From: an uncultured Candidatus Saccharibacteria bacterium
GTDB taxonomy: Bacteria; Patescibacteriota; Minisyncoccia; Phycocordibacterales; UBA6899
NCBI GenBank assembly: GCA_964386905.1
Contig: CAYLUP010000001.1
Coordinates: forward strand, 19,905 to 83,904
Direction: 5' to 3'
DNA length: 64,000 nt
Part shown: positions 1-64,000 of the stretch, in pieces
Layout of the letters: every line of letters begins with the position of its first letter
Numbering within the stretch: the first letter of the stretch is position 1
Translations under genes and position numbers: made by a program
The notes under the pieces: generated by a model
The model's database searches: none
Told to the model about the DNA's origin: nothing
Seen by the model: the letters and a program-made list of their open reading frames with translations, nothing else

Positions 1-1934
1 CATCACAATATCGTGATGGGGAATATCGCGTTGGTGCAGTGTATTTTGATTCATATAAGGGGTGGGTATATACCGGCACGGTTGATTTTACTATCTCGAA
101 TGCATTACCAAAGCCTATTGATACCAGCGTATCTGTTCCAGCAGTGATTGCTACACAGACAGTCGTGACTACGCCAATCGTGGCATCTTCGTCAGTGGCG
201 GCAACGAGTACACCTTTAGTGAAGCAGAATGTTGAGTATGCACCAACATGGACGCAGACGTCAGACACTTCGTTTGTACCAACTCTTCGTCTTGTCGTAA
301 ACGATCGTGCAATAACTGCACTTGGTCATATCTTTGATCGTGAGGAGCTCGAGATTCGTGCGACGACGCACCCAGCTCTCTCTGTACAATTTTTTGCATA
401 TTCTTTAGACGGTGCTTTTTCTCCTGCGATCAAAGAAGTTGGACGAGGAGGAAAGGATGATATTCTCTCTCGAGACGGTAAGGAGGTTTGGGCATATACG
501 GTTGATATGGGAACATTTCCTGCAGGAAATTATCGTTTATTTGCACGTATTAAAACACTAGATGGAAAAATCCAGGAGACTCAACCTGCCTCAATCGTTG
601 TCCAGCACCTAAGCCAAATACCTGGTGTTGTTGAGCAAAAAGACGAGACGCCACTTGTCGTTTCAGAAGCTACACGTGAAGATATTCTGAAGCGCATTCA
701 TGATCCAAGTGCATGTCAAAATAGGCAAGAATGTCAGGTGTTTTGTTCAAGCTCAGTGTCTGCGTCTACAAAGTGCGTAGAATTTACCCGCGTAAAGGGG
801 ATTGATGGATTGTTTGATGCGGTAGAAACACAAGTCCGAAAATTGCAATCAGAGGCTCAGCTACTTTCTTCCCCTTTGCCAACACATGTCGCGTCGTCCT
901 CTTCTGTTTTTCCTGTTTTCTCTGGCAGACCGTCAATTGTCGATGTGCTGCCGCAAACCATTCTTGCTGAGGCTGTGTCAAAGCGCTCAGATCAAAATTT
1001 CACCTTACCAGAAGAAGTAAATTCGGCGGTAAAACTTCAGCATTATTGCGGGGCAATTGAAAATGAAAAAGAGTGTACTTCGCTTGCCTTCGCACATGCT
1101 CCAGAACTTTCTCCTGTGATAGAAAAACAAGCAGAACTTGTTCGGGAGTCAGAAATGAAGTTGACGAGTATTCTTGAACAACGTTCCGGTGCACGTGTGT
1201 ATGTTGACTCAGATGGTGACTCTGTGAGTGATTTTGATGAGGTCAATTTGTACCACTCAGACCCAACAAAGAAAGATACAAATGGAGATGGGTATTCTGA
1301 TGGGGCCGCAATTCTAGGTCAGACGAGCGTGCTATCCGCTGGTGAAGCATTCGAAGATGAACAAGGGAAAATCGTTCTTGGAAGAGGGGTTAGCGTGGAA
1401 AATCCAAAAATTGCAGGTACGACACAATCTGCAAAATTTGCTATAACAACTATTGCTCCATACGAAGTAACTAAAAATGATAACGGCGTTTCTGAGATTC
1501 AAAAAATAGTCTTTAAGGGAAGAGCACTCCCGAATAGTTTTATAAAAGTTTTTCTGTTCTCTGAGCCAGTTGTCGTGACAGTGAAGGCCGATGACATGGG
1601 AAACTGGACTTATATCCTTGATAAAACTCTTCCAGACGGTACACATACTGCATACGTTGCACTTGCTGATGGCGCTGGGCGTGTTCTCGCAAAATCCGAA
1701 CCACTTCCATTCGTTAAAGAAGCATCCGCTATTACGGTTGCCGGTGAACAGGTGTTGAAGACAGACGCTGCATTCGAAAAAAGATTTATGGGCATGAGTC
1801 CAGTAACAGTTATGGCACTTCTCGTGGGCGTTCTTGGGCTTGCACTGTCTGTTGTTGGTATCGTTGCGGGTATGCGCCATAAGCATGGTCGTGAGTCTAT
1901 AGAAGATCATCATACACCATATGGAGCGTCATAA
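1..1934 (+). CDS. Large surface/secreted protein, 5'-truncated by the window edge. It has thrombospondin-type-3-like DxDxDG Ca-binding repeats (DSDGDSVSDFDE, DTNGDGYSDG) and a C-terminal TM anchor.
   Basis: The ORF frame stays open to position 1, and the track start at 39 is a GTG. A C-terminal hydrophobic segment (MALLVGVLGLALSVVGIVAG) is followed by basic residues. A 14-nt overlap with the downstream kinase gene suggests an operon. Confidence 0.6.
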   Translation, partial: SQYRDGEYRVGAVYFDSYKGWVYTGTVDFTISNALPKPIDTSVSVPAVIATQTVVTTPIVASSSVAATSTPLVKQNVEYAPTWTQTSDTSFVPTLRLVVNDRAITALGHIFDREELEIRATTHPALSVQFFAYSLDGAFSPAIKEVGRGGKDDILSRDGKEVWAYTVDMGTFPAGNYRLFARIKTLDGKIQETQPASIVVQHLSQIPGVVEQKDETPLVVSEATREDILKRIHDPSACQNRQECQVFCSSSVSASTKCVEFTRVKGIDGLFDAVETQVRKLQSEAQLLSSPLPTHVASSSSVFPVFSGRPSIVDVLPQTILAEAVSKRSDQNFTLPEEVNSAVKLQHYCGAIENEKECTSLAFAHAPELSPVIEKQAELVRESEMKLTSILEQRSGARVYVDSDGDSVSDFDEVNLYHSDPTKKDTNGDGYSDGAAILGQTSVLSAGEAFEDEQGKIVLGRGVSVENPKIAGTTQSAKFAITTIAPYEVTKNDNGVSEIQKIVFKGRALPNSFIKVFLFSEPVVVTVKADDMGNWTYILDKTLPDGTHTAYVALADGAGRVLAKSEPLPFVKEASAITVAGEQVLKTDAAFEKRFMGMSPVTVMALLVGVLGLALSVVGIVAGMRHKHGRESIEDHHTPYGAS

Positions 1935-3297
1935 TATTATCACGAGGGGCATTGATTTCGTTCGTACAAATCCACAATTGCTCTATACTATTTTCCTCGC
2001 AATTATTATTCCGTTAGCTTTTATATTAACAAGTGAGCAATTTTTGAAGGTGGCAAAAAATCAAAACGATGCAGCTGAACGAAGTCGCATCGGTTTGCTT
2101 CATGACGCATTTGCGTCATTTTTGCCTCACATGCTCGAACCCGTGCGATTGGAGCAATATATTCAATCGATCGCTGCACAAAATCAAACGCTTTCAGGAT
2201 TCTTTGTTCTTCTTGAATACGACACTGGAACAACCACACGTCTTGAAGTTTTTGCATCGCAACAAAAAGATGAAGTATCACTTGGGGCGTATACACCAGA
2301 TCCAATTACGGAAATGCTTATGCGTTTCGCGGCGAGTGATAGCACACAATCGTATTCAGCTGAGTTCGTGAAACATACTGCACGGCAGTGGAAAACAGTT
2401 CGTGCAATTCAGAAACCATCACCAGAAATATTTCGAGCATATGTTGTTACTGATGTTTCTATGTCTGAGACAGATGTGGCTCTGGGTAGGAATATCCGTA
2501 ATGCGTATATTGTTTTGTGTATTGTTGTTGCAATGGTAATGGTCCTCCTTGGGCGGCAGGCTCGCATTGTGGATTACGCGACATTGTATCGAAAACTTTC
2601 AGAGGTAGATAAAATGAAAGATGATTTCGTATCTATGGCAGCACACGAATTGCGTTCACCTTTGACGGTAATTCGTGGATATGCCGATATGATGAAGCAA
2701 AATGAGCAACTTTCTGCGAGAAGCATTGATATGCTTAAAAGTATTGACAATGCTGCGCAAGAATTGAATACGCTTGTTGGAGATATTCTTGATGTTGCAA
2801 AACTTCAAGAGGGAAGAATGTCTTTTCATTTTGCATCCATACTTCCTACTGACATTGCCGGAGATGTCTATAGGGCATTTGCAGTTCCAGCAAAACAAAA
2901 GGGACTTGAATTTGTGTATACTCCAACAAAAGATGAACGACGCATATTTGTTGATAAAACACGGTTACGTCAGATTCTTGTGAATCTCGTTGGGAATGCT
3001 ATTAAGTATACTCCTCAGGGTTCTGTTCATGTGGTAGTCAAAACAACATCAGATAACACTGGCGTGGAAATCCGTGTGTCTGATACAGGTCTAGGAATTA
3101 GTGCCGAGGCACAGACCCGTCTCTTCTCAAAGTTCTATCGAGTCAAGACAAAAGATACAGAAAAAATAGCTGGAACAGGCCTTGGTTTATGGATTACCGC
3201 TGAACTTGTGCGACAAATGCGTGGAGCTATTAGTGTAGAATCAATTGAAGGAAAGGGGACAGATTTTATCGTTCGTTTTCCATTTCAACAAACATAA
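1921..3297 (+). CDS. Membrane sensor histidine kinase (HisKA + HATPase_c).
   Basis: H-box AAHELRSPLTVIRGY. N-box NLVGNAIKYT. G-boxes DTGLGI and GTGLGLWI. Two N-terminal TM segments. Confidence 0.85.
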   Translation: MERHNIITRGIDFVRTNPQLLYTIFLAIIIPLAFILTSEQFLKVAKNQNDAAERSRIGLLHDAFASFLPHMLEPVRLEQYIQSIAAQNQTLSGFFVLLEYDTGTTTRLEVFASQQKDEVSLGAYTPDPITEMLMRFAASDSTQSYSAEFVKHTARQWKTVRAIQKPSPEIFRAYVVTDVSMSETDVALGRNIRNAYIVLCIVVAMVMVLLGRQARIVDYATLYRKLSEVDKMKDDFVSMAAHELRSPLTVIRGYADMMKQNEQLSARSIDMLKSIDNAAQELNTLVGDILDVAKLQEGRMSFHFASILPTDIAGDVYRAFAVPAKQKGLEFVYTPTKDERRIFVDKTRLRQILVNLVGNAIKYTPQGSVHVVVKTTSDNTGVEIRVSDTGLGISAEAQTRLFSKFYRVKTKDTEKIAGTGLGLWITAELVRQMRGAISVESIEGKGTDFIVRFPFQQT

Positions 3298-3319
3298 AAC
3301 ACCCAACAGGGTGTTTTAT
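3296..3319. terminator. Bidirectional rho-independent terminator between the convergent kinase gene and the PfkB kinase gene.
   Basis: Hairpin aaaACACCCaacaGGGTGTttt with A and T runs on both flanks. Confidence 0.6.
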
Positions 3320-4329
3320 GCTATCTGGTGTGCAACATAATTCTCTGGCTTTTTTGAGAGATATTCTTCAATGTGCTCACGAGACAATAACCCTTCTTGA
3401 GATCCAGGGTATTGAACAACGGACATAGAGTTAATTGGTCCGTAGAGAAGCGCTTCCTGTAGTGGTTTCCCGAGTGCAATCATTGCGGCAATTGTTGATG
3501 AGCACGCATCTCCTGCGCCCGTACGCTCGACTGGGGGTTGTGGGTCTGGGTACGGAGGCACAAACCATGTCGTATCTTGTTCCGCGTCATATGCATAAAG
3601 ACCCTTGGGGCCATCAGTAACTACGGTGATTTTCGGGCCAAGTTGTGACATAAGTTTTGGAAGTTTTGTAGGATCTTGTTCTGTGGAATTGAGGATTTTT
3701 CTTGCCTCATCAGTATTACAGAAGAAAATATTGCATCGCGAATAGAGTTTTTTGAGTCGTTCGTATCCAAGCTTTATCTGGAACGTACCTGGCTGGAAAG
3801 CGAGGTGAACATCTGGATGTGCTTCGAGATAATCCAATATTTCTTCATGATATGCGAGAGAGTTCTCGCCCAATGAAGAAAAGTACAGCCAAGATGGTGT
3901 TTCAATATCCGGAAGAGTGTATGCGTACGTTTCCTGTTTGATTAAAATGGTTCGTTCTGATTTGTACCATAAGATGTAGTGATACAAAGAAGACTTTCCC
4001 GGATTGATGCGTATATATCGTGGGTCAACGCCTTTTTCTTGTAATGCACGAAGGATTTCTTGGCCCTGCTCATCGTCTCCGAGATCTGTAACCAGCGCTG
4101 CTTTAAGCCCAAGCCGTGTCGCTGCGACTGCCGCATTTGCTGAGTTTCCAGCTCCGGGAATCACCTTTGCATATTCATATGGAATTTTTGCTCCATTGAT
4201 AAAGCAGAGGTCTTCTTCTTCAGATCCATCGCTTCCTTCAATTGTGTGGACAGACGCGCGTATGATACGAATAAATGCGTCGGTGACAGTATCCCCGATA
4301 GTAATAAAATCAATTGGTGTATTGTCCAT
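3316..4329 (-). CDS. PfkB-family carbohydrate/nucleoside kinase (ribokinase-like).
   Basis: C-terminal GAGDACSSTIAAMIALG anion-hole motif typical of the PfkB family. N-terminal GAGNSANAAVAATRLG glycine-rich motif. Start moved to the internal ATG (MDNTPIDF...), because the longer ORF would overlap the divergent fba gene. Confidence 0.8.
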   Translation of the reverse strand: MDNTPIDFITIGDTVTDAFIRIIRASVHTIEGSDGSEEEDLCFINGAKIPYEYAKVIPGAGNSANAAVAATRLGLKAALVTDLGDDEQGQEILRALQEKGVDPRYIRINPGKSSLYHYILWYKSERTILIKQETYAYTLPDIETPSWLYFSSLGENSLAYHEEILDYLEAHPDVHLAFQPGTFQIKLGYERLKKLYSRCNIFFCNTDEARKILNSTEQDPTKLPKLMSQLGPKITVVTDGPKGLYAYDAEQDTTWFVPPYPDPQPPVERTGAGDACSSTIAAMIALGKPLQEALLYGPINSMSVVQYPGSQEGLLSREHIEEYLSKKPENYVAHQIA

Positions 4330-4363
4330 CTGTGCATTATACCATGCAAAGGTATGGTAAAAT

Positions 4364-5410
4364 ATGAACATGAATATTGTACAGTTAGAGACAATTGCGC
4401 GAGCGCTCGTTGCAAAAGGGAAAGGAATATTGGCTGCAGATGAATCAAACGTAACGGCAAACAAAAGACTCGCAACCGTGTTCATTCCGCAAGATGAAGA
4501 ACATCGAAGAAAATTTCGTGACATTTTATTGACAACAAAGGAATCTTCAGAAATTGTTTCTGGTGTGATTTTTTATGATGAAACATTTTGGCAATCAACA
4601 ACGTTTGGAGAACCATTTCGGGTGTATTGTGAAAAAAATAATATTCTTCCTGGGATTAAGGTAGATGAAGGTCTCATTAATTTACCTGGTTTTCCTGGAG
4701 AGTACATTACTCGTGGCCTCGACACACTCCCCGAGCGTATTCAAAAGTACGCAGATGCTGGTGCTCGGTTTGCAAAATGGCGCGCTGTCATATCTTTGAG
4801 TGGTCAGACACCAACAGATGCGTGTGTTGCAGCAAATGCATTTATTCTTGCACGGTACGCACGGATTTGTCAGGAGGCAGGTATTGTTCCCATTGTTGAA
4901 CCAGAAGTGCTTTTCGATGGCACGCATACGTCAGATATGTGCGAAGTTGTTACTGCACATGTATATGACACAGTATTCGCCGCATTGCGAACGTTTCGCG
5001 TTCATCTTCCAGGAATGATCTTGAAAACAGGGATGATTCTTCCAGGAAAGGAGTCTGGGTTACCTGTTGATCCCATTGAAGTTGCAGAGCGAACAACGCG
5101 AACACTTCGTACTCATGTTCCTCATGAAGTTGGTGGAGTCGTTTTTCTTTCAGGTGGTCAAACACCAAAACAGGCATTTGAAAATCTTAATGAAATAGCA
5201 AAACGTGGTCCACATCCATGGGGGCTGACATTCTCATATTCTCGTGCACTTCAGGACCCCGTGTTAAAGCATTGGGCCATTCACCAAGGAGATATTGAAG
5301 GAGCAAAGAGTGTTTTTGGTCATCAACTGAAAGCGGCTCAAGCAGCAAGTCTTGGAACGCTGTCTATTGCTGCGCATGGTGATGATTTTGTTTCGCATGG
5401 CCAAGACTAA
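4364..5410 (+). CDS. fba: Fructose-bisphosphate aldolase, class I.
   Basis: KGILAADESN class I aldolase signature with a Schiff-base lysine region, 348 aa. Divergent from the PfkB gene with a 34 bp spacer. Confidence 0.88.
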   Translation: MNMNIVQLETIARALVAKGKGILAADESNVTANKRLATVFIPQDEEHRRKFRDILLTTKESSEIVSGVIFYDETFWQSTTFGEPFRVYCEKNNILPGIKVDEGLINLPGFPGEYITRGLDTLPERIQKYADAGARFAKWRAVISLSGQTPTDACVAANAFILARYARICQEAGIVPIVEPEVLFDGTHTSDMCEVVTAHVYDTVFAALRTFRVHLPGMILKTGMILPGKESGLPVDPIEVAERTTRTLRTHVPHEVGGVVFLSGGQTPKQAFENLNEIAKRGPHPWGLTFSYSRALQDPVLKHWAIHQGDIEGAKSVFGHQLKAAQAASLGTLSIAAHGDDFVSHGQD

Positions 5411-5495
5411 AGATGCCGCGGTGTAAGTGGTGTGCTGGATAAAAGGATATTCCAGTGTATAGTTTCCTTTAGTTTTTGTTATTTCTGGAGGTTCC

Positions 5496-5999
5496 ATGAT
5501 AAAGAAAGTGCTCGAATCTCGCTTTGAGTGTGTCGAGAGTGGGTGTGATAACCTAGTTGACCCACAAACGTCACACGCAATCACGTTGAGTGCAGCGGAA
5601 TACAGTACAACGCTCGCAGCAGCATGTGAAGGGTGTGGTCGGCTATATTCCGTATTTACCGCCGAGCCAGTATTTTCTTCGGATTACATGAAGGTGTTTT
5701 CCGGTGTACATCAGTTAGAACATAAACAGCTCACTGCAGTAGAGAAATATAATCTCATTCATGGTGCGCTCTCGATCATTGAGTCTTCCGAGTCGTTTGA
5801 ACAAGGGGAGATGTATAAGCGGCGTATCGTGAATATGTGCGGTGGTGCTGAGTTGTGGAATGCTCGTCGAATCTCTCGAGCTATGCATGCTCCTGATTGC
5901 GAAGCTGTTTTTTATCGTGCAACACACATGTGCAACTGCGGTGTTGTGCATGCGCGTGACTGGTTTAAGAATCACGACACGCTCGTTCTCGAAGAATGA
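5496..5999 (+). CDS. Cys-rich hypothetical protein, putative zinc-binding. Paralog A of a tandem pair.
   Basis: GGAGG SD 8 nt before the ATG. CxxxC, CxxC and C...CNCG motifs. Clear paralogy with the downstream ORF: shared C.E.GC..L, C..C.R.YS, Y..A..YR and CNCG...W..N blocks. Confidence 0.6.
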   Translation: MIKKVLESRFECVESGCDNLVDPQTSHAITLSAAEYSTTLAAACEGCGRLYSVFTAEPVFSSDYMKVFSGVHQLEHKQLTAVEKYNLIHGALSIIESSESFEQGEMYKRRIVNMCGGAELWNARRISRAMHAPDCEAVFYRATHMCNCGVVHARDWFKNHDTLVLEE

Positions 6000-6191
6000 T
6001 TCTGACCACCTCTGTGAGGTGGTTTTTTATACTTACGAGTTGTTGTATTGTGTGCAATGATGCACACATGCTGTTCCTGCGCGTATTTCACAGCAAAACA
6101 ACAATGAATGCGGGTGTTGTGGTGCAAAAGAATATAATTGACAAAACACAATATTATTGTATTCTGTTCTTGCGTTTCTACAGGAGGTTTT

Positions 6192-6659
6192 ATGAGCGCA
6201 TTTGGTCATTTTCCGTCGGATAAAGTGCTTGATGGCTTCGATTGCCACGAAGAAGGATGTGAGCAACTTCTTTCTCCGACGACCATCGAGGAAGTCACAC
6301 TCTCTCGGACGGATCTTGGTGATCCAATTCCGAGCATCGTGTGTCCGGCATGCCGTCGCGTGTATTCAGGTGCTTCAGGCATGCCTCTGGTGTTCGAACA
6401 CACGAAGAAGATGTTTTATATCGACGGACAACAAGTAGTTCGTCCGCTTTCCTGCAGAGAACGTCTGGAGTACGTCGAGTACTTGCTCGAATGTGCAAAC
6501 AAAACGACTGAGGGGAGTGCAACGTATCGTGCGTTCGAACGCCGTCTTGAGGAAATTCGTGCCCTCCCTCACACAGAAGGGTGTAAGGGGAAGGATAGCA
6601 TGTTTCTCTGCAATTGCGGTCAATATCGTGCCGATCGCTGGGTTTCGAACCAGTCTTGA
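6192..6659 (+). CDS. Cys-rich hypothetical protein, putative zinc-binding. Paralog B of the tandem pair.
   Basis: caGGAGGttttATG SD. Start moved to MSAFGHFP. Same Cys spacing as paralog A (CHEEGC, CPACRRVYS, CNCGQYRADRW). Confidence 0.6.
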   Translation: MSAFGHFPSDKVLDGFDCHEEGCEQLLSPTTIEEVTLSRTDLGDPIPSIVCPACRRVYSGASGMPLVFEHTKKMFYIDGQQVVRPLSCRERLEYVEYLLECANKTTEGSATYRAFERRLEEIRALPHTEGCKGKDSMFLCNCGQYRADRWVSNQS

Positions 6660-6665
6660 TACTTC

Positions 6666-6689
6666 GCTCCATTTCGGTGGAGCTTTTTT
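6666..6689 (+). terminator. Rho-independent terminator after the Cys-rich pair.
   Basis: GCTCCAtttcggTGGAGC followed by TTTTTT. Confidence 0.7.
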
Positions 6690-6828
6690 GTATTTGTACA
6701 CCTATTTTTGCAGTATTCTATGAGGTGAATCCTGCACTGTTCTGCGGAAAAGACCGTTCTTATGCTGATGATGCAACATCCTCGTCTGAACGTTTTATTT
6801 ACAGGCATAAAAACATTCACCATTAACG

Positions 6829-7164
6829 GTGGGTGATAATGGATTCGCCACTCGAAAATTTTGCGAGCTGACTGTTTCTGTTCATAGCGTTCCTGAAAAC
6901 CCACTTACGATCGAGTACAGACTGGGTACGAGTATCTGGAATAACAGAGAGCTTATTCCAGTATCGACGATTGTGAACGAGGCCCATTCTCCACGCGGGG
7001 TGGTAAGGCATGTGTCCATGATCAACCATGAGTGCTGTGACGCGGAAATGGATGTAGCAAGCATTTCGCTGAGCGGCAAAGTCGTCTCTGACGATAAAAT
7101 GATTATGAAATATGCGCGATTGTCTGCGCGTGTATTTGAAATTTTTCAACATGATTTTGAATAG
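6829..7164 (+). CDS. Hypothetical protein, 111 aa. Uncertain: the region could instead be non-coding or an RNA leader.
   Basis: ggtgGGTGAtaATG is a possible SD. The ORF ends exactly at a hairpin plus U-run. No recognisable domain. Confidence 0.3.
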   Translation: MGDNGFATRKFCELTVSVHSVPENPLTIEYRLGTSIWNNRELIPVSTIVNEAHSPRGVVRHVSMINHECCDAEMDVASISLSGKVVSDDKMIMKYARLSARVFEIFQHDFE

Positions 7165-7173
7165 TCCTTCGCT

Positions 7174-7199
7174 GAGCTCCAGGTTCTGGAGCTTTTATG
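7174..7199 (+). terminator. Terminator-like hairpin whose U-run overlaps the first ATG of the proS ORF.
   Basis: GAGCTCCAGgttCTGGAGCTTTTATG. It shares the GCTCCA/TGGAGC arms with the hairpin at 6666. Confidence 0.5.
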
Positions 7200-7241
7200 T
7201 TTTATGATGACGAATGTTTCCTCTTGTGGTATCCTGCTTTT

Positions 7242-8483
7242 ATGCGACAAACGCAACTATTTACAAAAACGCGCAGAGAAGCGCCGAAAGATGAGGTATC
7301 TAAAAATGCACAGCTCTTGCTGCGTGGAGGATATATTTATAAGGAAATGGCAGGAGCATACTGCTATCTTCCTTTGGGGTTGCGAGTCATGAACAATATT
7401 ATCCGTGTGATCCGAGAAGAAATGGAGCATGTGGGGTCTCAAGAACTCACGATGACTCATTTGCAGAGTAAGGAAGTTTGGGAGGCGACAAATCGCTGGG
7501 ATGACGCAGTTGTTGATAATTGGTTTAAAACACAGTTGAAGAATGGAACCGAAGTTGGTCTTGCCTTTACTTGTGAGGAGCCACTTGCGCATCTGATGAA
7601 AGAATACGTCCACTCACACAGAGATCTTCCTTTTTCAGTTTTTCAATTTCAAACAAAGTTTCGCAATGAAGCGCGAGCGAAGAGTGGAATTATGCGTGGA
7701 AGAGAGTTTATCATGAAGGACGCATACAGTTTTGTGAAAAATAAAGATGAGCATGAAGCCATCTACGAACAATATGCTGAGGCATATCAAAGGATTTTTG
7801 CTCGTGTTGGGCTTGGCACAGTGACATATAAAACTTTTGCATCAGGTGGGACATTCTCAAAATATTCTCACGAGTATCAGACGCTCACTGAAGCGGGGGA
7901 GGATATTATTTATATCCACGACGAAAAGCATATTGCAGTAAATAGCGAAGTGCTCAATGATGAGGTCCTCGCTGATTTGGGCATTGCACGGAGCGAGCTT
8001 CGTGAAGCAAAGGCGGTCGAGGTAGGAAATATTTTCACACTCGGAACCAAGTTCTCTAATGCATATGATCTCCAGTACGTTGATGAAAAAGGAGAAAAGC
8101 ATCCCGTCTTTATGGGGTCATACGGTATTGGTCCGGGGCGTGTGATGGGGACGATTGTCGAAGTGCTCTCAGATGAGAAGGGGATCGTTTGGCCAGAAGA
8201 AGTTGCGCCATTCCATTTTCACATTGTGGCACTTGGATACGAAGACGAGTCCGTGAAGTCAGCGGCAGATACGTTGTATGCGACATTGCGTGCAAGGGGT
8301 ATAGACGTTTTATTGGACGATCGTGTTGGGCCAACAGCTGGCGAGAAATTTGCTGACAGTGATTTGTTGGGTATGCCGAAGCGTATTGTTGTCTCCAAGA
8401 AAACGATTACTGCAGGCACTTACGAGTTGAAAGATCGAAAAACCGGTGAAGTTATGAATGTGGCACTGGAATCAATCGGATAA
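7242..8483 (+). CDS. proS: Proline--tRNA ligase (short, archaeal/eukaryal-type class II without an insertion editing domain).
   Basis: MRQTQLFTKTRREAPKD...LLRGGYI N-terminus. Class II motifs (FRNE, GREFIMKDAYSF). Anticodon-binding C-terminus. Start could alternatively be 7197. Confidence 0.88.
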   Translation: MRQTQLFTKTRREAPKDEVSKNAQLLLRGGYIYKEMAGAYCYLPLGLRVMNNIIRVIREEMEHVGSQELTMTHLQSKEVWEATNRWDDAVVDNWFKTQLKNGTEVGLAFTCEEPLAHLMKEYVHSHRDLPFSVFQFQTKFRNEARAKSGIMRGREFIMKDAYSFVKNKDEHEAIYEQYAEAYQRIFARVGLGTVTYKTFASGGTFSKYSHEYQTLTEAGEDIIYIHDEKHIAVNSEVLNDEVLADLGIARSELREAKAVEVGNIFTLGTKFSNAYDLQYVDEKGEKHPVFMGSYGIGPGRVMGTIVEVLSDEKGIVWPEEVAPFHFHIVALGYEDESVKSAADTLYATLRARGIDVLLDDRVGPTAGEKFADSDLLGMPKRIVVSKKTITAGTYELKDRKTGEVMNVALESIG

Positions 8484-8486
8484 GGG

Positions 8487-8514
8487 AAAACGCCTAGATA
8501 TCTAGGCGTTTTTT
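8487..8514 (+). terminator. Rho-independent terminator after proS.
   Basis: aaaaCGCCTAGAtatcTAGGCGtttttt. Confidence 0.75.
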
Positions 8515-8662
8515 ATATCTACCCAGAAAATCAGTACGGAGTGAGATTTTATGTTTGTGCATACTGTTTACAATTATGTCAACTCTCAAGAAGTATATTT
8601 TGCAACACTTTCTTCGCATGGCTACTCTTGCCTGTCTGCCGTTCATTCAGTAGACTGCAGAT

Positions 8663-9715
8663 ATGATAATGGATCGCTTCCTTGGATTTAGTGGCGCAGA
8701 TATTGGTATCGATTTAGGCACGGCAAATACGCTCGTGTATCTTCGAGATCATGGGATAATCATTGACGAACCTTCGGTCGTTGCTGTAAACCAAAAAACA
8801 GGCAGAGTGGTTGCTGTAGGAAGTGATGCAAAACAAATGCTTGGGAGAACCCCGGGGCATATTGTTGCAATTCGACCTCTCGTTGGAGGAGTCATCTCTG
8901 ATTTTGAAGTCACAGAAGAAATGCTTGCGCACTTTATCAATAAGGCGCAGCGACTTTCGAAAAAACAAGGAAGGCCACGTGTTGTCATTGGTGTTCCAAC
9001 GCTGATTACGAACGTGGAAACACGAGCGGTGCGAGATGCTGCAATCAATGCTGGTGCAAAAGAAGTCTATATTGTTGAGGAGCCAATGGCTGCAGCAATT
9101 GGTATTCGTCTTCCGGTTACCGAACCTGTTGGATCAATGATTATTGATATCGGCGGAGGGACAACGGATATCGCAGTCATTTCTCTTGCAGGTATTGTGA
9201 ATGCGAAGAATCTTAAAATTGCAGGAGATCGTTTTAATGCTGACATTTCTTCATATATTCGTGATGAGTTCAAGATTTTGATCGGTGAACGTACTGCGGA
9301 AGAAGTAAAGATAAAAATTGGTGCAGCAATTAAACCAAAGGAACCGAGAGAGGCTGCTATTCGTGGGCGAGACTTGCTCACGGGGCTTCCTCGAGAAGTG
9401 ATTGTGACTGATGTTGATCTCCGTGAGGCGCTTGCCCCATCACTTGCCGCACTCGTTGAGGCAACAAAAGAAGTCCTTGAAACTGCTCCACCGGAAATTC
9501 TTGCAGACGTTATGCATCGCGGTATTGTGATTGCGGGAGGAGGTGCACTCATTCATGGGTTGCCCGAGCTTCTGTCTGCAGCACTCAAACTTCCTGTCGT
9601 CACAGCAGATGACCCACTTACTGCCGTTGCGCGTGGAACTGGTATTATTATTGAGAATCTTGATATGTATCGAGAGGTGCTCATTGAGCATGACAATGAG
9701 CTTCCAACGCGATAA
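8663..9715 (+). CDS. mreB: Rod shape-determining protein MreB.
   Basis: DIGIDLGTANTLVY, IDIGGGTTDIAVIS and GIVIAGGGALIHGL actin-fold motifs. Confidence 0.95.
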   Translation: MIMDRFLGFSGADIGIDLGTANTLVYLRDHGIIIDEPSVVAVNQKTGRVVAVGSDAKQMLGRTPGHIVAIRPLVGGVISDFEVTEEMLAHFINKAQRLSKKQGRPRVVIGVPTLITNVETRAVRDAAINAGAKEVYIVEEPMAAAIGIRLPVTEPVGSMIIDIGGGTTDIAVISLAGIVNAKNLKIAGDRFNADISSYIRDEFKILIGERTAEEVKIKIGAAIKPKEPREAAIRGRDLLTGLPREVIVTDVDLREALAPSLAALVEATKEVLETAPPEILADVMHRGIVIAGGGALIHGLPELLSAALKLPVVTADDPLTAVARGTGIIIENLDMYREVLIEHDNELPTR

Positions 9716-9717
9716 TC

Positions 9718-10539
9718 ATGGTGATGAATTTTCGACAACATCGAATGGAAAAAGAAAAGCGCCGAAAAATATATGGCGCAATTTTTCTGTTTACTCTTGT
9801 ATTTTTGCTTGGGAGAAAGCCAGTATTAGACATGGGCGCACGAGTTCTCCATCTGATTGGGATACCGTTTTGGCACATGGCCGAAAGTGTTCAATCTGAT
9901 GCCTCGTATATGATGCAATATGTACGTCCAAGAAAGGTTCTTGTTTCCGATATTCTTTCGCTCGAAAAGAAATTGCAAGATTTGAGTTCTGCCTCATTGG
10001 AAATCGATGCATTACGTGCAGAAAACCTTCGTCTGAAAGAGGAACTTGGACGCAAGGAGTCTGAGCAAAAAGTCATTGCGCGAGTGTTGTCGCGTCCTCC
10101 CGCACAAATATACGATACACTTATCGTTGATGTTGGAGAGAAGGATGGGGTTTCTTTGGGAGATATTGTCTTTGCGCATGGTGAGTATGTGGTCGGTACC
10201 GTGACTCGAGTATACACACATACTGCCGTCGTCACTCTCCTTTCTGCTCCAGGGGAATCTCGCACAGTATCTGTTGCTGGTAGTGATAGTGAATCTCCTG
10301 AAGTTTTCGAATTACATTTTACAGGTATTGGTGGTGGAGGATTTAAAACACAAGTTCCAAAGCATATGATGTTGAAGCCGGGGGCGCCACTCGCTCTCCC
10401 TCTGTCAAAAACGGCCTTTCTCGGTGTCCTTAGCACGGAAACTATTCCAGAAAGTGGTTCATTGAAAGAAGTTTTTGCAACGTTACCATTTAGTATAAAT
10501 GCATTAGATTGGGTAAGTATCCATTCAATGAAACAGTGA
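9718..10539 (+). CDS. mreC: Rod shape-determining protein MreC.
   Basis: Immediately downstream of mreB. N-terminal TM, coiled coil (LEIDALRAENLRLKEEL), then a beta-rich C-terminus. Confidence 0.8.
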   Translation: MVMNFRQHRMEKEKRRKIYGAIFLFTLVFLLGRKPVLDMGARVLHLIGIPFWHMAESVQSDASYMMQYVRPRKVLVSDILSLEKKLQDLSSASLEIDALRAENLRLKEELGRKESEQKVIARVLSRPPAQIYDTLIVDVGEKDGVSLGDIVFAHGEYVVGTVTRVYTHTAVVTLLSAPGESRTVSVAGSDSESPEVFELHFTGIGGGGFKTQVPKHMMLKPGAPLALPLSKTAFLGVLSTETIPESGSLKEVFATLPFSINALDWVSIHSMKQ

Positions 10540-10541
10540 AT

Positions 10542-10826
10542 ATGATGAAACGTGGTACACAAAAAGAGCGTCTTGTGGTGAATGTGTTGCTTTTTTGTGC
10601 ACTATTTTTTCTGCCAAGCATGTTTACATTTTTCTTAGGATTCATCGCGGCATTTCGGTACCATCGTTTTTATGAGTTTGCCGCATATGCTTTCTTTTTA
10701 GATGTGTTGTATCATTCACGCCTTGATATTGTAGGTGTTGGCTTGTTTGGGTTTGCACTCGCGATCGTAGTACTCTCTGATGTTGTATACGAGTATTTGC
10801 GCATGCATACAAAAGATACGTTGTAA
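10542..10826 (+). CDS. mreD: Rod shape-determining protein MreD (small polytopic membrane protein).
   Basis: Position between mreC and mrdA. 3-4 predicted TM helices. ATG 3 nt after the mreC stop. Confidence 0.55.
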   Translation: MMKRGTQKERLVVNVLLFCALFFLPSMFTFFLGFIAAFRYHRFYEFAAYAFFLDVLYHSRLDIVGVGLFGFALAIVVLSDVVYEYLRMHTKDTL

Positions 10827-10836
10827 ATTTTGCTCT

Positions 10837-12642
10837 ATGAGAAAGTTGTTTCAAAAAAGAACATTAATTCAAGAAGACATCGCTCCTGATGAAATTTTTT
10901 TGGATGATAGAAATATGCCAGGTTTCGATGTTCAACAGTTCGAAGGGAGAATCGAGAGACCAATATCGCGTTATTCAATGTATGCGCTTGGTGGTATGTT
11001 TGTTGTTATTGTCTCATTGTTTTGGTGGAAAACTGCATCATTACAGATTGCACAAGGTGATCATTATGCGTTGCAGTCTATGCGAAATAAAATTGATGAG
11101 TATTACATTTTCCCAGAACGAGGTGTTATTCGTGATCGAAATGGAACACCCTTGGCCTGGAATACCCCAAATGAAGAAGGAGAAAAGTCTGATTTTGCAA
11201 AAAGAAAATATATTGACAAGACTGGTTTTGGGCACGTCCTTGGATATCTCGGTTATCCACTCAAGGACAAGAACGGCTTATACTACCAAAAGGAGTATAC
11301 TGCGGTCAGTGGTGTAGAGTCACAGTACCACTCACTATTGTCTGGGACAATAGGGAAACATCTCGTGGAAGTTGACGCGCGTGGGCACGTTGTCTGGTCC
11401 AATACTGTCATCCCACCAACCCCGGGAAAAGACATTACACTTTCCATTGACGCAGATATCCAACATGCGCTTCATGAACAGATTGCATCTATTGCAAAAA
11501 CTGGAGATTGGAAGGGCGGTGCTGGTGCAATTATGGATATTGATACTGGGGAACTTCTCGCCCTGACATCATTCCCTGAGTTTGATTCGAATGTGATGAC
11601 GGAGCGAACGGATGTGGAGTTGATGCAAAAGTACAACAGTGATAAGCGCGCACCATTTATGAACAGAGCTGTTGCCGGCCAGTTTACACCTGGATCAATT
11701 GTAAAGCCTTTGCTTGCACTTGCAGGTCTTCAGGAAAAGCTCATCACCGAACACACAACAATTGTATCGACAGGTAAGCTCGTTATTCCAAATCCGTATT
11801 TCCCAGATAAGCCGAGTGTGTTCACTGATTGGAAGGCTCATGGTCCAATGACTGTTCGAGAGGGCATCGTATATTCTTCCAATGTATTCTTTTATGAAAT
11901 CGGGGGAGGTTTTGGTTCTCAGAAAGGGCTCGGCATACAAAAACTTGAACAGTGGTATCGGCAATTTGGGTATGGCGCACCAACAGGAATTGATTTAGAA
12001 GGTGAGGCTGAGGGTATTTTACCAAATCCAGCATGGAAAGAGCGGGTGTTTAATGGGGATCCATGGAGAGTTGGTGACACATACTTTACGAGCATCGGTC
12101 AATATGGCGTGCAGGCAACTCTCCTCCAGCCACTCGTTGCTGTGGCCGCAATTGCAAACAGTGGAACTATTCTTACTCCTCATCTCAAGCAAGGTGGTGA
12201 ATACCCAACACGAAAGCTCCCGATTCTTGAGAAACACTTTGTTCCTGTGCAGGAGGGGATGCGCGCTGCAGTGACGAAGGGAACAGCGAATGTCCTTGCA
12301 ATGAATGGTGTCCGTATTGCAGCAAAAACAGGAACCGCAGAATTGGGGGTTACAAAACGCCGTGTCAATTCATGGGTGATAGGATTTTTCCCCTTCGAAA
12401 AACCAAAGTACGCGTTTGCTTTAGTGATGGAGCATGGTGTAAAAGGAGACACAAAAAATGCCAGTTATACAATGAGACGTTTTTTTGACTGGTTAGCAGA
12501 TGAACGTCCAACAATGCTTGGTCTCAAAGAGAAAAGAGAAGAGCCAAAAGAGGAAATTGCTGGTCGCGATGAGGAAGCCGAGGCTCCAAGCCCACTTGAA
12601 TTACACGCATCAGGAACCACACCCACAGCACCTTCCAATTAG
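10837..12642 (+). CDS. mrdA: Penicillin-binding protein 2 (peptidoglycan D,D-transpeptidase), with a low-complexity acidic C-terminal tail.
   Basis: TM anchor. Dimerisation domain. Transpeptidase motifs including SIVKP (SxxK), SSN and KTGTA. Start moved to MRKLFQKRT just after the mreD stop. Confidence 0.88.
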   Translation: MRKLFQKRTLIQEDIAPDEIFLDDRNMPGFDVQQFEGRIERPISRYSMYALGGMFVVIVSLFWWKTASLQIAQGDHYALQSMRNKIDEYYIFPERGVIRDRNGTPLAWNTPNEEGEKSDFAKRKYIDKTGFGHVLGYLGYPLKDKNGLYYQKEYTAVSGVESQYHSLLSGTIGKHLVEVDARGHVVWSNTVIPPTPGKDITLSIDADIQHALHEQIASIAKTGDWKGGAGAIMDIDTGELLALTSFPEFDSNVMTERTDVELMQKYNSDKRAPFMNRAVAGQFTPGSIVKPLLALAGLQEKLITEHTTIVSTGKLVIPNPYFPDKPSVFTDWKAHGPMTVREGIVYSSNVFFYEIGGGFGSQKGLGIQKLEQWYRQFGYGAPTGIDLEGEAEGILPNPAWKERVFNGDPWRVGDTYFTSIGQYGVQATLLQPLVAVAAIANSGTILTPHLKQGGEYPTRKLPILEKHFVPVQEGMRAAVTKGTANVLAMNGVRIAAKTGTAELGVTKRRVNSWVIGFFPFEKPKYAFALVMEHGVKGDTKNASYTMRRFFDWLADERPTMLGLKEKREEPKEEIAGRDEEAEAPSPLELHASGTTPTAPSN

Positions 12643-12669
12643 AAGACATTTATGTTATAGTTCGCACAT

Positions 12670-13134
12670 ATGAATACTCCACAGGAATATTTGAGCAAAG
12701 AAAAACACGATGAGCTCGTAGCAGAGCTCGATCTTTTGACAAGAGTTCGTCGAAAGGAAATTGCTGAGGCCCTCGAAGCAGCAAAGGCACTTGGTGACCT
12801 TTCTGAGAATGCAGAGTACCATTCAGCCCGCGAAGCACAAGCCGCATTGGAAGAGCGTATCTCTATGCTTGAAGAGATTCTTCGTACAGCAATTGTGGTT
12901 GGTGCACATCATAAGAAAGATACAATTGATATTGGTGCACAAGTGGCAGTTACAATAGGTGGGAAGAAAACAATATACACGCTTGTCGGGTCAGAAGAGA
13001 CTGACGTCGCTTCAGGGAAAATCTCAAATCGATCACCCCTAGGTGAAGCGCTCATGGGTAAAAAGAAAGGCGATAGCATTTCTTACAAGACTCCCATTGG
13101 AGTTCAAGAGTGCACGATTGTATCATTTGAATAA
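12670..13134 (+). CDS. greA: Transcription elongation factor GreA.
   Basis: LTRVRRKEIAEALEAAKALGDLSENAEYHSAREAQA coiled-coil plus a C-terminal FKBP-like domain, 154 aa. Confidence 0.93.
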   Translation: MNTPQEYLSKEKHDELVAELDLLTRVRRKEIAEALEAAKALGDLSENAEYHSAREAQAALEERISMLEEILRTAIVVGAHHKKDTIDIGAQVAVTIGGKKTIYTLVGSEETDVASGKISNRSPLGEALMGKKKGDSISYKTPIGVQECTIVSFE

Positions 13135-13142
13135 TTATTCCA

Positions 13143-13215
13143 GTAAGTAGTAAGTAGTAAGTAGGCTCATGTATGTTGAGTATATTACTTACTACTTTAT
13201 ACTTACTTTTATTTT
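13143..13215 (+). terminator. Long hairpin built from AGTAAGT heptamer repeats, followed by a U-run directly abutting the lysS ATG.
   Basis: AGTAAGTAGTAAGTAGTAAGTAG ... ACTTACTACTTTATACTTACT, about 21 bp stem, then TTTTATTTTATT. Confidence 0.6.
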
Positions 13216-13218
13216 ATT

Positions 13219-14682
13219 ATGGCTTCATTAGAAGAAATCCGCTCCGAGCGAATCAAAAAGCACGATGCTCTTCGAGCAAGAGGTGTGAACCCATACCCAT
13301 CTCGTGTACCACGAACGCATGCGCTTCGCGTTGTGCGTGAACAGTTTGTCTCGCTTGAAAAAGAATCGCATGTAATTTCTTGTGTTGGGCGCGTGATGGC
13401 AATCCGCGGTCAGGGAGCGATTCAGTTTATTGTATTAAATGATGGGACTGCTGAGTTGCAGGCCGTGCTTAAGCGTGACGAAATTGGGGAAGAGCAGATG
13501 GGGTTTTTTGGCGAGGTTGTTGATATGGGGGACTTTGTTTCTGTCACAGGAGTTCCATTTACGACTCAGCGTGGAGAGATGAGTATTCTCGTTCAGTCGT
13601 GGGTTATGGCCTCAAAATCCTTATTGCCTCTCCCTGATAAATGGGCTGGTCTTCAAGATGAGGAAGAGAAGATGCGCAAGCGCTATCTCGATATCCTGAC
13701 GAATCCGGATTTGAAAGAGTTGTTTATTAAGAAGGCAAAGTTCTGGCAGGCGATGCGAACCTTCTTGATGCAAGAAGGATTTCTTGAAGTTGAAACTCCT
13801 GTTCTTGAAGTGACGACAGGCGGTGCTGATGCACGTCCATTTGCCTCACATCATTGGGCTCTCGATATTCCCGTATTTAATCGTATTTCTTGCGGTGAGC
13901 TTTGGCAAAAGCGCCTTATGGTTGCTGGATATCCTAAAACATTCGAGATTGGACGTATATTTCGCAATGAAGGAATGAGTCCTGAGCACGCACAAGACTA
14001 CACGCAAATGGAGTGCTATGCTGCGTGGGAAAATTTTGAAGAAGGGATGGATTTTGTTGAGCGGCTGTATAAATATGTCGCATTTGAGGCATTTGGTAAA
14101 ACAGAATTTGAAATTCGAGGTTTTCATATCGACCTTGGAAAGAAGTGGGAGCGATATGACTACGCAGAGAAGATCAAAGAGATGACTGGTATTGATATCA
14201 CTTCAGCAACCCAGAAAGAACTTGACGCAAAGCTTCATGAACTAAAAATAAAGTTTGATCCAAAAGGTTGGAATCGCATGCGCGCGATAGATAACTTGTG
14301 GAAATGGTGTCGTAAGCAGATTGCCGGGCCAGGATTTCTTATTAACGCTCCTGTTGAGATGGCACCGCTGGCGAAGGTGGCAAAAGATGGTAAGACTGTC
14401 GAGATGTACCAGCCAATTATTGCGGGTTCTGAAGTGGGAAGGGGATACAGTGAGTTAAACGATCCGCTTGACCAAAGACGTCGTTTTGAAGAACAGCAAG
14501 CCATGCGTGATGCCGGAGACGAAGAAGCACAGATGGCAGATTGGGAATTTGTTGAAGCGCTTGAGCATGGAATGCCGCCAACGTCAGGATTTGGTGTGTC
14601 AGAAAGACTGTTTTCGTTCTTGGCAAATATGCCTATTCGAGAAGCACAACTTTTCCCACTCGTAAAACCCAAAGGGGAATAA
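13219..14682 (+). CDS. lysS: Lysine--tRNA ligase, class II.
   Basis: N-terminal OB anticodon-binding domain. Class II motifs (FRNEG, GGADARPF, ELNDP). 487 aa. Confidence 0.93.
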   Translation: MASLEEIRSERIKKHDALRARGVNPYPSRVPRTHALRVVREQFVSLEKESHVISCVGRVMAIRGQGAIQFIVLNDGTAELQAVLKRDEIGEEQMGFFGEVVDMGDFVSVTGVPFTTQRGEMSILVQSWVMASKSLLPLPDKWAGLQDEEEKMRKRYLDILTNPDLKELFIKKAKFWQAMRTFLMQEGFLEVETPVLEVTTGGADARPFASHHWALDIPVFNRISCGELWQKRLMVAGYPKTFEIGRIFRNEGMSPEHAQDYTQMECYAAWENFEEGMDFVERLYKYVAFEAFGKTEFEIRGFHIDLGKKWERYDYAEKIKEMTGIDITSATQKELDAKLHELKIKFDPKGWNRMRAIDNLWKWCRKQIAGPGFLINAPVEMAPLAKVAKDGKTVEMYQPIIAGSEVGRGYSELNDPLDQRRRFEEQQAMRDAGDEEAQMADWEFVEALEHGMPPTSGFGVSERLFSFLANMPIREAQLFPLVKPKGE

Positions 14683-14705
14683 AAACACGCGAAGGCGTGT
14701 TTTTG
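14681..14705 (+). terminator. Rho-independent terminator after lysS.
   Basis: aaaaACACGCgaagGCGTGTttttg. Confidence 0.75.
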
Positions 14706-14911
14706 TTATTGTGCTTTGCTTCGAGCTTTACTGGCCATCCGAGCATAAAAGATTCCCAGGAAGGGGAGTTTTTTGATGAAGACAATATTACTCACGACTA
14801 AAGACTCATACCTCATGACTGATACGGGAAATTATTTCGCGACGTTATTTTCATGGCCAAATATGGCCGTCATACGGAAGTGGGGCATGTGGATAACTTT
14901 TTTGTTGCATA

Positions 14912-14957
14912 ATGGGGGAGAGTGGGATAAAATGGGAACATGTGGGAGAAAGTGGGA
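14912..14957 (+). promoter_or_regulatory. Array of five TGGGR direct repeats with exact 10 bp periodicity. Putative MraZ-box operator upstream of mraZ.
   Basis: ATGGGGgag aGTGGGAtaaa ATGGGAacat GTGGGAgaaa GTGGGAagc. Repeat starts fall near 14912, 14922, 14932, 14942 and 14952. Confidence 0.45.
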
Positions 14958-15257
14958 AGCCTGAGGAACAAATCATCAGCCACACTGCATGTCGCACGGA
15001 TAAAACGATATCGAAAGGTATGTGGGTACCGATCGATGTCGTCCGAGCGACACCTTGGTGTTGGTGTGTCATCTGCTGGTGTATGACACATCAACATCAG
15101 GGTGCCGCTTCGACAATTATTTTTCGCGCCTCTTCCGCTGTTTCGATATACAACTCACTCGATGTACTCCGAGTACATCTCGCTAGAGTTTGTATATCTC
15201 CAACAGCGGAATATGCATCGAAAAAGAATTGCCGATTACGCAATCCAATATTCAATT

Positions 15258-15692
15258 ATGTTTATCGGTGAATACACACATACGATAGATGAAAAGAAAC
15301 GCCTTTCTGTCCCGGCGAAGTTTCGAAAGGAGCTCGGAGAGAAGGCGGTTATTACATATGGTCTCAACAAGGCACTGACTCTCTATCCACTAGAAGAGTG
15401 GGAAACGTATGCAAATAAGCTTGCTGGACTTTCGGTGGGAAATCCGGAAGAACGTGCATATGCACGTACAATGCTTTCTGGAGCGTTTGAGGTGGAGCTC
15501 GACAAATCTGGGCGCATTCTCCTTCCACAGCAATTGACGCAGTACGCACAGATAGATGCGCGTGTCGTATTTACAGGAATGCACAAATACGTCGAATTGT
15601 GGGATGAGGCAACATGGAACGCATACCGTACATCTATTGTTCCGCAAGCAGATAGTTTGGCAGAATCACTCGGTTCACGAGGGGCAATCTAA
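15258..15692 (+). CDS. mraZ: Transcriptional regulator MraZ.
   Basis: MFIGEYTHTIDEKKRLSVPAKFR, plus a second MraZ half-domain (ILLPQQL...VVFTGMHKYVELW). Start moved to an internal ATG. Confidence 0.88.
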   Translation: MFIGEYTHTIDEKKRLSVPAKFRKELGEKAVITYGLNKALTLYPLEEWETYANKLAGLSVGNPEERAYARTMLSGAFEVELDKSGRILLPQQLTQYAQIDARVVFTGMHKYVELWDEATWNAYRTSIVPQADSLAESLGSRGAI

Positions 15693-15697
15693 GATAT

Positions 15698-16603
15698 ATG
15701 GATGAACCATTGACGCACGTGAGCGTGCTTTATCAAGAGTGCCTTGATGCATTGCAGTTACTCCCCGGGAAAACAATCGTTGACGGGACGTTCGGCGCAG
15801 GGGGTCATAGTAAAGGTATTGCATTAAAGATTGGGAAGACTGGAACACTTCTTTCGTTTGACCAAGACAAGACGGTCTTTGAAAAACCAGTCGCAGAAGA
15901 AATTCATTCGCTTACACATTTCATTCCTGTCGTTTCGAATTTTCGTTATGCAGATATACATGTAAGAGCTGCGGGCATAGAGAAAATTGATGGTGCGCTC
16001 CTTGACTTGGGGCTGTCGAGCACGCAGCTCGAACATTCAGAACGAGGTTTCAGTTTCAAACGAGACGAACCATTGTTTATGACGTTTTCTGCAGAGCCAG
16101 AACATGCCGATGTAACCGCAGAGACTGTCGTGAATGAATGGCAAGAAGAGGTGATTGCAAATGTCTTGTATGGTTTTGCAGAAGAAAAATTTTCTCGCCG
16201 AATAGCGCGAGCAATCATTGATGAAAGACAAAAGAAGCGCATACGAACAACAGGAGAGCTTGTAGATATTATCCAGCGTGCAACACCAGGATGGTATCAC
16301 CATGGTAAAACGCATTTTGCAACTCGCACGTTCCAGGCACTTCGTATGGCAGTTAACGATGAGCTCGGAAGTATTGAGGACGGCGTGTCTGGTCTTCTTG
16401 CGCTTTCGCATCCTGGAACCCGCATTGCTATCATCACCTTTCATTCAGTTGAAGATCGACTTGTTAAACATCTCTTTCGCAATTTAATCGATGGTCAAAA
16501 AGCATCTCTTGTATACAAGAAACCCCAGGCAGCTTCAGATGAAGAGTTGCGCAAGAACCCTCGATCTCGAAGTGCAAAATTACGAGTTATTGAAATTTTA
16601 TGA
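15698..16603 (+). CDS. rsmH: 16S rRNA (cytosine1402-N4)-methyltransferase RsmH.
   Basis: VDGTFGAGGHS SAM-binding motif. Conserved position after mraZ. Confidence 0.92.
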   Translation: MDEPLTHVSVLYQECLDALQLLPGKTIVDGTFGAGGHSKGIALKIGKTGTLLSFDQDKTVFEKPVAEEIHSLTHFIPVVSNFRYADIHVRAAGIEKIDGALLDLGLSSTQLEHSERGFSFKRDEPLFMTFSAEPEHADVTAETVVNEWQEEVIANVLYGFAEEKFSRRIARAIIDERQKKRIRTTGELVDIIQRATPGWYHHGKTHFATRTFQALRMAVNDELGSIEDGVSGLLALSHPGTRIAIITFHSVEDRLVKHLFRNLIDGQKASLVYKKPQAASDEELRKNPRSRSAKLRVIEIL

Positions 16604-16721
16604 GAATACCTATCACCGTACAACATACTATTCGCCCTGTCATTCGTATCTGGAATCGCACAAGCGGTAAGCCTAGGAAGCGATCGTTCTTTGCACGCAT
16701 TGTAAGGGTTTTTGCATAAAT

Positions 16722-17078
16722 ATGAAACAATATTTTCGTACACAACTGAATACGTTGACATACCATTTTGAGCAAAAAGCACAAACACTTTTTATTGTTT
16801 TTGCTTGTGTGTTCGCAACAAGTTTCATTACGTATATGTTTTTCGTTGTATCTTCATTGTCGTCGGGATTTTCATATCAACATATTCGAAAGGATATCCG
16901 CTCGGCAGAAACTCGTATTGCACAGCTTGAAGCGGATCGGATCATGAATATGAAAGCGGTAGATCTTTCTCTGGCCAAGGAACACGGTTATCAAGACATT
17001 GTTCCATCCCGATACATATCACAAAAAGATACTCGAGAGCGATTTTCACTTCGAACTGGTAAAGTCCATGAAGAATGA
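16722..17078 (+). CDS. ftsL: Cell division protein FtsL-like (single TM plus coiled coil).
   Basis: TM (LFIVFACVFATSFITYMFFVV) then a coiled coil (AETRIAQLEAD). Located between rsmH and ftsI. Confidence 0.55.
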   Translation: MKQYFRTQLNTLTYHFEQKAQTLFIVFACVFATSFITYMFFVVSSLSSGFSYQHIRKDIRSAETRIAQLEADRIMNMKAVDLSLAKEHGYQDIVPSRYISQKDTRERFSLRTGKVHEE

Positions 17079-26464: not shown

Positions 26465-27253
26465 ATGGAAGAATTTCAAGATCGAATTGATAGTATTAAG
26501 TTTACTGTTACCACATCATCAGTTGGTCCTGGTGGTGCTTTTTCTGCTGATCGTCAAAATATTATCTGTCAACAATTAGACGATATTGTTCAGATCTTTA
26601 ATACGATGCGCGAAAAATGCAAGAGTGATCGAAAGGAAATTTCTCGATTGAAGGATAAGCTTGAACACGCAGAAAGTGCATTGCGGAAAGCAGAGCAGCG
26701 TTCCATTCGGCATGGTTTTATCGATCTCTATAACTACAATGGCTTCGCGTTGGAATATCGACGGTTTCACAAGGCGCTTGATCGAGGTGACTACACTCGG
26801 GGCGTTGTTGTGTATTTTGACCTTGATGGTTTTAAAGAGATCAATGACAAACTCGGACATGATATCGCAAATGATATCTTGATTGAGCTTGGAGATTGCG
26901 TAAAGAATTCTATTCGTCCGATTGATGTTGGCGCATGTTTACACGGTGACGAGTTTGCCATTCTTTTTCCAGACACAGACGTTACTGGTGCAGCAATCGC
27001 AATGCGACGCATACAGGATATGTCAAAGCGTATTGGACAAAGCAGGCGAGATTATCAAGAACTGGTGCAGCGTTTAGGGAGGGAAGCAATAGTCTCGTTT
27101 ACTCCTGGACTCTTTGATATTACTGATAAAGAGCATGCCTTAGACGTCAAAAACGTTTTGCATTATGCGGAATCGGTGATTCCAAAATTTGCCCGCAAAA
27201 GAGAGGGAGATCCGGGATTTAAAGAAAAAGTACCTGGAGGAAGTACGGTATAA
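26465..27253 (+). CDS. GGDEF-domain protein (putative diguanylate cyclase with an HGDEF variant of the GGDEF motif), with an N-terminal coiled coil.
   Basis: VYFDLDGFKEINDKLGHDIANDIL ... ACLHGDEFAILFP. The start could alternatively be 26429. Confidence 0.68.
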   Translation: MEEFQDRIDSIKFTVTTSSVGPGGAFSADRQNIICQQLDDIVQIFNTMREKCKSDRKEISRLKDKLEHAESALRKAEQRSIRHGFIDLYNYNGFALEYRRFHKALDRGDYTRGVVVYFDLDGFKEINDKLGHDIANDILIELGDCVKNSIRPIDVGACLHGDEFAILFPDTDVTGAAIAMRRIQDMSKRIGQSRRDYQELVQRLGREAIVSFTPGLFDITDKEHALDVKNVLHYAESVIPKFARKREGDPGFKEKVPGGSTV

Positions 27254-27305
27254 ACGGCAGAAGCCGTTTTTCTTTTCCTGGAAGGGAGTCTGGTATAATA
27301 CAAGT

Positions 27306-30005
27306 ATGGATAATATACACACGAGCTATTACAAGATGGATATTGCAGATCTAGAAGCCAAGTTGGAAACATCAGCATCTGAGGGTATTTCGACAAAAGA
27401 AGCGCTACATCGCCTTGAAATATTTGGTGAAAACGCCTTGTCTGAAGAAAAGAGAAAAACTATTATTGACAAAATTGTAGATGAGTTGCGCTCTCCGCTC
27501 ACATTCGTTCTCCTTCTTGCTGGAATCGTCACTTTATTTTTGGGTGAATATGTTGATGCAACTGTCATTTTTATTGCTTTGTCGATCAATATTGCTATTA
27601 ACTTGTATCAAGAGGGTCGTGCATCTTCTGCATTTAAGGAACTGAAAAGTGCCCAAGCAAAGACGACGCTCGTTATTCGTGGTGGATTTACACACGAGAT
27701 TCCTACTGAACAACTTGTTCCTGGAGATTGTATTATTCTTCAATCCGGATCAACTGTTCCAGCAGATGCACGTGTTGTGTCAGCCGATAATGCTGAAGTG
27801 AACGAATCTGTTCTTACGGGAGAATGGCTTCCTGTTGCAAAAACGTCCGCATTGTTGTCTGGGACACTGTCGCGCCTGGAACAGAAAAATATGTTGTACA
27901 TGGGGACGTTGGTTACGACAGGTTCTATACGCGCAATTGTGGTTGAGACAGGGGATAGGACCGTTTTTGGTGGTATCGGCATGGCTTTAAAAAAAGCAGA
28001 ATCACCACTAACACCAATTCAACAAAATATTAAGAAAGTAGCGAAGTTTCTTTCATATGTCATTGTTGTCGCTCTAAGCATTGTTCTTCTTTTGGGCATT
28101 TACCGAGGTATTCCTCTTACGGAAACTGTTCTTATCGCAATCGCAATTGCCGTTGCTGCAATCCCAGAAGGACTGCCTGCGGTTGTGTCTGTCATGCTTG
28201 CCATGAGCATGCAACGTGTTTTGAAACGTGGTGGACTAGTGAGAAATCTTGTTGCGGCGGAAACACTAGGTTCGACAACTGTAATCATGACTGACAAGAC
28301 TGGGACACTCACCGAAGGGATTATGAAGCTTGATCGTGTTGTGGCGTTTAAAAATTTAGAAGAGGACTTAGGTGCGTACAACAACGTGCGAGCACATGAA
28401 GAACATGGAGATGAACGAGATGTGCTTACATTCGCGTATCTTGCATCAAATTCTGTGGTTGAAACTTCTAAAATTCCAGGCATTGAACCAAAATTTCATG
28501 GGAAACCCGTGGATATTGCTATTGGTCGAGCAGTATATGCGTCTGGCATTTCTGTGGACGAGCTTGCAAAAGATTTTCCTCGCGTGACGTCGCAGCCGTT
28601 TATGTCTGAAATGCGAATGGCCTTTTCATTAAATGCTGTTCGCGGGCTCGAGCAAAAACGACTTTTTGTGCTTGGTGCACCTGAAGAACTTTTGTCGCGT
28701 GCAAAATCATATTATGTGTTTGGGAAGGCTGAGGCATTGACTGATGCTGCCCGGGCATCATTTTTGAAAAAGCTTGAGGAGGGGGCACGTTTAGGTATGC
28801 GAGTAGTAAGTGTGGGGTATTGCGACACGGGTACAGATACTCTTCCATCAAAAAAGGAAGAATATATACAGCAATTTTTTGAACAAGGGAATTTCGTTTT
28901 CTGCGGCCTTGTCCTTCTGCATGATCCAATTCGCTCTGACGTTCGAGCTTCTATCGCAGCGGCGCGTGGTGCGGGTGTGCGTGTGTTGATGGCGACAGGA
29001 GATAACCCAGAAACAGCACGTTCGATTGCACAGAAAGCTGGCATTGTAGAAGATGCAGAGGCGCCGTATCTTCTAGGGATTGACGTAGATTCGCTCAGTG
29101 ATGAAGACTTGTTAGAGAAGATACAAACTGTTTCTATTTACGCACGAATGCTTCCAGAACAAAAACAGCGTATTGCAACTCTACTCGGAGGAAAGGGTGA
29201 AGTTGTGGCCATGACGGGGGACGGTGTAAACGATGCGCCATCATTACGTACGGCTTCCATTGGCATTGCTCTTGGAAGTGGTACTGATGTTGCGAAGGAG
29301 GCGTCTGATCTTGTTCTTGTGGATAATAGCTTTACTGTCATTGTAAATGCTATTGAGGAGGGGAGAAGGGCAATTGATAATATTCGAAAAAGTATCGTAT
29401 ATTTGATATCTACGTCATTCTCAGAGATAGTTGTTGTTATTGTCGCGTTGGGCATGGGCCTTCCTCTTCCACTCCTCCCGACACAAATTATATGGACGAA
29501 TATGCTCACGGAAGGACTAATGAATTTTGCTTTTGCATTTGAACATAAAGAACAAGGCATAATGAAACGAGATCCGCGAGTCCATGGGTCACAGTTTATG
29601 CTTTCAAAGCAGTTCATTGGCTTTATTTTGACAGTTGGACTGCTTACAGGGATACTTCTCATGTGGTTGTTCTTGTGGATGCAAAATCTTGCTTTGTCGG
29701 AGGATGGAATGCGGACAGTAATGTTTGTTGCGCTGACACTATTTGCTACACTCATGTCATTTTCACTTCGAGATCTGCGTTCGCCAATCTGGAAAACTGT
29801 ACCATGGTCAAATGGGTATTTGCTCCTTTCAATCTTGTCTGTTGTTGGTGGCTTAAGCATCGCATTATTTGTTCCACAAGTCTCTCGTTTGCTTGCACTT
29901 GAGGCGCATGTGCTTCCACGTTTTGTCCCATACATTTTCGCACTTACGATATTGCTTTTTGTTGGTGTTGAGCTCGCAAAGAAATTTATATTAAAACATC
30001 GTTAA
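27306..30005 (+). CDS. P-type ATPase, P2A-type Ca2+/cation-transporting.
   Basis: Motifs TGES-like LTGEW, DKTGTLT phosphorylation site and MTGDGVNDAPSL hinge. About 10 TM segments. Start moved to MDNIHTSYYKMDIADLEAKL. Confidence 0.9.
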   Translation: MDNIHTSYYKMDIADLEAKLETSASEGISTKEALHRLEIFGENALSEEKRKTIIDKIVDELRSPLTFVLLLAGIVTLFLGEYVDATVIFIALSINIAINLYQEGRASSAFKELKSAQAKTTLVIRGGFTHEIPTEQLVPGDCIILQSGSTVPADARVVSADNAEVNESVLTGEWLPVAKTSALLSGTLSRLEQKNMLYMGTLVTTGSIRAIVVETGDRTVFGGIGMALKKAESPLTPIQQNIKKVAKFLSYVIVVALSIVLLLGIYRGIPLTETVLIAIAIAVAAIPEGLPAVVSVMLAMSMQRVLKRGGLVRNLVAAETLGSTTVIMTDKTGTLTEGIMKLDRVVAFKNLEEDLGAYNNVRAHEEHGDERDVLTFAYLASNSVVETSKIPGIEPKFHGKPVDIAIGRAVYASGISVDELAKDFPRVTSQPFMSEMRMAFSLNAVRGLEQKRLFVLGAPEELLSRAKSYYVFGKAEALTDAARASFLKKLEEGARLGMRVVSVGYCDTGTDTLPSKKEEYIQQFFEQGNFVFCGLVLLHDPIRSDVRASIAAARGAGVRVLMATGDNPETARSIAQKAGIVEDAEAPYLLGIDVDSLSDEDLLEKIQTVSIYARMLPEQKQRIATLLGGKGEVVAMTGDGVNDAPSLRTASIGIALGSGTDVAKEASDLVLVDNSFTVIVNAIEEGRRAIDNIRKSIVYLISTSFSEIVVVIVALGMGLPLPLLPTQIIWTNMLTEGLMNFAFAFEHKEQGIMKRDPRVHGSQFMLSKQFIGFILTVGLLTGILLMWLFLWMQNLALSEDGMRTVMFVALTLFATLMSFSLRDLRSPIWKTVPWSNGYLLLSILSVVGGLSIALFVPQVSRLLALEAHVLPRFVPYIFALTILLFVGVELAKKFILKHR

Positions 30006-30008
30006 ATT

Positions 30009-31130
30009 ATGGAATATTTTATTGCTGTTGGGCTCTTTACGCTGATTGTACTCGTCATATTCCTGCTTATACAAAGCAGAAATCCTAGAGATTCAGTTTC
30101 CAAGGAGCTTGAACATTTTGCTTCTGTTCGTGAAGCTGATCGAGCAGCGCTTACATTTCTGCAGCAACAACTTGCTGAGCTAACGAAGCAGATTGATACA
30201 CGTCTCTCAGAGTCACGTCGTGATGTGAGTGATGCGGTGCATCGACAATTTAGTGAATCGCAGAAATTGCTTTCAGAAATTAATGCACAAATGTCAGAGC
30301 GTTTGCTTGCAGTGACACGTGAACAAACAAAAGCAAATGAGGCAGTACAACATTTTGCTCAGATTGGGGATCAACTTGCAAATCTGGAGCGCGTGCTGAC
30401 ACATCAAAAGCAGCGAGGAAACTGGGGAGAGGCTTCACTCGCGCTCATTCTTCAAAATATTTTGCCACCAGATGCATATAAGCTACAGTACGCTGTTGGC
30501 GAAAAAGATGTTGTTGATGCCGCAATTATGACAAAGGATGGTTTTATTCCTGTGGATGCGAAGTTTTCGCTCGATAACTATCAGCGCCTCGCGCAAGAAG
30601 AGAATCAGGATAAGCGCGAGGATCTTGAAAAAGAATTTCGCAATGATCTCAAGAAACGTATCGATGAAACTGCAAAATACATCAATCAAAAAGTAGGGTC
30701 GCTTCCGTTTGCTTTTATGTTTATTCCTGCCGAAGCAATTTACTATGACCTTCTCGTGAATGAAGTTGGTCGCGTGAAAAGTAACACACGAAGCCTGATT
30801 GATTATGCATATCACGAAAAGAAAGTCATTATCGTTTCCCCGACGACCTTTGCAGCATACTTACAGTCTGTCCTCTATGGATTTCGTGCGTTCCAGATCG
30901 AACAAGCGGCTCAGGACATTGGCAAGCGAGTTGAGGAGCTCGGGAAGCACATGAAAGCATATGAGGAGTACTATGCGAAGCTCGGTGCTTCACTGTCGAC
31001 GACTGTGAATCACTATAATGTTGGATATAAAGAACTGGGAAAAATAGATAAGGACGTGCGACGTATTGCAGGTGCAGCTCCGGGCATTGAACCTGTTGTG
31101 CTCGATCGGCCAAATATGGAAGCAGAATAA
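30009..31130 (+). CDS. rmuC: DNA recombination protein RmuC.
   Basis: N-terminal TM. Long coiled coil. RmuC nuclease-like C-terminus (FAFMFIPAEAIYYD...VIIVSPTTFAAYLQ). Confidence 0.82.
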   Translation: MEYFIAVGLFTLIVLVIFLLIQSRNPRDSVSKELEHFASVREADRAALTFLQQQLAELTKQIDTRLSESRRDVSDAVHRQFSESQKLLSEINAQMSERLLAVTREQTKANEAVQHFAQIGDQLANLERVLTHQKQRGNWGEASLALILQNILPPDAYKLQYAVGEKDVVDAAIMTKDGFIPVDAKFSLDNYQRLAQEENQDKREDLEKEFRNDLKKRIDETAKYINQKVGSLPFAFMFIPAEAIYYDLLVNEVGRVKSNTRSLIDYAYHEKKVIIVSPTTFAAYLQSVLYGFRAFQIEQAAQDIGKRVEELGKHMKAYEEYYAKLGASLSTTVNHYNVGYKELGKIDKDVRRIAGAAPGIEPVVLDRPNMEAE

Positions 31131-31156
31131 AAAAGCCCCACCGAGGTGGGGTTTTG
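31130..31156. terminator. Bidirectional terminator between rmuC and the GC-rich ORF.
   Basis: aaaaaGCCCCACCgaggTGGGGTtttg. Confidence 0.7.
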
Positions 31157-31158
31157 TG

Positions 31159-31548
31159 CTAGACGCCGACGAGGTCGGGTTCCGCACTGAATTGATTGAC
31201 TTCGAACTGGTCGGCGAGGAGCAGCCTCTTCGCCCTGATCGAGATCATGTCCGCTTTCTCTTTGATGGCGCTGACGTCGAGGGGGTCGATAGAGCTGAGT
31301 TCGTTCTTTTCGATCTCCTTCGTCGCCTGTGCGAGCACTTGTTCGATGATGTCGGAGAACTGCTGGTTGGACAGGGTGATTCCCCGGCGCCTCTCGTGCC
31401 TGCTGATGTGGTGAAGGGCTGTTGCGAGGACGTCGGTGCACCCGTCGCGGATGCCGTCTTTGGTCCTTTCGAAGCCCTCCACGGGGAGGGGGACGTGCTT
31501 GCTGACCGCTTCAGCGATCAAGGTCTTTCGCGTATTGTGGGAGAGCAT
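31159..31548 (-). CDS. Hypothetical protein (129 aa) encoded in a locally GC-rich segment. Candidate horizontally acquired gene.
   Basis: The ORF has coding-like composition. The opposite-strand ORF (31066..31560) reads like an antisense artefact. Local GC is visibly far above the flanks. Confidence 0.5.
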   Translation of the reverse strand: MLSHNTRKTLIAEAVSKHVPLPVEGFERTKDGIRDGCTDVLATALHHISRHERRRGITLSNQQFSDIIEQVLAQATKEIEKNELSSIDPLDVSAIKEKADMISIRAKRLLLADQFEVNQFSAEPDLVGV

Positions 31549-31661
31549 AGAGCCTCTTGAAAAAGCAGCACGGCTGCTTTGGGTCCAGTGTTGTTTATAC
31601 CATATGAATAACGTATGTCAATAAAATTCAAAGAGAGATGAAATGTGATATGATGCATGAT

Positions 31662-32273
31662 ATGGATCCCATACATCGACTGGAATATTTCTTTACGCTC
31701 TTTCCTGGAGTTGGGTCGCGCCAGGCGCGGCGTTTTGTCCATTATCTGCTCAAGCAGTCACCACAGCATCTCTCGGAGCTCTCTCGTCTGATTGCTCAAC
31801 TTCCAGACCAGGTTCGGGAGTGCGTCGAATGCCATCGCTATTTTCCGAAGAAGGGTCCGCATACAGAAAAATGTCCTGTCTGCGCTGATCCACTTCGTGA
31901 TCCGACGCAACTGCTGATTGTTGAAAAAGACGCAGATCTTGAGGCGATTGAACGCGCACATACATATACAGGATACTATTATGTTCTTGGAGGAACATTA
32001 GGGATCCTTGAAAAAAATCCAGAAAAGGTTATTCGACTTTCTGCATTAAAACGAAGAGTAGAATCTATGAAGGCGCTCCACGAAGTCATTATTGCGACTG
32101 CTGTGACTCCTGAAAGTGAACATACAGGCGATTTCGTTCGTCTCGCACTTCGAGATATGTGTGTTGAGCGCAATATTCTGATTACTCGTCTTGGTCGAGG
32201 TGTCTCGACAGGGAGTGAAATTGAGTATGCAGATGCTGACACATTGCGGAATGCATTGCTGGGAAGGAAGTAG
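31662..32273 (+). CDS. recR: Recombination protein RecR.
   Basis: C4 zinc finger (CVECHRYFPKKGPHTEKCPVC) plus a Toprim domain (LLIVEKDADLEAIE...YYYVLGG). Start moved to MDPIHRLEYF. Confidence 0.9.
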   Translation: MDPIHRLEYFFTLFPGVGSRQARRFVHYLLKQSPQHLSELSRLIAQLPDQVRECVECHRYFPKKGPHTEKCPVCADPLRDPTQLLIVEKDADLEAIERAHTYTGYYYVLGGTLGILEKNPEKVIRLSALKRRVESMKALHEVIIATAVTPESEHTGDFVRLALRDMCVERNILITRLGRGVSTGSEIEYADADTLRNALLGRK

Positions 32274-32342
32274 GAGGGAGCCGGGATGAGAATGTCTGCA
32301 TGTCACCAAATAAAATGCCGCACCATATTGGTGCGGATGAAA

Positions 32343-32669
32343 CTATGTGGTGATGAGTACAACGCAGAGATGCGCGGCTGCTTCCGCAAGATCATTTTCT
32401 TCGGCGAATGCAGTTGTCTTGCTTGCGCGTGTACCTTCCTTGGTGGTACGTCGGGCTTTTTGAAGCTTCTCTGCTAATGTGTTTGCGGAAAAATGCAAAA
32501 GCACATCGTCGGCTTCAGCAGGAATTGCTGCTGAAAGAATACATGCGCATTTGATTCTGCACGCATGAGTGATGTGTGGTGAATTGAATTGCTCTAAAAC
32601 TACTTTGTAGGCGACATGAAATCGTTCTTCAATGGTGGCAGTGTCCATAGAGGCCTTCTGTGCTTTCAT
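32343..32669 (-). CDS. Hypothetical small protein (108 aa). Weak call.
   Basis: ORF downstream of the dnaB terminator on the same strand. No SD and no recognisable domain. Confidence 0.25.
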   Translation of the reverse strand: MKAQKASMDTATIEERFHVAYKVVLEQFNSPHITHACRIKCACILSAAIPAEADDVLLHFSANTLAEKLQKARRTTKEGTRASKTTAFAEENDLAEAAAHLCVVLITT

Positions 32670-32689
32670 AGTTATACAACTCTATAATT

Positions 32690-32717
32690 CGTTGTCAATC
32701 AAAAACACGGGTTCACC
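32690..32717. terminator. Bidirectional terminator after dnaB.
   Basis: aaaaACACGGGTtcaCCCGTGTtttt. Confidence 0.75.
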
Positions 32718-32724
32718 CGTGTTT

Positions 32725-34170
32725 TTAAAATGCATCAAATTCATCATCCCCAGAACCACGAACTGCATGGTAATCACCGTGTTTTTCGTCGATTTCTCTG
32801 AAACTTGTGTGCTTTCCATCGAAGTGAAGCTTGACGACACCTGTCGCACCATTTCTGTGCTTTTCGATAAGAATTTCAGCAATTTGATTACGTTCACCAT
32901 TCTCATCTTGTTCACGATGGATAAACATAACAACGTCTGCATCTTGCTCGATTGAGCCAGAGTCTCGAAGGTCTGAAAGTTTGGGCTTACCACCGCGTTG
33001 TTCAACAGCACGAGAGAGCTGTGAGAGGGCAATAACAGGAACATTGAGGTCTTTTGCAAGCCCCTTGAGAGAGCGTGAGATTTCTGTGACTTGTTGCACC
33101 ATGGAATCCGTCTGTCGCATAGGGGACATGAGCTGGAGATAATCAACAACGAGAAGTTTGACCCCATACTCGCTTACCATGCGTCTTGCGGTCGCACGCA
33201 TGTTCATGATGTTAATACCCGCCTGGTCGTTGATATAAATTGGTGCTTTCGAGAGACGATCGATACCCTCACGGAGATACTCAAACTCGTTTTCGCGCGA
33301 AAGTTTTCCTGTGCGGAGTCTCCATGAGTCAATACGTGATTCTGCAGAAACCATACGATCAATTATTTGCTGAGAGGACATTTCAAGCGAAAAGAGTCCG
33401 ACAGGAATATTGTGTTGCACTGCAGCCCCACGAATCATGTCGAGTGCAAACGATGTTTTACCCATGGAAGGGCGTGCCGCAAGAATGATAAGGTCGGAGG
33501 GTTGAAGTCCAGAGAGCATGCGGTCAATTGACGGAAAGCCAGACGGAACACCACGAAGACCATCTCCTTGTTCACTGATTTTCTCAAAGCGCTCCCATGC
33601 CTGCTGTGTTCCTTCCTTCATGTTGAGGATAGATTGTCCAGGTGTCAGCGCGGTAATTTTGAAGATCGTTGATTCTGCTTCGTCAAGGATTTCCTCTAAA
33701 AGTCGTTCTTCTTGGAATCCAAGCTCTGAGACATGTTCAGCCCCATTAATCAGCTGGCGGAGAACATGTTTTTTGTGAATGATTTCTGCGTAGTGGCGAG
33801 CATTTGCAGATGACGGTACGGCATTGGTAAGTTCAGTGAGGTATGTGTGACCTCCAATTGCATCAAACTGTCCGCGTTCCGAAAGCTTTGCAGACATCGT
33901 GAGGAGATCAATCGGTTCTCGTCGTGCATGAAGATCGAGCATTGCCTGGTAAATAACGCGGTGCTTTTCAGCGTAGAACGCTTCTGGAAGAATAATATCT
34001 GAAACTTCATAGAGCGTGTCTGCGCGAAGCATGAGGGCTCCGAGGAGTGCGCGCTCTGAATCGAGGTGTTGCGGTGGGACACGAAGCGAACTTAAGACTG
34101 GTGATCGCTGGTTTGAATAATCGCGTTTGAGCGAACGGCGCTCATACTGTCCTGTAGGCACTTGCTGCAT
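32725..34170 (-). CDS. dnaB: Replicative DNA helicase DnaB.
   Basis: N-terminal domain (ERALLGALMLRADTLYEV). Walker A GARPSMGKTSFALD. Walker B LLVVDYLQLM. No intein. Start moved to MQQVPTGQ. Confidence 0.93.
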   Translation of the reverse strand: MQQVPTGQYERRSLKRDYSNQRSPVLSSLRVPPQHLDSERALLGALMLRADTLYEVSDIILPEAFYAEKHRVIYQAMLDLHARREPIDLLTMSAKLSERGQFDAIGGHTYLTELTNAVPSSANARHYAEIIHKKHVLRQLINGAEHVSELGFQEERLLEEILDEAESTIFKITALTPGQSILNMKEGTQQAWERFEKISEQGDGLRGVPSGFPSIDRMLSGLQPSDLIILAARPSMGKTSFALDMIRGAAVQHNIPVGLFSLEMSSQQIIDRMVSAESRIDSWRLRTGKLSRENEFEYLREGIDRLSKAPIYINDQAGINIMNMRATARRMVSEYGVKLLVVDYLQLMSPMRQTDSMVQQVTEISRSLKGLAKDLNVPVIALSQLSRAVEQRGGKPKLSDLRDSGSIEQDADVVMFIHREQDENGERNQIAEILIEKHRNGATGVVKLHFDGKHTSFREIDEKHGDYHAVRGSGDDEFDAF

Positions 34171-34382
34171 ATAAAGTATCTTGGCATATGACACGACCCC
34201 AATCAATGTGTATAACTGTGGATAGTCCACACGTATTTAAGCCCTATATTTCAGTTTTCCACAGTATTGACGAATGGAAGATTGTGTACGGACTTCCACA
34301 TGTCGGTATTGTGTGTTCGGTAATTCATCCTGATGAATATCCACACCACTTGAGTACGTGCGTATGTGGTACAATCGACCCC

Positions 34383-35273
34383 ATGGCAAAGAATACCGTG
34401 CTCATTGCAAAGACAGGGAAGACAACGTATCTTCCGCTTACAGATAAAGAGGAAGATATCGCGCTATTGCTCAGAAAAGTAAAAGCTCCACAATTGAAGG
34501 AGGGTTCTACGAAGTCATTTGACGCGAAGGCGGGCAGTCTCGTTGGGGAAGAGTGGTTCGGAATTGATCTTATTGGTGATGATTTACAGATTATTGCTCC
34601 GTATGTCGATGCTGCGTGTACAAAAATTGACCCCGAGCGTATTGCAAGTGTGGATATGTCTGCAATCAAAGCATTGGCTATTGTTGAAACAACGGGATTG
34701 CCTAGAGAGACTACTATCCATGTCATAAAGACGTCATCTACGCAACGATACGACAGAAAAACTCTTATTGAGTTCGGCGTTCACGGTGTAACGATTGAGG
34801 AACGAACCCATGGTGTGGAGGTTGGTGGAGTGCTGCATGCATATGTTCATCATGGAAAATTGTATTTTCAGAATTTTAATACAGCATCCTCACTCTTCTT
34901 CGGAATTGACAAGTTCTTTCGTGAAGCGACCGACGAAGAGGTGAATGAATTTTGTGGTCTACCACTCTTTCTCCTTGGCGAAGAGTTTGATGCAAATCTG
35001 ATTGGAAAGCGACAGCGGAAGCAAATTGCTCTTTCGCTTCCGTTGATGCCAGACCTACAAAATGATCACATTCGTAAGCAATTGACTGAGTATGCAAAGG
35101 ATTATCTCCCTTTACAAGAAGGTGAACGTATTATTCAAGGAGAGCATTTTGCTTTAAATTCTCCTTCAGATCTTGCATATATTTTTCATATTCTGTATGG
35201 AGACTATTTTACGAACGTAATTACTGGTGAAAAGATGATTGCAAAGAGAAGTGAGAAGTTGGTGGGAAAGTAG
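34383..35273 (+). CDS. Hypothetical protein.
   Basis: Coding-like ORF divergent from dnaB. Start moved to MAKNTVLIAK to leave a 212 bp divergent promoter region. No domain recognised. Confidence 0.5.
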   Translation: MAKNTVLIAKTGKTTYLPLTDKEEDIALLLRKVKAPQLKEGSTKSFDAKAGSLVGEEWFGIDLIGDDLQIIAPYVDAACTKIDPERIASVDMSAIKALAIVETTGLPRETTIHVIKTSSTQRYDRKTLIEFGVHGVTIEERTHGVEVGGVLHAYVHHGKLYFQNFNTASSLFFGIDKFFREATDEEVNEFCGLPLFLLGEEFDANLIGKRQRKQIALSLPLMPDLQNDHIRKQLTEYAKDYLPLQEGERIIQGEHFALNSPSDLAYIFHILYGDYFTNVITGEKMIAKRSEKLVGK

Positions 35274-35319
35274 AGGGGTGTAGTGATTAGTGAACAGTGA
35301 TAAGTGAATAGAAGAATGC

Positions 35320-35535
35320 AGTGGTTGGTGGGTAGTGGATAGGAAGAAGAGAATAGAGGATAGACAATGGTAAGAAAAGTTTCTCGTTGCAAGTTCCAAG
35401 TTGGACACAAATGCATTGTCATTGCGAAGACGACCTGTACCCGGGTCGTCTGTGGCAATCCAGGACTGCATTTTGTATTACCTTGAACTAAAACTATTTG
35501 GCAATCTAGGACTGTATCTGTCTATCTCTGTAGCT
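35320..35535 (+). repeat. Copy 1 of a repeated structured element, immediately upstream of rplU. A purine-rich GTGGNNN heptamer and GAGAATAGAGGATAGACA block forms its left end. A conserved 57 nt core lies in the middle. An inverted pyrimidine-rich copy of the end motif (CTGTCTATCTCT) forms its right end.
   Basis: About 85-90% identity to 40643..40790. Core AATGCATTGTCATTGCGAAGACGACCTGTACCCGGGTCGTCTGTGGCAATCCAGGAC with internal hairpin GACGACC/GGTCGTC. TTGGCAATCYAGGACT occurs twice. Confidence 0.6.
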
Positions 35536-35610
35536 CAAAACTCATTTCTCATGACTCATATTCCCGTACTTTCTTGCTTTTTTCGCAAAATACGGTATAC
35601 TAACCCCACT

Positions 35611-35916
35611 ATGACATTCGCAGTTATTACCACGGGTGGCAAGCAATATAAGGTTGCAGTAGGTGATGTTCTCAGTGTTGAGAAGCTCGACGCAGAGGGT
35701 TCAGTTACGTTTGACAAGGTATTGCTTGTGGACGACGGTTCTTCAACGAAAGTTGGTACACCGTTTGTCGCAGGTGCACAGGTTACCGCAGACATCGTTG
35801 AGCACGGCAAGGGTCCTAAGATCTATGTCGTTCGCTACATGCCAAAGAGCCGCTGGGCAAAGAAAAACGGTCACCGACAGCCATTTACAAAGATCAAAAT
35901 CACTGGAATCAAATAA
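35611..35916 (+). CDS. rplU: 50S ribosomal protein L21.
   Basis: MTFAVITTGGKQYKVAVGDVL... Candidate promoter TTGCTT-N16-TATACT lies 8-40 nt upstream of the ATG. Confidence 0.9.
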   Translation: MTFAVITTGGKQYKVAVGDVLSVEKLDAEGSVTFDKVLLVDDGSSTKVGTPFVAGAQVTADIVEHGKGPKIYVVRYMPKSRWAKKNGHRQPFTKIKITGIK

Positions 35917-35942
35917 AAAGAAACTGCTTCTGCAGTTTCTTT

Positions 35943-36902
35943 TTATATGCTCCATATATTTCCAAGTAATGACTCAACAGTGATGAATGTCAGCCATGTT
36001 GCCAGAAGAAAAACTGCCTCAGTTTTTGAAATTGTCATCTCTGTCTTCATAAATGTAAATAAGAGGATAGAAGAGATGACCATAAATATTCCTGCGGAGT
36101 AGACAATGCGAAGCGGAAAAGAGAACGGGGAGATGGTTGCGAGAATACCAACAACAATAGTTGCGTCTGCGAGCACTGTTCCGAGAATGTCTCCAATTGC
36201 AAGTGAGTCATCTTTGCCGCGAACGGAATTAATCGCAATCATGAGCTCTGGGAGTGTTGTGCCCAGTCCGACCACGAGGATGCCAAGAAGAAGTGGGCTT
36301 ACTCCAATGAGTTGTGCGAGATCGAGAGTGGAAGTAACAGCAAAATGTGATCCAAAAATAAGGAGTCCCATGCTCACGAGAAAATAGAGAACACTCTTTA
36401 TGCGACTTTCGCGAAGAATTTCATCCGGCGGTGTATCATCAGTGTTATTTCTAAGCGCAGTGTAGTAGAAGATTCCTCCCGCAAGAATAAGAACGAGCCC
36501 TTCGAGGCGAGAGAGATGTCCGTTGAATCCAAGAATGATTGGGACGAGAAGAATGAGTGGGTAGATGACATGATTTTTGATAATCTTTCCTTCTACTTTG
36601 AGCCCTCTTCCTGCAAGAAGAATAACAACTGCAAAAATAAGTGTGAGATCAGCGACGTTTGATCCGAGAAGTGTTGCAAGACCAAGTGACGGGTTCCCTT
36701 CGATAGCAGAGTTAATCGACACCAGTGTTTCCGGAAGAATGGAAATTACGGCGACAACAATGAATCCGACTGTATATTTGGAAAGTTTAAAACTTCGAGC
36801 AATGGTTGCTGCATGTTTTGTCGCACCAGAGGCCCCGCGCACAATCGCTGCAAGCGAGCCGATCAAAAGAAATATTTGAAGAGCAATGATGAAGGAATCC
36901 AT
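35943..36902 (-). CDS. CaCA-family cation/Ca2+ exchanger (YrbG-like).
   Basis: Two alpha-repeat regions (GSNVADLTLIFAVVILLAG and GTTLPELMIAINSV). About 10 TM segments. Confidence 0.82.
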   Translation of the reverse strand: MDSFIIALQIFLLIGSLAAIVRGASGATKHAATIARSFKLSKYTVGFIVVAVISILPETLVSINSAIEGNPSLGLATLLGSNVADLTLIFAVVILLAGRGLKVEGKIIKNHVIYPLILLVPIILGFNGHLSRLEGLVLILAGGIFYYTALRNNTDDTPPDEILRESRIKSVLYFLVSMGLLIFGSHFAVTSTLDLAQLIGVSPLLLGILVVGLGTTLPELMIAINSVRGKDDSLAIGDILGTVLADATIVVGILATISPFSFPLRIVYSAGIFMVISSILLFTFMKTEMTISKTEAVFLLATWLTFITVESLLGNIWSI

Positions 36903-36904
36903 AA

Positions 36905-37510
36905 TTATTGTTTTGTATTGTGATCTGTAAAAAGTGTTGTGGAAGTGCTGCGGGCAAGAGTTGTAAGTGCTTCTCTGGCACCATGAAGGAGATCGCGGAG
37001 TTCTGTTGGGGCGCTGTCGAGTTTTTGGATGCTCAGGGTGCTGCTGATTGCTTCTGCAATATCATGTGCCTGTTTGAGTGGGAGTGATTGTGTATTGAGT
37101 TGAAGGCGAGCATTCTGGGCGTCAATGAGGCAAATATCAGTAATACGTTGCTCTGTCTTTCCAGTATCAGAACGGAGACGTGACGTAAGAACCTCTACTG
37201 CACGTGGAGCAAACTGGGTTATCTCTTGGGTGGGAGATCGAAGAAGCCGTTTCGTGTCTTTTGTGACATGCTGAAGGTGGAGGTTTATGGTGAGTGTGAT
37301 TGTTTTGTATACGTGAAAGATAAAGATGAGGCCAAGAAATGGGAAGGCAAGAAGAATGCCATAAAAGATCAACTCCTGTCCATCTTTAGGAGAAATATCT
37401 CCAAAACATGCGCCAATAAAAAGTATCCAAAAAATTGCACCGATGATGAGTGCGTTTGTGGATGTTTCAGAAAGGACAATAATTCCAGGTTCCTTCCGGA
37501 GAATCTTCAT
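36905..37510 (-). CDS. Hypothetical membrane protein.
   Basis: Two N-terminal TM helices. The ORF-track start is a TTG, and the first ATG (MKILRKEP) was used instead. Confidence 0.45.
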   Translation of the reverse strand: MKILRKEPGIIVLSETSTNALIIGAIFWILFIGACFGDISPKDGQELIFYGILLAFPFLGLIFIFHVYKTITLTINLHLQHVTKDTKRLLRSPTQEITQFAPRAVEVLTSRLRSDTGKTEQRITDICLIDAQNARLQLNTQSLPLKQAHDIAEAISSTLSIQKLDSAPTELRDLLHGAREALTTLARSTSTTLFTDHNTKQ

Positions 37511-37578
37511 TATGGCCAATTATATCATGAATTTGCTCTGGTCGGACGAGAAAAAGCATACTACAATAGAATATAACT

Positions 37579-38784
37579 ATGGAAGAAAATGGACACCCAG
37601 AAGAGAAGCGGGGAATTACGATGCCCGTTTTTGTTGTATCGATTGTGAGTTTTTTGAATGATGTTGCCTCGGATATGATATATCCTATTGTTCCGATTTT
37701 TTTGACTACCGTTCTTGGTGCACCGGTTACAGTTGTGGGACTCATGGAGGGAATTGCAGAATCAACATCAAGTTTTTTGCGTATCGCATCGGGAGCTGCG
37801 TCAGATAAGCTCCGAAAGCGAAAACCCTTTATCGTGATAGGGTATATGCTTTCTGCGTCGTCGAAATTCTTTTATGCATTTGCGACATCATGGCATTCTG
37901 TACTTGTCGGACGGTTTTCTGACCGTCTCGGAAAAGGAGTCCGTACAGCTGCCCGGGATGCGTATATTGCACAAAATACTGCACCAAGGGATCGTGGAAA
38001 GGCATTTGGCTTTCATCGAGGAATGGACACGCTTGGAGCCGTTGCCGGCCCCTTGATCGGTATTCTTTTATTGCAGTATTTCGGAGAGGATTATCACAAA
38101 ATATTTCTCTTCTCACTAATTCCAACGGCAATTGCCGTTGCATTACTGATTATTTTTCTCAAGGAAAAACCATGGGATATTCCCGAGAAGAATGAGCGCA
38201 CCTCTATCCGCGGTGTCTTGAGGAACTTTCCTAAACCGCTCATTATCTTCCTTGTGATTAATATGATTTTTGCAATTGGAAATAGTTCTGATGCATTTAT
38301 TATTTTGCGTACACAGGGGCTTGGCTTTACGATGATTTCAACGATTCTTGTGTATGCATTGTTTAACTTTACATATGCGAGCTTTTCGGTCCCCGCAGGT
38401 ATTGTTTCAGACAAGATGGGGCCAAGGAATATTCTCGTGCTTGGGTTTATCATCTTTTCTGTAGTCTATCTCCTTTTTGGATATGCGACGACGCCGCTCT
38501 TTATTTGGATATTATTCCCACTCTATGGTGTCTATATGGCACTTACAGATGGAGTGAGTAAGGCTTATATCTCAAATATTGTTCCTGGGGAAGTGCTTGG
38601 AACTGCATATGGTATCTATCAATTTGCGATTGGATTCTGTGCGTTCTTTGCATCACTTATCGCCGGACTTCTCTGGACAAAGGTTGGCGAGCAGGCACCG
38701 TTCATTTTCGGAGGCGTCATGGCTCTCATTGCCGCACTCCTCCTTATTCTTGTTGGTCCGAAAAGGAAGCCTATAACTGAATAG
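37579..38784 (+). CDS. MFS transporter.
   Basis: 12 predicted TM helices. MFS motif A-like GRFSDRLGKG between TM2 and TM3. Confidence 0.82.
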   Translation: MEENGHPEEKRGITMPVFVVSIVSFLNDVASDMIYPIVPIFLTTVLGAPVTVVGLMEGIAESTSSFLRIASGAASDKLRKRKPFIVIGYMLSASSKFFYAFATSWHSVLVGRFSDRLGKGVRTAARDAYIAQNTAPRDRGKAFGFHRGMDTLGAVAGPLIGILLLQYFGEDYHKIFLFSLIPTAIAVALLIIFLKEKPWDIPEKNERTSIRGVLRNFPKPLIIFLVINMIFAIGNSSDAFIILRTQGLGFTMISTILVYALFNFTYASFSVPAGIVSDKMGPRNILVLGFIIFSVVYLLFGYATTPLFIWILFPLYGVYMALTDGVSKAYISNIVPGEVLGTAYGIYQFAIGFCAFFASLIAGLLWTKVGEQAPFIFGGVMALIAALLLILVGPKRKPITE

Positions 38785-38785
38785 T

Positions 38786-39238
38786 ATGAAGTACGTAGAA
38801 TATCTTGCGCAGCTTCCCGAACATTTTTGTCCTTTTTGTGAGGCGGCAGAGAGAGTTATTTCTGAACAGTCACTAAGCTTTCTGACATACGCACGTGCAC
38901 CGTATCAGAAGCATCATCTTCTTGTGGTTCCCAAGCGACATGTCGAACACTTCCTCGATTTGTCACGAGGTGAATTATCTTCTATTGAGTATGGAATACG
39001 CGAAGCCTTCTCTCTTTTGCATGAACTCGGATATCACGACATTTCTGTATTAGTTCGAGATGGGAAAGTGGGGGATGTGCGATCGGTCGCTCATGTGCAT
39101 TATCACGTGATTCCAGAACACCATATTGGAGATTTAGATATTGATGGCAAAGAACGCACTGTTCTTGAAGGGGAAGACATTGTCTTGCTTCTTGATGAGC
39201 TTCGTAAACATCTTCCGAAATACAAAAATCACCTCTAA
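38786..39238 (+). CDS. HIT-family (histidine triad) nucleotide hydrolase/transferase.
   Basis: CPFCE zinc motif plus the HVHYHVIP histidine triad. Confidence 0.8.
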   Translation: MKYVEYLAQLPEHFCPFCEAAERVISEQSLSFLTYARAPYQKHHLLVVPKRHVEHFLDLSRGELSSIEYGIREAFSLLHELGYHDISVLVRDGKVGDVRSVAHVHYHVIPEHHIGDLDIDGKERTVLEGEDIVLLLDELRKHLPKYKNHL

Positions 39239-39302
39239 GGGTGATTTTTGTATCATGACCTACTCCTTTATGGTTAGATAAGCATAGTGTTGGGGTAAAA
39301 CA

Positions 39303-39809
39303 TTAGTGTTGAGCGAGTAATTCAATCCGGAGACCTTTTCTGCGCGCATGGCGTAAAACCTCATGAACGTGGTTATTTCTGTTGGTTGTAAATGCAAAGA
39401 CTTCTTCTGCAAGCTCGAGTTCTTTTTTGCGAGTACTGTGTTCCTTATTCACTCTAATGGTTTGCGATTCGTCCAGCTCTACAAAATTCTTTGGGTTCAG
39501 GACCTTGAGGTCCAGTAGAGCTGCCGCAAGACCATCGACAATTTCTGGAGTAATATGGCGGCTATGGTTTAGCCGGTCACGACACCATGCAATATAGCTT
39601 CGCAACTTAGTGGGTAAAATGACTTTTATCCGAGAGCCAGACGGATCAAAACGAAGTGCTTCGGTAATGGCGTAATAGTCAACGCCAGGTGAGCCCCCAG
39701 TTACTATACCAGCTCCATGAAGGAGTACCCATCGTACCGCCGCGCGGACATCTAGTTCTCTCTGCCGCGTTTCGGGTTCCTCGGATCCGGTAAACATGAT
39801 CCATTTCAT
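39303..39809 (-). CDS. SLOG/DUF2493-like Rossmann-fold protein (DprA/LOG/YspA superfamily). Paralog A.
   Basis: MKWIMFTGSEE...GIVTGGSPGVDYYAITEALR glycine-rich nucleotide-binding loop typical of the DprA/SLOG fold. Start could also be 39821. Confidence 0.55.
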   Translation of the reverse strand: MKWIMFTGSEEPETRQRELDVRAAVRWVLLHGAGIVTGGSPGVDYYAITEALRFDPSGSRIKVILPTKLRSYIAWCRDRLNHSRHITPEIVDGLAAALLDLKVLNPKNFVELDESQTIRVNKEHSTRKKELELAEEVFAFTTNRNNHVHEVLRHARRKGLRIELLAQH

Positions 39810-39864
39810 AGTATTGTACATTGCACCTCGCACAAAGAGCAATCATCGCACGAAGTGTTCGAGT

Positions 39865-40386
39865 TTATAATTGCTCTGTGACAGCGTACTTTCTCTGAAG
39901 TCCAATTTTGACTCCTCGGCGTCGCGCTTTCTCAACGAGCAGTTCGGTAGATACGCTATTATTGACCTGAAAAGCGTACACCTCTCCAACCGCACCAATC
40001 TGCCGAATGCGATTTGCAGTATACATTTCTTCTGAAACTTCATCGCCTGATGGAAGTTCAAAGAAATGTTCTGGACGCACCTTCTTTAATACCCTCAAGG
40101 CGCCTTCGAGATTATCTATCTCCTTTTTCGTCACAGGAGGGACACAAAGGTGCTTGCGATAGTAACGAATGTAGCTCTCGAGACCTGCGGGGATATAGAC
40201 TTTGACATGACCTCCAGTTGGGTCATAGCGTAACGCTTCTGTGAGCGCATAATAGTCGACTCCCGTGGAACCACCAGTCACTATACCATCGCCACGAATC
40301 AGTGCGCGGCGGACTTGAGCGCGAACATCTGCTTCGACGTTTACCGTCTTCAGCCGCCACGCTCCCGTGAACAGTATCCATTTCAT
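39865..40386 (-). CDS. SLOG/DUF2493-like Rossmann-fold protein. Paralog B.
   Basis: MKWILFTGAWR...GIVTGGSTGVDYYALTEALR. Clear paralogy to 39303..39809 through the first ~100 aa. Confidence 0.55.
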   Translation of the reverse strand: MKWILFTGAWRLKTVNVEADVRAQVRRALIRGDGIVTGGSTGVDYYALTEALRYDPTGGHVKVYIPAGLESYIRYYRKHLCVPPVTKKEIDNLEGALRVLKKVRPEHFFELPSGDEVSEEMYTANRIRQIGAVGEVYAFQVNNSVSTELLVEKARRRGVKIGLQRKYAVTEQL

Positions 40387-40642
40387 AAGTCTGCTTGTTA
40401 AACTACTAATGTGTGTTACTTGTAATTCTATATTTATTACACCTGATAGTGCGTATTCTTTCAATCACAGTGCGTCCACTTCGGAGCATGTGGATAATTA
40501 TTGGGTTGCTGGTGACGAAGGAAAGGGGATATTTTGAAGAAAAAAATAAAATCTTCGTGCATTATGCACAGACCTGTGGATAACTCGCGTGACAGTGTCG
40601 AATAGTGTGTATAGAGAATTTAGGGGGATGAAATGAATACTA

Positions 40643-40993
40643 GTGGAGAGTGGATGGTGGATGGTGGATAGGAAGAAGAGAATGGGGGATAGGGGATAGA
40701 GAATGGTAAGAAAAGTTTCTAGTTGAAAGAAAATGCATTGTCATTGTGAAGACGACCTGTACTCGGGTCGTCTGTGGCAATCCAGGACGATGTTGGTATT
40801 TCGTATGAACTAAAACTAAAACTCATACTAAAACTACTCTTGGCAATCCAGGACTCTATTGGCGTAATCATCTACTGGCTTTTCCGCCTGCAATGTGCTA
40901 TAAATGTATGGCTCGAAAGAGTAAAAAGCGAATAGCGAATAGCGAATAGAGTTTGTTGCATTTTCTATTCTCTATCCTCAATTCTCCATTCTC
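40643..40993 (+). repeat. Copy 2 of the repeated structured element, upstream of tRNA-Gln. Its left end is purine-rich (GTGGAGA GTGGATG GTGGATG GTGGATAGG...GAGAATGGGGGATAGGGGATAGAGAATGG). Its right end (CTATTCTCTATCCTCAATTCTCCATTCTC) is an imperfect inverted copy.
   Basis: Shares the 57 nt core (2 mismatches) and the duplicated TTGGCAATCCAGGACT with copy 1. The terminal inverted repeats are about 30 bp with roughly 75% complementarity. A GCGAATA x3 heptamer array lies inside. Confidence 0.6.
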
Positions 40994-40995
40994 AA

Positions 40996-41040
40996 AATTC
41001 ATTACCAGATCGTCTAAAGGTAAGAATGGCCTTTCAGGCA
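40996..41040 (+). repeat. Partial degenerate duplicate of the tRNA-Gln 5' half.
   Basis: AATTCATTACCAGATCGTCTAAAGGTA (27 nt) is identical to 41190..41216, then diverges (AGAATGGCCTTTCAGGCAC versus GGACAGAGGCCTTTGAAGCC). Confidence 0.6.
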
Positions 41041-41196
41041 CCAGGCATTCTTGCCCGAAAATGTCTCGCCACCGCGAGCCAGTTCAACTCGAGCAATCAC
41101 TGCGTTCTTGCTCTTACGGGTAGGAAAGAGGCAAGCCTCTGTCTGTCGTTTGTGTGTTGTGCTGTGTGGGGAATATTGTTCGAAAATATAATTCAT

Positions 41197-41267
41197 TACC
41201 AGATCGTCTAAAGGTAGGACAGAGGCCTTTGAAGCCTTTAATCTAGGTTCGATTCCTAGTCTGGTAA
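41197..41267 (+). tRNA. tRNA-Gln, anticodon TTG.
   Basis: Acceptor TACCAGA/TCTGGTA. Anticodon arm GAGGC-CTTTGAA-GCCTT. T-arm CTAGG-TTCGATT-CCTAG. CCA not encoded. Confidence 0.85.
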
Positions 41268-41272
41268 CAAAT

Positions 41273-41304
41273 ACAAAAAAAGATACGTAAGTATCTTTTT
41301 TTTG
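41273..41304 (+). terminator. Terminator after tRNA-Gln.
   Basis: aaaaaaAGATACgtaaGTATCTttttttt. Confidence 0.75.
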
Positions 41305-41422
41305 TATTCAAATAGGTTGTGATCAAAAAACTTTTCACATGTCATTGACTCCATTACATATTTCCATTAGTCTTGAAAAAGGTTGTTCAACTATTCACCA
41401 TACCCTGGAGGCTCGTGTGAGC

Positions 41423-41668
41423 ATGAAGAAGTTCGCCCTTGCAGTGCTGTGCTTTACTGTCATATCGCTTGCAATAATGTTTGGCATCGCTTTTGCGATG
41501 GGGAAGTTCATGGTACCGCCTTCTTCACTCAATGCATTCGTGACGAAATATCTCGGCGCGTATGGTCCGCTTATTATCTACATCACGCTGTCGACGCTTG
41601 GTTCTGGTTTTGCATTTCTTGTGACCAAGAAGCTCTTTCGCCCAAAAATGGTTAAAAAAGAAGCATAA
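41423..41668 (+). CDS. Small membrane protein (81 aa, 2 TM).
   Basis: MKKFALAVLCFTVISLAIMFGIAFAMG, plus a second TM. Weak SD. Confidence 0.4.
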   Translation: MKKFALAVLCFTVISLAIMFGIAFAMGKFMVPPSSLNAFVTKYLGAYGPLIIYITLSTLGSGFAFLVTKKLFRPKMVKKEA

Positions 41669-41784
41669 ATACACATGGGGCAATGCCCATTTTGTTTGAT
41701 GTTTTCGAATTGCCATCCTCATGTAGATAGCTTATGTGCTAAAGAAGCTAGTGTTTCAAACAAAAACACCCAATCGGGTGCTTT

Positions 41785-43038
41785 TTATTTCTTCCTCTTG
41801 TCTTCTTTCAATACAAACACATCATCTCCAGCTTTGAGTGTCTTTCCAACTTTGATCGCGACACGATCTCCCTGAACTGCTTTTTTGACTTGCTTGTGGT
41901 CTTTTTCCATTGACACAATGCTTTCTTCGTAACTTCCTGTTGAACTTCCTTGATAAATAAGTGTATCTCCAGTCTTGATGGGAGTGTCTCCCTGGACGGT
42001 GATTTCTGCAACTTGGATATTTTTGTAGAACTTTATGACTTTACCAACGTGTACCTTTTTCTGCTTTGCTTCATTTCCGCCGGTCTTTGTCCATTCATTG
42101 ATTGGCTTTCCGAGGAAAAAACCTGAACTTTGTCCGCGATGATACACCGTGTCGAGTTCTGCATTGAGTGTTTCTTTGAGTCGCGAGAGTTCCTCTTTGA
42201 ATGTTTTGTCGTGCTTTTTTGCTGCGTAGATAAAATCGACAATCTTGCGATATGCAGAAACGACATGCGCGACGTACTCTGGGCTGCGATTGCGTCCTTC
42301 AATCTTCAGACAGTCAACATCTGCTTCGAGAATCTGGTCAATAAAATCTATTGTTCGAAGATCTTTTGGGCTCATGACGTAGTCTGTGCCCAAGAGAAGC
42401 TCTGCGTCTCCGTCGGCTTGTTTGATGAGGTACTGTCTTCTGCATGGCTGTGTACACTCTCCGCGATTTGCGGATTTTCCACAGGTAAATTGTGACATAA
42501 AACAGCGTCCAGACATGGATACACACATCGCACCATGAATAAAGATCTCAATCTGTGCTTTGGTTTCTTTCCGAATCTGTTTAATCTGCTCAAGGGAACA
42601 TTCACGGGCGAGGACAACACGCGTTGCTCCGAGTTTCTTGTAGAAGTTTGCCGCCGTGCTATTTGCAATACTTGCTTGTGTACTGATGTGAAATTCAAGC
42701 TTGTGTTTCTTTGCAAGTTCAATGACAGCGAGGTCCCAACAGATAACCGCAGTAATGCCAGCTGCTTTGACTTTTTGTAACAATGCATCAACCTTCTTTA
42801 CCTCATTGTTGTAAATAATAATATTCAGCGTGAGATAGGTTTTAATCTTTGCCTCATTCGCAATGCGTGCAATTTTCTTTAAATCACCAACAGTAAAGTT
42901 CTTGGCATTGGCGCGCATATTGAATCCTTGGATTCCAAAAAATACTGCGTCCGCACCACTGTTAATCGCAGCGGTTAAGGATGTCCAGTCTTGAATTGGA
43001 GCAAGAATTTCTGGCTTCTTTTTTATGTTGATTTTCAT
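41785..43038 (-). CDS. Peptidase U32 family protein (PrtC/YegQ-like, possibly the tRNA-modifying U32 type).
   Basis: N-terminal TIM-barrel region (ILAPIQDWTSLTAAINSGADAVFFG). U32 Cys-rich signature E.FIHGAMCVSMSGRCFMS...C. C-terminal beta-domain. Confidence 0.82.
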   Translation of the reverse strand: MKINIKKKPEILAPIQDWTSLTAAINSGADAVFFGIQGFNMRANAKNFTVGDLKKIARIANEAKIKTYLTLNIIIYNNEVKKVDALLQKVKAAGITAVICWDLAVIELAKKHKLEFHISTQASIANSTAANFYKKLGATRVVLARECSLEQIKQIRKETKAQIEIFIHGAMCVSMSGRCFMSQFTCGKSANRGECTQPCRRQYLIKQADGDAELLLGTDYVMSPKDLRTIDFIDQILEADVDCLKIEGRNRSPEYVAHVVSAYRKIVDFIYAAKKHDKTFKEELSRLKETLNAELDTVYHRGQSSGFFLGKPINEWTKTGGNEAKQKKVHVGKVIKFYKNIQVAEITVQGDTPIKTGDTLIYQGSSTGSYEESIVSMEKDHKQVKKAVQGDRVAIKVGKTLKAGDDVFVLKEDKRKK

Positions 43039-43148
43039 ACAATATGGGTATTGTATCGCATATGAAATATCTGTGTATATGGTGCCTTTCTTTTGTGTGT
43101 GTCACAAAGTGGGGCACTGTTTGTTTTGTCTGTATATTCCATACGCTT

Positions 43149-43613
43149 ATGAATAAAAACACATATATTACCATCGCAATCGTGTGCGTTTTTGCAGTGG
43201 CTCTTACGGGTATTTTCTTATACGCAAAACGGAGCGCAGCTCCTGTGCCCCCAGTCGTTGAGACGGGGGAGGAAGGAGTGCTTGCTGCCTATACGGATGA
43301 GAGCTGGAAAACCATGATACCAGAATCATGCCTATCGTATTATGATGGGTGTAATACCTGTACGCGAGTCAAAGGACAAGCATCTGCGTCTTGTACAGAG
43401 AGGTATTGCACTGTGTACAGCAAACCACGATGTCTTGATCAAGATTCCGGTCCTTATACTAGTGAGAGCTGGAAGACCATTATTGATCAGAACTGCCGGA
43501 CGTTTAATGATGGATGCAATACCTGTACGCGCATGGACGATGGGGGTGCGGCATGTACGCGGATGATGTGTCAAGCATATGCTCGCCCAGAATGTCTTGA
43601 TGCAAAGGGATAA
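43149..43613 (+). CDS. Membrane-anchored/secreted protein with two tandem 6-Cys repeats (ESWKT-x-DGCNTCTR-x-C).
   Basis: N-terminal TM or signal (ITIAIVCVFAVALTGIFLY). Internal duplication ESWKTMIPESCLSYYDGCNTCTRV...CLD / ESWKTIIDQNCRTFNDGCNTCTRM...CLD. Confidence 0.6.
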   Translation: MNKNTYITIAIVCVFAVALTGIFLYAKRSAAPVPPVVETGEEGVLAAYTDESWKTMIPESCLSYYDGCNTCTRVKGQASASCTERYCTVYSKPRCLDQDSGPYTSESWKTIIDQNCRTFNDGCNTCTRMDDGGAACTRMMCQAYARPECLDAKG

Positions 43614-43713
43614 GAAAAACCAGAAGCATGTACTTCTGGTTTTTATGTTGTGCACTTGCTAGGGCTGAACGAGGTGATTACATAGATCATTTCTAACTTA
43701 TTCAGTCGCTGAA

Positions 43714-44355
43714 TTATGAGGTGCGAGTTTTTTGAAAAAAGGCTTTGAGTGGGTATATTAGAATGGTTATTCCTGCTTGCAATATGATGCCATACAGGAT
43801 AAGGAGCGTTGCCTGGAGAGCGATAGTGGTGAGCGGGTGAATGTCAAAAAAAAGAAGGGGGAGAACGATAACCCAAGCGTGTTTGAGATCCTGATATGAT
43901 GGACCGAGCATCGCACCAATATTCAAAAGGAGAAAAAGAATAATTCCACTGATGACTGAGAATGAAAGCGTTGAATAAAAGGCTAGTGCATGATGGATGA
44001 GGACAACGAGCGATTCAAAATGGAGAGAGAGCGGCGGAACGGTGGAAAGAATTGCTGTGTGGAAAAATGAGAGAATAGAGAGGCAGACAATAAAAGGAGC
44101 CAGTGCGATAAGCGCATTTCCGATGAACGGCAGTTTTGATGGTGTATGTGTGACATGTGGCTGTGGCGGGCGGATTGAAAATTCAGTTACTTTAGCCCCT
44201 GTGAGTACTGCTATACACGCGTGAGCTGTTTCATGTATTAATGCTCCGAGGATATAGGAATATCGTGTGAAAGGGGAGTTGAGATATTTCCAGTTGATCC
44301 AGTTGCTTACGTATGCGAGAGCAGAAAGCAGAAGAATGGCGATTCCCGTGGTCAT
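43714..44355 (-). CDS. Polytopic membrane protein with an HExxH motif (putative intramembrane zinc metalloprotease-like).
   Basis: HETAH within a TM-flanked segment. About 6 TM helices. Confidence 0.5.
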   Translation of the reverse strand: MTTGIAILLLSALAYVSNWINWKYLNSPFTRYSYILGALIHETAHACIAVLTGAKVTEFSIRPPQPHVTHTPSKLPFIGNALIALAPFIVCLSILSFFHTAILSTVPPLSLHFESLVVLIHHALAFYSTLSFSVISGIILFLLLNIGAMLGPSYQDLKHAWVIVLPLLFFDIHPLTTIALQATLLILYGIILQAGITILIYPLKAFFQKTRTS

Positions 44356-44419
44356 TGCTTTAAGAGTATCATATTTTTCTATCTTGAGTATTTGAAAGAT
44401 TTCTTTATAATACGGTCAT

Positions 44420-44800
44420 ATGGAACAGCGTATGACAGAGGCCAAAAGGTTTTCACTTGTTCGTCGCATGCAGAGTTTTGTTCATGCTGGAAGAGGATTG
44501 AATATTTTTCTAAGAACAACACATAATGCGTGGATTCAAATTCTTTGCTTTTTGGGGGTTATAATTCTCGGTATTGTGTTAAACATCGCGCGTATTGATT
44601 GGATTGCACTTCTTCTCATCGGTGTAATCGTTCTTGTTGCAGAAATCATCAATACAGCTATTGAGATTGATATCAATCTGACCTCTCCCGAGTATCATCC
44701 ATATGCACGAGACACAAAAGATGTCGCTGCGGCTGCTGTTCTGGTCGCGTCGATATTTGCATTGGTTGTTGGATTGTTTGTCTTTGCCCCATACTTGTAA
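44420..44800 (+). CDS. dgkA: Diacylglycerol/undecaprenol kinase, DgkA family.
   Basis: SFVHAGRGL ... VAEIINTAIE ... DTKDVAAAAVLVAS, conserved DgkA blocks. Three TM helices. Confidence 0.78.
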   Translation: MEQRMTEAKRFSLVRRMQSFVHAGRGLNIFLRTTHNAWIQILCFLGVIILGIVLNIARIDWIALLLIGVIVLVAEIINTAIEIDINLTSPEYHPYARDTKDVAAAAVLVASIFALVVGLFVFAPYL

Positions 44801-44826
44801 AAAAGTCCCCAGAGGGGGGACTTTTT

Positions 44827-45030
44827 CTATCGTGTCTTGAAGCGGCCGCGGTAGAGCTGTGCACGATCAATGCGATCGTCTTCGCGATCTTCATCCGCAA
44901 GGCGCTGCCGTTCCGAAAAAGGGTCTTTGATCCCTTGTTCTACCTGCTCAGGAGTGAGCATGCGAATATTCGGGTCGACACCAACGAGCTTTTTATACAG
45001 AGTCACGCGATCTTCAGGGATGAGTGTCAT
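44827..45030 (-). CDS. Small hypothetical protein (67 aa).
   Basis: AAGGTGGctataATG SD. Start moved from the GTG to the ATG (MTLIPEDRV). Confidence 0.45.
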   Translation of the reverse strand: MTLIPEDRVTLYKKLVGVDPNIRMLTPEQVEQGIKDPFSERQRLADEDREDDRIDRAQLYRGRFKTR

Positions 45031-45087
45031 TATAGCCACCTTTCTTTCTCTGTGCGTATCATAGGGGGATTTTAATTTTTTTGCAAG

Positions 45088-45417
45088 TTACGCCCCATGT
45101 TCATGTGCACGTGCCGCAGCATTCTCCTCGCTAATCATCCTTCGAATTCTTTGTTCTTCTGCTAATGGGTTACGCAATGCGTGCAAAAGGCTTTCTTTGG
45201 TTCCGTCTGTATAATATGTTGACCGATAGCCTAGCACCCGAAGATATTCTCTTTCAAGTTGTTCAGTCGTCATATTTTCGAAGGAAGTGATGGGTGTTAC
45301 ATCTGTCTCTTCTCTGGAAGGCGAAAGAAGATGGGGAATTTCATTTTCTCCAACTGATTTATCTTCCGTACGAAATAAGGGAAGATCTGACCATTCAGAA
45401 TCTGGTTGCATTTCCAT
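45088..45417 (-). CDS. Hypothetical protein.
   Basis: Coding-like ORF divergent from the deaminase gene. The start is uncertain. Confidence 0.35.
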   Translation of the reverse strand: MEMQPDSEWSDLPLFRTEDKSVGENEIPHLLSPSREETDVTPITSFENMTTEQLEREYLRVLGYRSTYYTDGTKESLLHALRNPLAEEQRIRRMISEENAAARAHEHGA

Positions 45418-45485
45418 TCTTGTATCATAACAAAAGGAGATATTTGCACAATACGCAGATGTGCATTTTGTGGTACGATAATTAT

Positions 45486-45959
45486 ATGACATATGAACGA
45501 CCAGATTGGGATACATATTTTATGAATATTTGTGACGTTGTTGGCACACGTTCAACATGCGATCGAGGAAGAGTTGGTGCCGTTGTTGTTCGAGATAATC
45601 ATGTTCTCTCAATGGGATATGCAGGCGCACCTCGCGGACTTGTTTCGTGCGATGATGCCGGGCATGAAATGCACACCGTCACCCACGCAGATGGTAATAT
45701 GACACACCACTGTATTCGCACCACACACGCAGAGCAAAATGCTATCGTGCAAGCAGCGCGCGTCGGTGTGTCGCTTGAGGGGTCAACGGTATATGTGCGC
45801 ATGACACCATGCTACACGTGTGCGAAGATGATTGTGAATGTTGGAATTCGACGTGTGGTAGTGAGACAAGAGTATCAAGCAAGTGCACGCACAAAAGAAA
45901 TTTTTCGTGATGCTGGAATTGAATTAGTTATCCTTGATCAGCAGGTTGCACAATATTAA
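45486..45959 (+). CDS. dCMP/cytidine deaminase-family zinc enzyme.
   Basis: HAEQNAI (H-A-E) and PCYTCAKMI (PCxxC) zinc-binding motifs. Start moved to MTYERPDW. Confidence 0.85.
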   Translation: MTYERPDWDTYFMNICDVVGTRSTCDRGRVGAVVVRDNHVLSMGYAGAPRGLVSCDDAGHEMHTVTHADGNMTHHCIRTTHAEQNAIVQAARVGVSLEGSTVYVRMTPCYTCAKMIVNVGIRRVVVRQEYQASARTKEIFRDAGIELVILDQQVAQY

Positions 45960-45982
45960 ACGCCCCATCTCTGGGGCGTATT

Positions 45983-46840
45983 TTATGCGTGTGCTCTAGC
46001 GAGAAGTGGACTGAGCTTTTCTGCTAAATATCCACTTGTGATTTTTGATTTTTTTATCGGGTGATGTTCTGGTGTCCCGTAGGAAAGTACTCTTCCACAT
46101 GGAGACAGTATCCAATCTTTTTCTTCGTGAACTTCCTTGATCAGTTTTACAAGGCAAAGGTGGTTCAATGGAAGAGATTCGTTGGGGTGAGCAATAATAC
46201 CAATGAAATTGTGGTATTCGAAAATGATTACGCATGGAGAGCGTCTTTCAAAGACGAGATTGTGCACTGCGTGAAGTTGGCTATGCTCACTATGAGCAAT
46301 GCGTCCGCATGGAGTGAAGACAATTTTTTTTAAATCACGTTCGAGCGCCGATTGTTTCTTCAAGAGGAGCGGATATCCTTCGAGGATTGGAGCCACGCAA
46401 GACAAGAGGTCCCGACAATTTTTTGTATAGACAAGTTTTAGGCTTTCAAACACACTAAAAATATTTGTCAGATGACCTATGGTTGCAACATCTTTCGGTG
46501 CATGTTGGAACAGTTGCCTGGCTGGGTCCACGTGAGGAAGTTCTGCATCAAGGAACTGTGCGAGTGGAAGGTATATGCGTCTTTCATCCTTCGGTGCAAG
46601 CGACTCAAGTATATCTGTGAGCCCTTGATAGCAAGTTCCAAGTTCTTGAAAGTGGTTTTTTCGGGTATCATATTGAAAGAGCTTTCCAATAAAAATGTCA
46701 CCCTTTTTGAAATCGTTTCCTTTCCATGAGAATGTGTGGGTTTTGATGGCCGCAATGCGCGCTGCCTCAGAATAACGGCGAAGTGCCCAGAGTGCCGCAA
46801 TTGCAGAAAGGGAAGGGTTGCTTTCAAGAAAGATGTTCAT
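45983..46840 (-). CDS. Hypothetical protein with a duplicated (T/S)PCGR(I/V)...EH motif.
   Basis: AGGAGtcacATG SD. Start moved to MNIFLESNPS. Motifs FTPCGRIAHSEH and LSPCGRVLSYGTPEHH. Confidence 0.55.
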   Translation of the reverse strand: MNIFLESNPSLSAIAALWALRRYSEAARIAAIKTHTFSWKGNDFKKGDIFIGKLFQYDTRKNHFQELGTCYQGLTDILESLAPKDERRIYLPLAQFLDAELPHVDPARQLFQHAPKDVATIGHLTNIFSVFESLKLVYTKNCRDLLSCVAPILEGYPLLLKKQSALERDLKKIVFTPCGRIAHSEHSQLHAVHNLVFERRSPCVIIFEYHNFIGIIAHPNESLPLNHLCLVKLIKEVHEEKDWILSPCGRVLSYGTPEHHPIKKSKITSGYLAEKLSPLLARAHA

Positions 46841-47078
46841 GTGACTCCTATAGATGAGAAGAGCAGGCTGATAATGATTTAACAATATTTGACATCATTT
46901 GTCAATAAAAACTCGCCCAAAAAATGGGCGAGGAATTACTTAAACGGGCAAGAGCCACAGTTTGTGCAATTGCTGCACGTTGTTGGACGGCCGTTTGTAG
47001 CCTTTCCTTTGGTGCACATGGGTACCTCCGTGTTGAAGTATGTCAAAAAAAACCTTTTTGCGCAACAGGACTTGTGTA

Positions 47079-47134
47079 GTTGACAAATATTTTGTTTCCT
47101 ATATCATTCAAATATGCATTTGAATGATTTGTCA
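47079..47134 (+). promoter_or_regulatory. Promoter with a nested palindromic ArsR-type operator.
   Basis: TTGACA-N16-TATCAT. Inner palindrome TCATTCAAATatgcATTTGAATGA spans the -10 box, the TSS and the ATG. Outer inverted repeat TTGACAAAT ... ATTTGTCAA. Confidence 0.6.
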
Positions 47135-47395
47135 AAAAAGATGCGGGTCGTGAGCGATGAAAGCCGTCTTCGTATCCTTTGTACGTTATTTCGTGAGGAT
47201 TATATTTGTGTATCAGATATTGCTGGAAAGAGCGATATGTCTGTCGCAACGACATCGCACCATCTTCAAGTGCTCCAAGACGAGGGTGTGCTCGAATCAA
47301 AGCGTGACGGAAAGCGAATATGCTATACGCTCGTAAATGATGCTTTCGTGCATGACCTTCGAACATTAATATGTAAATATCATCATATCTCATAA
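47114..47395 (+). CDS. ArsR/SmtB-family transcriptional regulator.
   Basis: SDESRLRILCTLFREDYICVSDIA...TTSHHLQVLQDEGVL winged-HTH with a metal-site Cys pair. Start could be 47141. If 47114 is correct, the mRNA may be leaderless. Confidence 0.78.
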   Translation: MHLNDLSKKMRVVSDESRLRILCTLFREDYICVSDIAGKSDMSVATTSHHLQVLQDEGVLESKRDGKRICYTLVNDAFVHDLRTLICKYHHIS

Positions 47396-47399
47396 ATTT

Positions 47400-47645
47400 A
47401 TGACTACACCTACACACACAGTAACTGTATATTCGACACCGACCTGTCCATATTGCGTCTATGCAAAAGAGTATTTTACTCAGAATAATATTCCATTCAA
47501 AGATGTTGACGTGAGCAAGGATCGCACAGCAGCAATGGAGATGATTCAAAAAAGCGGTCAAATGGGAGTGCCCGTTATTGATATTGACGGACACATTACT
47601 GTTGGATTCCGCCCAGACGTCTTTGCACAACAGTTAGGAATATAA
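47400..47645 (+). CDS. Glutaredoxin-like protein (NrdH/Grx, CPYC active site).
   Basis: VTVYSTPTCPYCVYAKEYF ... GVPVIDIDG. 81 aa. Confidence 0.8.
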   Translation: MTTPTHTVTVYSTPTCPYCVYAKEYFTQNNIPFKDVDVSKDRTAAMEMIQKSGQMGVPVIDIDGHITVGFRPDVFAQQLGI

Positions 47646-47692
47646 CAGCATTGATATGCTGTTTTTTCTTGTATTATGCTATACTTTTGTAT

Positions 47693-48103
47693 ATGGAAGA
47701 ATGGAACAAAGCTTTCCGCGTGTGGGTTGAGCGCATACGCATTGCGCCAGATATGTCACTTCGGACGTATGTGATTTCTCTGTCGTGTCTTGGTGTGATT
47801 TTGAGTGGATATACTGGATACATTGTTGCTCGCATTCAAAGTGCCGATGAACATGTTCGCCTTGTGGGTTTTGACTCGTTTACGCCGTGGACGTCAGCAG
47901 AAATGGCGTATGCACGAGGAAATATAGCTGCGCTTGGAGAAGCAGGTGCCAAAGAATTTGTTGCATCGTATGGTGGAAAAGTCTATTATCATAAAACATG
48001 CAAAGGCGTTTCTCGTATTAAAGAGGAAAATCGCGTTTGGTTTTCCGCCGCAGCTGTTGCTGAGATGAGTGGGTATACGCGAGCAAAAAATTGCTCCTGG
48101 TAG
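47693..48103 (+). CDS. Hypothetical membrane-anchored protein.
   Basis: Start moved to MEEWNKAFRV. One TM. No domain recognised. Confidence 0.4.
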   Translation: MEEWNKAFRVWVERIRIAPDMSLRTYVISLSCLGVILSGYTGYIVARIQSADEHVRLVGFDSFTPWTSAEMAYARGNIAALGEAGAKEFVASYGGKVYYHKTCKGVSRIKEENRVWFSAAAVAEMSGYTRAKNCSW

Positions 48104-48134
48104 ATTTAGTGTTTAATGATGATATACTCGCCAT

Positions 48135-49241
48135 ATGAAACAGTGGTTGATTCATCTTCAGCTCGCATACCTTCGGTATCGACATCGTGTGAGTCCATTT
48201 CTTTTTTTGGGGAGTTTTTTCTTGGATCTCAAAATTGTAAAGCGACCAGATAGCCCGGAGACTATTCTCTTTATCTGTATACACCTTCTTTTTACAACAC
48301 TTCTTTCAATCACAGCAGCACGTGCAGCGCATTTTGATATGACGCAACAAGACGTACGCCGATGGTCTCCATCTGCTAAATTGCTTCTTGATATTGCGTT
48401 ACAGTTTACTTTTGGAGCTCTTGCAAGTGCTTTGTTTGTGCTCTATTTCAAAGGGGCTGATCTTGTCATGAGTGGGATTTTTGTGCTCGTGCTTGCGATA
48501 TTCTTGTTCGGAAATGAATTTGCGCATAAACACGTTTCTCGCCTCACTGTGCGGTTCCTTTCTACTGTTTTCCTTGTCTATGCGTTTCTTTTGTATTTTA
48601 TTCCCTTGATTCGGGGACATATAGGATTTTCCTCTGTGTTGCTCGCAACGTTGGGTGCACTTGGTTTCACTACATTCTTTGCATGGTGTATAAAGTATTT
48701 TGCCCCATCATTATTCTTTCGATCGAGATATCTCGTGGGCTTCGCTGCTGTGTTTCTGTTTTTAAGTTTTCCGCTCGGCATTCACTATGGCATTATTCCT
48801 CCACTCCCACTTGTATTGCAGGAGGGTACCGTCGTGCACACCATTGAAAAAGATGCCGGAGTACAATACCTTGTGAGTTATGAACAAAAACCGATTTGGC
48901 AACGTCTTGGCTTGCCTTTTCTTGTCCCAACATACACTATTCCAAAACACGCTCCCGTGAGTTTTTTTACCGCAGTGTATGCACCAACCACATTCGATGT
49001 TCGGATTACACATGTATGGGAGCACTATAATACTCGGTTGCGAGTCTTTGCATTGCGGGCATCAATACCGCTTAGTGTTTCTGGAGGTCGCGCACTTGGA
49101 TATAGGACGTATTCAACACTTTCGGCACCTGATGAGGGGCTGTGGAGAGTAACCGTATTACTTGGAACGGGGCAGGTGCTTGGACATCGCACGTTTCGTA
49201 TTGTTCATGGTACCCCAGAAATAATTTACGGATATAGATAA
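48135..49241 (+). CDS. Hypothetical polytopic membrane protein with a C-terminal extracytoplasmic domain.
   Basis: About 7 TM helices, then a roughly 150 aa soluble domain. Confidence 0.55.
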   Translation: MKQWLIHLQLAYLRYRHRVSPFLFLGSFFLDLKIVKRPDSPETILFICIHLLFTTLLSITAARAAHFDMTQQDVRRWSPSAKLLLDIALQFTFGALASALFVLYFKGADLVMSGIFVLVLAIFLFGNEFAHKHVSRLTVRFLSTVFLVYAFLLYFIPLIRGHIGFSSVLLATLGALGFTTFFAWCIKYFAPSLFFRSRYLVGFAAVFLFLSFPLGIHYGIIPPLPLVLQEGTVVHTIEKDAGVQYLVSYEQKPIWQRLGLPFLVPTYTIPKHAPVSFFTAVYAPTTFDVRITHVWEHYNTRLRVFALRASIPLSVSGGRALGYRTYSTLSAPDEGLWRVTVLLGTGQVLGHRTFRIVHGTPEIIYGYR

Positions 49242-49251
49242 AAAACACCAT

Positions 49252-50529
49252 TTAGGTGTTTTTTGTTTTACACATTGCTGCGTGTCTCCCGGCTACAAAG
49301 CCTGTTGTCCAACATAATTGAAGACTGAAGCCGCCAGATGGACGATCAATATCGAGACAATCTCCAACAATAAAAAGTGTTGAGTGCAATTTTGAAGACA
49401 TTGTTTTGGTGTTGATTTCTGAAAGGGGAACACCACCGGATGTCACAATTGCGCGATCTGCTCCCATTAGTCCAATAGGAGTAACTGTGATGTGCTTTAA
49501 GAAGTGGGCGATACGTTTTCTGTCTTCTTTTGTGAGTTGGTGAGTTGGCGTGTCGCCATCGATTCGAAGCTGGGAAAGTATCTCGCGTGCGAGTTCCTTC
49601 TCAACAATTTCACAAAGCGCATTTTTGATTTGTTTGTTTTGAATAGGCTGAAGTTGTTCATTCAGCCATGAATGAAGCGCCCCTGCATCCTGTTTTGGGA
49701 AAAGATCAATATCTAGTCGTACTTCTCCTTCCTGCAAAGCGGTAAAAATTGCTCGACTCATATTTAAGATAAGGGGAGCGCTGAGACCAAAATGTGTAAA
49801 AAGAATTTTCCCTTCCTTTTTGAGTGTGACCTTTCCCCTAACACTCAAAGATACACGGACCCCTTCCTTTGCTACACCAGAGAGCCTGTGCGTCCAAGTT
49901 TCTTTTGTCCGTATTGGCACAAGTGATGGGTTCGGTTTAAGTATGGTGTGCCCGAGCGCTTTTAGCCATTGAAATCCATCCCCAGTAGATCCTGTTTCTG
50001 GATGTGACAAGCCGCCTGTCCCAATAATGATTGTTTTCCCTTTTTGAACACCATCTTTGAGGCGCACTTCCCAAAGCTTTGATTCGACGTCCCAACGTAT
50101 TCTCTGTACGATACTATTTGTGAGTACTGTAACATGTGCGGCGCCTAGTCCTTTTTTGAGTGCGTCAAGGACAACTCCAGAACGACCGGTTGCTGGAAAA
50201 AGTCTTCCTGCTGCTTCTTCTTTGAATGGCAATCCGAGATCCTCAAAGAATTGACGGGTCTCATTGAGAGAGAACTGGGAGAATGGAGAGTGGAGGAATG
50301 GGGCTGCTTGTTTAAACTTTGTGAGAAGGATGCGATTGTCTGGAATATTGTTAGCGATGTTGCATCTTCCTCCCCCAGTAATGAGTAGTTTTTTTCCGAG
50401 ATCGGGATTTTTTTCGAGCAGAAGGACGGAAGCACCGTCTCTTCCAGCGCTGATTGCTGCTGTCATACCTGCTGGACCTCCACCAATTACGATAACGTCA
50501 TACTGTGTGGTGTCTATGTGTTTTGTCAT
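49252..50529 (-). CDS. HI0933/BaiN-like FAD-dependent flavoprotein (NAD(FAD)-utilizing dehydrogenase family).
   Basis: YDVIVIGGGPAGMTAAISAGRDG dinucleotide-binding motif. LITGGGRCNIANN signature of the HI0933 family. Confidence 0.85.
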   Translation of the reverse strand: MTKHIDTTQYDVIVIGGGPAGMTAAISAGRDGASVLLLEKNPDLGKKLLITGGGRCNIANNIPDNRILLTKFKQAAPFLHSPFSQFSLNETRQFFEDLGLPFKEEAAGRLFPATGRSGVVLDALKKGLGAAHVTVLTNSIVQRIRWDVESKLWEVRLKDGVQKGKTIIIGTGGLSHPETGSTGDGFQWLKALGHTILKPNPSLVPIRTKETWTHRLSGVAKEGVRVSLSVRGKVTLKKEGKILFTHFGLSAPLILNMSRAIFTALQEGEVRLDIDLFPKQDAGALHSWLNEQLQPIQNKQIKNALCEIVEKELAREILSQLRIDGDTPTHQLTKEDRKRIAHFLKHITVTPIGLMGADRAIVTSGGVPLSEINTKTMSSKLHSTLFIVGDCLDIDRPSGGFSLQLCWTTGFVAGRHAAMCKTKNT

Positions 50530-50585
50530 GATATGTATAGTAATTGAGTTCATCTCGAAAGACAAGAAAACGCGACTTTGCGCGT

Positions 50586-51335
50586 TTACTTTTTCTTCTC
50601 TATCGTCGTCGCAGAAGTTGTTGTCGCTGTTGCAGATGGTGTTTTCAGGCGTGAAATATTTGGAATGAGTTTCTCTACTTCTTCGCGTGTTTTAAATCCG
50701 TAGTATGCTTTACGATTTAATATGAGGATTGGTGGTTCTTCGCGAGTCCCGTAAATACTTTTGAGCGTTTCGAGTGTCGAGAGTCCGAGATTATAGTCGA
50801 AAGCGTAGATGTGAAGACGATCATACTCTTCTCGCATTTCCGTAAGCACGTGTCCCATTTTAATACAATCAGTACATTCTCCGCTATTTGAATAGAAATA
50901 AATGATGGTATTTTGATCATCGCCGCAACGACGCTGTCTTTCTCGGATAAGGAGGTAGTCCTTAATCATGAGAAGGGAGTAGTCCTTTTTTAGGGCAATC
51001 ACTTCGATGTCTCGAGTTCCACGTTGGCGTTCCATTTCGTCAAGACGACGTGCGAGCTCATTCATCTGCGTAATCTGCATATATCCTGCATTTGTTTCAT
51101 CGCATGCGGCATCGGCAAGGAGTTGGAACTGAATTTCTGTTTCAATAATTTGGCGATTGATGCCTGCTTCGACATTTTTGATTGCTGCCGAGCGAAGACT
51201 ATAAAAGTAATTTGAAGCCAAGAATGCTATCGCAAAAATTCCTAGCGTGATCAAAAAAACAATAAAAAACTTTTTCCCTGAAATGTTCTGTTGTTGTGTG
51301 ATTGGTTGTTCCATAGAAGATGGTACTATCTCCAC
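50586..51335 (-). CDS. Membrane-anchored protein with a possible thioredoxin-like CxxC domain (GECTDC).
   Basis: N-terminal TM. Coiled coil. CxxC about 170 aa in. Overlaps the GT2 gene by 10 nt, suggesting an operon. Confidence 0.45.
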   Translation of the reverse strand: MEIVPSSMEQPITQQQNISGKKFFIVFLITLGIFAIAFLASNYFYSLRSAAIKNVEAGINRQIIETEIQFQLLADAACDETNAGYMQITQMNELARRLDEMERQRGTRDIEVIALKKDYSLLMIKDYLLIRERQRRCGDDQNTIIYFYSNSGECTDCIKMGHVLTEMREEYDRLHIYAFDYNLGLSTLETLKSIYGTREEPPILILNRKAYYGFKTREEVEKLIPNISRLKTPSATATTTSATTIEKKK

Positions 51336-52582
51336 TTTGCCTCTTTTGAGGTAAGAAGATTGTATAATGATTTTCCAAGCCAGAATGGTGCAATGAGGCC
51401 ATAGAGGAAAAGGAATGAAATAGTTCCTTTTGCAAGTGTGTATTTTTTTCGAACGAGTCTGACTCCAAATGTGATATAGAGTAAAGTTCCGGTAAACAGT
51501 GCGTAGATTAGAAGGCGATTGAACGTGAGATCATAGGTAAATAAATCAAATTCAAAGCGCGGCAGTCCAAAATGAAAACCAACTGCTTGCCGATATAAGA
51601 TTTCCTCATAAATAGACTTGAGAACTGTTTTTACGTACGCAGCAGTAAAGAAGAGCGCAGTGAATATGGAAATAAACGCAAAAGGGAGCGAGAGTACGCC
51701 GAGATAGCCATATTCTGTTTTAAGAAACATGTGTCTATAAGAGAAATATGCATTTTTGAGGAAACCCGAAACCCATCGGACGCGCTGCTTGTAGAGTGCG
51801 TAAACTGTTCTTGGGGGTATCGTCCAGACAATAGCAGTATGCGCATTTTCGATTTTGAGCTTGTGGGATTGGATGCGAAGAGCCATCTCCATGTCTTCCG
51901 TTTTGTATGCATCTTTGAAATTTCCAATTTTAGCAAAGAGCTCTCTGCGAAAAAGTGAAAATGGTCCGGGGGTGACATACAGCGCATTTATGCGGGAGAG
52001 AACCTTTCGTGTAAAAGCACCTACCATGTATTCTATCGCCTGAATATGTCGTAACCAGTTGTCTGGTTTCCATATTTGCACAGAAGGTGTTACAGAGACA
52101 ACTGCAGGATCATTTAAGAAGTAGGGGATCATTTCTTGAAGCGCGTTGGCTTCCACGTAGGAATCTGCATCTAGGCACCCAATAATATCGGAAGTGCTTT
52201 CTGCGATTCCAAGATTCATCGCCGTGTGTTTTCCGCCATTTTCTTTTGTAAAAATGCGAATTCGAGGATTTGCTCCAAAATGTTCTTGCGCTACGGCAAG
52301 AGTATTGTCTGTGGAGCCATCGTTAACGAAAAAGACATTTAATTTATCCTCAGGGTAGTCCAGGTTAAGAATGGAGTTGATTGTACCGACGGTCGTAGTC
52401 CCTTCATTCCATGCAGGGACGATAATGGTAACACTTGGAAGTTTCTCGTCTGGAATCTTCTTCCTCGGAACAAAATGCATTTGTTTCCGTTCCTCGATAT
52501 AGGTCAACAACATAAAAACCTCGAAGTAGGTAACTGCGAAGAGGATGGTGATCGTAAGAAACTGCCCAAAATGAGAAAACAT
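51326..52582 (-). CDS. Family 2 glycosyltransferase, processive type (cellulose/chitin/PNAG-synthase-like).
   Basis: VNDGSTDNT, DADS and QRVRW (QxxRW) motifs. Flanking TM helices. Confidence 0.85.
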   Translation of the reverse strand: MFSHFGQFLTITILFAVTYFEVFMLLTYIEERKQMHFVPRKKIPDEKLPSVTIIVPAWNEGTTTVGTINSILNLDYPEDKLNVFFVNDGSTDNTLAVAQEHFGANPRIRIFTKENGGKHTAMNLGIAESTSDIIGCLDADSYVEANALQEMIPYFLNDPAVVSVTPSVQIWKPDNWLRHIQAIEYMVGAFTRKVLSRINALYVTPGPFSLFRRELFAKIGNFKDAYKTEDMEMALRIQSHKLKIENAHTAIVWTIPPRTVYALYKQRVRWVSGFLKNAYFSYRHMFLKTEYGYLGVLSLPFAFISIFTALFFTAAYVKTVLKSIYEEILYRQAVGFHFGLPRFEFDLFTYDLTFNRLLIYALFTGTLLYITFGVRLVRKKYTLAKGTISFLFLYGLIAPFWLGKSLYNLLTSKEAKWR

Positions 52583-53039
52583 AAAAGGGGAGACGTGGCG
52601 AGGCGCCGAGGTCGTTGGGTTTAATACTACTCCAAAAAAAACCTTATGTAAAGCCCTATTTTACTAAAATAAAGGAGATACTGAAAACCTGTGGACAACC
52701 TGTTCTCAGCTATACATTTTGGAAATATGGCCTCAAATATAGAAAAAGTAGAAAATTTGAACACAAAATCTCAAAATGTCAAATATACCCAACAAACAGA
52801 AACGATACGCGCAGGGAAAATACTTTTCTCGAACAATATAAATATGTTCTTATTTATAGCCATATTTTTGCCACACCTGTAAAGCTATTGCACAAAATGC
52901 ATCCATCAGTACAATAACCCAGTACTCGTAAAAGACCACTCTCAGAACATTTCTTGTTTTCTGGTGGCATAGTTTCACACACCGCTCACGTCCGAACGAT
53001 ATTCTCCTAGTAATCCGAGCAAGAGTACAAAAACTATTT

Positions 53040-53762
53040 ATGACACAAGAACTTTTCGAGGGTTCTGAGGTTGGTGAACGCGTGGGGCTGCATAACCCGC
53101 AGCCCCGTGCCCGCACCATCGTCGCGCTGCTTGCGGCAATCACAATGATTGCACCAGCAACCGCATTTGCAGGCGCACCCCTCGCGTATCTTGAGCAGGA
53201 AGCAGATCGCTTCATAGAGCGTATTGAAACGCGCTATGCAGACCATATTGATTCTGTTGCCATGCTCGCTGATTATGATCGCGATATGATTATATCTGTT
53301 ATCGCAATTGAATCAGAAGGAAATCCACGTGCAGCTTCTCCTGTTGGCGCACGAGGGTTGATGCAACTCATGCCAGGTACTGCCAAGTACTTGGGCGTTA
53401 AAGACGTCAATGATCCTTTCCAGAACATTTTGGGAGGAACAAAGTACCTAAAGGAGTTAGAGTCTCGTTATGGGTTCTCTGACACAAAGGAGGCTTTGAT
53501 TGCGTATAATATGGGCCCAGCAAAGGCTCGCCGTTTCCTCTCTCAGTATTCTGCTGATGAGCATGGTTACGTAAAACGCGTTATGCTTATTTACAATCGT
53601 ATTCACGAGAAGAAGCTTGAAGCAGAGCGCCTTGTTGCATACAAGGAGCCTGAAATAAGCGAGGCCAAGCCTCTCACGCTTCGTCCAACTCCAGTTGTTG
53701 CACTTGTTGGACGGCTTGTGAACCCATTGTTGACAGCAGAAGCATCTACAGGACAAAACTAG
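53040..53762 (+). CDS. Lytic transglycosylase (SLT domain).
   Basis: IAIESEGNPRAASPVGARGLMQLMPGTA with a catalytic Glu. Signal-like N-terminus. Confidence 0.78.
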   Translation: MTQELFEGSEVGERVGLHNPQPRARTIVALLAAITMIAPATAFAGAPLAYLEQEADRFIERIETRYADHIDSVAMLADYDRDMIISVIAIESEGNPRAASPVGARGLMQLMPGTAKYLGVKDVNDPFQNILGGTKYLKELESRYGFSDTKEALIAYNMGPAKARRFLSQYSADEHGYVKRVMLIYNRIHEKKLEAERLVAYKEPEISEAKPLTLRPTPVVALVGRLVNPLLTAEASTGQN

Positions 53763-53790
53763 AAAACCGCTATGAGCGGTTTTCTTTGTG
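53762..53790 (+). terminator. Terminator after the transglycosylase gene.
   Basis: gaAAACCGCTatgaGCGGTTTTcttt. Contains the ORF-track alternative start of the next gene. Confidence 0.6.
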
Positions 53791-53810
53791 TTTGTGATAT
53801 AATCGTCAGC

Positions 53811-54524
53811 ATGGTTGATGTCACAATCTTTTCAGCGTTTTTGGCTGGCCTTGTTACTTTTTTGGCGCCATGCACTTTACCACTTGTTCCTGCCTATCTT
53901 GCTTTTCTAGCTGGATCAGAGACACCGGAGCGCCATCAAATTGTAAAGAAGGCGTTCGCTTTTGTTTCTGGTTTTGGGTCCGCAATTGTCATCCTTGCGT
54001 TGTTCGTCAGTCAAATTGGGAGATTTGTTTCTCAATATAGGAATATTCTTCTTTCTATTGGTGGTATACTTTTTATGCTTTTTGGATTGTCTTTGCTCCG
54101 TGTGTTTCGAATTCCACTTCAGTCAAAGGGTCTTCCGACGTTTCTCGCCCCAACATCACATTTTGCAGCTTTTCTCTTGGGTTTTGTCTTCACATTCGGG
54201 TGGAGTCCTTGTGTTGGTCCAATTCTTGGTAGTATTTATGTCCTTGCTGCTCAATCGGGCTCAGTTTTTTTAGGGACAACGCTTCTCCTCGCATATGTTC
54301 TCGGACACAGTATTCCTTTTCTTCTTCTTGCGTTCTTCTATGAGAGATCATTTTCCATTGTGAAGACGCTTTCTCGGTACACCCCTTATGTGAATACATT
54401 TGCTGGTATTGTCTTGGTCGTCATTGGCTTCTTGATGATGATTGGGAAATTTGGTCTCGTATTTGGATTTTTTTCTTGGGTGTTTGATGGATCTTGGCAG
54501 GATATATTAACGCGTTTTTTGTAG
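53811..54524 (+). CDS. ccdA: Cytochrome c-type biogenesis / thiol-disulfide transporter CcdA (DsbD family).
   Basis: FLAGLVTFLAPCTLPLVPAYL and GWSPCVGPILG, the two conserved Cys-containing TM motifs. Confidence 0.8.
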   Translation: MVDVTIFSAFLAGLVTFLAPCTLPLVPAYLAFLAGSETPERHQIVKKAFAFVSGFGSAIVILALFVSQIGRFVSQYRNILLSIGGILFMLFGLSLLRVFRIPLQSKGLPTFLAPTSHFAAFLLGFVFTFGWSPCVGPILGSIYVLAAQSGSVFLGTTLLLAYVLGHSIPFLLLAFFYERSFSIVKTLSRYTPYVNTFAGIVLVVIGFLMMIGKFGLVFGFFSWVFDGSWQDILTRFL

Positions 54525-54537
54525 TGCGCATGATATA

Positions 54538-54572
54538 CTATAGACATATGCATTATGTCTATAGTTTTTTGT
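54538..54572 (+). terminator. Perfect 11 bp inverted repeat plus T-run after ccdA.
   Basis: CTATAGACATAtgcatTATGTCTATAGtttttt. Confidence 0.6.
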
Positions 54573-54580
54573 TATGGGCT

Positions 54581-55603
54581 ATGTGTTTTTTCCCACTAGG
54601 GGTGCTTGCGAGTGCTGGAATTCCTGGAGGAGGAATTTGGTTTTCAAAGGACCCGTTTTTTGCTGGAGATGAAATTACGATATACACACTCGTATTTAAT
54701 GCATCTTCTCAGCCCGTGAAAGGGGAGCTTGAGTTTCTTGATGCAGACGCACTCCTTGGAAGAAAAAATGTTGAGCTCGCACCAGGGGAACACAAAACGG
54801 TTGGTTATGTGACTACTGTTTCTGAGGGAAAGAGGGCCTTTCGTGTTCGTATTGCTGGTGGGGACTTTACGGATGGAGACGGAGATCCTCTTCAACTCAA
54901 AAACACAAAGGCATCTGAGGGTGGTTTTGTGGTCCAAACACAACAGGTGTTACGTACCGTACTGAAAGATACAGATAAGGATGGCGTTCCAGATGCTTCA
55001 GATATAGATATTGATGGAGACGGGCTCGCTAATGAAAAAGAAAAGGCTATCGGCACAAACAGCTATCTCGCTGATACAGATGGGGATGGTATCCTTGATG
55101 GGACCGATCAAAACCCAACAGTTCGAGATGCACTTCCTTCTGTCACAGAGACCGTAAAAATTGCAGACAAAGACGCGCTCGCTTCAACGCTTGAGAAGGT
55201 GCTTCCGGGAAAAGTTGTAGAGCCAATTGTATCGATTACAACACCAGTTATTGGAAGCATTGAAGGGTTCCGTGTCTCACAAGCGAATAAAAATAATGAA
55301 CGTATTGTTTCGCGCGTTGATTCTATTGTCGAAAAAGTAGGGAGCGGTCAAATCGTTGCATCAACATCTGCAACAGCAACCTTGCCCCAATTGGCAGGGA
55401 AGCCGTCCCCTTGGCACTTGTTGTGGAGGGGGGTTGTGGATGTGAGTCTCGTTCGTTCCCCGTTTGATTATGCCATTCTTTTCTTTTCTTTGTTGTACCA
55501 TATTCTCATGACATACGTTTGGATTTTTTATGTTGCTCTTGCTATTGTTGTTGTGAAGATCATTATTCTTGCGAAAAATTTTCTTTTTCATCGAGAAGCT
55601 TGA
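54581..55603 (+). CDS. Surface protein with a signal peptide, thrombospondin-type-3-like DxDxDG repeats and a C-terminal TM anchor.
   Basis: MCFFPLGVLASAG signal peptide. DTDKDGVPDASDIDIDGDGLANEKE...DTDGDGILDGTD. C-terminal TM YVWIFYVALAIVVVKIII. Confidence 0.6.
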   Translation: MCFFPLGVLASAGIPGGGIWFSKDPFFAGDEITIYTLVFNASSQPVKGELEFLDADALLGRKNVELAPGEHKTVGYVTTVSEGKRAFRVRIAGGDFTDGDGDPLQLKNTKASEGGFVVQTQQVLRTVLKDTDKDGVPDASDIDIDGDGLANEKEKAIGTNSYLADTDGDGILDGTDQNPTVRDALPSVTETVKIADKDALASTLEKVLPGKVVEPIVSITTPVIGSIEGFRVSQANKNNERIVSRVDSIVEKVGSGQIVASTSATATLPQLAGKPSPWHLLWRGVVDVSLVRSPFDYAILFFSLLYHILMTYVWIFYVALAIVVVKIIILAKNFLFHREA

Positions 55604-55688
55604 AAACGTTGACGAGTTGATGGTTTTTGTGTTGAAACATTCTTTTAAGTGTGATCTGTGCTAGAGTGTTCGTATAACCAATAAAGTT

Positions 55689-56198
55689 ATGGATAAGAAT
55701 ACGAAGATTTCTGTTGCGATCGGCGTTGCTGTCATCGCGATATTCCTCGGCGTTCTTGTTATCTCTGGTGGAGATAAGAAGGAACAGCCTATTGAAACAG
55801 CTCCAGTTGCAACTACAACTGAGGATGTTGTTATTAGCCCCTTAACATCAGCAGTCACAGGGCTTCCTGCAACTGCAAAAATTCCTGCGAATAAAACGGA
55901 TGGTTTATCCGTTGTTGATCAGCTCGCTGATGACCATGTTGCATTTTCTGGAGTGACTATTACCGAAGATACATGGGTTGTCGTATATGATGACAGAAAC
56001 GGTGAGCCTTCTTGGGTTATTGGAGCAGGTCTCTTTTTCGGAGGTGTTGAGGAGGGCGTTTCTCCTGTGATGCGCAAGACAGAGCCTGGAAAACGCTATT
56101 ACGTAACGTTGATTGCTGATAACGGTGATCGCGTCTTTGATATTAAGGCTGATCGACCTGCAGTGGATGCAAAGGTTGTTTCATTTATTGCAAAGTAA
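55689..56198 (+). CDS. Hypothetical secreted/membrane-anchored protein.
   Basis: N-terminal TM or signal (ISVAIGVAVIAIFLGVLVI). Terminator downstream. Confidence 0.55.
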   Translation: MDKNTKISVAIGVAVIAIFLGVLVISGGDKKEQPIETAPVATTTEDVVISPLTSAVTGLPATAKIPANKTDGLSVVDQLADDHVAFSGVTITEDTWVVVYDDRNGEPSWVIGAGLFFGGVEEGVSPVMRKTEPGKRYYVTLIADNGDRVFDIKADRPAVDAKVVSFIAK

Positions 56199-56199
56199 C

Positions 56200-56226
56200 A
56201 AAAACCACCTGTCGGTGGTTTTTGTT
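56200..56226 (+). terminator. Rho-independent terminator.
   Basis: aaaaACCACCtgtcGGTGGTtttt. Confidence 0.75.
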
Positions 56227-56276
56227 ATATAGCAGTTTCTTCTTGCCTTCTTTTTGTGCTCCTATATACTTTTTCT

Positions 56277-58331
56277 ATGTCCTTTTCTTTGCACTCAGAA
56301 TGGAATCCTGCTGGTGATCAGCCGAAAGCTATTGAGTTGCTCACTCAAGGTTTTTTTGGTGGTCATCGGATGCAAACACTTCTTGGTGTTACAGGTTCTG
56401 GGAAGACTTTTACTGCTGCAAACGTTATTGCTCGTGTTGGAAAACCAACACTCGTAATCGCACACAACAAAACGCTTGCAGCACAGCTTGCTCAGGAATA
56501 CAAGACTTTTTTTCCAAAAAATGCTGTGCACTATTTTGTATCCTATTATGATTATTACCAGCCTGAAGCATATATTCCAACAACAGATACATACATTGAA
56601 AAAGATGCTGCGATTAATGCAGAAATTGAGCGTTTGAGGCATGCGTCGACCCAGGCGCTGCTCACCCGGGATGATGTAATTATTGTTGCATCAGTTTCCT
56701 GTATTTATGGTCTTGGATCCCCAGAAGAGTACAAAAAAGTCCATCTTCATATACAAAAAAACGTTGTTTTGACGAGAAATGAGCTTATTCGCAAGCTTGT
56801 TGATGTATATTTTACACGAACAACCGCTGATTTGACTCCTGGAACATTTCGATCAGTTGGTTCTCATGTTGAAATAATGCCAACGTCGGAATTGGTGATT
56901 TATGAAGTTGCTTTTGCAGGGAATGAGGTTGAAAGTATTCAGAAAATTGACCCAATCACGAGAAATATTATTGAACAGTGTCAGGACGTATTTATTTTCC
57001 CTGCTAAGCACTTTGTAACCCCTGAAGACGAGCGAGTGCGTGCGATGGAAGACATTCGACAAGAGCTTGCACAACAACTTGAATATTTTGATCGGAACGG
57101 CAAGGTGCTCGAGGCAGAGCGATTACGACGAAGAACTCAGTATGATCTTGCGATGATTGGAGAGGTGGGGTATTGCTCTGGTATCGAAAATTATTCACGG
57201 CATTTCGATGGAAGAAAAGAAGGCGAAGCTCCAACGACGCTATTGTCATATTTTCCACACAAGGCAGACGGGACGCCAGATTTTTTTACTGTCATTGATG
57301 AGTCTCACGTGACGCTGCCGCAAATTCGAGGGATGTATGCTGGTGACCGTTCGAGGAAAGATACTCTCGTTGAATTTGGCTTTCGTCTTCCATCTGCACG
57401 AGACAATCGTCCGTTGCGTTTTGAAGAATGGGAGTCACGTGTTGGACAGATTCTTTGTACTTCTGCAACACCTGGAGCATACGAACTCGAACACTCTCAC
57501 GCTGTTATTGAACAAGTGATTCGGCCAACGGGCCTTCTTGATCCTGTGATTGAGATGAGGCCAGTCGTTGGAAGAGAGGGGGGTAATGGACAAGTTGAGG
57601 ATTTTCTCATAGATGCAGAAGAGACCATCAAAAAAGGCGAACGTGTGCTTGTTACGACATTAACCAAAAAAATGGCAGAAGACCTCGCGTCTTACTTGAA
57701 GGACAAAGGAATCCAATCGGCGTATCTTCATAGCGATGTTAAAACACTCGAGCGAATACAAATTCTTTCTGATTTTCGAAAAGGAGTATATCACTGCCTT
57801 GTTGGTGTGAATCTTTTACGTGAAGGACTCGATTTGCCTGAAGTATCTCTTGTTGCCATTTTGGATGCAGACAAAGAGGGGTTCTTGCGTTCAGAAACAG
57901 CACTGATTCAAACATTTGGTCGCGCTGCAAGAAATGTCCGTGGTCGCGTTGTTGTGTATGCAGATCATGTGTCTGCTGCATTATCCTATGCGACTGAAGA
58001 AACAATGCGAAGACGGGCGTTGCAAGAAGCGTATAATCAAGAGCACGGAATTACTCCCAAGACAGTAAAGAAACATATCCATGATATTACTGAAGGTATG
58101 GAGAAAACGCATGCAGCGACGGTAAAGGCTGTGGCGCGGATTGATATAGCAACATATGGGAATGATATTCATGCCGTGATACAAGAAAAAGAAAAGGAAA
58201 TGGAAGCCGCTGTGTCACAGCTGGATTTTGAAACAGCAGCGCTTCTTCGTGATGAGATAGCTTCTCTTGCATCCTCTGCAGGAATTGAGCACCGCGCAAA
58301 GAAGGTTGTACAAAAAACAAAAAAGCGTTAA
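56277..58331 (+). CDS. uvrB: Excinuclease ABC subunit B.
   Basis: GVTGSGKTFT Walker A. DESH box. Helicase motifs. C-terminal UvrB/C-interaction domain (LDFETAALLRDEI). Confidence 0.95.
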   Translation: MSFSLHSEWNPAGDQPKAIELLTQGFFGGHRMQTLLGVTGSGKTFTAANVIARVGKPTLVIAHNKTLAAQLAQEYKTFFPKNAVHYFVSYYDYYQPEAYIPTTDTYIEKDAAINAEIERLRHASTQALLTRDDVIIVASVSCIYGLGSPEEYKKVHLHIQKNVVLTRNELIRKLVDVYFTRTTADLTPGTFRSVGSHVEIMPTSELVIYEVAFAGNEVESIQKIDPITRNIIEQCQDVFIFPAKHFVTPEDERVRAMEDIRQELAQQLEYFDRNGKVLEAERLRRRTQYDLAMIGEVGYCSGIENYSRHFDGRKEGEAPTTLLSYFPHKADGTPDFFTVIDESHVTLPQIRGMYAGDRSRKDTLVEFGFRLPSARDNRPLRFEEWESRVGQILCTSATPGAYELEHSHAVIEQVIRPTGLLDPVIEMRPVVGREGGNGQVEDFLIDAEETIKKGERVLVTTLTKKMAEDLASYLKDKGIQSAYLHSDVKTLERIQILSDFRKGVYHCLVGVNLLREGLDLPEVSLVAILDADKEGFLRSETALIQTFGRAARNVRGRVVVYADHVSAALSYATEETMRRRALQEAYNQEHGITPKTVKKHIHDITEGMEKTHAATVKAVARIDIATYGNDIHAVIQEKEKEMEAAVSQLDFETAALLRDEIASLASSAGIEHRAKKVVQKTKKR

Positions 58332-58363
58332 CGCTTTTTTGTTTATGGTATAATTTCAGTTAT

Positions 58364-59152
58364 ATGTCATTGATTCTTCTTTTGTCTGAACAACAACACT
58401 TGTGCGACATCTTGAAAGAGGCACTCCGTCCGCACGGTATTCAGATTGACATGGTTGCACAGCCAGAGACCTTTCTTGCTCGATGTCGTGAGTTGCAACC
58501 AGTTATGGTAATTATTGATAATGCTGTCGCTTCTGGAACTGGCCTACGGGCATTACAAATGCTTCGTGAAGCAGAGGATGTTATTGCAAAACTCCCTGTC
58601 ATTATCGCGGAGGAAACGGGCGATCTCGTGGTTATCTCTGAAGCATTAAAGTATGGTATTGCTGACTATTTCGTTTCGAGTCGCTTGGATCATTCTGGAA
58701 TTGTACAAAAAATATTTAAGAATCTGCCGAAAGATTCAGGTGTAATCGTGCCAAAGGAGTATATTCAGCAGGGACAACAGAAATATGTCATCCTACTTGT
58801 AGAAGATGATCGTTTTTTGAGGGATCTCACTCTGCAAAAGTTCACGCAGGAAAAAAATATGAATGTGATTACTGCTGTCGACGGAGAACAGGGTGTGACA
58901 CTTGCAGAAAAGCATATCCCACATATTATTCTTCTCGACGCCATTCTCCCTGGAATTGATGGTTTCGAAGTTTTGAAACGATTGCGAAGTAAGCCGCAGT
59001 TTGCTCGAACAGTTATTGTCATGCTTTCGAATTTTGGCCAGCGGGAAGATATGGATAAGGCAATGGCGTTGGGGGCGAATCAGTTTCTTGTAAAAGCAAA
59101 CTATACTTTGGATGAAATTGTAGCTGAGGTCAAACGGCTTTTAGAAATATAA
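58364..59152 (+). CDS. Stand-alone protein with two receiver (REC) domains. The first is a degenerate pseudo-receiver and the second is canonical.
   Basis: REC1 is ILLLSEQQ...VMVIIDNAV, with no acidic pair. REC2 is ILLVEDDRF...HIILLDAILPGIDGF...VIVMLSNFG...K. No output domain. Confidence 0.7.
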   Translation: MSLILLLSEQQHLCDILKEALRPHGIQIDMVAQPETFLARCRELQPVMVIIDNAVASGTGLRALQMLREAEDVIAKLPVIIAEETGDLVVISEALKYGIADYFVSSRLDHSGIVQKIFKNLPKDSGVIVPKEYIQQGQQKYVILLVEDDRFLRDLTLQKFTQEKNMNVITAVDGEQGVTLAEKHIPHIILLDAILPGIDGFEVLKRLRSKPQFARTVIVMLSNFGQREDMDKAMALGANQFLVKANYTLDEIVAEVKRLLEI

Positions 59153-59172
59153 TGGCGAAAGCCATTTTTTTT
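59151..59172 (+). terminator. Rho-independent terminator.
   Basis: aATGGCgaaaGCCATtttttttt. Confidence 0.75.
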
Positions 59173-59231
59173 ATCTGTAAAAGAAAGGCGAGATGTGGTA
59201 GTCTGGACTTATGGAAAAGAAGAGAGCTCAG

Positions 59232-61814
59232 ATGCAAGGTGAGATTGTCATTCGAGGAGCACGCACACATAATTTAAAAAATGTTTCGTTGTCGATACCG
59301 AGAAATACATTTACTGTTTTCACAGGGCTATCCGGATCAGGAAAGTCCTCTTTGGCATTTGATACCATTTTTGCTGAAGGTCAGCGACGATATGTTGAGT
59401 CGCTATCTGCATATGCGAGACAGTTTCTGCATACCATGCAAAAGCCAGACGTTGATGAAATTTCTGGCCTCTCACCTGCAATTTCAATCGATCAAAAATC
59501 TCATTCATCAAACCCACGATCAACAGTGGCGACTATTACAGAGATTAATGATTATCTTCGTGTTCTTTTTGCCCGCATAGGAGTACCTCATTGCTTAATA
59601 TGCGGAAAAGCTATAAAGCGACTGACAAACGAGGAAATTCTTGCATTTGCTTTTGAGCGTGCAGAGACACTTCTGACACAGTCTGCATCAAAAGACGTAA
59701 TGGGTGTTTCATTGAACGATAAAAAGATTGGCGTCTATGCACCAATTGTTCGAGGCCGAAAAGGAGAGTATTATCAAATGCTTTATGATTACTTAGGAAA
59801 AGGATTTTCGCGTGTTCGTGTTGATGGTGAGAATTATAGTTTACGTGAACGTATCGCACTTACAAAAACAAAAAAACACGATATCGACTTGTTGGTTGAT
59901 GAGTTTTTTGCATCAGAATTTCATGACGATGAGCGAGGGGTGCGCGAAAGGCTTTCTGAGGCCGTTGAGCGAGCGCTCGAAGAAAGTGACGGATTAGTAA
60001 AACTAATCGTCGATAACGAAGAAATTCTCCTTTCTGCAAAATTTGCATGTCCTGATGATGGTTTTTCGTATCCAGAGATTGAGCCACGTCTTTTTTCTTT
60101 TAATTCTCCTGCAGGTGCTTGTGAAGCGTGTAATGGTTTGGGGACAAAACATATTTTCGGAGAGGATACATGTGATGTGTGTCATGGTGCACGGCTCAAG
60201 AAAGAAGCTCTTCATGTATACATACAGGGCAAAAATATTGTTGACATTACACGTCTTTCTGTGGATCGTGCATTTGATTACTTCACCCTCCTAGAACTCT
60301 CTGATTTTGAAAAAAAGATATCGGGCGTTGTTATCAAAGAAATTGTTACGCGATTATCTTTTATGCGAGATGTTGGTATTGGGTATTTGACACTCGGGAG
60401 ACGAGCCAATACGTTGTCTGGCGGTGAGGCTCAACGCATACGCCTTGCATCACAGCTTGGCTCTCGCCTTGTTGGTGCGCTGTATGTTCTCGATGAGCCG
60501 ACAATTGGATTGCATCAAAGGGATAATGATAAGCTTATTCGAACATTACGAGACCTTTGTGATATTGGGAATACGATCATTGTTGTTGAGCATGACGAAG
60601 ACACCATCTTTGCTTCAGATTTCATTGTGGATATTGGCCCAGGGGCAGGCATCCATGGCGGAGAAGTAATGGTATCTGGATATCTCGACACAGTGCTCAC
60701 TGATGGGAAGGAACAATCGCTCACCCTTGAATATCTTCGTCGCGAAAAATGCATTCCTATACCAGAAAAACGTCGTGATGCGGAGCTTGGAAAGTTGTTT
60801 ATCCAGGGAGCACAAATCTATACGTTAAAAAATATTACTGCAGAAGTTCCATTGGGACGTTTTGTGTGCATTACTGGTGTTTCTGGATCTGGGAAATCCA
60901 CGTTTTTATATGAGGTTATCCACAAGAACCTTCAGCATTTTTTTGATAGGAAAATAAAGCGAGATGCCCCAGTCAATGCGTCAGTGTTTTCAGGGACAGA
61001 ATATTTAAATCGTGTCGTGCTTATTGATCAATCTGCGATTGGTCGAACACCACGCAGCAACCCAGCAACGTACACAGGTGCATGGACTTTTGTTCGTGAA
61101 TTGTTTGCGGAAACAGAAGAGGCAAAAGTCCGTGGCTGGAAACCTTCACGTTTTTCATTCAACGTGAAAGGTGGAAGATGTGAGGCATGTGAGGGGAATG
61201 GTGAAATTGCAGTTGAAATGCATTTTCTCCCAACGGTATATGTTATGTGTGAGGTGTGTCACGGAAAGAGGTTTATGAAGGAAACGCTTGAAGTTAAGTT
61301 TCGTAAAAAAACAATTTTTGATATTCTGGATATGACTATTGAGGAGGCAGCAAGGTTTTTTGCTGATATTCCAGCAATATACGATCGACTGAGGACACTT
61401 GAAGAAGTTGGTTTGCAGTATCTTAAACTCGGACAATCTGCGACAACCCTTTCCGGTGGTGAGGCACAGCGTATTAAGATTGCTTCGGAGTTGTACCGTC
61501 CTCATCAAGACCGAACACTGTACTTGTTGGATGAACCGACTGTTGGGTTGCATTTCGAGGACGTGCGAAGGCTTATAGAAATTCTTCAGGCACTCGTTAG
61601 AAAAGGAAATACTGTACTGCTTATTGAGCACAATCTCGACGTCATTAAATCAGCTGACTGGATCATTGATTTTGGGCCAGAGGGAGGGGAGGGTGGAGGA
61701 TCTATCGTTGCAAAAGGAACCCCAGAAGATGTTGCTGCAAATACACACTCTGCAACAGGACAGTACCTGGCGAAAGTTCTTCATAGAAACCCAAAGAAAA
61801 AACAGGCTCGATAA
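59232..61814 (+). CDS. uvrA: Excinuclease ABC subunit A.
   Basis: Two ABC ATPase modules (GLSGSGKSSL, GVSGSGKSTF; LSGGEAQR x2) and zinc-finger Cys clusters. Start moved to MQGEIVIRGARTHNLKNV. Confidence 0.95.
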   Translation: MQGEIVIRGARTHNLKNVSLSIPRNTFTVFTGLSGSGKSSLAFDTIFAEGQRRYVESLSAYARQFLHTMQKPDVDEISGLSPAISIDQKSHSSNPRSTVATITEINDYLRVLFARIGVPHCLICGKAIKRLTNEEILAFAFERAETLLTQSASKDVMGVSLNDKKIGVYAPIVRGRKGEYYQMLYDYLGKGFSRVRVDGENYSLRERIALTKTKKHDIDLLVDEFFASEFHDDERGVRERLSEAVERALEESDGLVKLIVDNEEILLSAKFACPDDGFSYPEIEPRLFSFNSPAGACEACNGLGTKHIFGEDTCDVCHGARLKKEALHVYIQGKNIVDITRLSVDRAFDYFTLLELSDFEKKISGVVIKEIVTRLSFMRDVGIGYLTLGRRANTLSGGEAQRIRLASQLGSRLVGALYVLDEPTIGLHQRDNDKLIRTLRDLCDIGNTIIVVEHDEDTIFASDFIVDIGPGAGIHGGEVMVSGYLDTVLTDGKEQSLTLEYLRREKCIPIPEKRRDAELGKLFIQGAQIYTLKNITAEVPLGRFVCITGVSGSGKSTFLYEVIHKNLQHFFDRKIKRDAPVNASVFSGTEYLNRVVLIDQSAIGRTPRSNPATYTGAWTFVRELFAETEEAKVRGWKPSRFSFNVKGGRCEACEGNGEIAVEMHFLPTVYVMCEVCHGKRFMKETLEVKFRKKTIFDILDMTIEEAARFFADIPAIYDRLRTLEEVGLQYLKLGQSATTLSGGEAQRIKIASELYRPHQDRTLYLLDEPTVGLHFEDVRRLIEILQALVRKGNTVLLIEHNLDVIKSADWIIDFGPEGGEGGGSIVAKGTPEDVAANTHSATGQYLAKVLHRNPKKKQAR

Positions 61815-61826
61815 TTCGAGCCTGTT
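61797..61826. terminator. Bidirectional terminator overlapping the uvrA stop.
   Basis: AACAGGCTCGataaTTCGAGCCTGTT. Confidence 0.7.
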
Positions 61827-62256
61827 ATTGATTTCTCTTCAACGTCCAGATTCCTTTTTTAATTCGAACATCAAAGATTGCTTGAATGAGATCCAAGAAA
61901 AGCAAGGCTTTTGTTTGAGGATCTTGAAACGCACGCTTTGATGCATGTTTTCGCAAATTTGGTGCGTAATAATCCACAACAGCATAGTACACGATGTACT
62001 GCATTGATTCTGGGGGCTCGCCTGTTGCAAATGTAATACTAATTTTGAGATCTCTCATTTTATTGAGGACAAATTTCAGAACCTTAATCATTCGCACAAG
62101 ATCGTCTTCTGGTCGTGCAGAGGTTAGTGTTCCTGGGATGTGTTTTTTGCAGTATTCAAAGAGTTGTGTGCGTACCGTGTCATCTTTTTGTTCTCCATGG
62201 AAGCCTCGAAGCGTCTGGAGAGGAATGACAACGGTCTCTCGTCCAGCATCGCTCAT
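61825..62256 (-). CDS. Hypothetical protein (143 aa) inserted between uvrA and uvrC on the opposite strand.
   Basis: Coding-like ORF. No recognisable domain. Confidence 0.45.
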   Translation of the reverse strand: MSDAGRETVVIPLQTLRGFHGEQKDDTVRTQLFEYCKKHIPGTLTSARPEDDLVRMIKVLKFVLNKMRDLKISITFATGEPPESMQYIVYYAVVDYYAPNLRKHASKRAFQDPQTKALLFLDLIQAIFDVRIKKGIWTLKRNQ

Positions 62257-62313
62257 AGCATGCTCCGTATATCTGATTGCAATCTACGTTGATTTTATGC
62301 TATTGTCAATATT

Positions 62314-63582
62314 ATGGTTTTGAATGACTTTCAAAAGATATCGCTTCCGGGGGCACCAGGTGTGTACTTTTTTTGTGATCATTCTGGGAATTTTCTGTAT
62401 ATTGGGAGGGCGACAAATTTGAAAACGCGTGTTCGGAGTTACTTCGACAAAGAACTTTCCGCTAAACGGGGGAAACATATTGTGGATATGGTTGAAAAGT
62501 CTGATGAAATTCAATATGTTCAAACAGATACCGTTTTTGATGCGATATTGCTTGAGGCTGCACTGATTAAAAAGCACACACCATACTATAATACTCGTGA
62601 AAAAGACAATAAAAGTTTTGCATATATTTGTATTACACGAGAGGATTTTCCACATGTTGTAATTATTCGACAAAGAAACATGGTGGCAGTGTCAGGTAGG
62701 CAGGATTCTACGTATCTTGCGATCTTTGGTCCGTTTACAAGTGTAAGAACAGCGGAGCAAATTTTGCATATTTTACGGAAGATGATTCCATACTCTGATA
62801 CGTGTTATCCAGGATCACAGAAGCCATGTTTCTCACGGCAGGTTGGATTGTGTCCAGGAGTCTGTACTGGTGAAATTTCAAAAAAGGCGTATGCACAAGA
62901 AATACAAAAGCTTCGCCTTATTCTATCAGGGCAAAAGATTGCATTAAAAGAAAAAACGAAAAGACATATGGAGCGAGCAGCAAAGGCGCTTCGGTTTGAA
63001 GATGCAGCAAGACACAAGAAGCTTCTGTTTGCGCTCACTCATATACAGGATATTGCACTTGTTGGGGAAGAGATTAAGGCAGAATCATTTCGGTCTGCAC
63101 AAAAACGTCTTCGCGCACATCGAATTGAAGCATATGACATTGCTCACCTTTTTGGAACACACACTGTTGGTGTCATGACCGTCGTCATTGACGGGAGTAT
63201 TGAAAAAAGTGAATATCGGAAATTTAAGATCCGCGAACAGGCAGATGAGCGTCTCATCAATGATCATTTTCGCACGGAAGAGGTTTTACGAAGGAGATTT
63301 GCCCATCTGCAGTGGCAGTATCCCGATGTAATTGTCATTGATGGGGGGTTGGCTCATATCCGTGCGGCTCGGCGCGTACTGCGGGAATTGCATATTCGTA
63401 TCCCAGTTGTCTCTGTTGTAAAAAATAAGAAACATCAAGCGAAAGGGATTATTGGAAATATAGAAATTGCAGAATCATATAAACCCCAAATTCTTCTTGC
63501 AAATATGGAGGCGCATCGTTTTGCTCTTGCATATCACCGCCAACTTCGTGATCGAATCACGGGTGCTACTATGTCCACATAA
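62314..63582 (+). CDS. uvrC: Excinuclease ABC subunit C, short form lacking the C-terminal (HhH)2 domain.
   Basis: GIY-YIG N-terminus (GVYFFCDHSGNFLYIGRATNLKTRVRSYF). UvrB-interaction region. RNase H-like endonuclease domain (IEAYDIAHLFG). Ends about 180 aa earlier than canonical UvrC. Confidence 0.82.
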   Translation: MVLNDFQKISLPGAPGVYFFCDHSGNFLYIGRATNLKTRVRSYFDKELSAKRGKHIVDMVEKSDEIQYVQTDTVFDAILLEAALIKKHTPYYNTREKDNKSFAYICITREDFPHVVIIRQRNMVAVSGRQDSTYLAIFGPFTSVRTAEQILHILRKMIPYSDTCYPGSQKPCFSRQVGLCPGVCTGEISKKAYAQEIQKLRLILSGQKIALKEKTKRHMERAAKALRFEDAARHKKLLFALTHIQDIALVGEEIKAESFRSAQKRLRAHRIEAYDIAHLFGTHTVGVMTVVIDGSIEKSEYRKFKIREQADERLINDHFRTEEVLRRRFAHLQWQYPDVIVIDGGLAHIRAARRVLRELHIRIPVVSVVKNKKHQAKGIIGNIEIAESYKPQILLANMEAHRFALAYHRQLRDRITGATMST

Positions 63583-63612
63583 GCTTGGCGGGAAGTGTGG
63601 TATGATGTTTGT

Positions 63613-64000
63613 ATGTCTATGCATCGGAAACGTGTTGCGGTGGTTCGCGGAGGGCCATCTTCTGAGTATAATGTTTCTCTTAAAACCGGAGAAACAGTAT
63701 TGAGGCATCTTGATCGTGATCGATTTATTCCACACGATGTTGTGCTTACTCGCGACGGTATATGGTATATGAATGGTGTGCGAACAACATTTGCAGATAT
63801 TGCACAGCACTCCGACGTGATATTTAATGCACTGCATGGAGAATTCGGCGAGGACGGGAAAGCACAGCAACTTTTTCGGTCTTTTGGTTTACCTTATACA
63901 GGGTCTGATGCGCTTGCTTCGGCTGTTGGTATGCACAAAGGCCTTGCCCGTGAACGTTTTGAGGCAATGGGGCTAACAGTCGCTCGTGGGGAAGTTATTC
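63613..64000 (+). CDS. ddl: D-alanine--D-alanine ligase, 3'-truncated by the window edge.
   Basis: RVAVVRGGPSSEYNVSLKTG ... FNALHGEFGEDG ... LPYTGS, the Ddl N-terminal domain. Not in the ORF track because no stop falls within the window. Confidence 0.78.
   Translation, partial: MSMHRKRVAVVRGGPSSEYNVSLKTGETVLRHLDRDRFIPHDVVLTRDGIWYMNGVRTTFADIAQHSDVIFNALHGEFGEDGKAQQLFRSFGLPYTGSDALASAVGMHKGLARERFEAMGLTVARGEVI

What the first reader, a model, noticed from the sequence alone, without database searches (positions are those of the whole stretch)
5496..6659. Tandem pair of paralogous Cys-rich proteins of unknown family between fba and proS
Two adjacent genes of 167 aa and 155 aa each have a GGAGG SD. 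Their products share an ordered set of blocks: C-x-E-x-GC-x2-L, C-x2-C-x-R-x-YS, Y-x2-A-x2-YR, C-x9-10-CNCG and W-x2-N. That gives 8 conserved Cys in four pairs, compatible with two Zn sites. They are not recognisably similar to a common family from sequence alone. The pair is bracketed by the fba gene upstream and a strong terminator downstream. Duplicated small metal-binding proteins of this kind can be toxin/antitoxin-like, redox or regulatory modules.
Basis: seen in the sequence. Interest (0 to 1): 0.55.

Follow-up and report, generated by a model that had tools for sequence, protein, structure and literature searches.

The report
Paired two-metal-site proteins, unknown family
Two neighbouring genes really do encode distantly related small cysteine-rich proteins; they belong to a rare, unnamed family with two predicted metal sites and a confidently predicted shape that matches no solved structure, but its function is still only a guess.

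Summary
Gene A (5496-5999, 167 aa) and gene B (6192-6659, 155 aa) are true paralogues: BLASTP E=1e-11, 25% identity, Smith-Waterman z about 20 against shuffles. The conserved ligand set is 7 Cys plus 1 His, not 8 Cys. It forms a C-x4-C...C-x2-C ribbon and an H-x3-C-x8-10-C-x-C site. Each gene has its own Shine-Dalgarno site and terminator, so they are not one operon.

An exhaustive HMM search found only 30 cluster representatives among 1.84 billion proteins, all about 135-225 aa. The eight ligands are invariant where covered. Pfam, NCBIfam, PHROGs, PADLOC and PDB sequence searches gave nothing meaningful. AlphaFold models are confident (pLDDT 92 and 90) but match nothing in PDB or BFVD.

The pair is kept in a close relative, and another tandem pair occurs elsewhere. 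Most loci carry one copy. One relative has only an A-like copy beside proS, and another has a decayed second copy. Both genes evolve about 7 times faster than the adjacent ProRS.

Best reading: a fast-evolving, non-enzymatic, metal-stabilised binding or regulatory protein. A toxin-antitoxin reading is not supported. Redox or iron binding remains open.

The parts
5436..5463 (+). Weak promoter-like site (TGGATA-16-TATAGT) in front of gene A
   Evidence: Consensus scan, 9 of 12 matches. This is a pattern match only.
5487..5491 (+). Shine-Dalgarno GGAGG of gene A
   Evidence: Read directly in the sequence, 4 nt before the ATG at 5496.
5496..5999 (+). Gene A, 167 aa. Residues about 10-78 form the N-terminal beta / zinc-ribbon domain (C12, C17, C44, C47). 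Residues about 79-160 form the C-terminal helical domain with H131, C135, C146 and C148. It carries an A-type-specific insertion at residues about 113-125.
   Evidence: ORF. Paralogy to B. Family alignment. AF2 model with pLDDT 92.3 and pTM 0.85. Orthologue fragment in L001 and A-like P0005 in L006.
6004..6031 (+). Intrinsic terminator after gene A (9-bp stem, 5 GC pairs, then a T-run)
   Evidence: Terminator scan. The hairpin and T-run are conserved in the L001 relative.
6138..6165 (+). Promoter-like site for gene B (TTGACA-16-TATTCT, 10 of 12)
   Evidence: Scan. The TTGACA is conserved in L001.
6182..6187 (+). Shine-Dalgarno AGGAGG of gene B
   Evidence: Read directly in the sequence, 4 nt before the ATG at 6192.
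6192..6659 (+). Gene B, 155 aa. It has the same two-domain plan as A, with ligands C18, C23, C51, C54 and H127, C131, C140, C142.
   Evidence: ORF (the listed TTG start at 6138 is upstream of the SD-ATG). Orthologues P0003 and P0004 start at the same MSAFGH. AF2 model with pLDDT 89.7 and pTM 0.81.
6666..6689 (+). Intrinsic terminator after gene B
   Evidence: Terminator scan: 7-bp stem followed by TTTTTT.

Best explanation
A and B are old paralogues of a rare, lineage-restricted family of small cytoplasmic proteins. Each is a single compact unit of two metal-pinned parts. The N-terminal part is a beta-rich domain built round a four-cysteine zinc ribbon (C-x-E-x-G-C ... C-P-x-C-G-R). The C-terminal part is a small helical bundle clamped by a His-Cys3 site (G-H-A-x-D-C ... 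C-x-C-G).

Shown here: the metal ligands and a handful of core residues are the only conserved positions. The rest of the sequence changes fast.

Inferred: the metals (most probably Zn) are structural. The protein has no catalytic centre and works by binding a partner, more likely a protein than DNA, as a small regulatory or adaptor factor. A and B are separately transcribed and have diverged to different partner specificities, or they bind each other. The family is a resident chromosomal gene that sits next to proS in the window's clade, but it is not co-transcribed with proS.
For: Paralogy and family:
- BLASTP between A and B gives E=1e-11.
- An exhaustive profile search found 30 representatives among 1.84e9 proteins; the intact ones are about 150-225 aa with full-length matches, and a few are shorter or truncated.
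- Across 34 family sequences the invariant columns are exactly C12, C17, C44, C47, H131, C135, C146 and C148. R49 and G149 are nearly invariant. No conserved Ser/Asp/His-type catalytic set exists.

Fold:
- AF2 gives pLDDT 92.3 / pTM 0.85 for A and 89.7 / 0.81 for B, i.e. a single globular unit. Strands lie in the N half and helices in the C half.

Not an enzyme or known family:
- Pfam, NCBIfam, PHROGs and PADLOC gave nothing meaningful.

Fast evolution under constraint (window versus L001):
- dN is 0.23 for both A and B, against 0.031 for the adjacent ProRS, whose dS is 1.06. This implies dN/dS of about 0.2 or lower.

Charge and location:
- The proteins are acidic to neutral (A pI 5.7, B pI 5.4, family median 6.2). 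No hydrophobic N-terminal stretch is visible in the sequences, but no signal-peptide or transmembrane predictor was run.

Transcription and context:
- Each gene has its own SD and terminator, and B also has a good promoter-like site (A only a weak one). The A terminator and the B -35 element are conserved in L001.
- Chromosomal context is housekeeping genes in every locus. No hits were found in viral contigs.
Against: - No partner has been identified.
- No gene co-occurs with the family across all loci. proS appears in four lineages of one clade. murA is nearby in two distant lineages. A DUF4406-like gene lies directly upstream in one subclade.
- The metal identity is not known. CPxCG knuckles and 3Cys-1His sites also bind Fe or Fe-S.
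- 'Binding protein' is largely an argument from the absence of catalytic conservation.
- Fold searches covered only PDB and BFVD. The AlphaFold database library was unavailable.
- Domain-wise structure searches could not be run.
Confidence: 0.4

Rival explanations
1. The protein is redox-active or a redox or metal sensor. The Cys4 site would bind Fe as in rubredoxin, and/or the 3Cys-1His site would hold a labile [2Fe-2S] cluster or a Zn-thiolate switch. The protein would transfer electrons or change conformation on oxidation or metal loss.
For: - The second knuckle is the classical rubredoxin-type C-P-x-C-G. The N-domain profile weakly touches rubredoxins (E about 0.7-1.2).
- From my own knowledge, 3Cys-1His ligation is typical of labile Fe-S sites (mitoNEET/CISD, IscR) and of Zn redox switches (ZAS anti-sigma factors, Hsp33). 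The spacing H-x3-C-x8-10-C-x-C is the mirror image of the CISD motif C-x-C-x8-C-x3-H.
- A thioredoxin-reductase-like gene and a glutaredoxin gene lie on the L004 contig.
Against: - No Pfam or PDB match to rubredoxin, CDGSH, ZAS or Hsp33 at meaningful scores.
- The first knuckle is C-x4-C, not C-x2-C-G.
- Electron carriers usually have conserved surfaces and evolve slowly, whereas these proteins evolve fast.
- No redox partner gene recurs next to the family.
Confidence: 0.2
2. The protein is a nucleic-acid-binding zinc-ribbon factor, for example a small transcription or translation factor that contacts DNA, RNA, RNA polymerase or the ribosome through the ribbon.
For: - From my own knowledge, zinc ribbons are common in transcription and translation proteins such as TFIIB, TFIIS, primases and ribosomal proteins.
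- Neighbours are often translation or cell-growth genes: proS, lysS, greA, an ABC-F gene, RRF and gyrA.
- A few family members are basic, with pI 8-8.9.
Against: - A, B and most family members are acidic or neutral, with a median net charge of -2.5.
- No conserved basic patch exists; R49 is the only near-invariant basic residue.
- The N-domain profile hits only Cys-knuckle look-alikes in C2H2 fingers, and the family lacks the His pair.
Confidence: 0.15
3. The protein is an accessory factor of the neighbouring minimal ProRS. It would be either a detached equivalent of the zinc-binding C-terminal domain of archaeal-type ProRS or a trans-acting partner that compensates for the missing INS editing domain.
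For: - The family sits beside proS in the window, L001, L006, L005 and L091, whose ProRS proteins are 58-96% identical to the window's.
- The window ProRS lacks the INS editing domain.
- The ribbon spacing C-x4-C-x26-C-x2-C resembles what I recall for the Thermus ProRS zinc domain. This is from memory and was not verified.
Against: - The ProRS is of the bacterial type (proS_fam_II / PRK12325-like), which does not use that C-terminal domain.
- ProRS-C_1 did not match at E<=10 for A or B or at E<=1 for the other family members, and no ProRS chain matched in PDB profile searches.
- Orientation relative to proS flips between same-strand and convergent, and terminators separate the genes.
- More distant members lie next to murA/mreB, gyrA, secY or ABC genes instead.
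- Known trans-editing factors (YbaK/ProXp) have a different alpha/beta fold (own knowledge).
Confidence: 0.05
4. The two genes form a toxin-antitoxin-like or anti-phage conflict module.
For: The genes are small, fast-evolving and tandemly duplicated, and one copy is sometimes a pseudogene.
Against: - The two products are homologues of each other, not a toxin plus an antidote.
- Their transcription units are separate.
- A single copy is the rule elsewhere.
- There are no PADLOC, PHROG or Pfam TA hits.
- No copy was found in viral contigs.
- The position among housekeeping genes is stable, with no mobile-element genes nearby.
Confidence: 0.03

Closest known systems
Zinc-ribbon structural class (rubredoxin-like knuckles, e.g. 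the ribbon at the C-terminus of Mut7-C/PF01927 proteins)
   Same: - Two Cys pairs, each on a knuckle and separated by about 26 residues of beta structure.
- The second knuckle is C-P-x-C-G followed by R-L-Y/H-W. I recall a similar 'C-x2-C-G-x-x-Y-W' in Mut7-C proteins.
- Six of 31 members give weak Mut7-C hits, best E=0.009.
   Different: - The hits are far below Pfam's threshold, and I infer (the matched coordinates were not shown) that they cover only the knuckle.
- There is no PIN/RNase domain.
- The first knuckle is C-x-E-x-G-C.
- The ribbon is fused to a C-terminal HC3 helical domain that matches nothing.
ZAS (zinc-containing anti-sigma) domain, e.g. RsrA, ChrR, RslA
   Same: It is a small, acidic, helical, cytoplasmic domain whose zinc site contains an H-x3-C element. 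It would work by binding a partner protein, possibly with redox control.
   Different: - The ZAS signature is H-x3-C-x2-C plus one upstream ligand. Here the remaining ligands are C-x-C, placed 8-10 residues downstream.
- The C-domain profile hit no PDB chain at E<=10; I expect RsrA, ChrR and RslA to be among the PDB entries (own knowledge, not checked).
- No sigma-factor gene was recognised among the neighbours scanned in any locus.
CDGSH / mitoNEET 3Cys-1His [2Fe-2S] sites
   Same: One His and three Cys with very similar spacings: 3, then 8-10, then 1.
   Different: - The order is reversed (H...C...C-x-C instead of C-x-C...C...H).
- The predicted environment is helical rather than a beta-cap.
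- There is no Pfam or PDB sequence match.
- The metal is unknown.
Eukaryote-type C2H2 zinc fingers (YY1, ZNF410, CTCF, designed Aart)
   Same: Local strings F-x-C-x-E-x-G-C-x-K/G and Y-x-C-P-x-C-G-K/R look like the Cys halves of C2H2 fingers. This gives PDB profile E-values of 6e-5 to 0.1, summed over repeats.
   Different: - There is no H-x3-5-H half.
- The two Cys pairs are partners of one ribbon rather than two fingers.
- Each single-domain match has E>=0.87.

Membership tests
Zinc ribbon (structural class) | Two knuckles, each giving two Cys ligands, carried on beta-hairpins and separated by a beta-rich spacer | tested here: met
   C12-x4-C17 and C44-x2-C47 are invariant wherever the sequence is complete. 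AF2 predicts strands around and between the knuckles with pLDDT above 90. The structure is predicted, and the metal has not been observed.
Mut7-C (PF01927) | Score above Pfam's gathering threshold, with a PIN-like RNase domain | tested here: not met
   A and B give no hit at E<=10. Six of 31 members give E>=0.009; I infer, without seeing the matched coordinates, that only the ribbon knuckle is hit. A protein of about 150 aa has no room for a nuclease domain.
Rubredoxin | About 50-aa domain with C-x2-C-G ... C-P-x-C-G binding Fe | tested here: not met
   Only the second knuckle fits. PDB rubredoxins match at E 0.7-1.2 over 16-18 residues. There is no Pfam hit. Fe binding cannot be tested here.
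C2H2 zinc finger | C-x2-4-C-x12-H-x3-5-H unit | tested here: not met
   No conserved His pair follows either Cys pair. PDB matches are to the Cys halves only.
ZAS anti-sigma factor | H-x3-C-x2-C motif | tested here: not met
   The family has H-x3-C followed by C-x-C after 8-10 residues. The C-domain profile finds no PDB chain at E<=10.
ZAS anti-sigma factor | Gene adjacent to, and co-transcribed with, its sigma-factor gene | tested here: not met
   No sigma-70 family domain was found among the neighbours scanned in the window, L004, L005, L009, L010, L091 or L095.
CDGSH iron-sulfur domain | C-x-C-x2-(S/T)-x3-P-x-C-D-G-(S/A/T)-H signature | tested here: not met
   The ligand order is reversed and the signature residues are absent. 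There is no Pfam hit.
ProRS C-terminal zinc-binding domain (ProRS-C_1, PF09180) | Sequence match to the domain, and association with an archaeal/eukaryote-type ProRS | tested here: not met
   No Pfam hit at E<=10 for A or B or at E<=1 for the other members. No ProRS chain appears among PDB profile hits. The neighbouring ProRS is bacterial type II without INS.
Type II toxin-antitoxin pair | Two different proteins (toxin and antidote) in one operon, usually with overlapping or closely spaced genes | tested here: not met
   A and B are homologues. They are 192 bp apart, with a terminator and a promoter-like site between them. Relatives mostly have one copy. There are no PADLOC or Pfam TA hits.

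The most novel reading that the evidence does not exclude
The family is the founding example of a new two-metal fold: a zinc ribbon packed on an HC3-clamped helical bundle. It would act as a lineage-specific thiol- or metal-dependent switch in a poorly sampled group of uncultivated bacteria. A and B would form a hetero-pair that couples redox or metal status to growth functions encoded around it, such as translation and cell-wall or cell-shape genes.
Probability: 0.12. Interest if true: 0.6.

Novelty: new variant of a known kind. Interest (0 to 1): 0.38.

Why it matters
If the predicted fold and the two metal sites are real, this is an undescribed small metalloprotein family. It has no Pfam entry and no structural neighbour in PDB or BFVD. 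It is confined to a thinly sampled bacterial lineage and is retained under purifying selection while evolving quickly. Such proteins are candidates for lineage-specific regulators. The family offers a compact target of about 150 aa with a confident model for structural and metal-binding work. In practical terms, the result also removes the more exciting readings, namely a toxin-antitoxin module or an obligatory two-gene module. The pair is a duplicated stand-alone gene.

Tried and rejected
- Curated libraries. Pfam, NCBIfam, PHROGs and PADLOC were scanned on A, B and all 31 aligned members. Nothing reached a meaningful score.
- PDB by sequence. I used whole-protein, N-domain and C-domain profiles. 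The N-domain gave only Cys-knuckle look-alikes and the C-domain gave nothing.
- Word-index protein searches. These found almost only self hits and two close B orthologues.
- Genome-contig scan with the family alignment. It found nothing.
- Genome-contig scan with ProRS. It returned 80 loci that are only 31-44% identical, none with a family member, so the source lineage could not be named.
- Viral contigs. None carried a relative, so a phage origin is rejected.
- Split ProRS C-terminal domain or ProRS accessory. Rejected as the leading idea because the ProRS is bacterial type and the genes are not co-transcribed.
- Conserved operator in the A-B spacer. The palindrome at 6049-6068 is absent in L001, and only the terminator and the -35 element are conserved.
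- RNA elements. Rfam at E<=1 found nothing in 5380-7300.
- Phylogeny. A neighbour-joining tree, built to decide whether the L092 pair shares the A/B duplication, was star-like and unresolved.
- One paper search gave nothing relevant.

Full report
**1. What is in the sequence**

The region holds two same-strand ORFs. A is at 5496-5999 (167 aa) and B is at 6192-6659 (155 aa from the ATG at 6192). GGAGG (5487-5491) and AGGAGG (6182-6187) sit 4 nt before the respective ATGs.

Upstream lies a class-I fructose-bisphosphate aldolase gene (4364-5410) and, divergently, a PfkB-family kinase gene. Downstream lie proS (7197-8483), mreB, mreC and a PBP2-type transpeptidase gene. Further on are greA, lysS, mraZ, rsmH, ftsI and murF.

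The A terminator and the TTGACA are conserved in a relative. The two genes are therefore most simply two transcription units, not a bicistronic module.

**2. Are the two products related?**

Yes. BLASTP gives E=1e-11 and 25% identity over 160 columns. The Smith-Waterman score of 119 compares with 28.7 +/- 4.6 for 500 shuffles of B, z=19.7.

Y-x2-A-x2-YR is in neither.

The shared ligand set is seven Cys and one His, not eight Cys:
- C12/C17/C44/C47 in A, equivalent to C18/C23/C51/C54 in B.
- H131/C135/C146/C148 in A, equivalent to H127/C131/C140/C142 in B.

The other Cys residues (A C115; B C88 and C101) are not shared.

**3. The family**

Word-index searches found only the proteins themselves and two B orthologues at 71-73% identity. 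An exhaustive HMMER search used a profile of A, B and those two orthologues against 1.84 billion cluster representatives. It found 30 proteins at E<=1e-3 and 11 at E<=1e-10. Nearly all are 134-179 aa (extremes 71 and 224 aa), and the intact ones match over essentially their full length. This is a real but rare family.

In a 34-sequence alignment the eight ligand positions are the only invariant columns. R49 and G149 are nearly invariant. F10, E14, G16, K66, F68, L79, E83, D134, A153 and W156 are majority residues. The family consensus is:

F-P-C-x-E-x-G-C-x-G ... C-P-x-C-G-R-L-Y/H-W ... P-L-x-S-x-E-K ... G-H-A-x-D-C ... C-x-C-G ... A-x-x-W

No conserved constellation suggests catalysis.

**4. 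Comparison with what is catalogued**

- Pfam, NCBIfam, PHROGs and PADLOC give nothing meaningful for A, B or any of 31 members. The commonest weak hit is Mut7-C, in 6 members with best E=0.009. I infer that it reflects the C-x2-C-G-R-L-Y-W knuckle; the matched coordinates were not shown.
- PDB profile searches with the 31-member whole-protein alignment and with the N-domain hit only the Cys halves of C2H2 fingers and, at E about 1, rubredoxin knuckles. The profile of A, B and B's two close homologues and the C-domain profile hit nothing at E<=10.
- AlphaFold2 with the 31-sequence alignment gives confident single-unit models. A has pLDDT 92.3 and pTM 0.85; B has pLDDT 89.7 and pTM 0.81. Residues to about 78 form a beta-rich N half. 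Two longer helices and several short ones form the C half.
- Foldseek against PDB has a best E of 0.32 with TM about 0.2. Foldseek against BFVD has a best E of 0.45.
- AFDB50 could not be searched.

Within the libraries available, the overall fold has no neighbour. Only the N-terminal ribbon belongs to a known structural class.

**5. Is the pair conserved?**

*Close relative.* L001 is a 2.2-kb metagenome contig whose ProRS fragment is 91-96% identical to the window's. It carries the C-terminal part of an A orthologue (67% identity), then a B orthologue (70%), then an inserted pilin-like N_methyl gene, then proS. The pair is therefore kept there.

*Rate of change.* Between the window and L001, dN is 0.23 for both A and B, against 0.031 for ProRS. 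ProRS has dS of 1.06, while dS for A and B is saturated. This implies purifying selection (dN/dS about 0.2 or less) but roughly seven-fold faster protein change than the neighbour.

*Other loci.*
- L006 has an A-like gene (39% identity) with its own terminator, followed directly by proS. No B lies between them.
- L005 (ProRS 66% identical) has one copy convergent with proS.
- L091 (ProRS 58% identical) has one intact copy. About 2.6 kb away and convergent with proS lies a decayed copy with an in-frame TGA and no C-terminal domain.
- L092/L093 carry a second, independent-looking tandem pair (P0021 and P0025, 22% identical, 44 bp apart), followed by an ABC-F gene.
- L004, L007, L008, L009, L010, L094 and L095 have a single copy within the DNA available.

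*Age of the duplication.* A neighbour-joining tree is star-like. A and B are not sisters, so the duplication is old, but orthology with the L092 pair is unresolved.

*Conclusion.* One copy is the norm, duplication recurs or persists in some lineages, and a copy can be lost or decay.

**6. Genomic context**

All loci are chromosomal housekeeping neighbourhoods. No copy was found in viral contigs, and no mobile-element genes were recognised among the neighbours that were scanned.

Recurrent neighbours are:
- proS, in five loci of one clade, in either orientation.
- murA, directly downstream in L010 followed by mreB, and two genes away and convergent in L004. The two MurA proteins are only 26% identical, so these lineages are distant.
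- A DUF4406-like gene immediately upstream in L004 and L094, overlapping the family gene in L004.

None of these is universal. Terminators separate the genes in the window and in L006. I read the proS adjacency as inherited synteny rather than a functional operon.

The window ProRS is the bacterial type lacking the INS editing domain. I considered a detached zinc domain or a trans-acting helper. The bacterial type does not use the archaeal C-terminal zinc domain, and no sequence or fold similarity was found.

**7. How it most likely works**

Shown: the family has two invariant four-ligand sets (C4 and HC3). Its models are confident and compact, no other conserved polar cluster exists, and its charge is acidic to neutral (A pI 5.7, B pI 5.4, median 6.2). 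No hydrophobic N-terminal stretch is visible in the sequences, though no signal-peptide or membrane predictor was run. Evolution is fast but constrained, and the genes are separate transcription units.

Inferred: the metals are structural (Zn being the default for such sites). The protein is not an enzyme and acts by binding, more likely to a protein than to nucleic acid, as a small lineage-specific regulator or adaptor. A and B have diverged in specificity or bind each other. I give this 0.4.

Rivals:
- A redox-active or metal-sensing protein, i.e. a rubredoxin-like Fe site and/or a 3Cys-1His Fe-S or Zn-thiolate switch: 0.2.
- A nucleic-acid, RNA polymerase or ribosome-binding ribbon factor: 0.15.
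- A ProRS accessory: 0.05.
- A toxin-antitoxin or defence module: 0.03.

**8. Novelty and score**

The family is unnamed and absent from the curated libraries. In the libraries I could search, it has no structural neighbour. The ribbon half belongs to a well-known class, so I rate it a new variant of a known kind.

Unannotated small Cys-rich proteins are common in uncultivated small-genome bacteria, and no function could be pinned down. A specialist would be mildly interested rather than surprised. Interest is 0.38.

Noticed in passing
window 6690-7196: About 500 bp lie between the B terminator and proS with no recognisable gene. Overlapping ORFs 6823-7152 (-) and 6829-7164 (+) have no Pfam match. 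In the close relative L001 a pilin-like N_methyl gene (L001 972-1598) lies between B and proS, although the window's stretch shows no similarity to it. Two terminator-like hairpins (7108-7137 and 7174-7194) sit just before proS. Rfam finds no T-box or other RNA here.
   Followed up: partly
window 7197-8483: The ProRS is the bacterial type without the INS editing domain (best models proS_fam_II and PRK12325-like). Homologues and profiles align only from residue 16, so the true start is probably the ATG at 7242, not 7197. No trans-editing factor was looked for.
   Followed up: partly
window 6049-6068: A perfect 8-bp inverted repeat with a 4-nt spacer (TGTGTGCA-ATGA-TGCACACA) lies in the A-B spacer, about 70 nt upstream of the B promoter-like site. 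It falls in a stretch that is deleted in L001, so it is not a conserved operator.
   Followed up: yes
L091 3305-3676: This is a decayed family copy beside proS. The N-terminal ribbon is intact but is interrupted by an in-frame TGA at 3428-3430, and the C-terminal HC3 domain is missing. I did not test whether the TGA is read through or recoded.
   Followed up: partly
L004 9430-10011 and L094 123-641: A conserved gene of about 170-190 aa (motif VCGPITTGGLGS; weak DUF4406 hit, E=0.22) lies immediately upstream of the family gene in this subclade, overlapping it by 11 nt in L004. It is a possible operon partner there. The window has no homologue.
   Followed up: partly
L006 156-323 (-): A 55-aa ORF with K-C-S-C-G ... 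K-C-K-G-C-G, with its own terminator, gives a weak Mu Com-like zinc-ribbon hit (E=0.02). It lies upstream of the A-like gene and is unrelated to the family.
   Followed up: partly
L092 255-1261 (same in L093): A second tandem pair of family members (156 aa and 163 aa, 22% identical, 44 bp apart) is followed by an ABC-F ATPase gene. Whether it shares the A/B duplication is unresolved.
   Followed up: partly
window 3316-4524 (-) versus 4364-5410 (+): The longest PfkB-kinase ORF overlaps the start of fba by 160 bp. I only scanned the part of this ORF from 4200 downstream (3316-4200), where the PfkB domain matches well. The real start is probably an internal codon near 4200, which would leave a divergent promoter region.
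   Followed up: no

What the first reader, a model, noticed from the sequence alone, without database searches (positions are those of the whole stretch)
31145..31560. Sharply GC-enriched 400 bp island encoding a 129-aa ORF between rmuC and recR
The segment between the rmuC terminator and recR is visibly much more GC-rich than the surrounding sequence. It contains runs such as gacgccgacgaggtcgggttccgc and gaggacgtcggtgcacccgtcgcggatgcc. Both strands give long ORFs. The minus-strand 129-aa ORF has protein-like composition (ITLSNQQFSDIIEQVLAQATKEIEK). The plus-strand ORF looks like an antisense artefact. A compositional island of single-gene size suggests recent horizontal acquisition. It could be a small DNA-binding or phage-derived protein.
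Basis: seen in the sequence. Interest (0 to 1): 0.5.

Follow-up and report, generated by a model that had tools for sequence, protein, structure and literature searches.

The report
GC-rich small orphan gene beside recR
A real 129-amino-acid gene of unknown function sits on the reverse strand between rmuC and recR of a Patescibacteria genome; its GC-richness lies almost entirely in third codon positions and recurs in the equivalent gene of related genomes, so it is a long-standing peculiarity of this gene and not a fresh foreign insertion.

Summary
Window 31131-31530 is the most GC-rich 400 bp of the 64 kb (0.59 vs 0.438 +/- 0.031, z = 5). The excess sits in codon position 3 of the minus-strand ORF 31159-31548 (GC3 0.82 vs 0.37 +/- 0.04 in 42 long ORFs).

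The minus ORF is a real gene:
- orthologues occupy the same slot in two other metagenomic genomes (53-58% aa identity);
- conservation by codon position is 2 > 1 > 3, and dN/dS is 0.1-0.2;
- it has its own conserved promoter, 5' hairpin, Shine-Dalgarno site and terminator.

The plus ORF is its antisense shadow, yet public gene calls annotate that strand.

"Recent horizontal acquisition" is not supported. The gene predates the split of lineages whose synonymous sites are saturated. The small gene divergent from recR is GC3-rich in all six AT-rich relatives sampled (0.58-0.86 vs 0.26-0.37). ORF129 links weakly (hhalign P 1.7e-4) to a clade-specific family of small Cys-motif helical proteins around recR.

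No phage, plasmid, Pfam, PADLOC, Rfam or structural match exists, so function is unknown. Why GC3 persists is unexplained; my best guess is gene-specific selection on synonymous sites. Moderate-to-low interest.

The parts
31159..31548 (-). Protein-coding gene, 129 aa (14.4 kDa, pI 5.9, predicted all-helical, no TM segment). ATG at 31548-31546, TAG at 31161-31159. Carrier of the GC island (GC3 0.82).
   Evidence: ORF list. Codon-position GC. Orthologues L070:58-450(-) and L081:1-378(-) with 53-58% aa identity, position identity 0.60/0.75/0.45, dN/dS 0.10-0.22. AF2 four helices, pLDDT 60. Protein properties.
31553..31558 (-). Shine-Dalgarno AAGAGG, 4 nt before the ATG. The GAGG core is invariant in four genomes.
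31562..31580 (-). 5'-UTR hairpin AAAGCAGC-CGU-GCUGCUUU followed by UUC, a few nt from the inferred transcript start. Terminator-like in both directions. Likely an mRNA 5' stabiliser or attenuator (inferred).
   Evidence: Predicted in the MFE and centroid folds. Conserved in L070, L081 and L077, with a compensatory GCAGC/GCTGC -> GCGGC/GCCGC change in L077. Coordinates.
31594..31602 (-). Extended -10 element TGGTATAAA of the gene's own promoter.
   Evidence: Read from the sequence. Conserved in L070 and L081. Missed by the scan, which requires T at the last position.
31616..31621 (-). -35 element TTGACA, 16-nt spacer to the -10 hexamer. Invariant in four genomes. Lies back-to-back with the recR promoter.
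31132..31155 (.). Bidirectional intrinsic terminator hairpin (A-run, GCCCCACC/GGTGGGG stem, T-run) shared by rmuC (+) and the 129-aa gene (-).
   Evidence: Conserved in L070.
31066..31560 (+). 164-aa plus-strand ORF: antisense shadow of the real gene, not a gene.
   Evidence: It is the codon-aligned reverse frame (GC1 0.745, GC2 0.382, GC3 0.60). It is open only because the sense gene lacks TTA/CTA/TCA codons, and it is closed in L081 by one TCA. Its least conserved position would be codon position 1. It overlaps the rmuC 3' end and terminator.
32343..32669 (-). 108-aa ORF between recR and dnaB: member of the clade-specific small Cys-motif protein family, probable distant paralogue of the 129-aa gene, with normal GC3 (0.41).
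   Evidence: A4 profile (no window sequences) gives E 0.0017 among 5967 ORFs. hhalign P 2e-4. GC3.
31627..31654 (+). recR promoter (TTCAAA-16-TGnTATGAT), divergent from and 5 bp away from the -35 of the 129-aa gene. The recR ATG is at 31662.

Best explanation
SHOWN. The island is the coding sequence of a genuine, independently transcribed gene on the minus strand (129 aa, soluble, predicted helical). It has its own near-consensus promoter, a conserved 5' hairpin, a Shine-Dalgarno site and a terminator shared with rmuC. It is vertically shared with at least two related Paceibacteria-like genomes, evolves 5-15 times faster than RecR at the protein level, and is still under purifying selection. 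Its GC excess is a synonymous-site (third-position, mainly C-ending) bias. The same bias recurs in the small gene divergent from recR in every AT-rich relative sampled.

INFERRED. (1) The gene is a divergent member of a clade-specific family of small Cys-motif helical proteins that sit in one to three copies around recR at a lineage-specific rearranged rmuC-recR junction. It is therefore native to the clade and not a recent import. (2) The GC3 excess has outlasted complete randomisation of synonymous sites in the flanks and stops sharply at the CDS ends, so it is being maintained by a gene-specific force acting on synonymous sites. The most likely force is selection at the mRNA/translation level (transcript stability or efficient decoding of NNC codons in a strongly expressed small protein). 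It is not a fading foreign signature. (3) The biochemical role is unknown. The only positional hint is the divergent, back-to-back promoter arrangement with recR, which would suit a small regulatory or protein-binding factor.
For: Coding on the minus strand: codon-position identity 0.60/0.75/0.45, dN/dS 0.10-0.22, three orthologues. Transcription unit: TTGACA-16-TGGTATAAA, hairpin with a compensatory change, GAGG, terminator. Same arrangement in independent assemblies: L076 (5 SNPs in 5.6 kb), L070, L081. Age: recR synonymous codon identity between the window and L070/L081 equals the permutation null (f about 0), as does the ORF (f 0.05-0.07). L070-L081 retain signal in both (0.29 and 0.17, p 0.009). 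The window branch is not shorter than the L081 branch. Persistence, GC3 of the recR-divergent ORF vs recR: 0.82/0.37, 0.66/0.29, 0.58/0.355, 0.86/0.255, 0.66/0.338, 0.62/0.333, 0.78/0.53, 0.74/0.52. Sharp CDS-limited boundaries. Family link: A3 vs A6 hhalign P 1.7e-4, probability 49%, Cys in register. The A6 profile ranks ORF129 (E 0.02) and its L070 orthologue (E 0.13) first among about 6000 non-training ORFs. The L080 fragment bridges both (P 0.002 each). No donor: nothing in 1.8 billion representatives except repeat artefacts, and nothing in phage, plasmid or viral sets.
Against: The family link is below conventional significance (HHsuite probability 49%; A3 vs A4 alone gives 1.3%). On the L070 and L081 branches, polarised synonymous changes are GC>AT 18 vs AT>GC 4. 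That looks like decay of a GC-rich ancestral state, so maintenance is weak or absent there. Parsimony with a GC-rich outgroup at saturated sites is biased in that direction. rplU, a bona fide highly expressed gene, has only GC3 0.485 and C/(C+T) 0.47, so ordinary translational selection cannot by itself give 0.82 and 0.92. AGG (5 of 9 Arg) and CCC (4 of 4 Pro) are odd choices for translational optimisation. mRNA folding is not exceptional (z -1.26). The saturation argument rests on a simple resampling model and on small site numbers (27 four-fold sites). Several relatives' ORFs are only fragments of 21-69 codons.
Confidence: 0.5

Rival explanations
1. Horizontal acquisition from a GC-rich donor. 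The gene entered the common ancestor of the window, L070 and L081 lineages and is still ameliorating, faster in L070/L081 than in the window genome.
For: Extreme codon-usage mismatch. The family is restricted to a narrow clade, with no homologue elsewhere. It sits at a rearranged junction that holds rplU in more distant relatives. GC3 is graded 0.82 > 0.66 > 0.58, with GC>AT 18:4 on the L070/L081 branches.
Against: Flank synonymous sites are saturated between the window and L070/L081 (f about 0; four-fold f 0.1-0.2), and branch lengths are symmetric. Under that divergence, neutral decay should leave at most about 0.3 of GC excess even from a 100% GC start, yet four-fold sites of the window ORF are 93% GC. 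The non-orthologous or barely homologous slot genes of L077, L079, L080, L086 and L001 are GC3-rich too. There is no donor, mobility gene, tRNA or repeat signature. There is a weak homology link to native neighbours.
Confidence: 0.2
2. The rmuC-recR slot is a recombination hot spot. The gene is repeatedly replaced by diverged alleles from a GC-richer gene pool (cassette-like replacement between the two flanking hairpins), and/or GC-biased gene conversion raises its GC.
For: Protein divergence is far above the flanks (53% vs 90-98% aa identity). Slot content varies between relatives: one to three small ORFs, a 180-aa ORF, a 538-aa pilin/Kelch protein. A-run hairpins lie at both ends. Synonymous similarity of the window ORF to L070/L081 is indistinguishable from zero. 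There is uneven divergence of neighbours: dnaB keeps synonymous signal (f 0.17) while recR does not.
Against: L070-L081 show co-inheritance of the ORF and recR (f 0.17 vs 0.29). The 5' UTR and first codons are conserved across four genomes. The GC excess stops exactly at the CDS ends and is concentrated at position 3, which conversion tracts would not respect. No GC-rich pool member was found in any collection.
Confidence: 0.2
3. The island is not a protein gene on the minus strand. It is either a structured non-coding RNA (GC-rich RNAs stand out in AT-rich genomes) or the plus-strand 164-aa ORF, as public gene calls annotate.
For: GC-rich ~400-bp islands in AT-rich genomes are often RNase P RNA, tmRNA or similar (general knowledge). 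The plus ORF is longer and was the one called in the Logan contig L076. Plus-strand RNA folds slightly better than shuffles (z -2.19).
Against: No Rfam family even at E up to 10, and no tmRNA. There is strong 3-base periodicity and 2 > 1 > 3 conservation in the minus frame, with dN/dS 0.1-0.2. The plus frame is interrupted in L081 and overlaps rmuC and its terminator. The z-score of the plus strand includes two terminator hairpins.
Confidence: 0.03
4. Assembly chimera or contamination: a short GC-rich fragment from another organism mis-joined into the contig.
For: Abrupt compositional change over about 400 bp.
Against: The same junctions occur in an independent assembly of the same population (L076, 5 SNPs in 5573 bp) and in two diverged relatives from other samples. 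The boundaries coincide with functional gene signals.
Confidence: 0.01

Closest known systems
Compositionally atypical, horizontally acquired genes undergoing amelioration (Lawrence and Ochman model; own knowledge)
   Same: Single-gene-sized island with codon usage far from the host's. The family is taxonomically restricted and sits at a rearranged junction.
   Different: The gene is present at the same site in diverged relatives. The anomaly has survived complete synonymous saturation of the flanks and recurs in the positional counterparts of other lineages. There is no donor, no mobility genes, no tRNA or att-like repeats. Bacterial ORFans are usually AT-rich, whereas this one is GC-rich.
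Clade-specific family of small Cys-motif helical proteins around recR
   Same: Same slot and orientation (divergent from recR), similar size (103-124 aa), helical, an invariant Cys that aligns with Cys37, fast evolution, GC3 above the host's in most members. The window itself holds one member (32343-32669).
   Different: Sequence similarity of ORF129 to the family is only marginal (hhalign P 1.7e-4, hmmsearch E 0.02). ORF129 has a distinct conserved C-terminal helix (IRAKRLLxADQFEV).
YbaB/EbfC, the small nucleoid-associated protein usually encoded next to recR (dnaX-ybaB-recR; own knowledge)
   Same: Small protein gene immediately adjacent to recR.
   Different: No match to the YbaB Pfam family at E up to 1. 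It is divergently transcribed and not co-transcribed. It is predicted all-helical with no beta-sheet core.
Antisense 'shadow' ORFs of GC3-rich genes (own knowledge)
   Same: The 164-aa plus-strand ORF is the codon-aligned reverse frame, open because TTA/CTA/TCA are absent from the sense gene.
   Different: Nothing. This fully explains the plus ORF.

Membership tests
Recently acquired genomic island (HGT) | Composition or codon usage atypical for the host | tested here: met
   GC3 0.82 vs 0.37 +/- 0.04. logP per codon is about 5 sd below the other genes.
Recently acquired genomic island (HGT) | Absent from the same site in close relatives | tested here: not met
   Orthologues are present in the same slot in L070 and L081 (RecR 90% identical). 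Positional counterparts occur in L077, L079, L080, L086, L001 and L084.
Recently acquired genomic island (HGT) | Mobility signature (integrase or transposase, tRNA target, flanking direct repeats) | tested here: not met
   The nearest tRNAs are at 21.7 and 41.2 kb. Only chance-level short repeats were found. The neighbours are rmuC and recR.
Recently acquired genomic island (HGT) | Identifiable homologue in a donor lineage or mobile element | tested here: not met
   No credible hit in the 5.8 billion-cluster or 1.84 billion-representative searches, or in viral contigs, metagenome contigs, phage or plasmid records.
Structured RNA families (RNase P RNA, tmRNA, SRP RNA, 6S and all of Rfam 15) | Covariance-model match at or near the gathering score | tested here: not met
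   The best hit in 30000-33000 scores 24 bits against a gathering score of 45-60. Nothing in the island reaches threshold. ARAGORN finds no tmRNA.
Ribonuclease-inhibitor-type leucine-rich repeat (Pfam LRR_6) | Match to the Pfam model, reproducible in orthologues | tested here: not met
   The phmmer hit to the LRR protein P0002 (E 1.7e-5) is summed over repeats. Pfam lists no LRR for ORF129 or the L070 orthologue. The orthologue's BLASTP match drops to E 0.005 at 28% identity.
Clade-specific small Cys-motif protein family (A4/A6) | Significant profile match | tested here: inconclusive
   A3 vs A4 gives P 0.039 (probability 1.3%). A3 vs A6 gives P 1.7e-4 (probability 49%). A6 hmmsearch gives E 0.02 and 0.13, the top non-training hits of 5967 ORFs.
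Clade-specific small Cys-motif protein family (A4/A6) | Same genomic position and orientation (minus strand, divergent from recR) and the invariant Cys in register | tested here: met
YbaB/EbfC nucleoid-associated protein | Match to Pfam YbaB_DNA_bd, co-transcription with recR | tested here: not met
   No such Pfam hit at E up to 1. The gene is on the opposite strand to recR.
Phage-derived protein / anti-phage defence component | Match to PHROGs, PADLOC, phage genomes or viral contigs | tested here: not met
   PHROG best E 0.03 (small terminase, partial). PADLOC none. tblastn against phages best E 0.6. Viral contigs none.
Helix-turn-helix or other DNA-binding domain | Domain-model or fold match | tested here: inconclusive
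   Only a sub-threshold Rep3_C winged-helix hit (E 0.1, 13 bits vs cutoff 21). The AF2 model has pLDDT 60 and no Foldseek match with E below 1.

The most novel reading that the evidence does not exclude
A small, fast-evolving, clade-specific protein gene next to recR whose synonymous sites are actively held at an extreme GC/C-ending composition in otherwise AT-rich Patescibacteria genomes, over times long enough to randomise synonymous sites elsewhere. That would mean strong selection on the nucleic acid itself (mRNA stability or decoding, a second function of the transcript or of the GC-rich DNA segment) in organisms where selection on codon usage is thought to be weak.
Probability: 0.3. Interest if true: 0.55.

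Novelty: new member of a known kind. Interest (0 to 1): 0.3.

Why it matters
Practically, the real gene is missing from protein databases because automatic gene calling picks the longer antisense ORF. Any GC3-rich gene in an AT-rich genome is exposed to this error, and it made the protein look as if it had no self-match. Conceptually, a compositional island of single-gene size is normally read as recent horizontal transfer. Here comparative data show that reading is unsafe: the anomaly is old, tied to one gene slot and shared across lineages. If the GC3 excess is maintained by selection, this locus would be a compact natural test case for selection on synonymous sites or mRNA properties in streamlined CPR bacteria. 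It would also point to a recR-associated small protein family worth characterising. If it is slow amelioration or allele replacement, the locus is ordinary.

Tried and rejected
- Structured-RNA hypothesis: Rfam at gathering threshold and at E up to 10, and ARAGORN, all negative. Folding z-scores are unremarkable.
- Domain and family searches (Pfam, PHROGs, NCBIfam, PADLOC) for both strands: nothing significant.
- Word-index protein search with the single sequence and with the 2-sequence profile: nothing.
- Exhaustive phmmer: two hits, both repeat proteins with scores summed over repeats (tandem-repeat P0001, LRR P0002). Rejected as spurious.
- PDB sequence search with the A2 and A6 profiles: only E above 0.004, unrelated hits.
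- AF2 single-sequence model (pLDDT 60) and Foldseek against PDB: no match with E below 1.
- Direct BLASTP of ORF129 against the three small L001 ORFs: nothing.
- Exact-protein look-ups for ORF129, RecR (211-aa version) and RmuC: not on record.
- Viral and metagenome scans with the ORF: nothing. Phage and plasmid tblastn/blastn: nothing.
- GC1/GC2 calibration, to ask whether the amino-acid composition is host-like or donor-like: not discriminating.
- My first f statistic over all same-aa sites overestimated residual similarity in 2-fold codon families. I replaced it with a within-amino-acid permutation test.
- A first recR comparison used the wrong frame because of an indel upstream of the true start. 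Corrected.
- Literature search for GC3 anomalies in Patescibacteria: no relevant paper.
- Translational selection as the sole cause: weakened by rplU.
- MazF-type ACA avoidance: rejected by eye, since several ACA occur in the mRNA (sequence).

Full report
OBSERVATION.
In 400-bp windows the 64-kb window averages GC 0.438 (sd 0.031). The maximum, 0.5925, is at 31131-31530 (z = 5.0), and the runner-up is 0.525. The island coincides with the minus-strand ORF 31159-31548. GC drops to 0.28-0.38 in the spacer before recR and to host level beyond the rmuC terminator.

The excess is a third-codon-position effect in the minus frame. GC1/2/3 = 0.585/0.362/0.823, against GC3 0.373 +/- 0.037 (max 0.469) in 42 long ORFs. 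Third-position C/(C+T) is 0.92 against 0.36 +/- 0.10, while G/(G+A) is only 0.67 against 0.44. ATC is used 11/11, GAC 9/9, CAC 5/5, TTC 4/4, CCC 4/4 and AGG 5/9. The log-likelihood per codon under host usage is about 5 sd below the other 70 genes.

WHICH STRAND, AND IS IT A GENE?
The plus ORF (31066-31560) is the codon-aligned reverse frame of the minus ORF (GC1 0.745, GC2 0.382, GC3 0.60). It overlaps the rmuC 3' end and terminator.

Related loci settle the matter. A metagenome contig with a 90%-identical RecR (L070) carries a 130-aa minus-strand orthologue in the same slot. A JGI contig (L081) carries a third, of 126 aa and cut at the contig end. Amino-acid identity is 53-58% to the window and 71% between L070 and L081. 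Identity by codon position is 0.60/0.75/0.45 in the minus frame, and dN/dS is 0.10-0.22. In L081 one TCA codon closes the antisense frame. No Rfam family matches even at E up to 10, there is no tmRNA, and RNA folding is unremarkable.

So the minus ORF is a protein-coding gene under purifying selection, and the plus ORF is an antisense shadow. An independent assembly of the same population (L076, 5 SNPs in 5573 bp, one of them S85R in this gene) has the same structure. There the automatic gene call is the plus-strand 134-aa ORF. That explains why the true protein has no self-match in protein collections.

ANATOMY (minus strand).
- -35 TTGACA at 31621-31616.
- 16-nt spacer.
- Extended -10 TGGTATAAA at 31602-31594.
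- An 8-bp hairpin AAAGCAGC-CGU-GCUGCUUU at 31580-31562, a few nucleotides from the inferred 5' end.
- SD AAGAGG at 31558-31553.
- ATG at 31548 and TAG at 31161-31159.
- The bidirectional terminator hairpin 31132-31155, shared with rmuC.

The -35, the -10, the GAGG and the hairpin are conserved in L070, L081 and L077. L077 shows a compensatory GCAGC/GCTGC to GCGGC/GCCGC change. The promoter lies back-to-back with the recR promoter TTCAAA-16-TGnTATGAT at 31627-31654. The product is 14.4 kDa with pI 5.9, has no hydrophobic segment, and is predicted as four helices at low confidence.

CONTEXT AND RELATIVES.
The host is a Patescibacteria (Paceibacteria/Nomurabacteria-like) genome. In more distant relatives the order is rmuC(+) rplU(+) recR(-) dnaB(-). 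In the sub-clade containing the window, recR is inverted, rplU lies elsewhere (35611-35916 here), and the rmuC-recR gap holds one or more unannotated minus-strand ORFs:
- three tandem paralogues in L001 and L084;
- a 180-aa ORF in L083 and L085;
- fragments in L077, L079, L080 and L086.

The L001/L084/L086 proteins form a family with an invariant Cys-Ala motif (A4). The window's 108-aa ORF between recR and dnaB (32343-32669) joins it (A4 profile E 0.0017 among 5967 ORFs; hhalign P 2e-4).

ORF129 and its orthologues (A3) link only weakly. A3 vs A4 gives P 0.039. The L080 fragment matches both profiles at P 0.002 with the Cys in register. A3 vs the enlarged A6 gives P 1.7e-4, probability 49%. 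The A6 profile, which has no ORF129-type training sequence, ranks ORF129 (E 0.02) and its L070 orthologue (E 0.13) first among all other ORFs. I rate common ancestry at roughly 60%.

IS IT RECENT HGT?
No homologue exists outside this clade. The only hits in the exhaustive search are repeat proteins whose scores are summed over repeats, and they are not reproduced by the orthologue or by Pfam. Viral, metagenome, phage and plasmid searches are empty. There is no mobility signature.

Against recency: between the window and L070/L081, synonymous codon choice at conserved residues is at the permutation null for recR (f about 0) and for the ORF (f 0.05-0.07). The closer pair L070-L081 keeps signal in both (0.29 and 0.17, p 0.009), so the ORF has been co-inherited with its flanks at least since that split. 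A relative-rate check shows the window branch is not short. After that much synonymous turnover, a neutral foreign signature should have decayed. With four-fold-site f of 0.1-0.2 in the flanks, at most about 0.3 of GC excess would remain even from a 100% GC start. Yet the window ORF has 93% GC at four-fold sites.

Moreover, the recR-divergent ORF is GC3-rich in every AT-rich relative:

| Locus | ORF GC3 | recR (or flank) GC3 |
|---|---|---|
| L070 | 0.66 | 0.29 |
| L081 | 0.58 | 0.355 |
| L077 (21 codons) | 0.86 | 0.255 |
| L079 | 0.66 | 0.338 |
| L080 | 0.62 | 0.333 |
| L086 | 0.78 | 0.53 |
| L001 | 0.74 | 0.52 |

Across eleven lineages the slot gene keeps GC3 0.57-0.86 while host GC3 ranges 0.26-0.57.

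WHAT MAINTAINS IT?
This is unresolved.
- Ordinary translational selection is insufficient. rplU has GC3 0.485 and C/(C+T) 0.47, and AGG and CCC are odd optimal codons.
- Biased gene conversion or DNA-level selection would not stop at the CDS ends or concentrate at position 3.
- Polarised changes on the L070/L081 branches run GC>AT 18:4. This suggests decay there, although the polarisation is biased by the GC-rich outgroup.
- Repeated allele replacement from an unseen GC-rich pool cannot be excluded for the window lineage, because its synonymous similarity to the others is nil.

I therefore favour, at about 50% for the package and lower for the specific force, a native fast-evolving gene with gene-specific selection on synonymous sites. 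That selection would be for mRNA stability or decoding, which fits the near-consensus promoter, the 5' terminal hairpin and the good SD. Ancient HGT with slow amelioration (0.2) and hot-spot replacement or conversion (0.2) are the live rivals. The RNA-gene, plus-strand-gene and chimera readings are essentially refuted.

FUNCTION.
Nothing can be assigned. There is no domain, defence-system, phage or structural match. Conserved features are H4, T6-R7, PLP-x-x-GFER (20-28), C37, H47, E52-R53, QFS-x-II-x-QV (63-71), D-x-LDVSA-x-KE (88-97) and IRAKRLL-x-ADQFEV (104-117). The divergent, promoter-sharing arrangement with recR is the only, weak hint of a regulatory or recR-linked role. This is inference, not evidence.

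VERDICT.
The 'recent HGT, phage-derived or DNA-binding' interpretation is not supported. It is an orphan small-protein gene with an unusually persistent synonymous GC bias. The interest is moderate-to-low, mainly for molecular evolution and for annotation practice.

Noticed in passing
L076:456-860 (+) = window about 31156-31560: In the public Logan assembly of the same organism, the automatic gene call at this locus is the plus-strand antisense ORF (134 aa). The real minus-strand protein is therefore absent from protein databases, and searches return no self-hit.
   Followed up: yes
window 31627-31664: The recR -10 box (TATGAT, 31649-31654) ends 7 nt before ATG 31662 (MDPIH...). L070 has a 1-nt indel between 31638 and 31661, so the 211-aa ORF start at 31638 is wrong. 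recR is probably leaderless or has a minimal leader.
   Followed up: partly
window 30009-35916; L027-L069: Lineage-specific rearrangement. Distant relatives have rmuC(+) rplU(+) recR(-) dnaB(-). In the window, L001 and their kin, recR is inverted and rplU sits about 4 kb away (35611-35916), after dnaB and a 361-aa gene.
   Followed up: partly
window 32343-32669 (-): The unannotated 108-aa ORF between recR and dnaB belongs to a clade-specific family of small proteins with an invariant Cys-Ala motif (A4 profile E 0.0017). Unlike ORF129 it has normal GC3 (0.41).
   Followed up: partly
L001:7149-8334 and L084:644-1803: Three tandem minus-strand paralogues (109, 122/123, 114/124 aa) of that family fill the rmuC-recR gap in two relatives. 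They are mildly to clearly GC3-enriched relative to their hosts (+0.06 to +0.22).
   Followed up: partly
L085:1745-3361 (-): In one relative the slot also holds a 538-aa protein with a pilin-like N_methyl signal and Kelch beta-propeller repeats. The gap is a variable region.
   Followed up: no
window 32725-34170 vs L081:1162-2607: Uneven divergence of adjacent genes between the window and L081. DnaB is 98% identical and keeps synonymous similarity (f 0.17, z 4.9), whereas RecR is 90% identical with none. This may mark a recombination boundary between recR and dnaB, or very different constraints.
   Followed up: no
window 31296: Single SNP in the gene between the window and L076 (T/G on the plus strand). 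It is nonsynonymous (S85R) and lies in the least conserved loop of the protein.
   Followed up: partly
P0001, P0002: The only hits of the exhaustive phmmer search are a 55-aa tandem-repeat protein and a eukaryote-like RI-type LRR protein. Their E-values (about 1e-5) come from summing many weak repeat matches. This is a caution for orphan queries.
   Followed up: yes
window 31130-31141 and 31560-31571: Both hairpins flanking the gene are preceded by the same A-run motif (AAAAAGCCCCAC / AAAAAGCAGCAC). This may simply reflect two bidirectional terminator-like elements, or it may mark cassette boundaries.
   Followed up: no

What the first reader, a model, noticed from the sequence alone, without database searches (positions are those of the whole stretch)
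35320..35535. Two-copy structured repeat element (MITE-like or sRNA-like) sitting upstream of rplU and of tRNA-Gln
Positions 35320-35535 and 40643-40993 share about 190 bp at roughly 85-90% identity. The shared part includes a nearly invariant 57 nt core, AATGCATTGTCATTG(C/T)GAAGACGACCTGTAC(C/T)CGGGTCGTCTGTGGCAATCCAGGAC, with an internal 7 bp hairpin. Each copy has two copies of TTGGCAATCYAGGACT flanking AAAACT-rich spacers. Each copy is bounded by a purine-rich block (GAGAATAGAGGATAGACA-like, preceded by GTGGNNN heptamer arrays) and by an inverted pyrimidine-rich copy of that block. This gives TIR-like ends. Both copies lie immediately 5' of highly expressed genes on the same strand. This is compatible with several explanations. 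It could be a miniature inverted-repeat mobile element. It could be a conserved structured leader, promoter or UP module for translation-apparatus genes. It could be a small RNA gene.
Basis: seen in the sequence. Interest (0 to 1): 0.58.

Follow-up and report, generated by a model that had tools for sequence, protein, structure and literature searches.

The report
Two-copy intergenic hairpin repeat, species-private
Two non-coding stretches 5.3 kb apart in an uncultured Patescibacteria-like bacterium are real copies of one ~195-base hairpin-forming cassette set beside arrays of 7-base repeats; it looks like an ordinary small intergenic repeat, not a regulator of the ribosomal-protein or tRNA gene next to it.

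Summary
The repeat is real. Copy A (35320-35513) and copy B (40649-40855) align over about 177 nt at about 85% identity. They share a 57-nt core with 55/57 identical bases and two TGGCAATCYAGGAC boxes per copy. No third copy is in the window, and none turned up in the genome, metagenome, viral, phage or plasmid collections. There is no Rfam match, and the ORFs that cross the core do not look coding. The core folds into a roughly 20-bp hairpin that is stable on the + strand (z -4.5 and -4.9). TIR-like arms are strong only in copy B (32 nt, 81%); in copy A they are a 12-nt gapped match. No target-site duplication was seen.

The rplU promoter (CTTGCnT, 16-17 nt, TATAYT, 9 nt, ATG) is conserved in seven relatives and lies downstream of copy A, so A is not an rplU leader. 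Copy B lies about 340 nt upstream of tRNA-Gln, behind a decayed tRNA-Gln duplicate.

In a related organism the same two loci keep the heptamer arrays. They carry a different interior, and that interior is again shared between the two loci.

Best reading (confidence about 0.4): a lineage-private foldback cassette copied between two heptamer-array loci by recombination, acting at most as a structural RNA hairpin. The MITE and small-RNA readings remain possible. Interest is low to moderate.

The parts
35320..35513 (+). Copy A of the shared cassette: end of the GTGG-type heptamer array, purine block, spacer, core hairpin, A-rich spacer and box 2.
   Evidence: Local alignment to copy B, blastn and MAFFT. 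An independent Logan contig, L001, carries the identical sequence.
40649..40855 (+). Copy B of the shared cassette.
35410..35466 (+). 57-nt core of copy A. The apical helix AGACGACCUG/CGGGUCGUCU stacks on a lower helix that pairs GCAUUGUCAU with box 1.
   Evidence: exact match.: -31.6 kcal/mol, z -4.5 on the + strand, against -28.4 on the - strand; 20 consensus pairs.
40732..40788 (+). 57-nt core of copy B. It differs from A by a C>U change that keeps a pair as U.G on the + strand, and by a C>U change in the loop.
   Evidence: -32.5 kcal/mol, z -4.9 on the + strand, against -17.3, z -1.8 on the - strand.
35499..35512 (+). Box 2 of copy A (TGGCAATCTAGGAC). Box 1 is at 35453-35466, inside the core.
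40841..40854 (+). Box 2 of copy B (TGGCAATCCAGGAC). Box 1 is at 40775-40788, inside the core.
35281..35375 (+). Degenerate purine-rich heptamer array (AGTGAWW / GTGGNNN / AGAGGAT) that starts right after the stop codon of the KwaB-like gene.
   Evidence: TRF and direct reading. Homology to the relative L002 runs in from the left up to window position 35324.
40644..40710 (+). Heptamer array of copy B (GTGGAGA, GTGGATG x2, GTGGATA, then GAGAATG / GGGGATA units). Positions 40678-40709 form the left arm of the long stem.
   Evidence: TRF. Homology to the relative L009 runs in from the left up to 40671. Inverted repeat I1/I2.
40959..40993 (+). Pyrimidine-rich inverted heptamer array (CATTCTC-type x5), the right arm of the copy B stem. 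It is preceded by AGCGAAT x3.3 at 40927-40949.
   Evidence: Folding of 40630-41000 gives z -6.8. The arms have 27 Watson-Crick pairs plus 6 G.U on the + strand, against 2 A.C.
35519..35529 (+). Weak inverted partner (TGTCTATCTCT) of AGAG(G)ATAGACA at 35355-35366, the supposed right TIR of copy A.
   Evidence: Direct reading. It is not reported by the gapless inverted-repeat search, and only 13 of 29 positions pair ungapped.
35574..35601 (+). rplU promoter-like site: TTGCTT, 16 nt, TATACT, ending 9 nt before the ATG at 35611. It lies downstream of copy A.
   Evidence: Conserved in 7 loci.
40489..40583 (+). Conserved upstream region of copy B. It holds two perfect DnaA-box 9-mers (TGTGGATAA at 40489 and 40575), one near-perfect box (40562) and a promoter-like TTGCTG, 18 nt, TATTTT (40506-40535) that points into the element.
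   Evidence: About 88% conserved in the relative L009.
40996..41143 (+). Decayed duplicate of tRNA-Gln between copy B and the real tRNA-Gln (41197-41268). Positions 40996-41022 are identical to 41190-41216. After an insert of about 95 nt, GGTAGGAAAGAGGC matches the tRNA's GGTAGGACAGAGGC.
   Evidence: (D7); tRNA.

Best explanation
The two regions are copies of one non-coding cassette of about 195 nt that is private to this organism. Each copy sits just to the right of a purine-rich array of 7-nt repeats (AGnnnAT-type). That array is older than the cassette and is shared with a related organism at both loci.

The most likely route to identical cassettes at both loci is copying of one locus onto the other. 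This would be ectopic recombination or gene conversion seeded in the similar heptamer arrays, not cut-and-paste transposition.

On the + strand the cassette RNA folds into a hairpin of about 20 bp. In copy B, and in relatives, the heptamer array pairs with an inverted array to make a stem of 30-40 bp.

Its most likely role is passive and structural. It would be a stable hairpin in transcripts that run through it, able to block exonucleases or offer an RNase III-type processing site, and so insulate neighbouring units. For copy A the transcript would be read-through from the KwaB-like gene. For copy B it would start at the DnaA-box-flanked promoter and head towards tRNA-Gln. The cassette is not a regulator of rplU.

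Shown here: the repeat, the hairpins, their + strand bias, the promoter position, and the species-specific interiors at both loci. Inferred: transcription through the element, the copying mechanism, and the role.
For: - The repeat is real and exists in two copies.
- The + strand folds better than the - strand. For the core, copy B gives -32.5 against -17.3 kcal/mol and copy A -31.6 against -28.4. The same holds for all 7 array foldbacks tested, in the window and in relatives.
- In the three good long stems, mismatches are G.U on the + strand 10 times and A.C twice.
- Homology to the relative runs in from the left and stops inside the heptamer array at both loci, at window 35324 (locus A) and 40671 (locus B). 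At locus A it resumes only at the rplU promoter, at 35572.
- The relative's two interiors (L002 and L009) share about 96 nt with each other (score 59 against null 17.6 +/- 2.4). They share nothing significant with the window cassette (z about 0.5).
- Foldbacks of heptamer array plus inverted array with unrelated heptamers occur at 13142-13207 in the window and in L003/L012, where a canonical terminator with compensatory changes sits inside the foldback.
- More distant relatives have short intergenic regions with ordinary terminators and no cassette.
- No target-site duplication is seen, and the right ends of the two copies are non-homologous.
Against: - There are no expression data, so transcription through the element is only inferred.
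- Only 64 kb of the genome could be searched, so the true copy number is unknown.
- L002 and L009 come from the same metagenome and are 80-89% identical in DNA to the window. That they belong to one genome is not proven.
- Copy A as a whole folds no better than shuffled sequence (z -1.1).
- The core (96.5% identical) is better conserved than its flanks (about 80%). This could reflect a sequence-specific function rather than recent copying.
- The G.U excess on the + strand could partly reflect C>T mutation bias on the G-rich strand (skew).
Confidence: 0.4

Rival explanations
1. [quoted passage not shown] A transposase encoded elsewhere would move it, it would prefer heptamer-array hairpins as targets, and each species would carry its own element family.
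For: It is 200-350 nt long and non-coding. Copy B has 32-nt inverted arms. The interiors at both loci were replaced between species while the flanks stayed 80-89% identical, which looks like insertion or replacement rather than point divergence.
Against: No target-site duplication is seen. Copy A's arms are a 12-nt gapped match. The right termini of A and B are not homologous. Only 2 copies exist in 64 kb. There were no hits in GTDB representative genomes, JGI metagenomes or IMG/VR, nor among called ORFs in 5.8 billion proteins. No transposase gene was noticed near either copy.
Confidence: 0.15
2. It is a small RNA, either independent or derived from a UTR. The roughly 65-nt hairpin and two single-stranded YCYAGGAC boxes would be the functional part. 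One possibility is a sponge for an RNA-binding protein that recognises GGA motifs; another is a base-pairing RNA.
For: The + strand hairpin is strongly stable (z -4.5 and -4.9), and the substitutions in copy B are tolerated as G.U only on the + strand. The core is more conserved than its flanks. Copy B lies downstream of a conserved promoter-like site flanked by DnaA boxes. CCAGGA also recurs three times in the otherwise unrelated interior of the relative (read; not statistically supported).
Against: There is no Rfam match even at E<=10. No intrinsic terminator follows either copy, and no promoter lies directly upstream of copy A. All 20 consensus pairs are invariant, so there is no covariation evidence. 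The sequence is not conserved even in a relative at 80-89% DNA identity. That would be unusual for a functional small RNA unless only the shape matters.
Confidence: 0.2
3. It is a cis-acting leader, promoter or UP module that co-regulates translation-apparatus genes (rplU and tRNA-Gln).
For: Both copies lie upstream of, and on the same strand as, rplU and tRNA-Gln. Copy B could be part of a long leader of a tRNA-Gln precursor started at 40506-40535.
Against: The conserved rplU promoter lies downstream of copy A and ends 9 nt before the ATG, so the mRNA is nearly leaderless. Relatives keep the promoter without the element. The distance from box 2 to the gene differs greatly between copies (about 100 nt against about 340 nt). 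The relative's B-type locus has no tRNA nearby. There is no match to the L21 leader or any other Rfam r-protein leader.
Confidence: 0.07
4. It is a protein-binding site at the DNA level. The GTGGAT(A/G) heptamers carry the core of the DnaA box and could act as iteron-like or DnaA-titrating arrays, with the cassette as an adjacent AT-rich or structured region.
For: The heptamers contain GTGGATA, the central 7 bases of the DnaA box TGTGGATAA. Two perfect boxes and one near-perfect box lie 65-160 nt upstream of copy B and are conserved in the relative. Perfect boxes are enriched in the window: 7 perfect 9-mers found, against about 0.5 expected from my own calculation of 9-mer frequency on both strands of 64 kb.
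Against: GC skew stays positive across the whole window, so this is not the chromosomal origin. Arrays at the equivalent loci in relatives use heptamers unlike DnaA boxes, namely AGAGAAT and GGGAATA. The 7-bp spacing would make adjacent sites overlap. The + strand G.U bias points to RNA rather than duplex DNA.
Confidence: 0.08

Closest known systems
Bacterial MITEs such as the Correia/NEMIS elements of Neisseria
   Same: They are short, non-coding, intergenic and bounded by inverted repeats. They can fold into long hairpins in transcripts, and they sit next to promoters.
   Different: No target-site duplication is seen here. The inverted arms are built of tandem heptamers and are strong in one copy only. 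The right ends of the two copies are not homologous. Only two copies are seen.
BOX elements of Streptococcus pneumoniae and ERIC/IRU elements of enterobacteria (from my own knowledge)
   Same: They are modular or mosaic intergenic repeats with no coding capacity. They form stable stem-loops in RNA and lack a clear transposition signature.
   Different: There is no sequence similarity. Those families have tens to hundreds of copies per genome; here two are seen in 64 kb. Heptamer arrays are not part of BOX or ERIC.
REP/BIME elements (from my own knowledge)
   Same: They are intergenic hairpins downstream of genes. They are thought to stabilise upstream mRNA or insulate transcription units, which is the role proposed here.
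   Different: REPs are palindromes of about 35 nt present in hundreds of copies and linked to RAYT transposases. This cassette is about 195 nt, with a 57-nt core and repeated boxes.
Intergenic tandem heptamer repeats: TAACTGA repeats of Beggiatoaceae, Cyanobacteria and Bacteroidetes (PMC4679880), and cyanobacterial STRR heptamers (STRR from my own knowledge)
   Same: They are tandem 7-nt repeats confined to intergenic regions, near genes that include ribosomal-protein genes, with function unknown.
   Different: Here the heptamers differ from locus to locus (AGTGGAT, AGAGAAT, GGGAATA, AGTAAGT, AGCGAAT). Each array is matched by an inverted complementary array, giving a foldback. TAACTGA repeats are one fixed heptamer, almost always direct, and mostly just upstream of start codons.
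Ribosomal protein L21 leader (Rfam RF00559; accession and name from my own knowledge, the family did not appear in any tool output)
   Same: It lies upstream of rplU.
   Different: No ribosomal-protein leader family, the L21 leader included, appeared among the Rfam matches, at gathering score or at E<=10. The element lies upstream of the rplU promoter and not in a 5' UTR.

Membership tests
MITE | Terminal inverted repeats at both ends, conserved among copies. | tested here: not met
   Copy B has 32-nt arms at 81% complementarity. Copy A has only a gapped 12-nt match, with 13 of 29 positions pairing ungapped. The right ends of A and B are not homologous.
MITE | Target-site duplication flanking each copy. 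| tested here: not met
   The sequences flanking the arms are GGAAGAA|GAGAAT... and ...CTC|AAAAYTCATT in both copies. No direct duplication is present.
MITE | Multiple dispersed copies in the genome, with presence/absence polymorphism (empty sites). | tested here: inconclusive
   There are 2 copies in 64 kb, and the rest of the genome could not be reached. Orthologous sites in the nearest relative are filled by a different interior. More distant relatives have short intergenic regions.
MITE | Small size and no coding capacity. | tested here: met
   The shared unit is about 195 nt. In the minus-strand ORF through the core both core substitutions change the amino acid (G>S, R>H), and that ORF stops early in copy B. 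A 26-codon + strand ORF that I read from the sequence diverges in its second half. A search with six-frame peptides found nothing.
Known structured RNA family (Rfam 15, including the L21 leader and tRNA-like RNAs) | Match to a covariance model. | tested here: not met
   At gathering score only the two tRNAs match. At E<=10 only chance-level hits appear.
Structured non-coding RNA (generic) | Secondary structure supported by compensatory base changes. | tested here: inconclusive
   All 20 consensus pairs are invariant between the two copies. One C>U change keeps a pair as G.U on the + strand only, and the outer helix is rebuilt with a different 3' strand in copy B. Two sequences are too few to decide.
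Ribosomal-protein or tRNA 5' leader | Lies between the transcription start and the gene. | tested here: not met
   For rplU, the conserved promoter-like site lies downstream of the element and 9 nt from the ATG. For tRNA-Gln this cannot be decided without TSS data.
Chromosomal replication origin or DnaA-box cluster | GC-skew inversion at the site. | tested here: not met
   GC skew is positive in nearly all 2-kb bins (one bin at -0.003), and cumulative skew rises across the whole window without turning.
Intrinsic terminator | GC-rich hairpin followed by a U-run. | tested here: not met
   The core hairpin is followed by GUGGCAAUCC. No terminator-like site was found on the + strand in either element. 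Canonical terminators do exist elsewhere, for example after rplU and after tRNA-Gln.

The most novel reading that the evidence does not exclude
Heptamer-array foldbacks in this Patescibacteria-like lineage are exchange sites for short structured RNA cassettes, kept identical between two fixed loci within a species but replaced wholesale between species. The cassette (a 20-bp hairpin plus two YCYAGGAC boxes) would be a functional small RNA. At locus B it would be transcribed from a DnaA-box-controlled promoter. It might, for example, titrate a GGA-binding protein and so link the replication state to the translation apparatus.
Probability: 0.1. Interest if true: 0.6.

Novelty: new variant of a known kind. 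Interest (0 to 1): 0.3.

Why it matters
If the best reading is right, this is one more lineage-private intergenic repeat. Its value is mostly for annotation: it warns against calling it an rplU leader or a MITE. One aspect is less ordinary. Inverted arrays of locus-specific 7-nt repeats form foldbacks of 20-40 bp, and the interiors are the same at two loci within a species but different between species. That pattern points to frequent recombination seeded in simple repeats in very small genomes. RNA biology in such genomes is almost unexplored.

Tried and rejected
- Searches for further copies found nothing useful. I scanned GTDB representative genomes, JGI metagenomes with a two-box pattern and a 19-mer (the one hit is a chance match inside a coding region) and IMG/VR. 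I ran blastn against phages and plasmids (only a chance 48-nt Proteus hit). I also searched with concatenated six-frame peptides of the cassette, hoping to catch spuriously called ORFs over other copies (none).
- A protein-anchored scan of GTDB genomes returned only 2 loci.
- Coding potential is rejected. For the minus-strand ORF through the core, both core substitutions change the amino acid and copy B stops early. For the 26-codon + strand ORF MHCHCEDD..., read from the sequence, the second half is diverged and there is no ATG in the relative.
- Replication origin is rejected on GC skew.
- Homology between the window cassette and the relative's cassette is rejected. By eye I saw shared ATGCAYTTGTCAT, CCGGG and ATCCAGGA motifs, but the alignment score equals the shuffle null.
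- I considered a tRNA-derived origin for the box, which shares AATCTAGG with the tRNA-Gln T-arm. Neither ARAGORN nor the Rfam tRNA model supports it.
- I looked for a sigma-70-like promoter inside the cassette on either strand and found nothing convincing.
- G-quadruplex formation as the common role of the arrays is rejected, because the AGAGAAT and AGTAAGT arrays have no G-runs.
- Look-ups of contigs for the B locus in other samples failed.

Full report
**What is there**

The window carries two copies of a non-coding repeat on the + strand, 5.3 kb apart.
It gave 0 matches in 100 shuffles.
- The best local alignment joins A 35320-35496 to B 40649-40818, with score 191 against a shuffle null of 19.8 +/- 2.2.
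- A second TGGCAATCYAGGAC box follows in each copy. The shared unit is therefore about 195 nt: A 35320-35513 and B 40649-40855.
- Identity is 55/57 in the core and roughly 80-85% outside it.
- TRF confirms the heptamer arrays and the AACTAA-rich spacer.
- An independent Logan contig (L001) carries copy A with the same sequence.

**Corrections to the observation**

- The internal hairpin is larger than the 7 bp described. A 10-bp apical helix stacks on a lower helix of about 10 bp that pairs GCAUUGUCAU with box 1.
- The 'TIR-like ends' are real only for copy B, where 40678-40709 pairs with 40962-40993 (32 nt, 81%). Folding of 40630-41000 gives z -6.8.
- In copy A the supposed arms are a gapped 12-nt match (35355-35366 / 35519-35529). 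Only 13 of 29 positions pair without gaps, and the whole of copy A folds no better than shuffles (z -1.1).
- The right-hand arms of A and B are not homologous, and no target-site duplication is visible.
- Copy B has about 100 nt of private sequence (40856-40958) before its right arm.

**Context**

- The organism is an uncultured bacterium. Its only named relative among the fetched loci is a Candidatus Nomurabacteria MAG.
- Copy A lies between a lineage-specific gene (about 34218..35273, with only 18 homologues in 5.8 billion proteins) and rplU (35611..35916).
- A promoter-like CTTGCnT, 16-17 nt, TATAYT ends 9 nt before the rplU ATG and is conserved in seven orthologous loci, while the rest of the intergenic region is not. 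There is no Shine-Dalgarno sequence, so the rplU mRNA is probably nearly leaderless. Copy A is upstream of this promoter. This is an inference from conservation, not a mapped start site.
- Copy B lies in an intergenic region of about 800 nt. On its left is a DprA/SLOG-like gene on the minus strand (39865..40386). On its right is tRNA-Gln (41197-41268).
- Between copy B and the tRNA is a decayed duplicate of the tRNA's 5' part (40996-41022 is identical to 41190-41216).
- Upstream of copy B are two perfect DnaA-box 9-mers, one near-perfect box, and a promoter-like site that points into the element.

**What it is not**

- No Rfam family matches at gathering score or at E<=10.
- The ORFs that cross the core do not behave as coding, and their peptides find nothing in 5.8 billion proteins.
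- GC skew stays positive across the window apart from one bin at -0.003, so the DnaA boxes do not mark the origin.
- The core is absent from GTDB representative genomes, JGI metagenomes, IMG/VR, phages and plasmids.

**Comparative evidence**

This is the most informative part.

Orthologous intergenic regions between the lineage-specific gene and rplU were fetched from seven relatives.
- Four of them (L004, L006, L007, L011) have short regions of 115-135 nt with no cassette. One has an ordinary terminator; two have only a small G-rich hairpin.
- L003 and L012 have a G-rich heptamer array (GGGAATA / GGGTATA), then a canonical terminator with compensatory changes, then about 90 nt. An inverted C-rich array follows, pairing with the first over about 43 nt.
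- The nearest relative, from JGI sample 3300049860, is 80-89% identical in DNA to the window. It has AGAGAAT x5 and an inverted partner at the rplU locus (L002). It has AGTGGAT x6 at the locus orthologous to copy B (L009).

At both loci, homology to the window runs in from the left flank and stops inside the heptamer array, at window 35324 and 40671. At the rplU locus it resumes only at the promoter, at 35572.

The interiors are unrelated between the two organisms (z about 0.5). The relative's two interiors are homologous to each other over about 96 nt (score 59 against null 17.6 +/- 2.4).

So the same two loci carry a shared interior in each organism, and the interior differs between organisms. 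In the relative, the B-type locus is flanked by DprA-like paralogues on the opposite strand and has no tRNA.

**Strand and structure**

- As RNA, the + strand folds better than the - strand for the core. Copy B gives -32.5 against -17.3 kcal/mol and copy A -31.6 against -28.4.
- The same holds for all seven array foldbacks examined.
- In the three good long stems, the non-Watson-Crick positions are G.U on the + strand ten times and A.C twice.
- Between A and B, one core substitution turns C-G into U.G. The outer helix is rebuilt in copy B with a different 3' strand.
- With two sequences there is no compensatory change to count, because all 20 consensus pairs are invariant.
- This is modest evidence for an RNA-level hairpin read in the + direction. 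C>T bias on the G-rich strand could contribute to it.

**Interpretation**

The arrays are older than the cassette, the breakpoints lie in the arrays, the right ends differ, and there is no target-site duplication. Two loci are homogenised within each organism. I therefore favour copying of one locus onto the other by recombination seeded in the similar heptamer arrays (confidence about 0.4).

On this reading the cassette and the array stems act, at most, as stable hairpins in transcripts that cross them. That would mean protection of 3' ends, an RNase III-type processing site, or insulation.

The rivals are:
- a MITE with a preference for the arrays (0.15);
- a small RNA whose hairpin and two AGGA-containing boxes are the functional part (0.2);
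- a cis-regulatory module for rplU and tRNA-Gln (0.07);
- a DNA-level DnaA or iteron-like site (0.08).

None of the capped searches can still reach the rest of the genome, so the copy number is the main unknown.

**Comparison with known families**

The element behaves most like BOX/ERIC/REP-type intergenic hairpin repeats, or like a degenerate MITE. It fails the MITE tests that could be run here: conserved TIRs and target-site duplication. The arrays recall the intergenic heptamer repeats described for TAACTGA (PMC4679880) and the cyanobacterial STRR repeats (from my own knowledge). They differ in using locus-specific heptamers paired with an inverted array.

**Verdict**

This is a real, non-random repeat of an ordinary kind in an unusual setting. 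It is not a regulator of the adjacent translation genes as far as sequence can tell. Interest is 0.3.

Noticed in passing
window 34218-35273 (+): The 'hypothetical' gene upstream of copy A is a KwaB-like (DUF4868, Kiwa defence) protein. PADLOC KwaB models hit at E 4e-14. An AF2 model (pLDDT 67.5) hits KwaB structures 9mtn, 9mrx and 9nyu at E about 1e-6, but with TM only 0.35-0.40. There is no KwaA-like partner next to it. Instead it is conserved divergently from dnaB and upstream of rplU in all relatives fetched, and has only 18 homologues in 5.8 billion proteins.
   Followed up: partly
window 40996-41196: There is a decayed tandem duplicate of tRNA-Gln just upstream of the real gene. Its first 27 nt (7 nt of flank plus the first 20 nt of the tRNA) are identical to the real copy. 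An insert of about 95 nt follows where the D-loop would be, and then comes GGTAGGAAAGAGGC..GCCTCT, which resembles the D and anticodon stems. It suggests past rearrangement at this locus.
   Followed up: partly
window 14888, 25143, 26294, 29318, 40489, 40575, 60916; also 34207-34345: Perfect DnaA-box 9-mers (TGTGGATAA) occur 7 times in 64 kb, where my own calculation expects about 0.5, without any GC-skew inversion. At 14888 and 40489 the box sits directly upstream of a promoter-like TTGCAT/TTGCTG, 17-18 nt, TAAAAT/TATTTT, within a 27-nt similarity. Four one-mismatch boxes cluster in the divergent region between dnaB and the KwaB-like gene.
   Followed up: partly
window 13142-13207: A third heptamer foldback: AGTAAGT x3.3 paired with ACTTACT-type repeats (22 nt, 91%), followed by a U-rich run. 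I read a promoter-like TTGAGT, 16 nt, TATACT for the gene at 13219 in the loop and 3' arm.
   Followed up: partly
window 14900-15114: Downstream of the DnaA-box promoter at 14888 lie a G-rich decamer array (AGTGGGAAAA x3.8, 14921-14958) and a 32-nt inverted repeat (15041-15072 / 15083-15114, 81%) that overlaps the GTG start of the ORF at 15102. This may be a structured 5' UTR. There is no Rfam hit at gathering score.
   Followed up: no
window 35574-35613 and orthologous loci L002, L003, L004, L007, L011, L012: rplU appears to be transcribed as a nearly leaderless mRNA. The -10 element ends 9 nt before the ATG, there is no Shine-Dalgarno sequence, and the stretch (A/T/G)(A/T)CCCCACTATG is almost invariant across the clade.
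   Followed up: partly
L012 14057-16467: In one relative the region downstream of the conserved rplU-MFS-HIT block carries a large serine recombinase and a Rep-like gene, probably an integrated element.
   Followed up: no

What the first reader, a model, noticed from the sequence alone, without database searches (positions are those of the whole stretch)
39303..41304. Compact accessory locus: two tandem SLOG/DUF2493-like paralogs, a bounded repeat element and tRNA-Gln with a duplicated 5' half
Two diverged paralogs on the minus strand share MKWI(M/L)FTG and GIVTGGS(P/T)GVDYYA(I/L)TEALR. This is the glycine-rich loop of the DprA/LOG/YspA-like SLOG Rossmann fold. That fold is commonly found in phage, defence and nucleotide-signalling contexts and has no assigned function here. 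Directly beside them are three features. First, a 350 bp element with imperfect purine-rich terminal inverted repeats, which is a second copy of the element upstream of rplU. Second, a 27 nt exact direct repeat of the tRNA-Gln 5' end, 194 bp upstream of the intact tRNA. Third, GCGAATA x3 heptamers. The combination of tRNA, partial tRNA duplication, a bounded repeat element and duplicated SLOG genes looks like the footprint of an integration or recombination hotspot. It could alternatively be a small uncharacterised module such as a nucleotide-sensor or effector pair.
Basis: partly seen in the sequence, partly recalled or inferred. Interest (0 to 1): 0.62.

Follow-up and report, generated by a model that had tools for sequence, protein, structure and literature searches.

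The report
Diverged DprA-like gene pair beside tRNA-Gln mimic
In a Patescibacteria (candidate phyla radiation) genome, two fast-evolving copies of an uncharacterised DprA-like nucleotide- or DNA-binding protein lie next to a strain-variable repeat region, and the apparent "half-duplicated tRNA-Gln" is the start of a conserved ~146-nt folded element, derived from tRNA-Gln, that matches no Rfam family.

Summary

- **The B→A pair.** It recurs on three related contigs, with variable flanks.
- **The repeat element.** It is a lineage-specific intergenic repeat made of period-7 arrays and a GC hairpin. Only this copy has inverted arms. A near-identical strain has a different ~110-nt block in place of the GCGAATA×3 and pyrimidine arm.
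- **The duplicated tRNA 5' half.** This is the most interesting part. It heads a ~146-nt element (41003-41148) that is 81% identical in a distant genome whose proteins are 38-48% identical. Six base pairs show compensatory changes and none is broken. Its first 23 nt match each host's own tRNA-Gln. Rfam and ARAGORN do not recognise it.

An integration scar is less likely, although a relative does carry a serine-recombinase island at its tRNA-Gln. I found no evidence for a defence or toxin-antitoxin module.

The parts
39303..39809 (-). Paralog A, 168 aa. Single-domain DprA/YpsA-like SLOG protein and the more degenerate copy. The second family motif AFQVNxSxGTxDT reads AFTTNRNNHVHEV.
39865..40386 (-). 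Paralog B, 173 aa. Single-domain DprA/YpsA-like SLOG protein lying upstream of A in a probable operon (55-nt gap, conserved at 55-56 nt in relatives).
40387..40600 (.). Upstream (5') region of B, with two perfect DnaA-box 9-mers (TGTGGATAA on the + strand) at 40489-40497 and 40575-40583.
   Evidence: 7 perfect boxes in the window against 0.59 expected. A perfect box is also upstream of B in L001, L002 and L003, where the surrounding DNA no longer aligns.
40631..40857 (+). Intergenic repeat, copy 2. It consists of purine-rich period-7 arrays (GTGGATG, GGGGATA), a conserved hairpin at 40743-40781 (8-bp GC stem AGACGACC/GGTCGTCT), and two TGGCAATCCAGGAC motifs.
   Evidence: (D1-D3, D20).
35302..35516 (+). 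Intergenic repeat, copy 1. It lies between the stop codon of the upstream gene (35273) and the rplU promoter and gene (35611-35916). It has no inverted arms.
40678..40709 (.). Purine-rich heptamer arm, the left arm of the inverted pair. Present only in copy 2.
   Evidence: 32 nt, 81% complementary to 40962-40993. The 401-nt fold has z -5.5 (+) and -6.2 (-).
40886..40998 (.). Strain-variable block. It contains GCGAATA x3 (40928-40948) and the pyrimidine heptamer arm (CATTCTC x5, 40959-40993). In this strain the two arrays can also form a local hairpin.
   Evidence: In L004, which is otherwise about 100% identical, this block is replaced by CTCATGA-type heptamers that resemble the 3' part of copy 1. 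TRF. Local inverted repeat 40930-40950/40964-40984.
40996..41025 (+). 30-nt direct repeat of tRNA-Gln positions -7 to +23 (27 nt exact). Its partner is at 41190-41219.
   Evidence: (D7).
41003..41148 (+). Conserved ~146-nt structured element derived from tRNA-Gln. It has a 5-bp closing stem like an acceptor stem (4-8/139-143), a 14-bp long hairpin, two further hairpins, and a hairpin in the T-arm position (AGAGG-CAAG-CCUCU) that abuts the 3' strand of the closing stem.
   Evidence: 81% identical over 144 nt to L021:11825-11968, again directly upstream of tRNA-Gln. RNAalifold: 39 pairs, 6 with both sides changed, 0 broken. Column-shuffle z -4.5; 1 of 300 shuffles reaches 6 compensatory pairs. 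No Rfam hit at E<=10. Not called by ARAGORN, even with introns allowed and relaxed thresholds. tRNA-Gln genes align weakly end to end with the model.
41197..41268 (+). tRNA-Gln(UUG), intact, with a TATAAT hexamer at 41187-41192.
   Evidence: The hexamer was read directly from the sequence.
41275..41303 (.). Bidirectional intrinsic-terminator-like hairpin (A7-GATAC-GTAA-GTATC-T8) after tRNA-Gln.
   Evidence: Sequence. It also appears as the 3' part of the weak STnc130/FtrA alignments.

Best explanation
This is an ordinary chromosomal but recombination-prone stretch of a Paceibacteria (Patescibacteria/CPR) genome. It holds three unrelated things that happen to sit side by side.

(1) The gene pair. 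B and A form an operon of two rapidly diverged tandem duplicates of a Patescibacteria-specific 'mini-DprA' family, that is, the DprA/YpsA-type SLOG Rossmann domain on its own. Shown: the fold, the family membership, and the loss of many conserved positions. Inferred: the mainstream family binds or processes a nucleotide or single-stranded nucleic acid through the GGxxGVD loop and the NxSxGTxDT loop. Also inferred: B, and still more A, have lost that chemistry and now act as altered-specificity or non-catalytic binding partners of the mainstream copy. In relative L001 that mainstream copy lies directly next to them.

(2) The 'duplicated tRNA-Gln 5' half'. It is the 5' end of a ~146-nt structured element derived from tRNA-Gln and located just upstream of the tRNA. 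Shown: sequence conservation and compensatory pairing across two distant genomes, and a 5' strand that tracks each host's own tRNA. Inferred: it is transcribed on the + strand, probably together with tRNA-Gln, and acts as a tRNA-like leader or small RNA. Its tRNA-identical 5' strand can pair either with its own 3' strand or with the acceptor 3' strand of the tRNA.

(3) The repeat element. It is a lineage-specific intergenic repeat built from period-7 arrays and a GC hairpin. It changes between strains by replacement of whole blocks, most likely through recombination among copies. It is not an autonomous or cleanly bounded mobile element.
For: Proteins.
- The profile search finds 190 clusters at 50% identity and 713 clusters at 90% identity.
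- All 44 GTDB loci come from Patescibacteria MAGs. In every locus except the close relatives L001-L003 the gene is single-copy, and there is no conserved partner gene.
- 59 of 90 members hit PF02481. 12 of 20 hit TIGR00732 dprA. The family profile hits H. pylori DprA at E 1e-6.
- Of 84 conserved columns, B keeps 50 and A keeps 38, against a median of 83.
- The B→A tandem is found on L001-L003, and L001 also has a mainstream copy C.

RNA element.
- Element plus tRNA is the only extended nucleotide similarity between the 12.6-kb L021 locus and the 64-kb window.
- 31 substitutions, 13 of them in paired columns, and none breaks a pair.

Repeat.

No mobile-element genes lie near the locus in the window. 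GC content shows no deviation and the GC skew shows no switch.
Against: - No transcript data exist, so the RNA status of the element is inferred from only two divergent sequences plus one identical strain.
- The element is absent from L129, whose SLOG protein is 75% identical to that of L021 and whose tRNA-Gln has the same acceptor stem. This patchy distribution, together with flanking direct repeats, would also fit an inserted element.
- RNAalifold favours structures that covary, and the minus strand folds almost as well (-33.8 against -37.0 kcal/mol).
- The biochemical role of the protein family is unknown. The idea that A and B are non-catalytic rests only on lost conservation.
- tRNA-Gln is over-represented near family members (9 of 38 tRNAs in 51 loci). 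The three parts may therefore not be fully independent.
Confidence: 0.55

Rival explanations
1. Integration or recombination scar. A small element, or the remnant of a larger one, recombined into the 5' part of tRNA-Gln. This left attL (the 30-nt repeat), about 165 nt of element DNA, and attR (the rebuilt tRNA). Under this view the SLOG genes and repeats sit in a hotspot created by tRNA-targeted integration.
For: - Near-exact 30-nt direct repeats flank 165 nt.
- The element is present in L021 but absent from the related L129.
- In L129 a Rep gene plus a large serine recombinase abut the 3' end of tRNA-Gln, and the recombinase gene overlaps the tRNA by 13 nt. The same SLOG...HIT-MFS neighbourhood is present there.
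- The flanks vary: L001 has a third paralog where the window has the repeat and tRNA, L002 lacks the HIT gene, and L004 has a replaced block.
Against: - The duplicated part is the 5' end of the tRNA. From general knowledge, tRNA-targeted islands usually duplicate the 3' end.
- There is no integrase in the window.
- A dead 165-nt remnant should not stay 81% identical, with 6 compensatory pairs and no broken pair, between genomes whose proteins are 38-48% identical and whose other intergenic DNA cannot be aligned.
- In each genome the upstream copy carries that host's own acceptor sequence (CCAG against CGGG). The element-specific differences from the tRNA (GGTAAGAATGG against GGTAGGACAG) are shared between the two genomes.
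Confidence: 0.2
2. Decaying tandem duplicate. tRNA-Gln was duplicated in tandem and the upstream copy is a functionless pseudogene. The repeats and heptamers are neutral intergenic clutter.
For: - The model aligns weakly end to end with tRNA-Gln genes.
- Similarity to the tRNA continues into the anticodon-arm region (a 46-nt alignment).
- ARAGORN and Rfam do not call the element a tRNA.
Against: - The conservation and compensatory changes across distant genomes are the same objection as for the scar hypothesis.
- Conservation ends sharply after the closing stem, near 41145.
- The extra ~75 nt is itself conserved and structured.
Confidence: 0.12
3. Defence or toxin-antitoxin module, or a nucleotide sensor/effector pair. 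A and B would act like ShosA/PsyrA antitoxins or the SLOG sensor domain of ThsA.
For: - 11 of 20 family members give weak PADLOC hits to ShosA and PsyrA (best E 8e-8).
- The gene pair evolves fast and sits in a variable region.
Against: - A and B themselves hit no PADLOC model.
- No PRTase toxin, SIR2, TIR or other effector gene is adjacent in the window or in 50 related loci.
- The mainstream family is single-copy, highly conserved (84 columns at >=90%) and sits among housekeeping genes. That pattern fits a core function better than a defence island.
Confidence: 0.08

Closest known systems
DprA/Smf Rossmann (SLOG) domain (PF02481, TIGR00732; e.g. H. pylori DprA 4LJK, R. palustris 3MAJ)
   Different: A and B are 168-173 aa and consist of the Rossmann domain only. 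From general knowledge, many DprA proteins also have an N-terminal SAM-like domain and C-terminal domains. A and B themselves score below every Pfam and NCBIfam threshold. There is no evidence of a role in transformation.
YpsA (B. subtilis, 2NX2; PF06908), the founding member of a SLOG clade
   Different: Only 9 of 90 family members touch PF06908, and weakly. YpsA belongs to Firmicutes and is linked to cell division and GpsB. No such context is seen here.
ShosA/PsyrA, the DprA-like antitoxin of the ShosTA/PsyrTA defence systems (8ZVA)
   Different: No adjacent PRTase-type toxin. A and B do not hit the models. The context is housekeeping.
tRNA-like structures and tRNA-derived RNAs, for example the tRNA-like domains of tmRNA or bacterial Y-RNA-like YrlA (comparison from general knowledge)
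   Same: The 5' strand and D-arm region are identical to a real tRNA. There is a closing stem like an acceptor stem, and a hairpin in the T-arm position that abuts its 3' strand.
   Different: No match to any of 4227 Rfam families at E<=10. No cloverleaf is called. About 75 nt of extra conserved helices are present. The element sits in tandem with the tRNA it mimics, and its first 23 nt co-vary with that tRNA.
Group I introns in Patescibacteria tRNA genes (PMC13011429)
   Same: Same phylum, and an unusual extra structured RNA associated with a tRNA gene.
   Different: Those introns interrupt tRNA-Asn and tRNA-Asp at position 35/36 and match group I models. Here the tRNA-Gln is intact, the element lies upstream of it, and no group I intron match is found.
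REP/BIME- or MITE-like intergenic repeats
   Same: Short non-coding repeats with a GC hairpin. They occur in several copies in intergenic DNA and vary between strains.
   Different: Terminal inverted repeats are present in only one of the two copies. The element is built from period-7 arrays. No copy of the core 21-mer was found in the JGI metagenome contigs.

Membership tests
SLOG superfamily (SMF/DprA-LOG) | Rossmann-type three-layer alpha/beta fold that matches solved SLOG proteins | tested here: met
SLOG superfamily (SMF/DprA-LOG) | Glycine-rich ligand-binding loop after an early beta-strand (GGxxGxD/E type; PMC6459960 cites the GxD/E signature) | tested here: met
   IVTGGS(P/T)GVD is present in both. 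G38, G39 and D44 are >=90% conserved in the 90-member alignment. G39, G42 and D44 are invariant and G38 nearly so in the 119-member alignment.
This Patescibacteria mini-DprA family (mainstream clade) | Second conserved loop AFQVNxSxGTxDT and the R125/H126/E129 and D75/N79/W80 positions | tested here: not met
   B has AFQVNNSVSTELL and has lost D75, N79, W80, R125, H126, E129, G146, D149 and T150. A has AFTTNRNNHVHEV. They keep 50 and 38 of 84 conserved columns, against a median of 83.
DprA (PF02481 / TIGR00732) | Score above the curated family threshold | tested here: not met
   A and B have no Pfam or NCBIfam hit. Homology is transitive, through relatives.
DprA (PF02481 / TIGR00732) | Multi-domain architecture and a role in loading RecA during transformation | not testable with these tools
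   The proteins are single-domain, 168-173 aa. Function cannot be assayed here.
DUF2493 / YAcAr (PF10686) | Match to the family model | tested here: not met
   A and B have no hit. 1 of 90 relatives hits at E 0.0024.
ShosTA/PsyrTA or Thoeris-type defence | Adjacent toxin or effector gene (PRTase, SIR2, TIR) | tested here: not met
   Neighbours are HIT, MFS, tRNA-Gln and U32. None is present in related loci. A and B have no PADLOC hit.
tRNA-targeted integrative island | Integrase next to the tRNA, a direct repeat of the tRNA 3' end, and cargo between the repeats | tested here: not met
   The window has no recombinase. The repeat is of the 5' end, and only 165 nt lie between the copies. A relative, L129, does have a serine-recombinase island at its tRNA-Gln.
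MITE | Terminal inverted repeats in every copy, plus target-site duplications | tested here: not met
   Inverted arms occur only in copy 2, and copy 1 has none. The pyrimidine arm is replaced in strain L004. Target-site duplications were not specifically searched for.
tRNA, or intron-containing tRNA (including Patescibacteria group I intron tRNAs) | Cloverleaf detected by ARAGORN or Rfam; group I intron model match | tested here: not met
   The element at 41003-41148 is not called in the default, intron or relaxed modes. Rfam gives no hit at E<=10.
Chromosomal replication origin (considered because of the DnaA boxes) | Change of GC-skew sign at the site | tested here: not met
   GC skew is positive across all 64 kb.

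The most novel reading that the evidence does not exclude
The ~146-nt element is a new class of tRNA-derived regulatory RNA. It is transcribed just ahead of tRNA-Gln, and its tRNA-identical 5' strand can pair either with its own 3' strand or with the acceptor 3' strand of the tRNA. This would form a cis-acting switch, or decoy, that controls maturation or charging of tRNA-Gln. Glutamine charging is thought to be indirect in many CPR bacteria, through GatCAB, which reads U1-A72 and the D-loop (general knowledge, not tested here). The mini-DprA SLOG family is found unusually often near tRNA-Gln and could be functionally connected with it.
Probability: 0.15. Interest if true: 0.75.

Novelty: new variant of a known kind. 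Interest (0 to 1): 0.5.

Why it matters
- **An unannotated protein family.** This DprA-like family of several hundred clusters is restricted to Patescibacteria, a phylum with minimal genomes that depends on scavenged nucleotides and DNA. Its members carry no precomputed Pfam domain and none of the sampled mainstream members matches a Pfam or NCBIfam model above the curated cut-off. Sources label them 'hypothetical' or, apparently wrongly, 'CO dehydrogenase/acetyl-CoA synthase beta subunit'. The mainstream clade is very strongly conserved, which suggests an important function that nobody has studied. The B/A pair is a natural example of duplicates that are shedding the conserved site.
- **A candidate structured RNA.** The tRNA-Gln-derived element has no Rfam counterpart. 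It mimics the 5' part of its neighbouring tRNA and tracks that tRNA's sequence. If it is transcribed, it would be an unusual case of tRNA mimicry placed in cis to the tRNA itself.
- **A practical caution.** A partial tRNA repeat beside variable DNA is not automatically an integration scar.

Tried and rejected
- **Replication origin or a DnaA-titration site.** Perfect DnaA boxes are enriched, but the GC skew never changes sign.
- **Diversity-generating retroelement.** This was judged by eye on alignment A1, not formally tested. The differences between the two repeat copies are not confined to adenines, and no reverse transcriptase turned up among the neighbouring genes scanned.
- **Known RNA families.** Rfam finds only the two tRNAs at gathering threshold over the whole window. 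At E<=10 over 40380-41340 it finds nothing credible.
- **tRNA with an intron, or tmRNA.** ARAGORN with introns allowed, in tmRNA mode and at relaxed thresholds gives only the real tRNA plus junk.
- **Coding potential of the element.** The + frame ORF (61 aa in the window) stops after 11 codons in L021, and the minus-frame ORFs are not conserved.
- **More copies of the repeat core.** The 21-mer has 0 hits in the JGI metagenome contigs. Among the 48 loci held when it was searched, the 22-mer core is found only in L004.
- **More copies of the tRNA-like element.**
  - Two conserved 20-22-mers have 0 hits in viral contigs.
  - Covariance model R1 finds nothing new in 57 + 80 loci (1.7 Mb).
  - Three further contigs carrying the closest SLOG homologs have no tRNA-Gln.
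- **Synteny through the U32 peptidase.** The nearest relatives, at 62-76% amino-acid identity, have already lost synteny.
- **Tool limits.** The afdb50 fold library was unavailable.
- **Long-range purine/pyrimidine pairing as a conserved RNA feature.** It is present only in this strain's copy 2.
Full report
**1. Check of the observation**

The two minus-strand ORFs are real. A is 39303-39809 (168 aa) and B is 39865-40386 (173 aa). They are 43% identical (E 6e-43) and share MKWI(M/L)FTG and GIVTGGS(P/T)GVDYYA(I/L)TEALR.

- tRNA-Gln(UUG) is at 41197-41268.
- A 30-nt repeat, with 27 nt exact, lies 194 nt upstream and covers tRNA positions -7 to +23 (D7).
- GCGAATA x3 is at 40928-40948.
- About 225 nt of the region (40631-40857) is a second copy, at 79-90% identity, of sequence at 35302-35516 upstream of rplU.
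- The motif TGGCAATCCAGGAC occurs twice in each copy, four times in total against 0.34 expected.

The inverted purine/pyrimidine arms (40678-40709 and 40962-40993) exist only in this copy. The rplU copy has none and does not fold better than shuffled sequence.

**2. The proteins**

A and B hit no Pfam, NCBIfam, PADLOC or PHROG model. A word-indexed search with A found only three relatives. All three are encoded directly downstream of a B-type gene, so the B→A tandem is conserved. The gap between the genes is 55-56 nt.

An exhaustive profile search found 190 clusters at 50% identity. A second profile search, built around B, found 713 clusters at 90% identity. The sources call them 'hypothetical protein' or 'CO dehydrogenase/acetyl-CoA synthase beta subunit', and none carries a precomputed Pfam domain.

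Homology to DprA is supported in several ways:
- 59 of 90 aligned members hit PF02481, the DprA Rossmann domain. Small numbers hit YpsA, cpYpsA or LDcluster4, and only one hits DUF2493/YAcAr.
- The family profile hits H. pylori DprA at E 1e-6 through xVSGGALGVDxxA.

The SLOG call is therefore right, but the nearest relatives are DprA and YpsA rather than DUF2493.

Longer family members carry extra domains matching SAM methyltransferase, MazG-like, Mur ligase or, weakly, ASCH models.

All 44 loci recovered from GTDB species representatives are Patescibacteria MAGs (labelled Paceibacterota, Taylorbacteria, Nomurabacteria, Yonathbacteria, 'Saccharibacteria' and others). Each carries a single gene, in varied housekeeping contexts and with no conserved partner.

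**3. A and B are degenerate offshoots**

In 112 mainstream members, 84 columns are at least 90% conserved, and members keep a median of 83 of them (minimum 69). B keeps 50 and A keeps 38. Among the losses is the second loop, AFQVNxSxGTxDT, which reads AFQVNNSVSTELL in B and AFTTNRNNHVHEV in A.

Relative L001 is 89% identical in nucleotide sequence across the B-A region. It carries a mainstream-type third copy (C) about 690 bp upstream of B. I infer that B and A arose by duplication of a mainstream gene and have lost its ligand or catalytic site. This inference rests on conservation alone.

**4. Plasticity of the locus**

- L001 stops aligning with the window at 40671, inside the purine arrays. 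It continues with different repeats and then C.
- L002 has A directly convergent with the MFS gene, with no HIT gene between them.
- L004 encodes an identical B protein and its intergenic DNA is about 100% identical. It differs only in a 5-substitution patch (40587-40599) and in a replaced block (about 40886-40998). In L004 that block lacks GCGAATA x3 and the pyrimidine arm, and instead carries CTCATGA-type heptamers that resemble the 3' part of copy 1.
- L129 has a SLOG protein 47% identical to B and keeps the SLOG...HIT-MFS neighbourhood. It has about 6 kb of extra genes that include a Rep protein and a large serine recombinase, and the recombinase gene overlaps the 3' end of tRNA-Gln.

The neighbourhood is thus recombination-prone, and tRNA-Gln is an integration site in a relative. 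The window itself has no recombinase, however. Its neighbours are L21, a Na/Ca exchanger, MFS, HIT and a U32 peptidase. GC content is unremarkable and GC skew stays positive throughout.

**5. The 'duplicated 5' half'**

A BLAST search of the 200 nt between the repeat and the tRNA against all fetched loci hit L021 at 81% identity over 144 nt. L021 is MAG SKS1.bin43. It has the same layout: a copy of the tRNA 5' end, about 195 nt, and then tRNA-Gln(UUG).

This stretch plus the tRNA is the only extended nucleotide similarity between L021's 12.6 kb and the 64-kb window. Homologous proteins in the two are 38-48% identical.

The two genomes have different acceptor stems (TACCAGA/TCTGGTA against TACGGGA/TCCCGTA). 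In each genome the upstream copy carries that host's own version. The positions where the element differs from the tRNA (GGTAAGAATGG against GGTAGGACAG) are shared between the two genomes.

RNAalifold predicts 39 pairs over 146 nt:
- a 5-bp closing stem formed by the acceptor-like 5' strand and GUCUG (GUCCU in L021);
- a 14-bp hairpin;
- two further hairpins;
- a hairpin in the T-arm position that abuts the 3' strand of the closing stem.

Six pairs change on both sides, one changes on one side, and none is broken. In a column-shuffle control the consensus energy has z = -4.5, and only 1 of 300 shuffles reaches six compensatory pairs. Sequence conservation ends just after the closing stem.

A covariance model built from the two sequences aligns tRNA-Gln genes weakly end to end, as expected for a tRNA-Gln derivative with about 75 nt of internal expansion. 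Rfam at E<=10 and ARAGORN, including its intron and relaxed modes, do not recognise the element. No ORF is conserved across it.

A single-sequence fold of element plus tRNA instead pairs the upstream 5' strand with the tRNA's own 3' acceptor strand. Two alternative pairings are therefore possible.

There are caveats. Only two divergent examples exist. The minus strand folds nearly as well. The element is absent from L129, which is a fairly close relative of L021, with SLOG proteins 75% identical.

**6. The repeat element**

TRF shows that period-7 arrays are a theme of this genome's intergenic DNA. They occur at 13142, 35281, 40650, 40685, 40927 and 40959. At 13142-13207, two inverted heptamer arrays followed by a T-run form a terminator-like hairpin immediately after a gene.

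L001 has related but different repeats, (GTGGATA)n arrays and hairpins that end in ATCCAGGA. I read the element as a lineage-specific intergenic repeat that is reshuffled by recombination. It is not a bounded mobile element, and its function is unknown.

**7. Comparison with known systems and verdict**

- The proteins are a new subfamily, without any curated model, of the known SLOG/DprA superfamily.
- They fail the membership tests for DprA proper, for DUF2493 and for the ShosTA and Thoeris systems.
- The RNA-like element resembles tRNA-like structures but matches no curated family. It also differs from the group I introns recently described in Patescibacteria tRNA genes (PMC13011429).
I rate it lower because a dead scar should not show this level of conservation with compensatory changes.
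- Overall interest is moderate. The finding comprises a well-supported new protein subfamily and a thinly sampled but statistically supported candidate RNA.

Noticed in passing
window 40489-40497 and 40575-40583; also 14888, 25143, 26294, 29318, 60916: Perfect DnaA-box 9-mers (TTATCCACA) occur 7 times against 0.59 expected. Two lie within 200 nt upstream of B. A perfect box is also found upstream of B in L001, L002 and L003, where the surrounding DNA no longer aligns. GC skew shows no origin here, so this may reflect DnaA-dependent regulation or titration.
   Followed up: partly
51 SLOG-family loci (L001-L048, L129-L136), e.g. L012:4609-4680, L023:9701-9772, L131:9861-9932: tRNA-Gln accounts for 9 of the 38 tRNA genes found within about 10 kb of family members. 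In three loci it lies within 250 nt upstream of the gene. In the window it is 733 nt away. The count is not corrected for phylogeny.
   Followed up: partly
L129:~12500-18540 (ENA ERZ909598 groundwater contig): An island with a Rep-like protein (PF23343) and a large serine recombinase abuts the 3' end of tRNA-Gln, and the recombinase gene overlaps the tRNA by 13 nt. It lies in the same SLOG...HIT-MFS neighbourhood as the window. A 13-nt inverted copy of part of the tRNA sits at 12420-12432, near the likely far boundary.
   Followed up: partly
window 13142-13207: Two inverted heptamer arrays, (AGTAAGT)x3 and its complement, followed by TTTTATTTTATT, form a terminator-like hairpin right after a gene. 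This is the same period-7 building style as in the repeat element.
   Followed up: partly
window 40587-40599: Five substitutions within 13 nt, immediately after the second DnaA box, are one of only two regions of clustered difference between the window and the otherwise near-identical strain contig L004 (apart from one isolated substitution).
   Followed up: no
L002:1189-1230 compared with window 38786-39238: The HIT-family gene that separates A from the MFS transporter in the window is absent from relative L002. There A and the MFS gene are convergent and 41 nt apart.
   Followed up: partly
window 43044-43613 (+), internal repeats 43290-43366 / 43455-43531: A 189-aa Cys-rich protein contains two 165-nt-spaced internal repeats and a Pacifastin-inhibitor-like match (PF05375, E 1.5e-8). 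This is unusual for a bacterium.
   Followed up: no
Family members P0157, P0186, P0207, P0239, P0266: JGI names several members of this DprA-like family 'CO dehydrogenase/acetyl-CoA synthase beta subunit'. This looks like an annotation error that has propagated.
   Followed up: no
L021:8972-9646, L129:10864-11547, L132:9561-9998, L129:980-1294: Genes for TrmO-like tRNA methyltransferase, NUDIX and MazG-like proteins, and HIT in the window, recur beside or near family members. A SAM methyltransferase is a neighbour in about 10 of the related loci, and some family members are fused to methyltransferase or MazG domains. This hints at nucleotide or RNA metabolism.
   Followed up: partly
window 41785-43038 (-) and L054:1310-2992: A U32 peptidase-family gene lies close to tRNA-Gln both in the window and in a metagenome relative (66% amino-acid identity), but in a different orientation.
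   Followed up: no
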